From assembly GCA_964389035.1 (NCBI GenBank), contig CAYMCH010000002.1, forward strand, positions 1 through 41,433: 41,433 nt of DNA. The letters run 5' to 3'. The position numbers and the translations under genes were made by a program. How positions within the stretch are numbered: position 1 is the stretch's first letter; every line of letters begins with the position of its first letter. Under the pieces are notes generated by a model. That model ran no database searches and had not been told where the DNA came from. It was given only the letters and a program-made list of their open reading frames with translations. Positions 1-41,433 of the stretch are shown here, in pieces. Source of the DNA: an uncultured Candidatus Saccharibacteria bacterium (GTDB lineage Bacteria; Patescibacteriota; UBA1384; XYA2-FULL-43-10).

Positions 1-61
1 GGAATTAATTCCGATCCGAAATGTGGTGTTTATCACCTGCGTTCCCTTCGGGGATAGGATC

Positions 62-101
62 GGGATAATATAAAATGGGGCTAGGTAACTAGGCTCATTT
101 T
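62..101 (-). terminator. possible intrinsic terminator closing the XRE-MTase-DUF3800 operon
   Basis: On the minus strand, AAAATG (101-96) pairs with CATTTT (77-72) around an imperfect CCTAG-TTAC-CTAG hairpin. A T-rich run (TTTTATATTAT) follows. The structure overlaps the stop codon at 100-102. Confidence 0.3.
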
Positions 102-732
102 ATTTTGGCCAAATTTGTACCTGTATTTCTCTTCTGTTTATCATTTTCCTATATTTATCGTGGTTTTTTCTCTTATCATTAATTGATCTATTTATGACTC
201 CCGCGACATAATCTGCCAACTGTAACAGGTTATTCTTTTTTGAATCTTGCATTTTGATCTTTTTAATTTTTCTTGTGTTAGTATTGGCTTTTGTTTTTAA
301 ATATTTTTCTAATTGTCGACGAAAATCAAGATTGCCACTTTTATCGATAATGATAGTTGCACAGTCAAGTTTGTCTTTGGCATTTTCGAAAACTAAACTG
401 CAAGCATATTTATAAAATGACATTTTATCCTTGAAGCCATCGCCCCAAAGTTTTTTTGGATCTTTGTTTATAACAATGCTGTAGTAAAAAAAACTATAAG
501 GCATAACTGCTTGCAAAAATGCTTCGCGTACTCGGTCTGAATTGTTTTTGAAATGGAATTCGCTTGATAAGTCCCAATTTAATTCTCGTTTCAACAATTC
601 GATTCTTTGATCGCACGCTAACGCTTCATCATTTTCTTCAAATACAACCAGTGATATTGTAAAGTATCTGCTCGAACCCTGATCAATTTTAAGTCCGGGA
701 TCGCCAGATTCATCGATAAAAACTAACATCAA
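100..732 (-). CDS. DUF3800 family protein (uncharacterised)
   Basis: 210 aa. The N-terminal FIDESGDPG motif and C-terminal LLQLADYVAG motif match the conserved D-E and QxxD signature I recall for Pfam DUF3800. Its start overlaps the stop of the upstream methyltransferase by 4 nt (729-732). Confidence 0.7.
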   Translation of the reverse strand: MMLVFIDESGDPGLKIDQGSSRYFTISLVVFEENDEALACDQRIELLKRELNWDLSSEFHFKNNSDRVREAFLQAVMPYSFFYYSIVINKDPKKLWGDGFKDKMSFYKYACSLVFENAKDKLDCATIIIDKSGNLDFRRQLEKYLKTKANTNTRKIKKIKMQDSKKNNLLQLADYVAGVINRSINDKRKNHDKYRKMINRREIQVQIWPK

Positions 733-2282
733 AACCCCAATTCTTTTAATATTTTATAGAGATTTTTGTCGGCTTCTTTGGCTTTTTGTTCAGCCTCTTT
801 TAGCTCAACTAAAATATTTTCGATTGGCTCATACTCCTCAATCGCTCCATTATGAATATAGCGAGATGGTGAAATGTTGTAATCATTCTTGGCGATTTCT
901 TCCTTGCCAATGAACCGGCTAAAGCCATCAATCTCTTTCTTTGAATGATATGTTTTGACGATCTTTTCAATCTGTTCGTCCGAAATATAGTTTTTTGGGT
1001 CACCTTTAACAAATTCCTTCGATGCGTTGATGAGAAATATTTTATCTTTCAAACTATCTGGCTTTTTCTTGTTGAGGAAAATTATAATGCCAGGTGCAGT
1101 TGTGTTGTAAAACAGGTTTTCTGGCAGATATAAAACGCCTTCAATCAGGTCTTGTTCTACAAACCACTTGCGAACTTCCTTTTCTTTATTTGTATTTGCA
1201 TTTCCGCTACCGCGAGAAGCTGCACCGGTATCGAGGACGATTGCGGCGCGCCCACTATCATTTAAGCTTGATAAAATATGTTGTGCCCAACCCCAGTCGG
1301 CTTTACCGCCAGGATTACCAGCAGGAAATCGCTGATACGGGTCGTTTGTATAAAGTTCTTCATTAAAACCCGGCTGGTTCCACATCGGATTAGCAACTAC
1401 TCGATCAAACTTTTTTAAGCCATGTTTATCTTTAATTTTGGGATTATTAAAAGTATCGCCAAGTTCGATATTACCTTCCATATCATGAATTATCATGTTC
1501 ATGTTCGCCATAGACCAGCTTGTGGGCATATATTCCTGGCCGTAAAGACGCAGCGGAGTGAAAGATTTGATGCTTTGCTTTTCCTGTTTCTCTTTGAGGG
1601 CAAGCTCGCATTTAATGAGTAGCCCTGCACTTCCACAAGCAGGATCATAAACTTCCATGCCCGACTCGGCATCCATAATCATGGCCATGACAATGCCAAC
1701 TTCTCTGGGAGTGTAGAACTCTCCAGCGGTTTGACCCGAACTCTCTGCAAACTTACGGATTAAATATTCGTAGCTTCTGCCGATGATGTCCGGCTCGACA
1801 TCATTTAGCCCGAGTCGTTTTTGGCTAATAGCCTCAATCAAATTTGAAAGCCGATGATCGTCAATTTCTCTTTGTCCTCTTGTAGTTGCATTATAGTCGA
1901 TTGTATCAATTACCCCATCGAGTGCCGTGTTGTGAGTGGCGATTTCTCGAATTATACGAGTGAGTTCTTCGCCGATATTGTGAGAGAGCGAGCGAATTGC
2001 TTGCCATGTATCTTGTTTTTCTGGGTCTTTCGGTTTTATTGGGATATAAAAGCGGACGCGCGAATGATCAGCATCAATTTTCTTAATCGCTTCAACTCGT
2101 AAACCGCCTTTTGCAATGCGATTCACTTCATCATCAAAAACATCACAAAGTCGTTTTACAAATATTAACGGCAAAATATAGTCTTTGAATTTACCTGCAT
2201 CTTTTGACCCACGAATTGCACATGCAGCGTCCCATATCCAGTTTTCAAGTGACTTTTCTTTTTGGTTGTCTATTTTTGCCAT
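729..2282 (-). CDS. hsdM: HsdM-like (type I R-M subunit M family) N6-adenine DNA methyltransferase
   Basis: 517 aa. HsdM_N-like N-terminus (LENWIWDAACAIRG...YILPLIFVKRLCDVFD). AdoMet motif I is VYDPACGSAGLL. Motif IV is VVANPMWNQ, an NPMW variant of NPPF/W. C-terminal NISPSRY plus a coiled-coil tail, as in HsdM. Confidence 0.85.
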   Translation of the reverse strand: MAKIDNQKEKSLENWIWDAACAIRGSKDAGKFKDYILPLIFVKRLCDVFDDEVNRIAKGGLRVEAIKKIDADHSRVRFYIPIKPKDPEKQDTWQAIRSLSHNIGEELTRIIREIATHNTALDGVIDTIDYNATTRGQREIDDHRLSNLIEAISQKRLGLNDVEPDIIGRSYEYLIRKFAESSGQTAGEFYTPREVGIVMAMIMDAESGMEVYDPACGSAGLLIKCELALKEKQEKQSIKSFTPLRLYGQEYMPTSWSMANMNMIIHDMEGNIELGDTFNNPKIKDKHGLKKFDRVVANPMWNQPGFNEELYTNDPYQRFPAGNPGGKADWGWAQHILSSLNDSGRAAIVLDTGAASRGSGNANTNKEKEVRKWFVEQDLIEGVLYLPENLFYNTTAPGIIIFLNKKKPDSLKDKIFLINASKEFVKGDPKNYISDEQIEKIVKTYHSKKEIDGFSRFIGKEEIAKNDYNISPSRYIHNGAIEEYEPIENILVELKEAEQKAKEADKNLYKILKELGF

Positions 2283-2283
2283 T

Positions 2284-2487
2284 TTATTCCTTGATTAAAT
2301 CATCAACGCCCACATCTAATGCTTTGGCAATTTTGGTCAATGTTTCTATTGTCGGATTCTTGTTAACACCATTTTCAATCTTAACTATGGTGTTGAGTGA
2401 TAAATCCGCAAGACGAGCAATTTTTTCAAGTGAAAGCCCCTTTTCACCTCGGAGTCTCTTTAAATTAATAGAAATATTGTTTGACAT
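2284..2487 (-). CDS. XRE/Cro-C1 family helix-turn-helix transcriptional regulator
   Basis: 67 aa. The sequence LKRLRGEKGLSLEKIARLADLSLNTIVKIENG...PTIETLTKIAKALDV is a canonical HTH_3 layout. Its stop lies 1 nt before the MTase ATG. Confidence 0.85.
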   Translation of the reverse strand: MSNNISINLKRLRGEKGLSLEKIARLADLSLNTIVKIENGVNKNPTIETLTKIAKALDVGVDDLIKE

Positions 2488-2813
2488 AATTCCTGTGGTT
2501 CATTAATATTGTAGTATATAGAATATATTATATATCCCTCATTCTTGATACTATAATGATAACCATTTTAATCAGCTTTGTAAACCAGTTATTAGGGAGT
2601 TTCCCGTAGTAAGCGCGCGCTGGGATGGGTGGGGCAAGCGCATTATTGTTTTCGCCCTCTCTCCCCCCCCACCTAAACTTTTCAAAATCCCTCAAATCTC
2701 CTAAAGCTGCCAAGAGCATCCAGCCCAATCACTATCCGCCCAAATTCACCCGAGGGGTGCCAAAGATCCCGAATTAAAAAAAATGTGCTTGTTTTAAAAA
2801 ACGCAATAATGTT

Positions 2814-2983
2814 TTATGCTTCAAATCGCTCAAAGTAGGTTCGAGCGGAGTCGAGAACACACCACCATAGTAAATTTAACTTGTTTACATCTTTTACCCC
2901 AACTGCTCGCTCTGCTCGTTTGTAGAGTTCTGTAAAGGGTTTCTTTAGTTCAATATACAGTTTACTATCCAAGATAGTGCGGT
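2814..2983 (-). pseudogene. detached 3'-terminal fragment of a serine recombinase gene (alternative C-terminal exon-like piece)
   Basis: The minus-strand frame reads RTILDSKLYIELKKPFTELYKRAERAVGVKDVNKLNLLWW, nearly identical to the C-terminus of the 3162-4685 protein. It then continues CVLDSARTYFERFEA-stop. Upstream of 2983 the track ORF (to 3035) has no recombinase similarity. Confidence 0.55.
2862..2983. repeat. left arm of the 122-bp inverted repeat (IR-L)
   Basis: Hand alignment shows that the reverse complement of 2862-2983 equals 4543-4664 at 119 of 122 positions. The three mismatches are all near the inner end. The outer ~96 bp are identical. Confidence 0.9.
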
Positions 2984-3161
2984 TCCTGTGCGAAAAGCAC
3001 AGAAAGCATAAGGATGTATTACAATATTTCATCAATATATTCTTATGCTTTGAGCCATAAGGTTTGATCCCGATAGGGAAAAAAAGCGAGATTTAAATTG
3101 TCAGTGTAGTACTGAAAAGAAAGCATTTGATATATACCACAAAGGATACGAGGAGGAATTT

Positions 3162-4685
3162 ATGCTAAAATATTTCATTTACTGCAGAAAGTCATCCGAG
3201 GAGGAGGAACGGCAAATTTTGTCGATCGAGGCTCAACTCCAAGAACTTAGAGATTATGCTAAACAAAACGATCTATTTATCATCAAGGAGTTTACAGAGA
3301 GCCGAACAGCTAAGGAGCCGGGACGGCCAATATTCAATCAAATGCTTTCTGAAATTGACCAAGGCAAGGCTTCGGGAATCGTAGCTTGGAATCCTGATAG
3401 ATTAGCCAGAAATAGTATTGATGGCGGAAGAATAATCTATCTGGTTGATACCGGCAAGATTGAAAGCTTAAAATTCCCGACATTTTGGTTTGATACAACA
3501 CCTCAAGGCAAATTTATGTTAAGCGTTGCCTTTGGTCAAGCCAAGTACTATACCGACAATTTAAGAGAAAACATTTTGCGAGGAATTAGACAGAAGTTAA
3601 GGCGTGGTGAAATGCCGGCCAAAGCTCCACTTGGATATTACAACGAACCGAGATTGAGAACTATCGAACCAGACAAAACAACATTCAATAAGATGAAGCA
3701 CATTTTGGAGCTTTTCGCCAAAGGCAACCACACCTTAACTAAAATCCGAGATGAAATGTTTACTCTCGGCTTAGTTGGCCGGTATGGCAAGCCACATAGC
3801 TTATCTTCAATACCTGCCATACTATCCAATCCTTTCTATTACGGTATGTTTAGATTTAACGGCGAGCTGATCCAAGGCTCGCACAAGCCGATGATTTCTA
3901 AGAAACTTTTTGACAAGATACAATTGGCGATTAGAGAAAACGGTAAACCTCGGAAGATCAAACCAAAGCAAAAAGTCTTTCCATTTGTAGGTTTTGCTAA
4001 ATGTGGAGATTGTGGCTATATGATAACTGCCGAACTAAAGATCAAACCAAGTGGACGGGAATATATTTATTATCGTTGTACCAAGAAAAGCAAAACCTAT
4101 AAATGCGGTCAGCATGACTTTTTGCGTGAAGAAGCCTTTGCCAATCAAATACTCGACTACTGTCAAAAAGTTTCTATTCCTGATGAGTGGAGAGACAAGT
4201 TTCTAGGTAAAGTGGCAGAGTGGGAACAAGAAGAAAACGACTCATCGGGAATTTTCGTTCAAAAGCTTAAAGAAAAGCTCCAAGAGATAGCTGTTAAAAT
4301 AGATCGGTTATCAAACGGCTATCTTGAGGGAGCTTTTGAACTTCGCGAATACCATATCAAGAAGAATGAATTAGTTGAACTAAAAAAGACCATCGAAGAA
4401 GAATTAAGCGATTTTGAACGAAAAGGAAATCATCGGCTCGAACTCTTAAAGGATTGGATAATCGAGGCCAACAGAGCCGATAATCTCGCTAAAACAAAAA
4501 ATTTCCTCGAAATGAGAAATTTTTTGAAAACCGCCGGCTCGGACCGCACTATCTTGGACGGTAAACTGCATATTGAACTAAAGAAACCCTTTACAGAACT
4601 CTACAAACGAGCAGAGCGAGCAGTTGGGGTAAAAGATGTAAACAAGTTAAATTTACTATGGTGGACCCGATCAGGCTTGAACTGA
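3162..4685 (+). CDS. large serine recombinase (resolvase N-domain + recombinase domain + zinc ribbon + coiled coil)
   Basis: 507 aa. Catalytic-Ser N-terminus YCRKSSEEE...SIEAQ and DRLARN. Recombinase domain motif NPFYYG. Zinc ribbon CGDCG...YYRC...C. Long coiled-coil C-terminus. AGGAGG SD 5 nt upstream of the ATG. The last 27 nt overlap tRNA-Ala antisense. Confidence 0.9.
   Translation: MLKYFIYCRKSSEEEERQILSIEAQLQELRDYAKQNDLFIIKEFTESRTAKEPGRPIFNQMLSEIDQGKASGIVAWNPDRLARNSIDGGRIIYLVDTGKIESLKFPTFWFDTTPQGKFMLSVAFGQAKYYTDNLRENILRGIRQKLRRGEMPAKAPLGYYNEPRLRTIEPDKTTFNKMKHILELFAKGNHTLTKIRDEMFTLGLVGRYGKPHSLSSIPAILSNPFYYGMFRFNGELIQGSHKPMISKKLFDKIQLAIRENGKPRKIKPKQKVFPFVGFAKCGDCGYMITAELKIKPSGREYIYYRCTKKSKTYKCGQHDFLREEAFANQILDYCQKVSIPDEWRDKFLGKVAEWEQEENDSSGIFVQKLKEKLQEIAVKIDRLSNGYLEGAFELREYHIKKNELVELKKTIEEELSDFERKGNHRLELLKDWIIEANRADNLAKTKNFLEMRNFLKTAGSDRTILDGKLHIELKKPFTELYKRAERAVGVKDVNKLNLLWWTRSGLN
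4543..4664. repeat. right arm of the 122-bp inverted repeat (IR-R)
   Basis: This arm is the last ~40 codons of the recombinase ORF. Its outer 6 nt (TGGTGG, 4659-4664) are the complement of the CCACCA 3' end of tRNA-Ala. Confidence 0.9.
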
Positions 4686-4735
4686 CGACCTCATCGCTGC
4701 CAGCGATGCGCTCTAGCCAACTGAGCTACGGGCCC
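4659..4735 (-). tRNA. tRNA-Ala (anticodon GGC), CCA encoded
   Basis: 77 nt folded by hand: acceptor GGGCCCG/CGGGTCC with the G3:U70 alanine identity pair, D arm GCTC-AGTTGGCTA-GAGC, anticodon arm CATCG-CTGGCAG-CGATG, variable AGGTC, T arm GTCAG-TTCAAGC-CTGAT, then ACCA. Confidence 0.92.
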
Positions 4736-4936
4736 ATATTTATAAATAAACAAGATACAAGATACAGTAACCAAACAAAAATCTATTATCAAATGTCGGA
4801 CATTGTATATTGCATAATGAATAATGAATTATGTATAAAGAAATATCAAAGAAACAATTATCTTATCAACTTATACAATATATCATATCAAAATAGGAAA
4901 TTCCATGATTGGGCGCCGCCCCGGTACATCTGGTAC

Positions 4937-5341
4937 TTATGGGGCGGCAACGATGATACGCGGGAAGAACTCGGTCCCGCACTCGCGACACACAAGTGGC
5001 GTGTCGCGATCGTTAAATTCGTGTGGAGTGCCGCACAAGGGACAGAGACACTCGTCAGAACGTCTTGTGTAAGATAACTCGTGAAAAGAGCGGAGCAAAT
5101 CAGCCTCTTCAGCTTTTCTTTGCATTTCTTTTCCATATCGAGTGAGCCTGATCTCTCCCCACGCAGCAACAACAGGATAACTGCCTTGTGGAGGTGTAAA
5201 ATCAGGGTGATCACTCCTGTATGCAGCGAGCGCAGCAGAGATAGCCGCATCCTCGTTGCTAGGTCTGTTAACTCGAATCCATCTGTACTCATTACACCAG
5301 GGAAGATAAACCCTGGCAGACTGCGTGTGGGTGCTAGGCAC
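4937..5341 (-). CDS. hypothetical protein with C-terminal CxxC...CxxC zinc ribbon, in a GC-rich patch
   Basis: 134 codons with a GTG start and AAAGGGG about 9 nt upstream. Zinc-ribbon sequence is CPLCGTPHEF...CRECG. It is the most protein-like of several overlapping ORFs in a ~55-60% GC segment. I recognise no family. Confidence 0.4.
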   Translation of the reverse strand: MPSTHTQSARVYLPWCNEYRWIRVNRPSNEDAAISAALAAYRSDHPDFTPPQGSYPVVAAWGEIRLTRYGKEMQRKAEEADLLRSFHELSYTRRSDECLCPLCGTPHEFNDRDTPLVCRECGTEFFPRIIVAAP

Positions 5342-5395
5342 AATTAATTGCCCCTTTCAGTAAATTATATACCACAAACGAGCTGCATCGTCAAC

Positions 5396-5424
5396 TTGCC
5401 TGAGGCTGAATAATCTAGTATTAT
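5396..5424 (+). promoter_or_regulatory. putative sigma70-type promoter of leuS
   Basis: TTGCCT (5396-5401), a 17-nt spacer, then TATTAT (5419-5424). AAGGA SD lies before the ATG at 5448. Confidence 0.4.
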
Positions 5425-5447
5425 AAACATAATAACCAAGGAAAAGT

Positions 5448-8105
5448 ATGGCTAAGAAATATAATTTCAAAAAAATAGAGGTCAAATGGCAAGAGATTTG
5501 GGAGAAATCAAATGTTGGTAAAGCAAGAGATTTTGACCAAAAGCCGAAACATTATAATCTTATCGAATTCCCCTACCCTTCCGGTAGCGGCTTGCATGTA
5601 GGTCATTGTATGGGATTTGGTGCTAGCGATGCCTATTGCCGTATGAAACGTATGCAGGGCTACAATGTGCTGTTCCCTGTTGGCTGGGATGCCTTTGGTC
5701 TGCCAACAGAAAATTATGCTATAAAAACAGGAGTTCATCCTAGATTAGCTACTGAGCAAAACATCGCTAATTTTCGCCGTCAGATGAAATCGCTGGGCTT
5801 TGCTTTCGATTATGATCGCGAAGTAGATACTACTGATCCTGACTATTATAAGTGGACACAATGGATATTTTTACAATTTTATAAACATGCTGTAGTTGAT
5901 GGAAAATTAGTTAAGGTTGCCGATGACGATACAACTACCCCCCGACTCGCTTATCAGGCGGAGATGCCGATAAATTGGTGCCCGTCATGCAAAATTGGCT
6001 TGGCCAATGAAGAAGTAATCAACGGCAAGTGCGAGCGTTGTGGCGAAACAACCGAAAAACGTATGCAGAAGCAATGGATGTTACGTATTACGGCTTATGC
6101 TGACAGATTAATTGATGATTTGAATACGGTTGATTATCTCCCCAAGATCAAAACACAGCAGACAAATTGGATTGGACGATCAACAGGAACTAATGTAAAA
6201 TTCGAAATCCGAATGTCGAAATCCGAAACAAATACGAATGAAAAACAACCAAATCAAAAAGAATACATTGAAGTTTTTACTACGAGGGCGGATACTTTAT
6301 TTGGTTGTACTTATCTTGTATTGTCTCCAGAACATTCTTTGATAAAAAATCTTGGTTATCATATTCAAAATTTTGAAGAAGTTCAAAAATATATTAGTTC
6401 AGCTAAGAAGAAATCTGATTTAGAGCGCACGGAATTGCAGAAGGAAAAGACTGGAGTAAAATTATTTGGAATCTATGCGATAAATCCAATAAATAATGAA
6501 GAAATTGATATATATGTTGCCGATTACGTTTTGACGAATTATGGTACAGGTGCGGTGATGGCAGTACCGGCTCATGATGAGCGCGATTTTGAGTTTGCTA
6601 AAAAATATAAAATTCCAATAAAGTGGGTAATCAAGCCATCTACAACATCTGATATGGCTATTACCCAAAAAATTGACGATACTGGGACAGACAAAGTAGT
6701 TGGTGATGCAGTGGCTTATTTCTCTAAGTCAGAACCAGTAAATGATGGGTTTAACAGAAAAATTGACCGCATCTCTTATGGAATCTCTGAGTCAGCATAT
6801 ACTAGAAAGGGTACTTTGTTTAATTCCGCAGTTTTCAATGGTTTAACCTCAGAACAAGCTATAACCAAAATAACAGAAAAACTAAAAGAACTTGTGGCAG
6901 GAGATTATGCTGTTAATTACAAATTACGTGATTGGATATTTAGCAGACAACATTATTGGGGAGAGCCGATACCAATAATTCATTGTAGTAAATGTGGTAC
7001 ATTGCCAGTGGCTGAAAATCAGTTGCCAATTAAGTTGCCCAATGTTGAAAGATATGAGCCAACTGATACAGGAGAGTCTCCTTTAGCAACAATATCTGAT
7101 TGGGTAAACATTAAATGTCCTATATGTGGCGGTAATGCTAAGAGAGAAACAGATACCATGCCAAATTGGGCAGGATCTAGTTGGTATTTCTTGGCTTATG
7201 CGATGAAAAATATTAAAAATAAAAAATCAAATATAAAAAATATATTTGAATCAGATAAAGCTGAAATTAAATATTGGATGCCGGTGGATTTGTACAATGG
7301 CGGTATGGAACATACTACTTTGCATTTATTATATTCGAGATTTTGGCATAAGTTTTTGTATGATATGAAAGTTGTACCTACCAGTGAACCTTATGCCAAG
7401 CGCATAGCACATGGAATTATTTTAGGTACGGATAATCAAAAAATGAGTAAATCTAAAGGAAATGTTATAAATCCCGATGATATTGCTAAAGAATACGGGG
7501 CTGATTCATTGCGTGCTTATGTTATGTTTATTGGACCATACGATCAGGAATCAGCATGGAATATGAATGGCATTGCTGGAGTATATAGATTTCTTAATCG
7601 TGTCTGGCATAACGCCAATAAAGCAAAAAATATTGAGATAGATGAAGATCTTTTGGTTCCATTAAATAAATTAATCAAAAAATGCACAGAAGATATAGAA
7701 AATTATTCTTTAAATACTTATATTGCAGGTTTAATGGAATTCAATAATTTATTAAGCCAGAAAGATAAAATATCAAAAAACCTGTTGAAAATTTATTTAC
7801 AGCTACTCTCCCCTGCTTGTCCACATATTGCTGAAGAGTTATGGAAAGAAACTGAAGGCACAGAATCAATATTTTTATCTGCATGGCCGAAATACGATGA
7901 AAAATATTTAATCGAAAATAAAATTGAAATTGTAATTCAAATAAACGGTAAAGTGAGACAAAAATTATCTGTTCATTGTGATATAACTGACGATAAATTA
8001 AGATTATTAGCGATGGAAGATGCTAAAATTAAAGAATTAATTTCAAACAAAGAAATCAAAAAAGTAATCGTTGTTCCCAAAAAATTAGTTAGTATTGTAT
8101 TGTAA
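5448..8105 (+). CDS. leuS: leucyl-tRNA synthetase
   Basis: 885 aa. HIGH-type motif (PSGSGLHVGH), KMSKS motif (QKMSKSKGN), CP1 editing-domain motifs (TTRADTLFG, AVPAHDERDFEFA), and zinc-binding Cys pairs. Confidence 0.97.
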   Translation: MAKKYNFKKIEVKWQEIWEKSNVGKARDFDQKPKHYNLIEFPYPSGSGLHVGHCMGFGASDAYCRMKRMQGYNVLFPVGWDAFGLPTENYAIKTGVHPRLATEQNIANFRRQMKSLGFAFDYDREVDTTDPDYYKWTQWIFLQFYKHAVVDGKLVKVADDDTTTPRLAYQAEMPINWCPSCKIGLANEEVINGKCERCGETTEKRMQKQWMLRITAYADRLIDDLNTVDYLPKIKTQQTNWIGRSTGTNVKFEIRMSKSETNTNEKQPNQKEYIEVFTTRADTLFGCTYLVLSPEHSLIKNLGYHIQNFEEVQKYISSAKKKSDLERTELQKEKTGVKLFGIYAINPINNEEIDIYVADYVLTNYGTGAVMAVPAHDERDFEFAKKYKIPIKWVIKPSTTSDMAITQKIDDTGTDKVVGDAVAYFSKSEPVNDGFNRKIDRISYGISESAYTRKGTLFNSAVFNGLTSEQAITKITEKLKELVAGDYAVNYKLRDWIFSRQHYWGEPIPIIHCSKCGTLPVAENQLPIKLPNVERYEPTDTGESPLATISDWVNIKCPICGGNAKRETDTMPNWAGSSWYFLAYAMKNIKNKKSNIKNIFESDKAEIKYWMPVDLYNGGMEHTTLHLLYSRFWHKFLYDMKVVPTSEPYAKRIAHGIILGTDNQKMSKSKGNVINPDDIAKEYGADSLRAYVMFIGPYDQESAWNMNGIAGVYRFLNRVWHNANKAKNIEIDEDLLVPLNKLIKKCTEDIENYSLNTYIAGLMEFNNLLSQKDKISKNLLKIYLQLLSPACPHIAEELWKETEGTESIFLSAWPKYDEKYLIENKIEIVIQINGKVRQKLSVHCDITDDKLRLLAMEDAKIKELISNKEIKKVIVVPKKLVSIVL

Positions 8106-8171
8106 CTATTGCGTATTTGATTAAAATGTGTAATAATGTCATAGTAATAATCAGTAAAATATATATAAATT

Positions 8172-8381
8172 ATGGCAGAACCAAAGAAACGAACAAATAG
8201 ATCTAAGCGTAATATGCGTCGCATGCACGATAAGACTTCATTGCCTTCTTTAATTTATTGTCCCGAGTGTCATGCAGCCATGTTGAAACATCATGTGTGT
8301 AATGAATGTGGGAGTTATAAAGGTCAAAAAGTTATTGCAAAAGAAGAAGTTGTTAAAATAAAAGCTGAAGAAAAAGAATAG
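8172..8381 (+). CDS. rpmF: 50S ribosomal protein L32
   Basis: MAEPKKRTNRSKRNMRRMH N-terminus, with the CPEC...CNEC zinc form. Confidence 0.9.
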   Translation: MAEPKKRTNRSKRNMRRMHDKTSLPSLIYCPECHAAMLKHHVCNECGSYKGQKVIAKEEVVKIKAEEKE

Positions 8382-8385
8382 AATT

Positions 8386-8805
8386 ATGAATCGACATCTT
8401 TCAAGAATAATAATCATGCAAACTTTATTTGAGCATGATTTTAGAGATAATTCAGAAATTGAAGTCATAAGAGATCGCAATCTCGATGAATATAAAAATA
8501 AGGCAGACGTTGATTTTGTGTGCAAAAGTGTAGATGGTGTATTAAGAGATAAAGAGATGCTCGATCAAATGATTGCTGATTCTGCACCCGAATGGCCGTT
8601 GGATCAAATCTCCAACGTCGACAAATCCACATTGGAGCTGGCAATATTCGAAATGCTTAATTATAAAGATACTCCTTATAAAGTAATAATAAATGAGGCT
8701 GTCGAATTAGCTAAACAATTTGGCGGAGAATCATCATCAAAATTTGTAAATGGTGTTCTTGGTACAGTCTTTAATAAGATAAGTAAAACAAATGACAATA
8801 AATGA
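8386..8805 (+). CDS. nusB: transcription antitermination factor NusB
   Basis: 139 aa. RIIIMQTLFEHDF and the C-terminal INEAVELAKQFGGESSSKFVNGVLG signature. Confidence 0.88.
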   Translation: MNRHLSRIIIMQTLFEHDFRDNSEIEVIRDRNLDEYKNKADVDFVCKSVDGVLRDKEMLDQMIADSAPEWPLDQISNVDKSTLELAIFEMLNYKDTPYKVIINEAVELAKQFGGESSSKFVNGVLGTVFNKISKTNDNK

Positions 8806-9493
8806 TTTTGAAAATCAAATAGGAATTGAATTTTCCAATAAAAGTTTAATTGAAACAGTTTTTACGCATCGGTCTTATCTCAATGAGCATCGGTCTCTGG
8901 ATATTGAACATAATGAAAGATTGGAATTTCTTGGAGACGCTGTTCTTGAATTGTGTGCAACACAATATCTTTATTGTACATTTCCAGATAAAGCTGAGGG
9001 AGAAATGACTAATTGGAGGAGTGCGTTGGTAAAGGGAGAATCGTTATCTGCTGAAGCGAAAAGACTAGGCATGAATGATTTACTAAAAACATCTAGAGGT
9101 GAATCTAAAAATACTGGTAAAGCAAGAGATCTGCTTTTAGCAAATGCTCTCGAAGCATTAATAGGTGCAATCTATTTAGATAAAGATTATAAAACTGCTT
9201 ATGAATTTATTGAGAAAAATGTGTTATATAAACTTCCAGACATTTTAAAACAAGGCTCTTATTACGATTCAAAAAGCAAATTCCAAGAGATGTCACAGGA
9301 ATCTTTAGGCATTACTCCTACTTATGAAATGATCTCAGAATCTGGTCCTGATCATTCTAAAATATTTGTCATGGGGGCTTATCTTGGAGATAAAAAAGTT
9401 GGTGAAGGTGAAGGACCATCTAAGCAAAGAGCCCAATCAGAAGCTGCGAAAAATGCATTACAAAACTGGGACAATATAATACACAAAAAATAA
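8792..9493 (+). CDS. rnc: ribonuclease III
   Basis: FTHRSYLNE...NERLEFLGDAVLEL catalytic signature, plus a C-terminal dsRBD (SKQRAQSEAAKNAL). Confidence 0.95.
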   Translation: MTINDFENQIGIEFSNKSLIETVFTHRSYLNEHRSLDIEHNERLEFLGDAVLELCATQYLYCTFPDKAEGEMTNWRSALVKGESLSAEAKRLGMNDLLKTSRGESKNTGKARDLLLANALEALIGAIYLDKDYKTAYEFIEKNVLYKLPDILKQGSYYDSKSKFQEMSQESLGITPTYEMISESGPDHSKIFVMGAYLGDKKVGEGEGPSKQRAQSEAAKNALQNWDNIIHKK

Positions 9494-9520
9494 TCTAATA
9501 TGTTTTTGGATAATTTTAAG

Positions 9521-10477
9521 TTATTCCCACTTGATATTAGACCAACCCCAATCTTGCAGTTTTCGAGATTCATCAGCCGATGCAGATGGTGTGTCTGCGT
9601 AAGTGCTTAGAATAATCCCAATTAGTGTATGCCCTTCTCTTTCAACCGCAGACACTAAACAATGACCGGCTTCAGGCATATAACCAGTTTTTACACCAAT
9701 GGCACCTATATATTTATACTCATTGACTAAACGATTGGAATTATCAAGCTGATGATAAATAGTGCCGTCGATATTTTTGGCTACATATTTTGATAAAGAA
9801 GTAATTTTAGAAAAAGTATCATTTTTTAAAGCAATTCTCGTAAGAGTAAATAAATCTTTGGCAGTAGAATATCCACTTACATCTAAACCGGCAGGGTCTT
9901 TATAAAAAGTGTTTGTCATGCCCAATTCACTAGCTTTTTTATTCATAGCCATTAAGAATTGTTCGATTCCTTGATTATTAGACATATGTTCTGCTAAGGC
10001 ATAGGCTGCGTCATTCCCTGATTTGATTAACAAACAATGTAGTAACTCACTAACTGTAATTTTTTCTCCAGTTCTAAGAAAAACATCTGCTCCAATTTGA
10101 TTGCTGGCTGTTTCTGAAACATTAACAATCTCGTCGAGTTTATAATTTTCAAGAACAAGTAAAGCTGTCATAATCTTGGTAGTAGAGGCTATCGGTACTT
10201 TTTCATTTTCTTGATATCTTAGTAAGGTTTTCCCACTATCGTAATCACCTAACAAATAATAACGACTCTGTATGTCGGGTTTAATAGAAAATGGAATTAT
10301 TTTTGGAGAAGGTAAAATTTCTGGAAAACCGATAGAATCGATACCGACTGAAGCAACAACCTTTGAATTGTTGCCAGTTTCCAATTTGGCTATAGCTTGG
10401 TCATACTTATTAGATAAACCAGACATTCCGACAACATTAAAAAATATCGACAATAATATCAATGGTTTTTCAATCAT
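9521..10477 (-). CDS. D-alanyl-D-alanine carboxypeptidase (peptidase S11, low-MW PBP)
   Basis: N-terminal signal/anchor. SxxK (ASTTKIMT), SxN (SGND) and KTG (VKTGY) motifs in the canonical order. Confidence 0.88.
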   Translation of the reverse strand: MIEKPLILLSIFFNVVGMSGLSNKYDQAIAKLETGNNSKVVASVGIDSIGFPEILPSPKIIPFSIKPDIQSRYYLLGDYDSGKTLLRYQENEKVPIASTTKIMTALLVLENYKLDEIVNVSETASNQIGADVFLRTGEKITVSELLHCLLIKSGNDAAYALAEHMSNNQGIEQFLMAMNKKASELGMTNTFYKDPAGLDVSGYSTAKDLFTLTRIALKNDTFSKITSLSKYVAKNIDGTIYHQLDNSNRLVNEYKYIGAIGVKTGYMPEAGHCLVSAVEREGHTLIGIILSTYADTPSASADESRKLQDWGWSNIKWE

Positions 10478-11190
10478 AATATATCTTCAACTTTAATAGG
10501 TTTAAATTCTCCTGGTTTCAGGTTTAAATTGTAAATATCTAAATTGCCTATACCGATTCTAAGTAATTTATCAACAGACAAACCTATTTTACCACACATT
10601 TTTCTTATTTGTCGATTATATCCTGTGATTAACTCCAAATTTAAAGATATTTTTTTAGCATCGATCTTATGTATCTCTGTAACTTTATGCACTGTCATTG
10701 TTTTTCCATCAATTATTATGCCGTGTTCAAGCTGTTGTTTAATCCAATTAAGTGAATTTTTTTTAATAAAAGATGCAGTTATTTGATATGTTTTAATATG
10801 AGCTTTACTAGGGTGAATCAACTCATTGGTAAATTTGCCATCATTGGTCAGTATGATTAAACCTTCTGAATCAGCATCAAGGCGTCCTATGGGATAAATT
10901 CTTGATTTGCTTTTGACCAAATCTGTAACACTAGCTCTACCTTTTTCGTCATAAGCTGTAGAGACAACTCCTATGGGTTTATAAAGTGCCCAATATTCAT
11001 AAGAAATCTCATTCTTATTAATATTTTTTCCTTTAACTCTAATAACATCAGATTCAGGATCTACTTGATCACCATGCTTAGCAGTAAGATTATTAATTCT
11101 TACAGCTCCGCATTCAACCAACTCATCAGCTTTACGCCGTGAGCATATTCCCATATCAGCAATATATTTATTAATTCTTAACATAGTCAT
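10474..11190 (-). CDS. RsuA/RluB-family pseudouridine synthase
   Basis: N-terminal S4 domain (RINKYIADMGICSRRKADELV) and catalytic GRLDADSEGLIILTNDG. The start may be the second Met. Confidence 0.88.
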   Translation of the reverse strand: MTMLRINKYIADMGICSRRKADELVECGAVRINNLTAKHGDQVDPESDVIRVKGKNINKNEISYEYWALYKPIGVVSTAYDEKGRASVTDLVKSKSRIYPIGRLDADSEGLIILTNDGKFTNELIHPSKAHIKTYQITASFIKKNSLNWIKQQLEHGIIIDGKTMTVHKVTEIHKIDAKKISLNLELITGYNRQIRKMCGKIGLSVDKLLRIGIGNLDIYNLNLKPGEFKPIKVEDIL

Positions 11191-12496
11191 TTTTTCTAAA
11201 AGTTATTTTTATTAGGTATAAAATCATGAGCACGGTAATAATTAAAAGCGAAGAAAATATGCCTAGATATTTGCCGTTTTCGATAATATAATGAATATCA
11301 TAAGTGCTACTATAAATATAAAATCCTCTATTGTAAACAATTATTGGGAATGATAATAGTATTAAAAGTGAAATAATTGTGGCGATTGAGTGAGATATTA
11401 AAAAGTATTTATTGTTATTTTTTATTTTAGAAATCAGTTTAAATATAATATTGCCTATAAATAAAGGGGATAAAATAAATAATAATAAAGTAGTAAAAAA
11501 TCCAATAATTATATCAATCACATATTCTGGTTGCTTGTAAAAAGGCAAAGGGTAAACATTGTTATTGGTGTCATTTCGAATAATTAGATCATCAGTGATA
11601 GACGAAACATCATTGCTATATAACCTTGTTAAAAACATTTTTCCAGTTGGATTGAGCCATTTTTTTTCTGTAGCGTTATCAACTATAGATGAGATTTCAT
11701 CCTGTTTTAACCAATTTGCGTATGATAAAGTAAAGTCATTGGCAATTACTTTGTTATCTGATAACACATAGAGACTAGCGCTAATCGGCGAATACCAGTC
11801 CATATTATTTTCAGTTTTATATGCATTCTTTTGATGTTCATTGGCAAGATTTGTTAATTTCATTGGGTAGATTATGCGATCTGATGAAAAAGAGAATCTT
11901 AACGGTGTGATATTTCCGCTAGCTAAATTGCTAGCTACTTTTTCAGATTCGGTTAACTCTGGTCTTATTTTTGATATAACAAAATACCAATCATTGTCAG
12001 TATAATCTGATAAAAAATAACTTTGTTCTTCGGGGAAAGTGTATCTATTTTCTTTCATCCATTGCGATAAAACATTTTCGTTACTGGCTTTAAGGATGGT
12101 AGTGTCATATATATCAATATTTTTTCTTTCAATTATCTCAATAGTTGGCTCAATTGAATCATAAGCAGTATTAAAAGATTTTGTAGAGAATGACTGTGTG
12201 CCAGACTTTATCCTAGCAATATTATTTAAATTCTCAAATATTGATGCTGTAGATTTATTGACCTCTGGTTTGGAAGGTGTAGGTACTACCCATGTAAAAT
12301 CTTCTGAATTACCTTGATAACTGGTGGAAATTACTAAATCTTCAATGCCATTATGATAGTAAATAAAAGCTTTTTGGTCTTTTTCAAAAGTATAGTAGTC
12401 AGGAGGCACAAAAACTCCGCCATCTGCTTTGGCACAAGAAATACTTAAGATGCTAATAATAATTGCCAAAAAAATCGAAAGTAAAATTTTCCTCAT
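11171..12496 (-). CDS. secreted/membrane protein, DUF2330-like
   Basis: I place the start at the ATG at 12496, which has a GGAGGG SD. The track ORF starts earlier, at 12535. Signal peptide MRKILLSIFLAIIISILSISCAKA, then GGVFVPP...QKAFIYY...FTWVVPTPSKPEV resembling DUF2330, then about 4-5 C-terminal TM helices. Confidence 0.6.
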   Translation of the reverse strand: MRKILLSIFLAIIISILSISCAKADGGVFVPPDYYTFEKDQKAFIYYHNGIEDLVISTSYQGNSEDFTWVVPTPSKPEVNKSTASIFENLNNIARIKSGTQSFSTKSFNTAYDSIEPTIEIIERKNIDIYDTTILKASNENVLSQWMKENRYTFPEEQSYFLSDYTDNDWYFVISKIRPELTESEKVASNLASGNITPLRFSFSSDRIIYPMKLTNLANEHQKNAYKTENNMDWYSPISASLYVLSDNKVIANDFTLSYANWLKQDEISSIVDNATEKKWLNPTGKMFLTRLYSNDVSSITDDLIIRNDTNNNVYPLPFYKQPEYVIDIIIGFFTTLLLFILSPLFIGNIIFKLISKIKNNNKYFLISHSIATIISLLILLSFPIIVYNRGFYIYSSTYDIHYIIENGKYLGIFSSLLIITVLMILYLIKITFRKNDYVKN

Positions 12497-12575
12497 AATA
12501 CCCTCCTTTAATAAAAATATATAATAATATTTCAAAATAATATTAACATATTCGCAATAATAATTATCACTTTTT

Positions 12576-14009
12576 TTAGTCGTTTGTCTCCGTTTGTTTG
12601 CCTTTAAGTGCTTTGCCTTTGGCTTCTTTGGCTAATTCAATGTGAACTTCTTTGAGTTGAGATTCATTAATCGGTGATGGCGCACTCATCATAGGATCTC
12701 TAGCGTCGCCAGTTTTTGGAAAACAAATACTTTCGCGAATTGCTTCTTCGCCTGCCAAAATCATAACAACTCTATCAAGACCACTGGCAATACCACCATG
12801 AGGTGGAGCTCCATATTCAAAAGCCTCAAGCATATGACCAAATCGGCGTTTTATCTCGTCTTTGGGAATTTGCAGAATATTAAAAATCTTATTTTGAAGA
12901 TCCTTATTATGAATTCGAATTGAACCACCAAAAATTTCAAAACCATTGAGTGCGAGATCATATCCGTAAGAACGGACTTCTTCTGGTTTGGTATCTAATA
13001 AATTAATATCTTCTTTATTTGGTGAGGTAAAAAGATGATGAGTTGAAACCAATTTTTTATCTGTTTTGGAATACTTAAACATGGGGGCATCTATAATCCA
13101 TGCAAAAGCAAATTCTTTTTTGTTATTTTTGTTTTTGCGTAAGTCAGGTTTGTCAGTATTATATTTTTCCATAGACTCAGCGTAAGTAATACGAGGAAAA
13201 GGTTTTTGAGTAATTATAGCGTTTGGTACCAATTTTTCTATCATTTCAATCATCATTGGTTCGATAAGATCCCAAATATCTTCTTGGTTTACGAAGCTCA
13301 TTTCCATATCGAGTTGGGTAAATTCTGGTTGTCTGTCTCCTCTTTGGTCTTCGTCACGGAAACAGCGAACAATCTGAAAATATTTTTCGATGCCACCAAC
13401 CATTAACAGTTGTTTAAATTGCTGAGGGCTTTGTGGTAATACATAAAATTCTCCAGGATAAAGACGAGAAGGAACAATAAACTCTCTAGCACCTTCTGGA
13501 GTAGATTTAGTCAGATACGGCGTTTCTATTTCTCGAAAATCACGTGCCCAGAGATACTCTCTGATAAACCGGACAATCTCGTGTCTTAAATTGATTATCT
13601 TGTTAACTCGATTGCTACGGATGTCTAAATAGCGATACTTTAGTCGTAGCTCTTCATCTACACCTTTAGTGTCTTTATCTATCTCAAATGGTGGAGTTTT
13701 GGCTGAATTGAGTATTTCAATATCAATGGCTTCCATCTCTATTTTTCCCGTAAGTACATCTTTATTAACCATTTTATCGGGTCTTTTGTTAATTTTGCCT
13801 TCAATGCTAAGTACCCATTCAGGACGAACATTAGTAATTTTATCATAAGCTTTTGAACCAGGGACGAATACTATTTGCAGTAATCCTGTTCTGTCGCGTA
13901 AATCAATAAACACAATTTTACCATGATCTCTACGGCTATGTACCCAGCCGGAGACTGTAACGATTTCGTTGATCTTGTTTATTGTTTCTTTATTCAAAAT
14001 TCTTTTCAT
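12576..14009 (-). CDS. aspS: aspartyl-tRNA synthetase, bacterial type without GAD insertion
   Basis: OB-fold GWVHSRRDHGKIVFIDLRDRTG. Motif 2 is FRDEDQRGDRQPEFTQLDMEMSF. Motif 3 is GGIASGLDRVVM. ATG at 14009 is preferred over the TTG at 14036. Confidence 0.92.
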   Translation of the reverse strand: MKRILNKETINKINEIVTVSGWVHSRRDHGKIVFIDLRDRTGLLQIVFVPGSKAYDKITNVRPEWVLSIEGKINKRPDKMVNKDVLTGKIEMEAIDIEILNSAKTPPFEIDKDTKGVDEELRLKYRYLDIRSNRVNKIINLRHEIVRFIREYLWARDFREIETPYLTKSTPEGAREFIVPSRLYPGEFYVLPQSPQQFKQLLMVGGIEKYFQIVRCFRDEDQRGDRQPEFTQLDMEMSFVNQEDIWDLIEPMMIEMIEKLVPNAIITQKPFPRITYAESMEKYNTDKPDLRKNKNNKKEFAFAWIIDAPMFKYSKTDKKLVSTHHLFTSPNKEDINLLDTKPEEVRSYGYDLALNGFEIFGGSIRIHNKDLQNKIFNILQIPKDEIKRRFGHMLEAFEYGAPPHGGIASGLDRVVMILAGEEAIRESICFPKTGDARDPMMSAPSPINESQLKEVHIELAKEAKGKALKGKQTETND

Positions 14010-14057
14010 AGTACCTTGTGTTAAATTAAATATCAAAGTTTTATAATATAATAAAAA

Positions 14058-16322
14058 TTATTGATCTCTGAGCTTGGCTTTGTGTTTTTTACAAACTAAT
14101 GAAGTGATAAGCTCGATAATATGGTTAGCTTCATTATCTTTAAGCGTATGATCATTCGCTTGCAAATAAATGTGATAAGCCAAATTTTTCTTATTAATAC
14201 CGAATTTGTCTGATGAGAATTCATCAAATAATTCTACATAACATATCAAATTAGATGAATTATATATATCTTCTATAACATCTTCAGACTTAACATTATT
14301 ATCAATAATAAAAGCTAGGTCTCGGTTGACCGAAGGATATTTCGAGATTGGTCTATAGACAATCTCTTTATGCGATGTTTTTAAATTTAATTTAGTTTCA
14401 TCAATATTCATAACTTTAGTAATACTAGTAAGGTCGATTTCAATGATATAAACAAAAGGCTTTTTAATTTTAAAATTTTTTAATTCATCTCGCGATAATT
14501 CTTTATAACTATATACTACTTTGTCTAGTTCAAATATTTCCTTAATTTTGGAAATAGCTTTGTCTAAATGCTTTTTAGCATTATTTCCTGATGTTGCTAT
14601 GCATAATTTAGAAATCTCGCTATCTTCAGTAAATACATTGCCAATTTCAAATAATAGCACTGGGTCAAAAGTTGGATTTTTTGCTATGGCAGTAAGCGTG
14701 CCAGGAATTAATGATTTACGTAAATATTTATTTTCTGGAGAAACTGGATTAGCAACTTCTAATAAATCTTTTGCCGAGATTTGTGCTACGGTTAAATCTT
14801 TTTCTGACATAAAAGCATAACTGTAATTTTCAGAAAATCCCATATTAACTAAAATGTCTTTTAAGTATTCTTTATAAAAATATGATGATTTGTGATAATT
14901 ATTACTTTTTTTGAGTGGTTGTAATTTTACTGAATCGAGACCATATAATCTTACGACTTCTTCAGCTAGATCTTGCCAAATAGCAATGTCATGTCGCCAT
15001 GATGGAACCTCTATAGTATTATCATGTGCCTTAAAACCTAAATGGTTCAGATATTGCTTAATGACTTCATCACTAATTGATGTTCCAAGTAAATTATTAA
15101 TATTTTTTGAGCAATATTCAATATTATTTTTATCAAAATTTGTAGTATTTTTTACAATACCATTTAAAATGTTACCACCTGTCATCTCTTTGATCATTTT
15201 AGATGCTTTATTTAATGCATATTCAATTATATTTGCATCTATATTTCTTTCAAAACGGTAACTAGCATCAGTAGATATACCTAGTTTTTTTGAAGATTTT
15301 CTTATAGAAATAGAATCAAATTGAGCAGCTTCAACAACAACATCACAAGTTGCTTCATCTATGCAAGAATTAACTCCACCAATAATGCCAGCTATAGCAA
15401 TAGCTTTCTCTCTATCAGAAATTACTAATGTATTGGAGGGTAAATTGTATGTTTGTCCGTCTAGTGCTGTTATTTTTTCGTCTTTTTTGGCGTTTCTTAC
15501 AATAATTTCCTTACCGGCAATTTTTGAGGCATCAAAGGCGTGAAGTGGTTGACCTAAATCAAGCATAATATAATTCGTAGCATCTACAACATTATTTACT
15601 GGTGAAATGCCACATAACTTGAGTTGTTTTTGCAGCCAATCTGGTGATGGTGCTATTTTTACATTCTTAATTATTCTAGCATAATAATTTGGGCATAACT
15701 TACTATTATTGATTGATAATTTGAGATTATCAGAGGTTCTCTCTGATATCATGTCTAAGGATATAGGATTTTTGGATAAATTTTTATTTAAACAAGCAGA
15801 TATTTCTCGTGCTATACCAAAATGCGACAAGCAGTCTCCTCTATTGGGTGTAATTTCTAGGTCCATAATCAAATCGGAGCCAAAATATTTGAGAATAGGA
15901 GCACCTAACTGGCAATTGTTATCTAAAATTTTAATTCCGTTATGATCTTTGCCTAACCCAAGTTCTTTTTCAGAACATAACATACCAAATGAGGTTGTGC
16001 CTCGAATAACTGCTTTTTTTATAATTAAATCTCCAATTTTGGCACCAATCTTTGCCAAAGGTACAATTTGACCGATTTTAATGTTTGGTGCACCACAAAC
16101 CACTGAGTACTCTGATTTGCCATCATATACTGTAGCAATCTGTAGTTTATTAGCGTTAGGATGACTAACAATATTGATAATTTTCGCAACGACAATTTTA
16201 TCGTCGAGTGTATGGTAATATGAATCAACAAGAGTACCTGACTGCGTTAGAGTATTCATTAATTCATTATCGGTTAATGTTGTTTGGATATATTTTTCAA
16301 GCCAAGTTCTTAGTACTAGCAT
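14058..16322 (-). CDS. pheT: phenylalanyl-tRNA synthetase beta subunit
   Basis: 754 aa. N-terminal tRNA-binding OB domain (VVAKIINIVSHPNANKLQIATV), B3/4 and B5 regions, and a C-terminal FDX-ACB-like domain. Sits directly downstream of pheS. Confidence 0.93.
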   Translation of the reverse strand: MLVLRTWLEKYIQTTLTDNELMNTLTQSGTLVDSYYHTLDDKIVVAKIINIVSHPNANKLQIATVYDGKSEYSVVCGAPNIKIGQIVPLAKIGAKIGDLIIKKAVIRGTTSFGMLCSEKELGLGKDHNGIKILDNNCQLGAPILKYFGSDLIMDLEITPNRGDCLSHFGIAREISACLNKNLSKNPISLDMISERTSDNLKLSINNSKLCPNYYARIIKNVKIAPSPDWLQKQLKLCGISPVNNVVDATNYIMLDLGQPLHAFDASKIAGKEIIVRNAKKDEKITALDGQTYNLPSNTLVISDREKAIAIAGIIGGVNSCIDEATCDVVVEAAQFDSISIRKSSKKLGISTDASYRFERNIDANIIEYALNKASKMIKEMTGGNILNGIVKNTTNFDKNNIEYCSKNINNLLGTSISDEVIKQYLNHLGFKAHDNTIEVPSWRHDIAIWQDLAEEVVRLYGLDSVKLQPLKKSNNYHKSSYFYKEYLKDILVNMGFSENYSYAFMSEKDLTVAQISAKDLLEVANPVSPENKYLRKSLIPGTLTAIAKNPTFDPVLLFEIGNVFTEDSEISKLCIATSGNNAKKHLDKAISKIKEIFELDKVVYSYKELSRDELKNFKIKKPFVYIIEIDLTSITKVMNIDETKLNLKTSHKEIVYRPISKYPSVNRDLAFIIDNNVKSEDVIEDIYNSSNLICYVELFDEFSSDKFGINKKNLAYHIYLQANDHTLKDNEANHIIELITSLVCKKHKAKLRDQ

Positions 16323-16336
16323 AATAGCCTACTATT

Positions 16337-17023
16337 TTAATTAAATTGTTTTAGTAATCTTAAATCACTGGCACGGAATAATCTTATATCATTAATTCCG
16401 TATTTAATCATAATGGGACGTTCTATACCCGGACCGAAAGCAAAACCGGAGTATTTATCTGGATCGATTCCCATATTTTTAATTACTGTTGGATGTACCA
16501 TGCCGGCTCCGCCAAGTTCGAACCATTTACCGTTAAACATTAATTCAAATTCTATGCTTGGTTCAGTAAATGGAAAATGATGTGGTCTAAAACGGACTTT
16601 TACATTTTTGCCGTATAATTTTTGGTAAAATTCATTCAATATCCAAAGAAGCTGTCCTAAGTTTACGCCTTTGTCTATATATAATCCCTCAAGTTGAATA
16701 AATGTAGTTTCGTGACCTGAATCAGTAGCTTCGTTGCGATAGCATACGCCCGGAACTACAGTTTTAATAGGAGGTTTTCTTTTTTCTCCATATCTAACTT
16801 GAGAATTTGAAGTTTGGGTTCGTAGTAAACGACCGTCTTTTAGCCAAAAAGTATCCTGCATGTCTCGAGAAGGATGACTAGATGGAACGTTTAGCGCGTC
16901 AAAATTGTACCATTCGGTATCAACCTCAGGTCCTTCGTATACATCGAAACCTAAAGATTCAAAAAATTTTATTGACTCTCTAAGTATTTGTGTTACTGGA
17001 TGAAGACTACCTTTATTTGTCAT
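16337..17023 (-). CDS. pheS: phenylalanyl-tRNA synthetase alpha subunit, catalytic core only
   Basis: 228 aa. HPVTQ..., SHPSRDMQDTFW, motif 2 (YRNEATDSGHETTFIQLEG), motif 3 (GFAFGPGIERPIM). The usual ~100-aa N-terminal coiled coil is absent. Confidence 0.92.
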   Translation of the reverse strand: MTNKGSLHPVTQILRESIKFFESLGFDVYEGPEVDTEWYNFDALNVPSSHPSRDMQDTFWLKDGRLLRTQTSNSQVRYGEKRKPPIKTVVPGVCYRNEATDSGHETTFIQLEGLYIDKGVNLGQLLWILNEFYQKLYGKNVKVRFRPHHFPFTEPSIEFELMFNGKWFELGGAGMVHPTVIKNMGIDPDKYSGFAFGPGIERPIMIKYGINDIRLFRASDLRLLKQFN

Positions 17024-17397
17024 AATAATTTCCTCTTAGTTTGAAAAAACAATTCTAACATAAGTATTGCTATTGTAAGCGGTACCCCTATCCAAATATC
17101 TAATAATTTTAATCCTTTTAACAACAAGACTATTGTTGTAGCAGTACTAATTATGCTTGCTTGTCTGATGCTTGGCCAAAAAAGCATATATACTGTTTCT
17201 TTTTTTAAAACTAATATTTTTGTATAGAAAATCGCAAATGAAAGGATTCCGCAAATTGATACAAATAATGAAATATAAAAAATTATATGCTGATAAAGCT
17301 GAGCAGTATAGGGGTTATAATTAAATACACTTAAAGCTGTAGATGTGGTAGCGATAAATGTTATCGAAAATAACATAAAAAGATTTTTCTTTAGCAT
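17020..17397 (-). CDS. small integral membrane protein (hypothetical)
   Basis: 125 aa with about four hydrophobic helices. 4-nt overlap with the pheS start. Confidence 0.5.
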   Translation of the reverse strand: MLKKNLFMLFSITFIATTSTALSVFNYNPYTAQLYQHIIFYISLFVSICGILSFAIFYTKILVLKKETVYMLFWPSIRQASIISTATTIVLLLKGLKLLDIWIGVPLTIAILMLELFFQTKRKLL

Positions 17398-17604
17398 ATA
17401 TGGATTATATCAAATCATAGCAGTCATATAAATATCATGAGCTAAAATAACAAATTTTATATAGAAATATCATTAAATTACAAATTAGTTTTTATAAATC
17501 TTACAATGTTTTTAACATGTTTAAATATTTTCATTATTAGCACTTAAAACCGTTAAAATTTTATAAAAATTTATAAATTTAGTTATTAAAGAAAAACTTA
17601 GTAT

Positions 17605-17967
17605 TTATTTCAATAATTTATCTATCTTTTGATAATTTGTTTCTGAATTGTCTAGAGTGAATCTTAGCTCGGGAATTTTTCTTAAGGCAACATTTTTTGC
17701 AAGTTTCATTCTAATAAATTTGGCTGAATTATTTAATTCTACGACAAAATTATTGTTATCTGATAATACACTAATAAACACAATGCAAATAGATAAATCT
17801 GTAGAAGTGTTTACTTCTGTAATAGAAAATATAGTATCCGGATATTTATCCTGAAGAAAATATGCTAAAAAATAATTTATACTGGAATTAATTTTTTCTA
17901 TGCCTTCATTCATAAACTTGTAGAAAAAAATCGTGTTGCCACGATTTTTGATTATCTCTTTGACCAC
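17605..17967 (-). CDS. rbfA: ribosome-binding factor A
   Basis: ITEVNTSTDLSICIVFISVL and KLAKNVALRKIPELRFTLDNS match the RbfA KH-like signature. The start is uncertain: GTG at 17967 or ATG at 17913. Confidence 0.7.
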   Translation of the reverse strand: MVKEIIKNRGNTIFFYKFMNEGIEKINSSINYFLAYFLQDKYPDTIFSITEVNTSTDLSICIVFISVLSDNNNFVVELNNSAKFIRMKLAKNVALRKIPELRFTLDNSETNYQKIDKLLK

Positions 17968-18326
17968 TGAGGAGCTCGTCTGGCCTTTTTTAAACCAGGT
18001 TTTTTTCTTTCTTTTTCTCTAGGATCTCTAGACAATAAACCAGATTTCTTGAGAGAAGATCTTAAATCTTCATTATATTCAACTAATGCTCTAGCAATAC
18101 CCAATCTTATAGCTTCTAATTGTGCAACCCAACCGCCACCAGAAACTTTAGCACTGATGCCAAAAAATGAACTTTTGCCAACGGCCTCTAATGGTTCTAT
18201 CACTGTTTTAGGTAGTTCGGTTGGCTTATCATTAACAATAATATTTTTATTATCACTGTAAAGCCTAACGCGTGCGACAGCCGTCTTTCTTCTTCCTGTT
18301 CCATAATAATATTTATTATTGCTCAT
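17952..18326 (-). CDS. rpsI: 30S ribosomal protein S9
   Basis: YYGTGRRKTAVARVRL and the C-terminal RDPREKERKKPGLKKARRAPQWSKR. Start placed at the ATG at 18326, just after the rplM stop. The track ORF extends to 18392. Confidence 0.93.
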   Translation of the reverse strand: MSNNKYYYGTGRRKTAVARVRLYSDNKNIIVNDKPTELPKTVIEPLEAVGKSSFFGISAKVSGGGWVAQLEAIRLGIARALVEYNEDLRSSLKKSGLLSRDPREKERKKPGLKKARRAPQWSKR

Positions 18327-18327
18327 A

Positions 18328-18735
18328 TTATTCCTCAAATTTAACATTAACGTGTGGATGCTTGTTGTCTGAGTAAACTTTGAGACGTGCAATTCTGTTA
18401 TCTCTGAGTTTATTTTTAGGAAGCATACCCGCGATAGATTTTTTTATTTGATCAACAGGTGACTTCAACATTGATTCTGAAAGTGAATATTCTTTCATAT
18501 TACCAATATAGCCTGTATGTTTGTAATACATTTTTTGATCAAGTTTTCTTCCAGTAAATTCGACTTTCGATGCGTTGATTAATACTACATAATCACCTTG
18601 GTCGAAATTCGGCAAATATTCTGCTTTTCCTTTGCCTATTAGTAGATTTGCTACATGACTAAGTTCACGACCAAATATTTTACCATCGAGATCGATCAAA
18701 TACCACTTTCTTTCATTATTTTTAATCTGTGTCAT
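18328..18735 (-). CDS. rplM: 50S ribosomal protein L13
   Basis: KWYLIDLDGKIFGRELSHVANLL...YKHTGYIGN...MLPKNKL pattern. Confidence 0.93.
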   Translation of the reverse strand: MTQIKNNERKWYLIDLDGKIFGRELSHVANLLIGKGKAEYLPNFDQGDYVVLINASKVEFTGRKLDQKMYYKHTGYIGNMKEYSLSESMLKSPVDQIKKSIAGMLPKNKLRDNRIARLKVYSDNKHPHVNVKFEE

Positions 18736-18740
18736 AATTA

Positions 18741-19169
18741 TTATTTTTTAGTTGATTTTTCGTTGTCTTTTTCGTTTTTAGTATTATTCTTGGGTTTTTG
18801 GGTAAAGATATTATTTTCGTTTACATATACTTTTTTGTCAATAAGTTCTAAAATCGCTTTTGGTGCTGAATCGCCAACACGATAACCGTTTTTGTAAATC
18901 TTGATAAAACCTGAGTTTTTCTTAGCATATCGTGGAAGAAGCTCTTTAATTGTTTTTTGAGTTGCTTTGGTATCAAAAAAAATGGAGTCTAAATATCTAA
19001 CAGTATTTAAATCTGTATTTCTGGCTCTAGAAAGTACGGTGTCTACAAAAGTTTTAACTTCCTTGGCTTTGGACAACGTGGTTTCGATAGATTCGTACAA
19101 TATCAAAGAAGTCGCAAGGTTTCTAATCAAACTTTTTCGGTGTGAATTTTTTCTACTCAGCTTTCTCAT
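18741..19169 (-). CDS. rplQ: 50S ribosomal protein L17
   Basis: RKLSRKNSHRKSLIRNLATSLILYESIETTLSKAKE, with a Lys/Asn-rich C-terminal tail. Confidence 0.92.
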   Translation of the reverse strand: MRKLSRKNSHRKSLIRNLATSLILYESIETTLSKAKEVKTFVDTVLSRARNTDLNTVRYLDSIFFDTKATQKTIKELLPRYAKKNSGFIKIYKNGYRVGDSAPKAILELIDKKVYVNENNIFTQKPKNNTKNEKDNEKSTKK

Positions 19170-20115
19170 CTTGACCTATCAATTCTTTAATTTCTTCAAT
19201 TCCTTTTTTACCTAGACCCTTGATTTCTGACAATTTTAAATCTGATAATCTATATAATCCAGCAAGAGTTTTTACTCCAGAGCTAATCAATGCATTAGTA
19301 GTTCTGGGAGATAAACCAGCATCTTCAATTTTTGTTTTGGGATCTATTTCATCATTAATATCTTCTGAGTCATCAACGGTTAGGTTTTCGTTCTCTTCAT
19401 CATATTTTATATATTCTTCAACCATAATTTCTTTGGGTTCTTCATTGAAAGCAAAAACTTTATAATGTTCAATCAATATATTAGATGCATCTATCATACA
19501 TTCTCGAGGAGAAATGCTACCGTTAGTAGTAATTTCTAAAATTAGCTTATCGTAATTAGTCATTTGACCAACACGAGTATTTTCTACTTCAACCTTGACT
19601 CTTTCAACAGGAGAAAAAGCTGCGTCAACAAGAATTCTACCTAATTCTGTATCAGCTAAAACATTATCAGTCGATCTAAATCCGCGATCTTTTTCGATTG
19701 TTACTTCAAGTTCAAACTCTGCATTTTTATCTAAGGTAGCGATTGGAGAGTCTGGATTCATAATTTCAATATCGCTATTTTTAGAAAAATCTCCAGCTAC
19801 TACTTGACCAGCATTGTTTGCAGATAACGTTAATCTAACTGGTTCCCATGTGTAGGATAAAAATTGTACAGTCTTAAGATTTAACATTATCTCTACCATA
19901 TCTTCTTTGACATGTGGTATCGAAGTAAATTCATGAGGTACATTTTCGATTTTAAATGAAGTTATAGCTGCTCCAGGTATAGAAGATAAAAGAACTCTTC
20001 TTAAAGAATTACCTAAAGTGTGACCATAACCTGGAAATAGCGGTTCAATAATAATACGAGAGGTTTTCTCGTCTATTTTTTCTTCTTTTATCATTGGAAG
20101 ACTAATTTTTTCCAT
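19153..20115 (-). CDS. rpoA: DNA-directed RNA polymerase alpha subunit
   Basis: IIEPLFPGYGHTLGNSLRRVLLSSIPG N-terminal domain and a C-terminal HhH domain (LSPRTTNALISSGVKTLAGL). Confidence 0.95.
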   Translation of the reverse strand: MEKISLPMIKEEKIDEKTSRIIIEPLFPGYGHTLGNSLRRVLLSSIPGAAITSFKIENVPHEFTSIPHVKEDMVEIMLNLKTVQFLSYTWEPVRLTLSANNAGQVVAGDFSKNSDIEIMNPDSPIATLDKNAEFELEVTIEKDRGFRSTDNVLADTELGRILVDAAFSPVERVKVEVENTRVGQMTNYDKLILEITTNGSISPRECMIDASNILIEHYKVFAFNEEPKEIMVEEYIKYDEENENLTVDDSEDINDEIDPKTKIEDAGLSPRTTNALISSGVKTLAGLYRLSDLKLSEIKGLGKKGIEEIKELIGQDEKAE

Positions 20116-20142
20116 TATTCTCCTTCGTTCCTATTCTAGAAT

Positions 20143-20733
20143 TTATCGTGAATAAAATTCAACAACTAATTTTTCATTTATATTTAAATCAATTTCTTCT
20201 CTGGTGGGTATGTGTGAGTATTCAAATCGCTTTTTTTTGTCGTCTTTTTTGATCCATGCTGAAGTATTGATCTTGCCAAAATCGATTGCGACGTTTTTAT
20301 CAAAGCTAATTGTTTGCCCCATTTTTACTTGTGCTGAAGGAGATGATAATTTTTTACCATCAACATAAGTGTGATTGTGAGATACTATTTGTCTCGCATT
20401 GCTTCTGGATATGCCTACTCCTGATCTATAAACAAGATTATCTATTCTTGATTCCAAAAGTTGTAAAAGAATTTCTGAAGTATTACCTGTCGATTTGTCT
20501 GCAAGATTGTAAATATTTTTAAGATCGCTTTCAGAAATACCGTAAATTCTTTTTATCTTTTGTTTTTCTCGTAATTGTCTGCCATATTCAGATAATTTAG
20601 AGTGACTGCTTGGACCATGTTGACCTGGAGTATACGGTCTTCTTGTCATAGCGCATTTAGCACTAAAACAACGCTCGCCCTTAAGCATTAATTTGTCACC
20701 CTCTCTTCTACATTTTTTACAAGCTTTAATCAT
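20143..20733 (-). CDS. rpsD: 30S ribosomal protein S4
   Basis: N-terminal CKKCRREG...C zinc-type S4 region, YGRQLREKQKIKRIYG, and an S4 RNA-binding domain. Confidence 0.93.
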   Translation of the reverse strand: MIKACKKCRREGDKLMLKGERCFSAKCAMTRRPYTPGQHGPSSHSKLSEYGRQLREKQKIKRIYGISESDLKNIYNLADKSTGNTSEILLQLLESRIDNLVYRSGVGISRSNARQIVSHNHTYVDGKKLSSPSAQVKMGQTISFDKNVAIDFGKINTSAWIKKDDKKKRFEYSHIPTREEIDLNINEKLVVEFYSR

Positions 20734-20769
20734 TGTTTATTCTTATTTAAATATCTATTCAATAAAATG

Positions 20770-21177
20770 TTATATTCTTCTGGATTTCTTAGGTCTGCAA
20801 CCATTGTGTGGAATTGGAGTCATGTCTTTGATGCAATCAATATCAACACCAGTATTAGTAAGGGCTCTTACGGCTGATTCTCTGCCGGCACCAACACCAC
20901 TTACAAAAACCTGAACTTTTTTCAAGCCAAATGATTTAGCTTTTTCTAATGCGCTGGTTGATGTCATTTGGGCTGCGTAAGGTGTAGATTTTTTAGTTCC
21001 CTTAAAACCCAAAGTACCTGCTGATGCCCAAGAAATTACATTACCACTATCATCTGTGACCGTAACAATTGAATTGTTGAAAGAAGATTGAATAAAAACT
21101 TTACCCGAAAATACTGAACGTTTAATTTTCTTTTTAGTTACAGATTTACTGTTTTTTTTAGATAGTGTTTTGGCCAT
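20770..21177 (-). CDS. rpsK: 30S ribosomal protein S11
   Basis: [37 protein letters not shown]...[15 protein letters not shown]. Confidence 0.95.
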
Positions 21178-21198
21178 ATTTTAACTTTATATTAAATG

Positions 21199-21582
21199 TT
21201 ATTTTTTAGTAATTGCAATTCTTCCTGATCCAACTGCGGTTTTTTTCCCTCTTTTGGTACGTGAGTTGGTTTTGGTTCTTTGACCACGTACAGGCAAGCC
21301 CTTGATATGTCTTAAACCACGGTAACAATTGATCTCTTTGAGTCTTTTAATATTTTGAGAATTTTCTAATCTTAGATCACCTTCAACTTTATAATCATTA
21401 TTGATAACTTTTCTAATTTTTTCAATTTCTGTTTCATTTAGATCTTTTACTCTGGCATCACTATCAATTCCTGACTTTTTTACAATTGATTCACTAGTAT
21501 GAACACCTATACCATAAATATAAGTCAAAGCATATGAAATCTTTTTGTCATTGGGTATATTGATGCCTGCTATTCTTGCCAT
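21199..21582 (-). CDS. rpsM: 30S ribosomal protein S13
   Basis: [26 protein letters not shown]...[23 protein letters not shown]. Confidence 0.95.
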
Positions 21583-21612
21583 ATAATTCCAAATTAAAAA
21601 TTAAAATAATTA

Positions 21613-21759
21613 TTATCCTTGTCTCTGCTTGTGTTTTGGATTGCTACAAATTATAAATACACGCTTCTTGGAGCTATTTCTTTTAGCTTTTCCTTTTTTG
21701 CTTCGCGAAACTACTTTACATTTATCACAAATTTTTTTAACTGAAGCGCTAACTTTCAT
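21613..21759 (-). CDS. rpmJ: 50S ribosomal protein L36 (with internal insertion)
   Basis: Not in the ORF track because it is under 60 aa. My translation is [48 protein letters not shown] (48 aa). The L36 ends (MKV.ASVKKIC.KCK and [12 protein letters not shown]) are canonical. Lies between infA and rpsM as expected. Confidence 0.85.
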
Positions 21760-21761
21760 AA

Positions 21762-21998
21762 TTATTTTCTATAAATTATTCTTCCTTTTGATAAATCATA
21801 TGGAGATATTTTCACGACAACTTTATCTCCGGGTAATATAGAAATTCGGTGCATACGCATCTTGCCACCTAACATAGCTTTAATTTTGTGTCCATTATTA
21901 AGCTCGACACTAAAAAGAGTATTCGGAAGCGACTCTAATACCACTCCTTCTAATTCTATGGTGTCTTTTTCGTTCATATTACTCATATAAAATAGCAT
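21762..21998 (-). CDS. infA: translation initiation factor IF-1
   Basis: S1-like domain: [64 protein letters not shown]. The true start is probably an internal Met a few codons in. Confidence 0.93.
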
Positions 21999-22023
21999 AC
22001 TTTACTATAATAGTCAATAACTT

Positions 22024-22785
22024 TTAAGAGGTTACTATTAAAGGATTTTTATTAGTAATTAATATGGTGTGTTCAAAATGAGCTGATCTGCTTCCATCTA
22101 AAGTTTTGATTGTCCAACCGTCTTTTTCTACAATAACTTCGCTACTTCCGATATTAACCATAGGTTCAATAGCTATAGCAATGTTACTATCTAAACGAAA
22201 ACCTTTTTTAGGGAAACCATAGTTTGGAACTTGTGGGTCTTGATGTGGTTTGCGTCCTATGCCATGTCCGACTAATGCTTTTACTATGCTGAATCCATTG
22301 TTTTCAACAAAATTTAGAATTTCATATCCAATATCCCCCGTATAGTTTCCTTTAATAGCTTTTTTAATACCTTTTTCTAATGATTCAGCAGTAACTTTTA
22401 ATAGTTTTAAGTCCTCTGGAGATTTAGCTTTTCCTGCAACAACTGTTTTTGCCATATCGGTAAAAATCCCTTTATAACCAGCACCAATATCAATAGACAC
22501 CAAATCTCCTTCCTGTAAAACTTTCGATTTCAACGGAAGACCATGAACTATTTCATTGTTTATTGATAAACAAATAGTGGACGGAAAAGGATTATCTTTG
22601 TCGCCGTAATTTAAAAATGCAGGAACACCTCCTCGTCTACGAATAGACTCTTCGGCAATTCTATCTAATGTGTCTCCTGTGATACCTGGTTTGACAGACC
22701 TAATTACTTCATCTAAAGATTTTGAAAGAATTTTACCGCTTATTTTAAGTAGTTCAATTTCTTGGTCGTTTAAGGTAATATTCAT
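22024..22785 (-). CDS. map: type I methionine aminopeptidase
   Basis: 253 aa. Pita-bread fold metal ligands in the order expected for MetAP: VHG, D(L)VSIDIG, HGIG, IAIEPM, FEHT. Confidence 0.93.
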   Translation of the reverse strand: MNITLNDQEIELLKISGKILSKSLDEVIRSVKPGITGDTLDRIAEESIRRRGGVPAFLNYGDKDNPFPSTICLSINNEIVHGLPLKSKVLQEGDLVSIDIGAGYKGIFTDMAKTVVAGKAKSPEDLKLLKVTAESLEKGIKKAIKGNYTGDIGYEILNFVENNGFSIVKALVGHGIGRKPHQDPQVPNYGFPKKGFRLDSNIAIAIEPMVNIGSSEVIVEKDGWTIKTLDGSRSAHFEHTILITNKNPLIVTS

Positions 22786-23444
22786 TTGATTTTGCCTAAT
22801 ATTAATTGAGTTACTTCTTCTATGCTTCCACTACCATCTATCTCGTAAACGAGTCCCTTTGCTTCAAAAAAAGATTTAACTTCAGAAATTCTAGGCAGAT
22901 AATTTTTTATGCGCTCTTTAACTGTATCTTCGTTATCATCAGCTCTTGAAATCATTGCGCCACCACATTTATCACAAATATTTTCTCCCATATCAGCAGT
23001 AATATGACCGCAATCGGCACAAACTTTTCGGTAAACAACCCTGTGAATAGATTCTTCTGGTGTAATATTAATTATAATAAGTTTCGGATAATTTACACCT
23101 AATTCTTCACAAATATCAAAAAAAAGATTTGCCTGATTTTTAGAAAAAGGAAAGTTATCAAAAATAATATTCCCAAATGATGAAGTTAGGCGTTTTTTAA
23201 CAATATCTATTGCAACGTTATCTGGTTGTGGAATACCTTGATCATAAAGACGTTTTATCTCTAAATAGAAAGGATCATTTAAATCAGCAGTTTCTAACTC
23301 TTTGCGAATTTCATTACCCATAGAGACAACAGTCGCATCTAAAGATTTAGAAAAGATGTCAATTTGGGTTCCTTTACCGCATCCGGGTAAACCCAAAAAA
23401 CAATAAATATTTATTGTTTTTTTAGAATTATCAATATTTGTCAT
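22782..23444 (-). CDS. adk: adenylate kinase (zinc-lid type)
   Basis: P-loop GLPGCGKGTQ and lid CADCGH...CDKCGG. Position between secY and map is conserved. Confidence 0.9.
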   Translation of the reverse strand: MTNIDNSKKTINIYCFLGLPGCGKGTQIDIFSKSLDATVVSMGNEIRKELETADLNDPFYLEIKRLYDQGIPQPDNVAIDIVKKRLTSSFGNIIFDNFPFSKNQANLFFDICEELGVNYPKLIIINITPEESIHRVVYRKVCADCGHITADMGENICDKCGGAMISRADDNEDTVKERIKNYLPRISEVKSFFEAKGLVYEIDGSGSIEEVTQLILGKIK

Positions 23445-24705
23445 ATGTGTGCATTACTAATTGAGCGTTAATTTGTCGCATTGTTTCTATTACAACAGAA
23501 ACCATAATTAATATACCAGTACCTCCAAGCACAAGAGTGTTAATGTTGGTCGCAGCTTGAACGATATACGGTAGTACTCCTATTATAGCAAGAAATAATC
23601 CACCGACAAAAGTGATTCTTGTAACAACTTTATATAAGTATTCTTTTGTTTCGGTGCCTGGTCTTAATCCAGGGATAAAACCTCCTTGTTTTTGCAAATT
23701 TTCAGAAATTTGATCTGGTTTAAAAACAATATTGGTGTAAAAATAGGTGAAAGCAAATATTAAAACGCAATATAAAGAAGCATAAAACGTATCATTTGTA
23801 AAAAGGGTACTAGTAAATTTGGCAGAGTTTTTGATCCAAATAGTTTGAGCATTTTCTAAATATTTTGCCAGCATACCAGGTACAGTCATAATAGACATAG
23901 CAAAAATAATTGGAATAACTCCAGAGATATTAACTCTAATTGGTAAATGTGAATCAATATTTCCATAACTCTTATTGTTTGAAGTGCGACGAGCATAAGA
24001 TACAGGAACATTTCTCTGACCTTCTGTGATATAAATTACTGCGGCAATAGTAATTAAAAAGATTATAGCAAAGGCCATGACCCCAAATATTTTTGAAGTA
24101 TCGCCAGCTGTTACTAATGATATAGTATTTTTTATCTGATCAGGGAAACTAGCTAAAATACCAAGAGAAATAATTAAAGAAATTCCGTTACCAATACCTT
24201 TTTCAGTAATTAGTTCACCAATCCACATTAGTAAAATGGTCCCAGCAGTTGCCGAAATTAGCATTACAGAAAGATCAAATACGTTCCATGTAGGAATAAT
24301 CCCTTGACTTTTTAAAAGAGAAAACATACTAAATGCTTGAATAATGGCAAGCGGAATAGTGGTAATACGTGTATATTGATTTAATTTGTGTCTGCCTGTT
24401 TCGCCCTCTTTTTGTAACTGTTCAAAATATGGAATAACCATGGCTAACAGTTGAAAGATAATCGATGAAGTAATATACGGACCGACTCCCATAAGAATGA
24501 TTGAAAAATTACTCATTGTGCCACCAGAAAACATGTTTAACATACCAAATATTTGGTTTTGACTAAAAAATACTCTCAATCGTTCACTATCTACGCCAGG
24601 AAGAGGAATATGAGCTAAAACTCGAGTTAGAATAAGCAACATTGTAGCTATAAGGATCTTATCTCGCATATCTTTATAGCGCCATATTTTTCGTAAGGTG
24701 GACAT
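23431..24705 (-). CDS. secY: preprotein translocase subunit SecY
   Basis: 424 aa with about 10 TM segments. SecY-typical segments include ILFTLLLL-like ILIATMLLILTRVLAHIPLPGV, GISLII, and GGFIPGLRPG. Confidence 0.95.
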   Translation of the reverse strand: MSTLRKIWRYKDMRDKILIATMLLILTRVLAHIPLPGVDSERLRVFFSQNQIFGMLNMFSGGTMSNFSIILMGVGPYITSSIIFQLLAMVIPYFEQLQKEGETGRHKLNQYTRITTIPLAIIQAFSMFSLLKSQGIIPTWNVFDLSVMLISATAGTILLMWIGELITEKGIGNGISLIISLGILASFPDQIKNTISLVTAGDTSKIFGVMAFAIIFLITIAAVIYITEGQRNVPVSYARRTSNNKSYGNIDSHLPIRVNISGVIPIIFAMSIMTVPGMLAKYLENAQTIWIKNSAKFTSTLFTNDTFYASLYCVLIFAFTYFYTNIVFKPDQISENLQKQGGFIPGLRPGTETKEYLYKVVTRITFVGGLFLAIIGVLPYIVQAATNINTLVLGGTGILIMVSVVIETMRQINAQLVMHTYDKY

Positions 24706-24730
24706 AATTTCCTAATAATTATTTGCTGTT

Positions 24731-25189
24731 CTAAGCTTCATTCTTTGAAATAGGTGTCTTTTTGGTTTCTTTATTTTTGTCGATAGCTTTTTGGGCACTT
24801 TTAGAGATCTTGATGTCTTCAATTTTGAGATAAAAATTAATAATGCCGTTAGATAATATTTTTGCTATTTCGTTTTGTTTGATTAATCCAGCGTCAATAA
24901 GAGATTGGTTGTTAATTGTATCTCCAGCTTTAAATTTTATTGAAAGATCATTTAAAGAAATAGCTTTGCAACTATTTTTATTTGACTTAAAACCTTTAAT
25001 CTTTGGCAATCTCAAAGACAAATTAGATTGTCCACCCTCGAATTGCTTTGGAATATTGTGACCAGCACGTGATTTTTGCCCTTTAGTGCCTCTGCCTGCA
25101 GTTTTGCCCCGACCTGCTGATATACCTCTGCCTGGTCTAATTTTATTCTTTTTTATGGGAGTTGATAATTTCATTTCTGATTTATTCAT
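24731..25189 (-). CDS. rplO: 50S ribosomal protein L15
   Basis: RPGRGISAGRGKTAGRGTKGQKSRAG...FEGGQSNLSLRLPK. Confidence 0.93.
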   Translation of the reverse strand: MNKSEMKLSTPIKKNKIRPGRGISAGRGKTAGRGTKGQKSRAGHNIPKQFEGGQSNLSLRLPKIKGFKSNKNSCKAISLNDLSIKFKAGDTINNQSLIDAGLIKQNEIAKILSNGIINFYLKIEDIKISKSAQKAIDKNKETKKTPISKNEA

Positions 25190-25205
25190 CTTTACCTACA
25201 ATCTA

Positions 25206-25838
25206 TTATTTTGTATTAACATTATTAGCTGTTTTGCTTTCTTTCTTTTTGAGATTTTTGGCAACATTTTTGGTTTCAATGTTATGGTCATCTTTTGCCA
25301 AAGAAGTAGTTTCTGGTGTTTTGGAGTATTTTCCAAGTTCTTTTACAATTCTTTCATTGAAAGAAGTTAATGCGGAAATTGTAGCTGCAATGTTGTTGAT
25401 TTTATTTCTACTGCCTAAAGATTTGGCTAGTAAGTCGGATATTCCTGCTAATTCTGCTACAACCCTTACTGAACCACCTGCGACAATGGATGTTCCGCTA
25501 GATGAGGGTTTTAAAAGAACTTTAGCAGCACCATATTGACCGATTACTTCATGAGGAATCGTACCGTTAATAATAGGTACGGATATCAATTTTTTACGTG
25601 CTTGGCTTGCAGCTTTAGCGACAGCTTGAGACACTTCATTGGATTTACCAAGTCCCATGCCTACTTTACCATTTTTGTCACCTACAACAATTAAAGCGCG
25701 AAATCTGATTCTCCGACCGCCTTTAACAGTACGTGAAACTCTGCTGACCTCAATAACTTTTTCTTCAAAAGAATCTTTTGGACCTCTTTCGGAAAACTTT
25801 TTGCGTGGTTTCATGATATTTTTTTCAAGTGGTGTCAT
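25206..25838 (-). CDS. rpsE: 30S ribosomal protein S5 (with C-terminal extension)
   Basis: VIEVSRVSRTVKGGRRIRFRALIVVGDKNGKVGMGLGKSNEV...GTSIVAGGSVRVVAELAGI, followed by a ~50-aa Lys-rich tail. Confidence 0.94.
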   Translation of the reverse strand: MTPLEKNIMKPRKKFSERGPKDSFEEKVIEVSRVSRTVKGGRRIRFRALIVVGDKNGKVGMGLGKSNEVSQAVAKAASQARKKLISVPIINGTIPHEVIGQYGAAKVLLKPSSSGTSIVAGGSVRVVAELAGISDLLAKSLGSRNKINNIAATISALTSFNERIVKELGKYSKTPETTSLAKDDHNIETKNVAKNLKKKESKTANNVNTK

Positions 25839-25846
25839 ATAGATCC

Positions 25847-26176
25847 TTAAAATTTAAGACCAGCGTTTCTAGCTCCATCAGCTAAAGCTTTAACTCGGCC
25901 ATGATATTTATACGAATTTCTATCAAAAATTACTTTATTAATTTTAAGATCCTTAGCTTTAGATGCAATTAATTTACCTGTTTCGGAAGCCTTATCAACA
26001 GGGCATAATTTTTTAGATATGGAATTAGAGGATACTGATGTCAAAACAATGCCCCTTGTATCATCAATTAGCATAGCATATATTTGACAATTTGATCTAA
26101 AAACTGTCAAACGAATAAGTTTAGAATTTTTAGTATTAGTTGTTATAACTTTTCTTCTGTTAGAATTATTGTTCAT
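25847..26176 (-). CDS. rplR: 50S ribosomal protein L18
   Basis: LTVFRSNCQIYAMLIDD...FDRNSYKYHGRVKALADGARNAGLKF. Start placed at the ATG at 26176, just after the rplF stop. The track ORF extends to 26230. Confidence 0.92.
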   Translation of the reverse strand: MNNNSNRRKVITTNTKNSKLIRLTVFRSNCQIYAMLIDDTRGIVLTSVSSNSISKKLCPVDKASETGKLIASKAKDLKINKVIFDRNSYKYHGRVKALADGARNAGLKF

Positions 26177-26177
26177 A

Positions 26178-26729
26178 TTAACCTTTGCTTCCTTGAGAAG
26201 CTTTCCCATCTTTTCTTTTGATAATTTCAAAATTATATCTTATTCCTTTGCCTTTATATACTTCTGGAGGTCTAACCTCACGTATTTTTGCGGCAAAATT
26301 ACCTACGACTTGGGAATCAATGCCTTGAATTATGATCGAATTTTTAACTATATTTACTTCCACTCCGCTAGGAATGGTTAAAGCAATTTCATGAGAATAA
26401 CCCATACTTAATATAATATTCTGACCTTCTATTCTTGCACGATAACCTGTACCTTTAAATTCAAGAACTTTTTTGATGCCGTCAGATAGTCCTGTTATGG
26501 CATTTGCAATCAAACGAGCATTTAACCCGTGTAATGATTTAGTAATTTTTTGCTCATTTTTTCTACTAACACAAATTGTATCTGATTCTATTTTGGCTTT
26601 TAAAGAAAATGGCAATTCAATTGTTTGTTCGCCTTTGCTTGACTTTAAAACAACTCTATTAGAATTAATCTCAACAGATACACCTTCGTTCACTTTTATT
26701 GGTCTATTACCTACCCTAGACATTACCAT
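26178..26729 (-). CDS. rplF: 50S ribosomal protein L6
   Basis: MSRVGNRPIKV...GYSHEI...KGKGIRY. An alternative ATG at 26723 gives the canonical MSR start. Confidence 0.93.
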   Translation of the reverse strand: MVMSRVGNRPIKVNEGVSVEINSNRVVLKSSKGEQTIELPFSLKAKIESDTICVSRKNEQKITKSLHGLNARLIANAITGLSDGIKKVLEFKGTGYRARIEGQNIILSMGYSHEIALTIPSGVEVNIVKNSIIIQGIDSQVVGNFAAKIREVRPPEVYKGKGIRYNFEIIKRKDGKASQGSKG

Positions 26730-27100
26730 ACCTCACAAATTAATTCGCCACCAGTATTTGCTTTAGCAGCATCTTTTCCAGAAATAACACCTTTGGGTGT
26801 GGAAATAATTATCAATCCCATACCTCTTAAAGGTTTTGGAAGGTCTTTTTTAGCAACATATATTCTTTGCCCAGGTTTGCTCAATCTTCGAATGTGGCTA
26901 ATATTTGATTCTTTGATGCTTACATGTAAATATTTAATATTGTTGATGGATTTAACTTCAAAATTATCAATATAGCCATGTTTCTTCATCACGTTTAAAA
27001 TTGCTTCCTTGAATTTTGAATAAGGAATAACAACATTACTCTTGTGTGAAGCGTAAGCGTTTCTTATTCTTGTTATTAAATCTGCAATTGGGTCTGACAT
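26723..27100 (-). CDS. rpsH: 30S ribosomal protein S8
   Basis: MSDPIADLITRIRNA...STPKGVISGKDAAKANTGGELICEVW. Confidence 0.95.
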   Translation of the reverse strand: MSDPIADLITRIRNAYASHKSNVVIPYSKFKEAILNVMKKHGYIDNFEVKSINNIKYLHVSIKESNISHIRRLSKPGQRIYVAKKDLPKPLRGMGLIIISTPKGVISGKDAAKANTGGELICEVW

Positions 27101-27135
27101 ATTGATCCTCTATTTATGGCTATATAATGATAATA

Positions 27136-27321
27136 TTACCAGCTGGATTTGGTTATACCAGGAATTTCATTTTTTCCAGCTGCTTCGCGAAAACAAATTC
27201 GACACATGTCGTACTTACGATAAAATGCTCTTGGTCTGCCACAAAGCTTGCATCTTCTGACGATTCTTGTGGAAAATTTAGGTGTTCTATTCGCTTTTAC
27301 TATCATTGATTTTTTGGCCAT
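27136..27321 (-). CDS. rpsZ: 30S ribosomal protein S14, type Z (zinc form)
   Basis: 61 aa. [23 protein letters not shown]. Confidence 0.93.
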
Positions 27322-27349
27322 TTTTTTCTTATTTAATTAAATAATATAA

Positions 27350-27892
27350 TTATTCTTTTTCGAATTTAAATCCAACTTTTTCTAATAAAGCTTTAGCATG
27401 TGCAGTATTTTTTGCACTGGTCATGATGTTGATCTGAAAACCAAAAATTCGTGTATTGCCTTCGTATTTAGATTCGGGCATAATAATATGTTCGCTAATT
27501 CCTATGCTGTAATTACCGTTACCATCAAAAGAACTATTCTTAAGACCCTTAAAATCTCTGACTCGTGGAAGTGCTACATTAACCAGTTTGGAGATGAAAT
27601 CATACATTCGATCACCTCTTAAGGTGACTGTTAAGCCGATAGGTTGTCCTATTCTTAATTTAAATGATGATACAGCTTTGCGCGATTTATTCGTTTTAGG
27701 TAATTGACCGGTAATTTCTGCTAAAGCCTGGCGAATTTCTTCAATTGCACTGGCATCTTCTTTAATACTACCTGTTTTAGAGCTTATCACAACTTTTTTG
27801 ATTTCTGGAACTGCGCAGATATTATCAATGTTAAGCTCTTTTTTAAGATCTGTTTTATATGAATTTAAATATTTATCCTTTAAATCTGACAT
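27350..27892 (-). CDS. rplE: 50S ribosomal protein L5
   Basis: VPEIKKVVIS...KLRIGQPIGLTVTLRGDRMYDF...FDGNGNYSIGISE. Confidence 0.94.
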   Translation of the reverse strand: MSDLKDKYLNSYKTDLKKELNIDNICAVPEIKKVVISSKTGSIKEDASAIEEIRQALAEITGQLPKTNKSRKAVSSFKLRIGQPIGLTVTLRGDRMYDFISKLVNVALPRVRDFKGLKNSSFDGNGNYSIGISEHIIMPESKYEGNTRIFGFQINIMTSAKNTAHAKALLEKVGFKFEKE

Positions 27893-28221
27893 TATTCAGC
27901 TCCTAACTCAACGCTTTTTTTACATTTTTTGCAAGTTCTAATTTTGCTATCTGCATCAATGTTGAATTCAATTTTTGATAATTTCCCACAGTTTGGGCAG
28001 ATCAGCATTACATTGGATACATCAATAGGTTTGTTAAGGTCAATTATTCCACCTGAAGGATATTTTTTGCTAGGTTTAACATGTTTTTTATACATATTGA
28101 TACCTTTAACAACAATTTTCCCTTCATGAGAAAAAACATTTTCAACAACACCGCTCTTACCGTTATCTTTTCCGGTAAGAATTTTTACTGTATCACCTTT
28201 TTTGATTCGTATCTTTTTCAT
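27892..28221 (-). CDS. rplX: 50S ribosomal protein L24 (Cys-containing C-terminus)
   Basis: KOW motif IKKGDTVKILTGKDNGKSGVV. Start placed at the ATG at 28221, after the rplN stop. The C-terminus carries CPNCG...CKKCK. Confidence 0.9.
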   Translation of the reverse strand: MKKIRIKKGDTVKILTGKDNGKSGVVENVFSHEGKIVVKGINMYKKHVKPSKKYPSGGIIDLNKPIDVSNVMLICPNCGKLSKIEFNIDADSKIRTCKKCKKSVELGAE

Positions 28222-28222
28222 C

Positions 28223-28588
28223 TTATAAAACATCTTGTGCTAATGAAATAATCTTCATAAATTTACTGCGCAATTCTCTGGCAACTGGTCCAAAGATTCT
28301 AGTACCCCGTGGTAAATTATCTTTGTCTATAATGACAGCGGCATTTTCATCAAATCTAATATAAGAACCATCTTCTCTAGCCTGTTCTTTTCTGGTGCGG
28401 ACTATCACTGCTCTGACAACTTCTTTTTTCTTAACATTACCTCTCGGGATTGCTTCTTTAACAGATGCTGTAATTATATCGCCTATTCTAGCTGTCTTGA
28501 GTTTTTTGTGTCCTAGCACAGTGATACATTCTATCACTTTGGCGCCGGTATTGTCAGCAACTTTTAATTTTGTTCCTTGTTGTATCAT
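28223..28588 (-). CDS. rplN: 50S ribosomal protein L14
   Basis: [17 protein letters not shown]...[12 protein letters not shown]...[12 protein letters not shown]. Confidence 0.96.
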
Positions 28589-28589
28589 T

Positions 28590-28844
28590 TTATGAAATCT
28601 TATTAATCACGATATATTTTTTATCTTTTGAAATCGGTTTAGTGGGGGCAATTTCGACTGTATCGCCGTTTTTATATTCATTTTTTTCGTCGTGAGCTTT
28701 ATATTTTTTATTGAGAGTATATTTTTTGTGATATAAATTATGAGTCTTGACGCGTTCTATATCAACAACCACTGTTTTATCCATGATGTCGCTTATAACT
28801 TTTCCTCTAATAACTTTTATCTTTTTTTCAACACTTTTTGTCAT
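28590..28844 (-). CDS. rpsQ: 30S ribosomal protein S17
   Basis: [40 protein letters not shown]...GDTVEI. ATG at 28844 lies just after the rpmC stop. Confidence 0.92.
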
Positions 28845-28845
28845 A

Positions 28846-29049
28846 TTATTCTCCACGTTTCTGATTAAGAATTGTCATAATCTGAGCTACATATATTCTG
28901 CTTTTCTTTAAATCAGATATTTTCATCCCTTTCTTACTCTCTGACTCTATCCGAAATTTTTGCTCATCTAAAGAGGCTTTATTAAGTTCTTTTTCAAGCT
29001 CACTTTGAGTCATATTCTGTAATTTTTCTAGCGTTTCGTGCTTTTTCAT
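28846..29049 (-). CDS. rpmC: 50S ribosomal protein L29
   Basis: 67 aa, helical, with the LEKELNKA...R pattern. Position between rplP and rpsQ is conserved. Confidence 0.85.
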   Translation of the reverse strand: MKKHETLEKLQNMTQSELEKELNKASLDEQKFRIESESKKGMKISDLKKSRIYVAQIMTILNQKRGE

Positions 29050-29460
29050 TTAATCCTCTTTTTGTATAAAGGTAGTTTTTAATGACATTTTATGTGAAGC
29101 TAATCTTAATGCCTCTTTGGCAATATCATGAGGTACACCATCTAGCTCGTAAATTATTTTTCCGGGTCGTACTACGGCTGCAAAGTGATCAACTGTACCC
29201 TTTCCGCTTCCCATCGGAGTTTCTGCTGAAGTAGAGGTAATGGGTTTGTCGGGAAAAATTCTAATCCAAACCTGTCCTCCTCTTTTGATGTATCTGGTGA
29301 TAGCTCTACGACCTGCTTCAATTTGCCTTGCTGATACCCAACCTGTTCCCTGAGATTTAAGAGCAAACTTGCCGAAACAAATTTCACTTCCACGTGAAGC
29401 CATGCCACGTCTTTTGCCGCGTTGCTGTTTTCTAAATTTCATTTTTTTAGGCATTAACAT
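29050..29460 (-). CDS. rplP: 50S ribosomal protein L16
   Basis: [19 protein letters not shown]...[29 protein letters not shown]. Confidence 0.96.
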
Positions 29461-29470
29461 AGCTTACTCC

Positions 29471-30127
29471 TTATCTCTTTGATGAACGTGGTTTCTCAAT
29501 AATATCTTTAGTCTTGCCTTTGTATATCCAAACTTTAATTCCAATGATACCGTAAGTAGTCAAGGCGGTGACATATGCGTAATCGATAACTGAATCAAAA
29601 CTAGATAATGGTACTGTGCCGTTGGAGAATTTTTCTTTTCTGGCAATTTCGGCGCCATTTAGTCTACCAGCAATTTCGATCTTAATACCCATGGCTCCAG
29701 ATTCTTTTGCTCTTTCTAGTGATTGCTTAATGGCTCTTCTAAAAGGGATTCTTTTTTCTATTTGTGATGCAATAGATTGAGCAACATACATGGCATCTGA
29801 ATCAGGAGTTTTCACTTCAATAATATTTACCTTAGCCTTAAGCCCTGTAATTTTATGAACTATACCTTTAATTTTATCACTGCCAGAACCGCCTCTACCA
29901 ATAAGTACACCTGGTCTTGCAGTATGAATATTAACTTCGATTTGGTTGACATTTCGATTAATTATCACGTCAGAGATGGAGGCACTCCTAAAATCGGCAA
30001 AAAGTTTTCGACGTAATGTGATATCTTCTATCAAATTATGACCAAAATTTCCTCTTCCGAACCACAGAGACTTCCAGCTCTGGTTGATCTTCAATCTTAT
30101 TGATTGTGGGCTTACTTTAGCTCCCAT
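29471..30127 (-). CDS. rpsC: 30S ribosomal protein S3
   Basis: MGAKVSPQSIRL, KH domain (ARPGVLIGRGGS), and C-terminal domain GRLNGAEIAR.E....G.VPL. Confidence 0.95.
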   Translation of the reverse strand: MGAKVSPQSIRLKINQSWKSLWFGRGNFGHNLIEDITLRRKLFADFRSASISDVIINRNVNQIEVNIHTARPGVLIGRGGSGSDKIKGIVHKITGLKAKVNIIEVKTPDSDAMYVAQSIASQIEKRIPFRRAIKQSLERAKESGAMGIKIEIAGRLNGAEIARKEKFSNGTVPLSSFDSVIDYAYVTALTTYGIIGIKVWIYKGKTKDIIEKPRSSKR

Positions 30128-30143
30128 AATATTACCTAGTTAA

Positions 30144-30578
30144 TTATTTATCTAATTTTACTTTCTTAATATCTGCAGTTTTAGTGTTTTTTTCTTGTAA
30201 ATCTGAATTAGTCGTTACTGTCTCTTTTTTCTCAATCTTTTTATTTTCTGCGGAATCTGAAATTGTTATGGATAGATGAGATGATCTTTTTTGGATTCTG
30301 GTAGTTCTACCTCGAGCTTTAAATCTGTGTCGTTTTAGTGTTTGTGCTTCATCGCATTTAGCAATTTTAACAATTAAATTTTCTTCATTCATCTCATGCT
30401 CAACTGCAGCTGCAATTCCGGATTTTACTAACTGATATAATTCATAAGAACAACTTTTATTTGTAAATTTAAGTATATCAAGAGCATCTTTAGCAATTTT
30501 GCCTCGAATGATAAGTAGAACCGGTCTGATTTTTCGTGGCGATGTTCTTATGTTTTTTAATTTTACTGCAACTTCCAT
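30144..30578 (-). CDS. rplV: 50S ribosomal protein L22 (C-terminal extension)
   Basis: NIRTSPRKIRPVLLIIRGK...AKCDEAQTLKRHRFKARGRTTRIQKRSSHLSI, then a ~35-aa Lys-rich tail. Confidence 0.92.
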   Translation of the reverse strand: MEVAVKLKNIRTSPRKIRPVLLIIRGKIAKDALDILKFTNKSCSYELYQLVKSGIAAAVEHEMNEENLIVKIAKCDEAQTLKRHRFKARGRTTRIQKRSSHLSITISDSAENKKIEKKETVTTNSDLQEKNTKTADIKKVKLDK

Positions 30579-30616
30579 GATATTATACTTTCAATCAATT
30601 TGATAATTTAATTATC

Positions 30617-30904
30617 TTATTTTCCTTTGGCTTGTTCTTTGGCCATTTTCCCACCATGACTTCTAAATTTTCTAGTTGGAGAAAATTCACCAAGTTTATG
30701 TCCCACCATGTCTTCAATAATAAAAACAGGAACATGTTCTTTGCCATTATGTACTGCTATAGTGACACCAACCATCTCAGGAGAGATAGTGCAAGCTCGC
30801 GACCATGTTTTAATGGGATTGCGACTATTGGAATCCTTAGCTTTTACAACTTTGTTTAATAGCCTTTCATCAATGTAAGGCCCTTTTTTCAATGATCTTG
30901 ACAT
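30617..30904 (-). CDS. rpsS: 30S ribosomal protein S19
   Basis: [16 protein letters not shown]...[35 protein letters not shown]. Confidence 0.96.
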
Positions 30905-31731
30905 TATTTCCTTCTTCTCACAATTAATTCAGAAGTTGGTTTTTTCTTTTTCCTTGTTTTATGTCCTAAAGCAGGCATTCCCCATGGAGTTTTCGGTCTA
31001 ACCATACCAATGGAAGTATTGCCTTCTCCACCACCATGAGGATGATCGCAAGGGTTCTTAGCCTTTCCACGGACATGTGGTCTTTTACCCATAAGTCTAA
31101 ATCTGCCAGCTTTTGAAACTGTAACTTTGTTGTGCTCAATATTCGATACAACTCCGATTGATGCAAAACAATTTGATGATAATTTTCTAACTTCGCCTGA
31201 AGGCATCTTGATTTGAGAAAATTCATCATCTGTTCCAAGTAAAATAACGTAGTTACCGGCTGATTTAGCAATCTGACCTCCTCTGCCAGGGTCTAACTCC
31301 ACATTGTAAATTTGAGTTGAGGCTGGGATATTTTTAATTCTCAAGCGATTACCTGTTTTAATAGGAGTAGAATCATCACAAATAATACTATTACCAGTTT
31401 TAATCCCGCTGGGAGCAAGTAAATATGATTTGGTATCGTCTTCATATTTTACCAATAAGATATTAGCAGTTCTGTTTGGATCGTATTCTACTGCAACTAC
31501 CTCTGCTTTTTTACCAAGATGAGCGGTTTGCTTAAAATCTACATTGCGGTAAATTTTACGAAAACCTCCACCTCTATTTTGTGCTGTAATTACACCTCTG
31601 TTGTTTCTGCCTGAATTTTTAGCCATACCAAAACATAAAGATTTTTCACGTTTCTTTTTATCAGTATTATTTTTCAAAACTGAATATTGTCTTCTGGCGT
31701 TTGTGGTAGATTTTACTTTTATTACAGGCAT
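30904..31731 (-). CDS. rplB: 50S ribosomal protein L2
   Basis: 275 aa. GRNNRG.IT...GGG....YR, SEVRKL, and [16 protein letters not shown]. Confidence 0.96.
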
Positions 31732-31746
31732 AATTTATTGTAGAAA

Positions 31747-32151
31747 TTACTTATTAAGTTTATCTTCTTTAGTTTTTTCAATTTTCTTTGTTTTTTCTTT
31801 ATTATCTACTGTTGTTAATTTTTTTTTCTCGGGCTTTTCTTCTTTTTCGGCTTCGAATAATGATATCTTCTGACCTTTTTTGAGTGTAACTATAAATTTT
31901 TTTACATTGTTTCTCGTGCCTAATTTTCCTTTTACTCTCTTTACTTTGCCTTTAATGCTAAGGCTATTAATTTTTTCAACCTTAACCTTAAAAACATTTT
32001 CAATATAATCTTTTGCTTCTATTTTATCGGTTTTAAAATTACCGATAAAGCTAAATTTACCATTAGAGCTGGCAGAAAAACTTTTTTCAGAAATTAAAGG
32101 TTTTTTAATTATTTGTTTCACTCTGCTCCTTGATAATTTTGCTGGTGTCAA
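31747..32151 (-). CDS. rplW: 50S ribosomal protein L23 (C-terminal extension)
   Basis: IIKKPLISEKS...FKVKVEKINSLSIKGKVKR...KKFIVTLKKGQKI. The track start is TTG at 32151. A GTG at 32120 is an alternative. Both overlap the rplD end. Confidence 0.88.
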   Translation of the reverse strand: MTPAKLSRSRVKQIIKKPLISEKSFSASSNGKFSFIGNFKTDKIEAKDYIENVFKVKVEKINSLSIKGKVKRVKGKLGTRNNVKKFIVTLKKGQKISLFEAEKEEKPEKKKLTTVDNKEKTKKIEKTKEDKLNK

Positions 32152-32755
32152 AATATTCTTTAAATCCGGATTGGCTAAATATAACTTTATCAGAAGATGC
32201 TAAAATAACTATATTTTGATGATTCTTTGACATTAATGTGGTATAAGCTAAGTTTCGGTAAGCCATAGCTTGACCCAATTCTTCTTCAGAAAAAATAATT
32301 GAAATTTTACCTTCAATACCCATTTCTTCTAGCAAGGCCTCAGCATTTTTTGTTTTGGTAATATTATTTAATAAATCTTCAATAATGACAATATTATTAT
32401 TCTCAGCAAATTGATTTAAAATGGCAAATCTAGCATATTTACGGAATTTTTTTGGATGATTAAGCCAAAAATTTCTTTCTGCAGATGGACCAAATGTTAC
32501 ACCGCCACCTACCCATAAAGGTGATCTGGAAGAACCGTGTCGGGCACGTCCTGTCCCTTTTTGTCTCCAAGGTTTTTTGCCTCCCCCAGATACTTCGCTT
32601 CTGTCTTTAGTATTGGCAATTGGTGAGCGCATAGCGCTTCTGACAAAATTTATATATTCTGATATTACGGAATTATTTTTTGCTGAAATTACTTCTTCTG
32701 GCAGTTTTACAGTTTTGGCATCTTTATTAGTTTTTGATAAGACTTTGATATTCAT
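32105..32755 (-). CDS. rplD: 50S ribosomal protein L4
   Basis: SGGGKKPWRQKGTGRARHGSSRSPLWVGGGVTFGP. Start placed at the ATG at 32755, downstream of the rplC stop. The track ORF extends to 32782. Confidence 0.94.
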   Translation of the reverse strand: MNIKVLSKTNKDAKTVKLPEEVISAKNNSVISEYINFVRSAMRSPIANTKDRSEVSGGGKKPWRQKGTGRARHGSSRSPLWVGGGVTFGPSAERNFWLNHPKKFRKYARFAILNQFAENNNIVIIEDLLNNITKTKNAEALLEEMGIEGKISIIFSEEELGQAMAYRNLAYTTLMSKNHQNIVILASSDKVIFSQSGFKEYFDTSKIIKEQSETNN

Positions 32756-32759
32756 TGTT

Positions 32760-33329
32760 TTATTCCGATATGATTTTAACAACTTTATTTTTTGATCCGG
32801 AAATTGATCCAGAAACAGCGATAATACCTTCCTGTGAATTCACTGACATAATTTTTAAATTTTTGATGGTACAATTAGTTCCGCCCATACGACCGGCCAT
32901 CTTTCTACCTAAAACAACTCTTTGTGGATATCCGCCACCAATAGAACCAGGCTTACGAATATTGTGAGAGCCATGAGTTACTGGACCACGATGAAAACCA
33001 TGTCTTTTGATGGTACCTGCAAAACCTTTGCCTTTTGTCTTTGATTCTACACAAACGGTATCATTTTCTAAAAAAGATGTAGCATCTATTTTGTCTCCAA
33101 CTTTATATTTAGATGTATCAGCAACTCTAAATTCGTATAATTTTGGTAAAGAGTTTTTTTTATCAGAATTAACATTTACAACCACCGCATTGTAACCATC
33201 TTTAGAATTATTAGTTTTAATTCGAGATATTTCTGAATTAGAACATTTCAGCAAAGTCACAGCAACATGTTTGCCCTGTTTGTCAAAAATTCTTGTCATA
33301 CCTATTTTTTTGGTAATTGCAAATTTCAT
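32760..33329 (-). CDS. rplC: 50S ribosomal protein L3
   Basis: MKFAITKKIGMTRIFD...GKGFAGTIKRHGFHRGPVTHGSHNIRKPGSIGG. Start placed at the ATG at 33329. The 28-codon upstream extension in the track runs through a hairpin-rich spacer and looks spurious. Confidence 0.93.
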   Translation of the reverse strand: MKFAITKKIGMTRIFDKQGKHVAVTLLKCSNSEISRIKTNNSKDGYNAVVVNVNSDKKNSLPKLYEFRVADTSKYKVGDKIDATSFLENDTVCVESKTKGKGFAGTIKRHGFHRGPVTHGSHNIRKPGSIGGGYPQRVVLGRKMAGRMGGTNCTIKNLKIMSVNSQEGIIAVSGSISGSKNKVVKIISE

Positions 33330-33481
33330 GTATAGCTTATAAATGATTAACCTAATTAAACAAATAGTGGCCTCGGAACCTTCCCGATGGGTCGGGATGT
33401 TATCCATGGCCAAGCTGTGTTTACAGCTTGCAATCGTTAGAATAATGAATTCTAGCGACTGCTAAGCTAGAAACTAGCTTA
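33330..33481 (-). other. hairpin-rich, relatively GC-rich spacer between rpsJ and rplC (possible regulatory/processing RNA element)
   Basis: Three clean stems in plus coordinates: AAGCTAG-aaa-CTAGCTT (33464-33480), CAAGCTGT-gttt-ACAGCTTG (33411-33430), and CCCGA-tggg-TCGGG (33383-33396), the last flanked by TGGCC/GGCCA. Confidence 0.35.
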
Positions 33482-33805
33482 CTACATTTTTATCTCAATG
33501 TCAACGCCTGCTGGAAGATCTAGACCCATTAGATTATCAATTGTTTTTGGTGTAGGATTGATTACATCAATTAATCTTTTATGAACACGCATTTCAAATT
33601 GCTCTCGGCTGTCTTTGTGTACATGGGGTGACTTAATAACTGTAACTTTGCTTATCTCAACAGGCAATGGTACGGGACCAGTTATTTCAGCACCTGAACG
33701 CTGAACAGTCTCAATAATTTGCTTAGATGATTTGTCAATAATGCGATGATCGTAGGCACGTAATTTGATGCGAATTTTTTGCTTGATCTCCTTGGTAGCT
33801 GGCAT
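33482..33805 (-). CDS. rpsJ: 30S ribosomal protein S10
   Basis: [38 protein letters not shown]...[24 protein letters not shown]. Confidence 0.96.
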
Positions 33806-33816
33806 TTTAACCTTCG

Positions 33817-34995
33817 TTATTTAATAATCTTTGTAACCACACCTGCACCAACTGTCTTACCTCCTTCGCGAATAGCGAATTTAAGACCAGCATCCATAGC
33901 GATTGGAGAGATAAGAGTGACGTTTACATTTAATGTATCGCCAGGCATGGCCATCTCTTTATCAAATTTTACATCGCCGGTTACATCAGTGGTTCTAAAA
34001 TAAAATTGTGGTTTATATCCTGGAAAAAATGGAGAGTGTCTTCCACCTTCATCTTTAGTAAGTACATAAATTTCTGCATCAAACTGTGTGTGAGGTGTAA
34101 TGCTTCCTGGTTTGGCTAGAACTTGTCCTCTTTCGACATCGTCTCGCTCAATACCCCTAACAAGGACACCTACATTATCACCAGCTTGACCTTGATCGAG
34201 TAGTTTTTTAAACATCTCTACGCCAGTAACAACAGTTTTTTTAGTTGGTCTGATGCCAACTATTTCAACTTCGTCATTAACTTTTACAATACCTTGATCA
34301 ATTCTACCAGTTACTACTGTACCTCGACCTTTTATAGAAAATACGTCTTCAATAGACATTAGAAAAGGTTTATCAATTTCGCGTTTTGGTTCTGGAATTG
34401 ATTCGTCCAGTGCATCAATCAACTCTTCAATAGCTTTACTTGCATCAGCATCATCACTTAAAGCTTTTAAGGCTGAACCGCGAATAATTTTAGCGTTATC
34501 TCCATCAAATTCATACTTTGTTAAGAGCTCGCGAATTTCCATCTCCACCAGGTCTAAAATTTCTGGGTCGTCAACCATATCGCATTTATTCATAAAAACA
34601 ACAATTTGTGGAACGCCAACCTGATTAGCTAAAAGAATGTGTTCTCTGGTTTGAGGCATAGGACCATCTGCAGCTGAAACAACCAAAATAGCGCCATCCA
34701 TCTGAGCGGCACCTGTAATCATGTTCTTAACATAATCGGCATGACCAGGACAATCTACATGAGCATAATGTCTTGTAGTCGATTCATACTCTTGATGAGA
34801 AGTAGCAATAGTAATGCCACGTTCTCTTTCTTCGGGGGCATTATCGATATCTTCAAACTTTTTCTCGGCAGCCATACCCTTTTTAGCTAGAACGTGGGTA
34901 ATAGCGGCTGTTAAAGTAGTTTTACCGTGGTCAACATGACCAATAGTACCTACGTTAACATGTGGCTTTGTTCTTTCAAATTTTTCAGTAGCCAT
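33817..34995 (-). CDS. tuf: elongation factor Tu
   Basis: 392 aa. [23 protein letters not shown], and NKCD G-motifs. Confidence 0.98.
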
Positions 34996-35239
34996 TTAAT
35001 CTCCTTTGACACTTAGTAAATATAAATCACTTAAAAATTTCACGACTAACTCGCTAAGAGTCATTATATAATAATATTTGCAAAAACGCAAGACTTTGCA
35101 TAACTGCTTACAATGAAGTTATTGCGATGAGTGGTTTTGCGACAAAGCAATCTTTTTTAATAAATTGCCATGCCTTTCGTAAGTCAATGGTTCACAATGA
35201 CAGTAAGTGGTTATTTTAATGTAAATAAATATATGTTAA

Positions 35240-37312
35240 TTATTTGTTTTTGCCCTCAATAATTTTTGAAGCAACATGGCTAGGTGTTTCAGCATAATGC
35301 GAGAATTCCATAGAATAAGATGCTCTTCCCTGAGTCATAGATCGTAAAGATGTGGCGTAACCAAACATTTCTGCTAGAGGAACAATAGCACGTATAACCT
35401 TAGCATTGCCTCTGTCAGTCATTTCTTGAATTTGACCGCGTTTTGAATTTAAATCTCCCATTACGTCACCCATTGATTCTTCTGGAGTAGTAACTTCAAC
35501 TTTCATCACAGGCTCTAATAATACAGGATCAGCTCGTTTAAAACCGTCTTGAAAAGCCATACTACCGGCAATTTTGAAAGCCATTTCACTTGAGTCAACA
35601 TCGTGGAATGAACCGTCAAATAACTCTACAGCCACATCTACTACTGGATAACCTGCAAATACACCTCTTTGCATAGCTTCTTCAATACCAGCTTGTATTG
35701 GTCCAATAAATTCTTTTGGGATAGTGCCGCCAACAATTTTATTGATAAATTCGAATCCCTTACCAGCTTCTTGTGGTAATAGATTGATAACCACATGACC
35801 ATACTGACCACGCCCACCTGTCTGACGAATATATTTACCCTCAGCCTCAACTTTTTTACGACAAGTCTCACGATAAGCAACTTGTGGTTGACCCACATTG
35901 GCTTCAACTTTAAATTCGCGCTTCATACGATCAACAAGAATATCTAAGTGTAATTCACCCATGCCTGAGATAATTGTTTGACCTGTTTCCTCGTTACTAG
36001 ATACTCTAAATGTAGGATCTTCCTCGGCTAACCGTTGCAAGGCTACTCCCATTTTTTCTTGATCGGCTTTGGTTTTTGGTTCAATAGCCACATCAATAAC
36101 GGGTTCAGGAAAAGTAATTTGTTCAAGTATAATGGGGTTGTTTGGATCACAGAGAGTATCTCCTGTAGTAGTACCTGATAAACCTACGGCTGCTGCAATT
36201 TCTCCAGCATATACTACATCTACTTCTTCACGATGATTAGCATGCAAGCGAACAATTCTGCCAATCCTTTCCTTTTTACCAGAAACGGAATTTAGTATAT
36301 ACGAACCTTTATTTAATACACCTCGATAAACTCTAAAAAACACCAATTTACCCACAAATGGATCTGCTGCTACTTTAAAGGCAAGTGCTGCAAATGGTTC
36401 CTCGTCTTTGGCGTCTATATTAATCTCATCACCACTCTTGGGATCAATAGCAGTAGCTGGTGGAATATCGAGCGGTGATGGTAAATAATCTATAATAGCA
36501 TCAAGCAACTTAATTACTATTACACCACGGCCATCTCCACCAAGTATGGGATAAAATTTACCGGTTAGTGTGGCTTTACGAATCAATTCTTTAAATTCGA
36601 TTTCGCTAATTTCTTCTCCGCCTAAATATTTTTCCATAATATCATCATCGTACTCGACTACTTTTTCGAGCAATTGCTCGCGATATTCTTTTGCTTTTTC
36701 AAGATGATCGGCTGGAATTTCGCCCTCAGTTAATTCTTTATCTGTATAATCTTTGTAAGTAAAAGCTTTCATTGATACAAGATCTATAACACCGTTTATC
36801 GCTTGTTCAAAGCCGATCGGAATTTGTATTGGATATGCATTGGCGCTTAATCTTTCGCGTATGCTTTCTAATGATCTAAAAAAATCTCCGCCGGTTTGAT
36901 TGATCTTATTGATAAAACACATTCTAGGAACATGATATTTATCTGCTTGCCTCCATACAGTTTCGCTTTGTGGCTCCACTCCCATCTTTCCGTCAAATAT
37001 AACTACAGCACCATCTAATACACGTAGTGAACGCTCTACTTCTACGGTAAAATCTACGTGTCCAGGAGTATCTATAATATTAATGCGATGATTTTTCCAA
37101 AAAGCTGTTGTAGCAGCCGAAGTAATAGTAATGCCGCGCTCGCGTTCTTGCTCCATCCAGTCCATAGTGGCTTCGCCTTGATGTACTTCACCGATTTTGT
37201 GAGTGTGTCCGGTAGTGTATAAAATACCTTCGGTAACAGTAGTTTTTCCAGCATCAATGTGAGCAATAGTGCCAAAATTTCTAACTTTATTTAGTTTGTA
37301 ATCTCGCGACAT
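35240..37312 (-). CDS. fusA: elongation factor G
   Basis: 690 aa. [24 protein letters not shown](Q) G-motifs, and domain IV/V signatures ([16 protein letters not shown]). Confidence 0.98.
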
Positions 37313-37506
37313 AAAATCTCCAATAATTTTTCAATATAAAAATATCCCCCGTATATTATAAAATAATAGCACGATTTGCCACGATTAGTCAAATGTGAAA
37401 AAGTATCTTGATTGAATCTATAAAAGATTTTTACTCTATTGTAATACTTAAATTTTGCTTAGTAATAATATTATTATAAATTTCGATTTTCAGTAAATTG
37501 GTTTGA

Positions 37507-37534
37507 GCGGCCAGCCGATATATCGGCTGGCCGC
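37507..37534. repeat. 28-bp perfect GC-rich palindrome
   Basis: GCGGCCAGCCGATA|TATCGGCTGGCCGC, with 14-bp arms and no mismatches. It lies 7 nt beyond the stop of the small minus-strand ORF and could act as a hairpin terminator, but no U-tract follows on either strand. Confidence 0.9.
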
Positions 37535-37541
37535 ATGAGTG

Positions 37542-37718
37542 CTACCAGGCCCCAAGAGGCCCGGTATCCTTTTGGGGACGATTCAGATCTTTCTCAAATA
37601 TCGACGAAAGATCTAAATCCGAACGCTTTCCCAATATCATAAGTGCTTCCATGGGGGAAGCTCCTATGAAGCCTGATTCTTCATAAGTCTCTTTCTTCAT
37701 ATCTCTGTTATCTACCAC
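37542..37718 (-). CDS. small hypothetical ORF (58 aa) in a GC-rich insert upstream of fusA
   Basis: Not in the track. AGGAGG (37725-37730), a 6-nt spacer, then GTG at 37718. My translation is VVDNRDMKKETYEESGFIGASPMEALMILGKRSDLDLSSIFEKDLNRPQKDTGPLGAW-stop. An in-frame ATG at 37700 has no SD. I recognise no family. The segment is also hairpin-rich and could instead be an RNA. Confidence 0.35.
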   Translation of the reverse strand: MVDNRDMKKETYEESGFIGASPMEALMILGKRSDLDLSSIFEKDLNRPQKDTGPLGAW

Positions 37719-37853
37719 TGTCGTGCCTCCTTTTCTTATATATCAGCATTTTACCTAATTATATATAATATGACCATTTAAAGGTTTGCAACTATTCTCT
37801 CTCTTTATTCATTGGTATTTTTAGTTTACCATAACTATGATAGCTCACTCATC

Positions 37854-37873
37854 TCACAGGGGATCACAGGGGA
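37854..37873. repeat. perfect 10-bp tandem duplication TCACAGGGGA x2
   Basis: 37854-37863 equals 37864-37873. It is followed by reiterated CTTTGCT units (37881-37899). It sits just downstream of the stop of the minus-strand BI-1 gene. Confidence 0.85.
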
Positions 37874-37909
37874 CGGTTCTCTTTGCTTTGCTCTTTGCTT
37901 ATCTAATTG

Positions 37910-38596
37910 TTATCTTCTCTTTCCTAAGATTTTTAATAAGTCTAAAAATAAATTCATATAATCTAGATATAGTGTTAGCGCTCCCATAATCGCCTCTTTT
38001 TCATCTTCTGGCGTGTTTTCGTTTCCGATAATATTATTATTTCTAATTTTTTGGGTATCGTAAGCTGTTAATCCAGTAAAAACGATAATACCAATAAACG
38101 ATAGAATGTAATCTAACCCACTGCTTTGCAAAAACAGATTGACTATTCCTGCAATTACCAAACCTAATAATCCCATCTTCAATACTTGACCAATATTCGA
38201 TAAATCTTTTTTAGTGTAATATCCATAGATGCCCATAACTCCAAACATTCCAGCAGAAATAAAAAATGTTTTGCAAATTGACTCTATTGTGAAAGCCAAA
38301 AAAATAACGGATAAAGTTAGCCCGGTCATAAAACAATAAACTAGAAACATTATTATTGCCGTTTGAGAAGATATTCTCTTCATAAGCCAGACTAAACTTA
38401 AACCTAATGCAATCTCTCCAAATAGTAATAGATAAAATACTATTTTGCTAAATATTATATATTCATATAATGTCGGATCATTGGAAATCCAGTATGCAGT
38501 GATTCCAGAAACCAATAGACCCAAAAACATCCATTCATAAACTTTTTGGAAAAATCTGCTGTTTTCATCAGTATTGTTTTGTGTGAAATAATCCAT
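37910..38596 (-). CDS. BAX inhibitor-1/YccA family membrane protein
   Basis: 228 aa with about 7 TM helices. C-terminal AYDTQKI...GALTLYLDYMNLFLDLLKILG is the family signature. Confidence 0.85.
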   Translation of the reverse strand: MDYFTQNNTDENSRFFQKVYEWMFLGLLVSGITAYWISNDPTLYEYIIFSKIVFYLLLFGEIALGLSLVWLMKRISSQTAIIMFLVYCFMTGLTLSVIFLAFTIESICKTFFISAGMFGVMGIYGYYTKKDLSNIGQVLKMGLLGLVIAGIVNLFLQSSGLDYILSFIGIIVFTGLTAYDTQKIRNNNIIGNENTPEDEKEAIMGALTLYLDYMNLFLDLLKILGKRR

Positions 38597-38631
38597 GTTT
38601 ATCCTTTATTAAATTTATTCATGTTTCATAT

Positions 38632-39588
38632 TTAATTATTTATAAATATCTTAGTAATAATTTCCTCAATATCCGGTTCGGTGATAGTGATGTTTTCGGG
38701 TGGGAATGAATCAAAAACTTTACTGGCGGCTTCGCCGATGATGTCTTTAGATATCTTTATAGTGCCATAACCATCTGATAAAGATTTATTGTATGGGAGG
38801 TGAGCAAACATCTTTTCGTCTTCGGCAGAAGAAATATTGATTTTGATAACTTTATCGAAAGAATTCTTTTCAAATAACTTTGCCAGTTTATCGTCAAATA
38901 TTTTACGACCTTTATTAATAATTACCACTCTCTTACACAATTGTTCAATATCAGCCATGTAGTGACTGGTGAGAATTATAGTGCAGCCACTATCTTTATT
39001 AATTTGCTTCAAAAATTTGCGGATTGATTGAGCAGATACCACATCCAAGCCAATGGTCGGCTCATCGAGGAATATTACTTTGGGATTATGTAAAAAACAT
39101 GCTGTAAGCTCGCATTTCATGCGCTCTCCTAGAGACATATTACGCAGTCTTTGGTTTATGATATTGCCCATACCAAGCATATCAACCATCCTGTCCATAT
39201 TTTTCTTATAAGTTTTTTTGGGGATATTGTATATTTCGCGCATTAAATTGAACGAATCTGTTGCTGGCAAGTCCCACCATAGCTGATTCTTTTGTCCCAT
39301 AACTAAAGAAATTTGATTTAAATAGGCATATTTCTTATCCCATGGTGTAAAACCTAATACGGTAGCTTTACCACTTGAGGGATAAATTATGCCTGAAATT
39401 ATTTTAATAAATGTTGTTTTACCTGCACCGTTTGGACCTAAAAAACCTACAAATTCGCCTTCTTCGACCTCTAAATCAAAATCTGAGACAGCATAAGTCT
39501 CTGTTTTATTTCGTTTAAAAAGACTTCTAACATCTGAATCAGTTTTGAAATATTTTTTACAAATTTTATTTGCAGTTATTGCTTTCAT
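38632..39588 (-). CDS. ABC transporter ATP-binding protein (COG4586-like, partner of ABC-2/DUF990 permeases)
   Basis: Walker A GPNGAGKTT, signature LSLGERMK, Walker B VIFLDEPTIGLD, H-loop TSH. Start placed at the ATG at 39588, after the permease stop. The track ORF extends to 39633. Confidence 0.9.
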   Translation of the reverse strand: MKAITANKICKKYFKTDSDVRSLFKRNKTETYAVSDFDLEVEEGEFVGFLGPNGAGKTTFIKIISGIIYPSSGKATVLGFTPWDKKYAYLNQISLVMGQKNQLWWDLPATDSFNLMREIYNIPKKTYKKNMDRMVDMLGMGNIINQRLRNMSLGERMKCELTACFLHNPKVIFLDEPTIGLDVVSAQSIRKFLKQINKDSGCTIILTSHYMADIEQLCKRVVIINKGRKIFDDKLAKLFEKNSFDKVIKINISSAEDEKMFAHLPYNKSLSDGYGTIKISKDIIGEAASKVFDSFPPENITITEPDIEEIITKIFINN

Positions 39589-39590
39589 GT

Positions 39591-40382
39591 TTAGCTCGAG
39601 GCGCTTCCATAGTGTTTTTCGCCGGCTTTCCATAATTTTATGGATAAAAAGCCAAATAATATTGTGATTATCAACATATAGATTATATAGTAATACTTTG
39701 GTCTGTAAAACAAGGTCTCAGCAGGTATGTAGGTTGTTGCTAGAATGGGAAATATTGCAAATAATAAAACTTTGATAGTTCTGGAAAATATTCCGGCAGG
39801 ATAGCGAGCAAACTGTAAGGCTCGGTTCATGGCATCTCTCAATGAATATAAACGTACATACCAAAATGTCGGGATTATGCTTATAACAGTAAGAAAATAA
39901 AACAAAATTTGTCCAAGTATAAATAATAATAAAAACATAATAATATTTATTGCGCTTATATTCATATCGGCTTTTATAGCTGAGTAAAAAGACAAGATAA
40001 CCACAGCAATAGATGTTAATATTTGATAAATTCTAGGGTCGCTCATAGATACCATAATCATGGGATTAACCGGTTTTACCAAATAAAAATCGTAATCGCC
40101 TTTGCGTATGGTTTCGGTTGCCATATTGCCAAGACCCTTTCGATAAAACAACGAACTTAATACACCAGTAATTTTCATCATTGAAAATATAAACAAAACC
40201 TGATAAAAATTCCAGCCGGATAAAGATTCAACGTTACTGAAAATAATATTAAACATAATAACTGTCATTAAAATTTCCAGCAATGATATTACTAGATTGA
40301 ATATTATCACTCCAGAAATATTGATATCTCTAGTAAAAGCATTTTTAAAAATTATTTTATATATATTAAAATATCGAATCAT
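39591..40382 (-). CDS. ABC-2 family transporter permease (DUF990-like)
   Basis: 263 aa with about 6 TM helices. Translationally coupled to its neighbours. Family assignment rests on context and topology. Confidence 0.7.
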   Translation of the reverse strand: MIRYFNIYKIIFKNAFTRDINISGVIIFNLVISLLEILMTVIMFNIIFSNVESLSGWNFYQVLFIFSMMKITGVLSSLFYRKGLGNMATETIRKGDYDFYLVKPVNPMIMVSMSDPRIYQILTSIAVVILSFYSAIKADMNISAINIIMFLLLFILGQILFYFLTVISIIPTFWYVRLYSLRDAMNRALQFARYPAGIFSRTIKVLLFAIFPILATTYIPAETLFYRPKYYYIIYMLIITILFGFLSIKLWKAGEKHYGSASS

Positions 40383-41173
40383 CGCCCTGTCCCCTCATAC
40401 TTTATTAATCCGGTTGAATATACAACTTTGAATATAAAATAAAATATAATACCCCATGCCAAAATTGCTAACCAAGATGATATTATTTCTTGTTGATTGA
40501 GCTTACCAAGATATATTTCTATGGGCGTAAAAAACAAATATTTGAATGGAAGAATCGTAAAAATATTTTTAATATCGCTACTTAGAAATGCTAAAGGAAA
40601 CATCGAACCAGCCAAAAATCCAGACACAAAATCTATAAGTTCGATAAGAGATCTTCTGTCGCCATAATGAAATGTCATGGCATGAAAGATCATATGAAAA
40701 AAGAAATTCATAATCGTGGACAATAAGATGGTAATAATAAAATATAAAACATTTAAGGGTGAGGATATAGTCATATATTCAAAGCCCGAAAAAAACATAA
40801 TAATTAAAAAAGGTAAAAAAGTAATAATTCCTAATATTATATCTGCGGCAGTAGCTAATAAATAAATGAGAATTATGTTGTATGGCTTGGAAAGATCGTT
40901 GGTAAAATTACCGTTCCATATCTCTTCTCCTAAATATATTAAGTACATTAAATTGAAGCGAAAAATAAAAGTCGTTAGGAGGTAATACGTGATGGTATTG
41001 GATATGGTATAAGAATTTATATTATCGATATTTCCAGATTTATACACTGCTAGCCAAAGAGCGATTGAAATATAGAAGAAGACAGTATTCATTGCCATAA
41101 ACAAAAAATAATCAGCTTTGTAAGAAGTCGTCTGATTGACGCAAACTTTAAAATATGTCAAATATTTTTGCAT
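40379..41173 (-). CDS. ABC-2 family transporter permease (DUF990-like)
   Basis: About 6 TM helices. Start placed at the Met of MQKYLTYFKVCVNQTTSYKADYF. The track ORF extends to 41290 through AT-rich sequence. 4-nt overlap with the downstream permease. Confidence 0.65.
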   Translation of the reverse strand: MQKYLTYFKVCVNQTTSYKADYFLFMAMNTVFFYISIALWLAVYKSGNIDNINSYTISNTITYYLLTTFIFRFNLMYLIYLGEEIWNGNFTNDLSKPYNIILIYLLATAADIILGIITFLPFLIIMFFSGFEYMTISSPLNVLYFIITILLSTIMNFFFHMIFHAMTFHYGDRRSLIELIDFVSGFLAGSMFPLAFLSSDIKNIFTILPFKYLFFTPIEIYLGKLNQQEIISSWLAILAWGIIFYFIFKVVYSTGLIKYEGTGR

Positions 41174-41433
41174 ATAGTGTAAGTATATAATTAACAAAAT
41201 AATACATACTAATTTGTATAATTGGTATTGGTTAATATATATAAAAAAAATACATTCAAGATTGCCTAAATTTATAATTTCATAATTCATAACAAAAAAA
41301 TCTAGTAGGATTTATTTGTTATGATGAAATATACACTATTTTCATAATTCAATTTTTATAAAATTGTTGTCAGAAGTCTCTACCTTCTCCATCTCTATAG
41401 TATCACTAAGTACAACCATACCTTTCTTAATCT

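Follow-up and report, generated by a model that had tools for sequence, protein, structure and literature searches.

What is a large serine recombinase gene doing between two inverted copies of its own 3' end, one of which runs into a tRNA gene? This question is raised by the window, a 41,433-nucleotide stretch of DNA from an uncultured Candidatus Saccharibacteria bacterium (contig CAYMCH010000002.1). Its relevant features are as follows.

15-60, plus strand: tentative, decayed left boundary of an island; tccgaaatgtgg followed by tgtttatcacc resembles a P end, core, and P' (a weak likeness, judged by eye against the junctions of relatives)
100-732, minus strand: DUF3800 protein; cargo; weak match to candidate defense family PDC-M04A
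729-2282, minus strand: Type-I-like (HsdM) DNA methyltransferase; cargo
2284-2487, minus strand: XRE-type regulator; first gene of the cargo operon
2556-2584, minus strand: promoter-like site ahead of the XRE-methylase-DUF3800 operon
2814-2861, minus strand: P' half-site; encodes the native C-terminal tail CVLDSARTYFERFEA and a stop
2862-2983, minus strand: left arm (orphan P); inverted spare of the gene's 3' end
2979-3056, plus strand: three-way-junction element, at the inner end of the left arm, where the upstream region of the recombinase begins
3095-3109, plus strand: box AAATTGTC(A/G)GTGTA, strongly conserved and ahead of the Shine-Dalgarno sequence at 3150-3156
3162-4685, plus strand: gene of the large serine recombinase, tRNA-joined and 507 aa long, ending ...LLWWTRSGLN
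4543-4664, plus strand: right arm (P); last ~41 recombinase codons, through the WW codons; makes up the P half of the attachment site
4659-4664: core TGGTGG, equal to CC-A-CCA of the tRNA; mirrored as CCACCA at 2862-2867
4659-4735, minus strand: tRNA-Ala(GGC) (ARAGORN; Rfam, 60.8 bits); B' half of the integration target; T-loop GAAC at 4679-4682

A repeat search found that the two arms form a 122-nt inverted repeat, 98% complementary, around a spacer of 1559 nt. Position 4543-4664 matches the reverse complement of 2862-2983 at 119 of 122 positions; counted inward from the outer end, the three mismatches are at 96, 105, and 106 nt, and the outer 95 nt of both arms are identical. The TGGTGG at 4659-4664 is both the last 6 nt of the right arm and the CC-A-CCA end of the tRNA. 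This agrees with the earlier note, which had described a near-perfect 122-bp inverted repeat made from the gene's own 3' end, with a right arm ending in the CCACCA of tRNA-Ala. In a self-BLAST of the whole window, this pair was the sole inverted repeat, and no second inverted repeat or direct repeat was found anywhere in the 41 kb. A 122-nt match in 41 kb cannot be due to chance. Because the arms differ at three inner positions, an assembler with k above ~96 separates them, and the orientation seen in the window is therefore trustworthy.

We found that the 507-aa protein is a large serine recombinase by its domain order (resolvase, recombinase, zinc ribbon). Its Pfam matches to Resolvase PF00239 (1.2e-20), Recombinase PF07508 (1.4e-10), and Zn_ribbon_recom PF13408 (3.4e-10) all pass the cutoffs, and the closest solved structure in the PDB is SPbeta SprA (E = 9e-10 over residues 51 to 431). 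We rejected a small serine DNA invertase (Hin/Gin/Cin/Pin) on the length and three-domain architecture of this protein and on the 122-bp arms. Some relatives bear the label "DNA invertase Pin-like," which is source-database annotation alone. An AlphaFold2 model of a native-tail relative (P0004; 20 sequences) was poor, with a pLDDT of 62, and contained long helices at residues 339 to 386 and 392 to 443 at pLDDT 70 to 85. Its tail was modeled as a helix at pLDDT ~50, and the model is too unsure to name tail contacts. No exact match of the window recombinase was found in public assemblies.

The final six codons of the window gene, TRSGLN, are antisense tRNA. On the minus strand, the left arm instead reads on in frame as ...LLWWCVLDSARTYFERFEA, with its stop at 2814-2816. 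The spare copy, which comprises the 41 final codons together with the core and native tail, lies inverted ~180 bp upstream of the recombinase start codon. The earlier note had remarked on this in-frame tail and stop and had proposed an alignment of homologous recombinases. We found that the tail is conserved and coding: nearly all of the >6000 homologues end in N.LWW followed by either antisense-tRNA codons or a conserved tail with the consensus CLLEKVRTHFEQNPD, and this type of tail is the native C terminus of the whole family. Within the tail, pN/pS was 0.42 in frame versus 0.75 and 1.38 in the other frames, and its invariant Arg is encoded by CGA, AGA, CGG, and AGG. This substitution pattern shows the tail to be protein coding and under protein-level constraint. 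We also considered the outer flank of the left arm as a degenerate tRNA and rejected this; it has no tRNA fold and is the conserved coding tail.

Judged from sequence, the recombinase reading frame spans its own attP, with the core in TGGTGG, 15 codons ahead of the native stop; integration into a tRNA 3' end swaps the conserved tail for antisense-tRNA codons; and the left arm and tail make up a complete, inverted spare attP (P-core-P'). The identity shared among attL, attP, and attR overlaps by just 4 nt, GTGG (L034 and similar loci), and the crossover, which in large serine integrases takes place at a central dinucleotide common to attP and attB, probably lies within these 4 nt.

In large serine integrases, the zinc-ribbon motif is shifted by 5 bp between attB and attP and lies nearer the center in attB (PMC3783163). 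In the window, GAAC is found at +26 from the core in P' (2839-2842, minus strand) versus +21 in the tRNA (4679-4682). Virtually all 55 listed loci have the motif, as G[AG]AC, at these positions: +26 for P' and +21 for the tRNA half (B'). Since this 5-bp shift matches the attP/attB signature of PMC3783163, the left site is of the attP type and the tRNA half of the attB type. The right arm is joined to tRNA-Ala in the window, and this junction is of the attR type. By the motif-shift test, the two sites bracketing 2984-4542 are thus attP-type and attR-type, and canonical large serine recombinases do not act on such a pair (PMC3783163).

We surveyed 157 distinct related loci from CPR/Patescibacteria, 64 of which were informative for the bracket. 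Further copies, for which the earlier note had proposed a search, proved to be common, with the inverted bracket present in 58 of the 64. The arms had a median length of 129 bp and a median identity of 99.1% within loci versus 59% between loci. They begin at codon ~460, after a conserved GSNR motif, and this inner boundary is kept across relatives just 47 to 50% identical in protein. Near the core (within 40 nt), the arms mismatched about half as often. In 25 metagenome loci and most genome loci, P' lay outside one arm and a tRNA outside the other, with no duplication. Six loci (L009, L026, L034, L037, L013, and L049) have a three-site anatomy, in which the left end is host DNA followed by GTGGTG+P', the middle holds the inverted P-core-P', and the right end is P-core-tRNA. 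In many loci, a second repeat pair (P'-Y, 170 to 400 bp) abuts the first and brackets the cargo. One locus (L176) can be read as a circle of 8026 bp that has no tRNA and contains two P-core-P'-Y repeats of 448 bp in inverted orientation; this is possibly the free form of the element, and it could also be an assembler path.

The arrangement has decayed in some relatives. L097 has lost most of P', and its arms are still 100% identical; the spare arm is lost or degraded in L023 and L117; and decayed arms or a decayed P' are found in L007, L117, and L097. The losses in L097, L023, and L117 mean that the arrangement is dispensable in the short term.

The window probably carries the right end of a small island that integrated at the tRNA-Ala(GGC) 3' end. 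In relatives, the left junction (host DNA, then GTGGTG+P') and the foreign cargo are those of a tRNA-targeting integrative island. In the window, the right junction is clear, and no clear left boundary was found. The window cargo (XRE, Type-I-like methylase, and DUF3800) is defense-like, and the cargo of relatives comprises R-M, OLD, or Abi-like genes, differing wholly between close relatives. Most cargos are without any replication gene; Replic_Relax is present in one. A scan of IMG/VR gave just 12 weak or partial matches, which suggests that these elements are not typical phages. The window's similarity to its closest relatives is limited to 2819-4741.

Between the left arm and the start codon, the three-way junction has the same fold in 36 of 36 loci, with 98.8% of cells paired and compensatory changes in 11 of 16 pairs. 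The conserved box at 3095-3109 may be a promoter or operator. An Rfam scan of 2300-5500 found the tRNA alone, and a terminator scan found no terminator.

Several observations bear on exchange between the arms. Recombinases at least 90% identical carry either tail form (tRNA-type or native), and in three loci (L002, L018, and L038) the upstream arm is joined to a tRNA; most assembled loci, the window included, are in the tRNA-joined state. Two relatives, L097 and L083, show 100.000% identity across 7828 bp, and the identical stretch begins precisely at the spare arm's CCACCA. Left of this CCACCA lies cargo in one of them and a second tRNA-Ala plus leuS in the other, and the spare arm of L083 is joined to that second tRNA-Ala. 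The position of this breakpoint shows a recent exchange at the spare arm's core. Among ~165 loci, L083 and L097 were the only informative pair of near-identical recombinases with different flanks. Recombinases at least 90% identical also adjoin different tRNAs, and mobility of the element appears to be recent.

We did not accept "flipped" contigs as proof of inversion. When the arms are at least as long as k, an assembler can take the wrong exit, and native-tail or circular contigs can be path choices; the end of L081, for example, repeats that contig's central site with 100% identity. The split of identical relatives at the spare core, together with both tails on near-identical recombinases, nevertheless makes flipping of 2984-4542 plausible. 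The arms are 4 to 5 times longer than a half-site and are homogenized, which points to homologous exchange, and flipping by this route is more likely than by self-catalysis.

Our best explanation, to which we give a probability of about 60%, is an integrative island whose recombinase gene lies across its attP and keeps a spare, inverted attP, with exchange between the copies flipping 2984-4542. According to this model, the reading frame of the unintegrated form would be ...LLWW-CVLDSARTYFERFEA, with the core in the WW codons (TGGTGG). Integration would join the gene to the tRNA, supply the CCACCA end of the tRNA, and change the 15-residue tail to TRSGLN. Gene conversion or homologous exchange would keep both copies alike. 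Exchange between the copies would flip 2984-4542, so that the gene regains its native tail and the spare arm is left on the tRNA; the gene body (left of 4543) would then be joined to TGTGTTCTCGAC and the tRNA to 2984-3060, with the gene downstream of the tRNA and codirectional with the cargo. The earlier note had claimed that either orientation leaves a complete recombinase ORF and an intact tRNA, and this geometry holds. Flipping would occur in living populations, mainly by homologous recombination, and by regenerating a native-tail recombinase within the integrated element it may set when the element is competent to move.

The earlier note had favored a self-catalyzed switch, in which the recombinase inverts 2984-4542 at the two cores and thereby gives on/off or read-through control of the XRE-methylase-DUF3800 operon. 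The same P half and the same core are present at both sites in inverted orientation, so that the chemistry would invert the segment; conservation of the arms is highest in their outer ~40 nt; the breakpoint between L097 and L083 falls exactly at the core; and the flipped gene would be codirectional with the operon. We nonetheless consider this reading unlikely. Recombination of an attP-type with an attR-type site is excluded for canonical serine integrases (PMC3783163) and would need noncanonical behavior, a canonical attP x attB reaction with the second tRNA is a better reading of the L097/L083 event, and site-specific exchange has no need of arms of 122 to 136 bp. Long, homogenized arms point to homologous exchange, and the claim of self-catalyzed inversion is not supported. 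A conserved operon switch is also unlikely given that the cargo differs completely between close relatives and the operon has its own promoter-like site. A somewhat better case can be made for the spare as mainly a second live attP, which we regard as possible but doubtful. Here a free circle resembling the yeast 2-micron plasmid would carry attP as two long inverted repeats, integrating via either one or capturing a second tRNA, and flipping and the tail swap would be by-products. The circular reading of L176, the P'-Y repeat pair around the cargo in many loci, the union of the L083 spare arm with a second tRNA-Ala, and the Replic_Relax gene are consistent with this. Replication genes are absent from most cargos, however, the circular reading may be an assembly path, and the protein constraint on the tail is unexplained unless the gene is regularly joined to it, which our main model also allows.

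Three further explanations fare far worse. The earlier note's suggestion that the left arm is an attP-like remnant of a second element was half right: the arm is a copy of attP, but it is a maintained part of the window's own element. A decaying remnant or rearrangement scar, a reading favored by the decayed arms or P' in L007, L117, and L097 and perhaps by the start of the window, would not stay ~99% identical to the resident gene while the region is 59% identical between loci, nor would it keep its inner boundary at codon ~460 across such divergent relatives; for the window we consider it very improbable. We gave slightly less credence still to, and rejected, a 1.8-kb IS-like unit that inserted at the tRNA end and has terminal inverted repeats of 122 bp. 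Many homologues do lie on contigs of 1.7 to 2.5 kb, and the closest relatives are similar over little more than such a unit, but breaks in the assemblies at the arms account for the short contigs, and on the left the unit is invariably flanked by the conserved tail/P' or by a tRNA and not by arbitrary target DNA, with no target duplication. An assembly artefact (a fold-back or chimeric join) is refuted for practical purposes. Contigs of this recombinase family often break at the arms, but the arms differ at three positions, and the same structure recurs in well over 100 independent assemblies from different assemblers.

A bolder extension of our preferred model, which we put forward tentatively and think more probably wrong than right, is that the state of the DNA is written into the enzyme. 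Integration, excision, and flipping would each change the 15 C-terminal residues; the tail would act as a module for directionality or activity; and the spare attP would toggle between a "locked," tRNA-tailed enzyme and a "competent," native-tailed one. When free, the element would be a circle of the 2-micron kind carrying two inverted attPs, and it could dispense with the separate recombination directionality factor (RDF) on which excision by large serine integrases depends. Large serine integrases are leading genome-engineering tools, and control of their directionality is a central open problem. In a family of >6000 homologues, the C terminus of the enzyme depends on the joined DNA in most of the ~160 loci examined, most of which also contain an inverted spare that could reverse the change. 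Should the tail prove to influence activity, this would be a new and compact way of controlling directionality. Near-identical recombinases at Ala, Ser, Gln, Gly, and other tRNAs suggest integrases that read the tRNA T-loop motif. The family also appears to be a major vehicle of small defense islands in CPR/Patescibacteria, whose mobile elements are poorly known. Since arms of 120 to 140 bp are near common assembler k-mer sizes, CPR contigs often break at these recombinase genes.

We could not find this layout, an inverted spare of the gene end and attP, described in the literature on CPR serine recombinases, invertons, attP inside integrase genes, or tRNA-Ala islands. Parts of it are found in known systems. 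In Hin with its H segment and in the staphylococcal plasmid invertible segment with binR, the recombinase gene lies inside a segment bracketed by inverted repeats. Serine invertase switches use enzymes of ~190 aa and 26-bp sites with Fis and an enhancer, or res-type sites. Unlike in the window family, the Hin and binR repeats do not consist of the coding 3' end of the recombinase gene itself, and inversion leaves the recombinase protein unchanged. The yeast 2-micron plasmid carries FLP, a tyrosine recombinase, and FRT sites inside 599-bp inverted repeats, with a role in amplification. L176, if it is a true circle, similarly has two long inverted repeats with recombination sites and the recombinase in one unique segment; in contrast to the eukaryotic plasmid, the window family integrates and is mostly without replication genes.

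Integrases of the SSV1 type are tyrosine recombinases with attP inside the integrase gene and a tRNA target, and integration alters the ORF by splitting the gene in two. No spare inverted copy that restores the gene is known in these systems. The window family shares the attP within the gene and the tRNA target but loses a 15-residue tail where the SSV1-type gene is split. These archaeal integrases are reviewed in PMC8371274. The ssrA islands of Dehalococcoides have small cargo and a large serine recombinase, DsiB, at the edge, target the T-loop/3' region of tmRNA, and undergo tandem accretion (PMC3146451). The small cargo, edge recombinase, and tRNA-like target resemble those of the window family. 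The Dehalococcoides islands differ in being bounded by 20-bp direct repeats and in having a six-gene integration module with a second small recombinase, and an inverted repeat is absent from the paper (PMC3146451).

The closest comparison is with the canonical large serine integrases. With those of Listeria A118/LI, phiC31, Bxb1, and SPbeta (SprA), the window protein shares the Resolvase, Recombinase, and zinc-ribbon domains and perhaps a long coiled-coil region. The attP/attB half-site motif is likewise shifted by 5 bp (PMC3783163), and the gene likewise lies at one end of the island beside the att site. Unlike in the canonical systems, integration occurs at the 3' ends of a wide range of tRNAs, where the T-loop is the recognition motif; the reading frame crosses attP, so that integration rewrites the C terminus; and a second, inverted attP with ~125 bp of identity to the gene is kept beside it.

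We found that the inverted repeat has the position and size given in the earlier note, with two arms of 122 nt each that are complementary at 119 of 122 positions. The relevant features are as follows.

2814-2816, minus strand, stop codon of the tail beyond the left arm
2839-2842, G[AG]AC motif, P' (tail) side
2862-2983, left (spare) arm
3162-4685, plus strand, large serine recombinase, 507 aa, with Resolvase, Recombinase, and Zn_ribbon_recom domains
4543-4664, right arm
4659-4735, minus strand, tRNA-Ala(GGC), convergent with the recombinase
4679-4682, G[AG]AC motif, tRNA side

The final ~41 recombinase codons form the right arm, which ends in TGGTGG; these six bases double as the CC-A-CCA end of the tRNA, as had been claimed. 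The in-frame tail proposed beyond the left arm is also present: read on the minus strand, the arm continues as CVLDSARTYFERFEA to the stop. The minus-strand genes left of the tail encode an XRE regulator, a Type-I-like methyltransferase, and a DUF3800 protein; the housekeeping genes leuS, rpmF, nusB, and rnc lie on the other side, beyond the tRNA. The genome is AT-rich, as is typical of CPR/Patescibacteria. Self-BLAST of the 41-kb window detected no second inverted repeat (E ≤ 1e-3) and no direct repeats.

More than 6000 recombinase homologues were found at E ≤ 1e-20, and the ones with a named organism belong to CPR groups, among them Berkelbacteria, Parcubacteria, and Shapirobacteria. Contigs of only 1.7 to 2.5 kb carry many of the homologues because contigs often begin or end within an arm. 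We sampled 80 loci from species-representative genomes and 80 from metagenomes and ran self-BLAST on each. The earlier note had asked whether related genomes hold further copies, and we found the same inverted-repeat bracket in 58 of the 64 distinct loci that extend far enough in both directions. The arms start at codon ~460, right behind a conserved GSNR motif, and have a median length of 129 bp. Median arm identity is 99% within a locus versus only 59% between loci, which indicates that the two copies evolve in concert. Such concerted evolution rules out a decaying scar as the origin of the left arm, an assembly artefact as the source of the repeat, and a randomly inserted IS; the IS-like unit offered earlier as an alternative is rejected.

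In almost all loci a convergent tRNA gene adjoins the right arm (Ala, 32; Ser, 14; Gln, 13; Gly, 6; Val, 2; Leu, Glu, and Asn, 1 each), and the conserved tail lies just outside the left arm. A second inverted-repeat pair, 170 to 400 bp long, occurs in many loci, and its right arm directly adjoins the left arm of the first pair. The far copy of this second repeat begins precisely at GTGGTG and continues into the tail sequence, with unrelated host DNA directly before it (loci L009, L026, L034, L037, L013, and L049). If the gene 3' end is called P, the tail sequence P', host DNA B, and the tRNA B', the island order is B-core-P'-Y ... cargo ... (Y-P'-core-P, inverted) – upstream region – recombinase – P-core-B'. 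Judged by sequence, we assign these three sites as attL, an internal inverted attP, and attR. The identities of attL and attR to attP overlap only in GTGG, which places the crossover within GTGG, at tRNA positions 71-74. In serine integrases, it is a hallmark that the zinc-ribbon-domain motif lies 5 bp further inward in attB than in attP (PMC3783163). The G[AG]AC motif lies at +21 from the tRNA end, in the T-loop, versus +26 in P', and this 5-bp difference is found in essentially all of the 55 loci listed. This independent test agrees with the hallmark and supports the site assignment, indicating that left arm and tail together make a true site of attP type, with an attR-type site at the right junction. 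The earlier suggestion of an attP-like remnant of a second element was therefore right about the type of site; the concerted arms speak against a decaying remnant.

Almost all aligned homologues end N.LWW, followed by one of two continuations. One consists of strings such as TRQDSNLRPP, the antisense translation of tRNA 3' halves; the other is a tail like that of the window's left arm, e.g., WWCVLAEARTIFEQ and WWGVLEEARTIFEK. The tail consensus from 35 distinct loci is C-L-L-E-K-V-R-T-H-F-E-Q-N-P-D, with the invariant Arg encoded by CGA, AGA, CGG, and AGG. Third positions vary at the tail Thr, Phe, Asn, and Pro, and pN/pS is 0.42 in frame versus 0.75 and 1.38 in the other frames. This coding signal coincides in part with the G[AG]AC DNA motif, and conservation reaches 15 to 20 nt further, into F-E-Q-N-P. 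These data indicate a real protein tail. Translation of this tail requires joining of the gene to P', either in the free element or through a flip (inversion of 2984-4542 by exchange between the arms); since the tail is constrained, the P'-joined state must matter. An AlphaFold model was too weak to bear on its role. The native tail occurs in 20 of 117 full-length top matches, and clusters at ≥90% identity mix native-tail recombinases with others that end in several different tRNA tails; the variety of tRNA tails shows recent movement of elements between tRNA genes.

The earlier note had proposed a cassette inverted by its own recombinase. The two-site inverted geometry of that proposal stands, and catalysis by the recombinase itself is disfavored. 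The flip would need attP-type × attR-type exchange, a pair that canonical serine integrases do not recombine (PMC3783163). The arms are 4 to 5 times as long as a half-site and are homogenised over their full length, mismatches being only about twofold rarer in the 40 nt beside the core, and in locus L097 they are still 100% identical despite a largely deleted P'. Taken together, these points lead us to favor homologous exchange or gene conversion, which would keep the arms alike and flip the segment. The outer ~40 nt of the arms are predicted to be selected as a recombinase-binding half-site. According to this model, integration would destroy the native C-terminus, as attP lies inside the gene, and the spare copy would let the integrated element regenerate it. 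We infer that the spare copy answers the problem made by an attP within the gene. After a flip, the gene would also no longer converge with the tRNA and would instead lie downstream of it, reading in the same direction as the cargo; a terminator scan found no terminator-like site between the tRNA and the cassette. We regard the anatomy as firmly established and infer the function of the flip and of the tail.

The best evidence for activity of the spare site came from L097 and L083, loci from different samples that are 100.000% identical over 7828 bp, covering the spare arm, recombinase, right arm, tRNA, and 6 kb of host DNA. Identity begins exactly at the CCACCA of the spare arm (position 5688 in L097). 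To the left, L097 has a partly deleted P' and then defence-like cargo (XRE, PLD nuclease, SocA/Panacea, and reverse transcriptase), and L083 has another tRNA-Ala(GGC) that matches the first at 64/77 positions, and then leuS, a flank syntenic with the window's own tRNA-Ala–leuS region. The pair matches the outcome expected of a canonical attP × attB reaction of the spare attP with another tRNA and implies a recent large rearrangement mediated by it. In L083 the cassette lies between two different inverted tRNA-Ala(GGC) genes (2870-2946 and 4745-4821), joining the leuS region to a POR/acetate-kinase region.

Other loci are also rearranged. The upstream arm is joined to a tRNA in L002, L018, and L038, and L130 has two different P' tails, one per side. 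The 12,034-nt contig L176 covers an 8026-bp unit ~1.5 times (direct repeat 54-4008 = 8080-12034) and has two inverted 448-bp P-core-P'-Y repeats without a tRNA; its cargo is XRE, two methylases, DpnII, and a KAP NTPase. It may be either a free circular form of the element or a repeat-induced assembly path. Arms at least as long as the assembler k allow a contig to exit an arm wrongly, and the contig end of L081 repeats the central site of that locus over 256 nt at 100% identity. We thus consider the flipped and circular contigs only suggestive. The window's assembly is safe from this error, since its arms differ at three positions, 96, 105, and 106 nt from the outer end. In L170 and L122, recombinase matches span 5 to 7 kb (220-5333 and 248-7486, respectively), and L170 has chained inverted repeats (1734-1841/3586-3693 and 3687-3789/5235-5337); each may hold two recombinase cassettes, pointing to tandem or nested elements at one tRNA.

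The cargos enclosed by the second repeat pair, 1.4 to 5 kb, are very diverse. Among them are restriction-modification genes (C5 methylase with R.HinP1I, N6/N4 methylases with ResIII, and DpnII systems), a MORC-like ATPase, OLD-type AAA-TOPRIM proteins, and a pPIWI-associated nuclease together with an AbiEii-like ATPase; other cargos encode a kinase, a peptidase, and a PAP2/LssY protein. Nucleotide similarity of the window to its closest relatives (~80%) is confined to 2819-4741, i.e., the tail, spare arm, upstream region, recombinase, and arm, plus the tRNA where the relative is also at tRNA-Ala. This stretch is the conserved module, with freely swapped cargo. In the window's cargo (100-2487), the methyltransferase best matches the C-terminal half of a 1236-residue Type-I methylase profile, with no HsdS or HsdR nearby, and the DUF3800 protein weakly matches the candidate defence family PDC-M04A. 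Controlled by an XRE or C-protein-like regulator, methylase and DUF3800 protein may together make up an unusual defence pair.

At window 1-60, tccgaaatgtgg followed by tgtttatcacc resembles a decayed P-end, core, and P' junction; tccgaaatgtgg then tgtttatcacctgcgttccc is like the P-arm end of another family member (L013, TGCGAAATGTGG) and then a decayed P'. The window begins only ~15 nt ahead of this possible P-arm remnant, which may, tentatively, mark the island's left boundary, formed by insertion beside an older element. On the other side, a locally G+C-richer patch between the tRNA and leuS holds a 134-aa ORF with a NUDIX-type zinc ribbon (4937-5341, minus strand); L083 has different small genes at this place.

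Directly inside the left arm, at 2979-3056, is a predicted three-way junction that lies at the same place in relatives (L009, 5851-5901). Its closing stem, CGGUUC/GAGCCG, has a conserved U.G pair, and its two hairpins differ freely in sequence among loci, several with GAAA- or UUCG-type loops. The common fold is found in 36 of 36 loci; pairing holds in 98.8% of cells of the model-fitted alignment, with compensatory changes at 11 of the 16 pairs. It has no Rfam match and could be a leader RNA, a processing/terminator signal, or a DNA structure. The inner arm boundary (4534-4548; 2979-2985/3047-3055) encodes I-G-S-N-R (ATCGGCTCGAACCGC), codons that hold a T-loop-like TCGAAC, the motif that the enzyme seems to recognize in tRNAs. 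Possibly the last ~41 codons are a relic of an earlier junction with a tRNA. In the left copy, arm homology resumes (GAGCCAT) past the two hairpins, which therefore resemble an insertion within the repeat and are absent from L067. A box, AAATTGTC(A/G)GTGTA, at 3095-3109 is nearly invariant among loci that otherwise differ upstream; it loosely resembles P-end plus core (AAATTTGGTGGTGT) and is a candidate promoter or recombinase operator. At 2590-2790, in the interval from P' to the XRE promoter, a G/C-rich stretch with G- and C-runs (gggatgggtggggcaagcg ... ctctccccccccacc) interrupts AT-rich surroundings; it is similar in character to the Y region of L176 and has no ORF support and no Rfam hit.

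The recombinase belongs, by domains and by att-site logic, with the large serine recombinases and is not a Hin-type invertase. An attP within the integrase gene recalls SSV1-type archaeal tyrosine integrases, where attP likewise lies inside the gene, and a recombinase gene within the invertible segment recalls Hin, which has that layout. The possible circle of the L176 type recalls the 2-micron plasmid. The islands also resemble the Dehalococcoides ssrA islands driven by DsiB; unlike the bracket here, those are described with direct repeats only, and no inverted repeat is mentioned (PMC3146451). Literature searches found no description of a large serine recombinase gene lying between its own 3' end and an inverted copy of that end.
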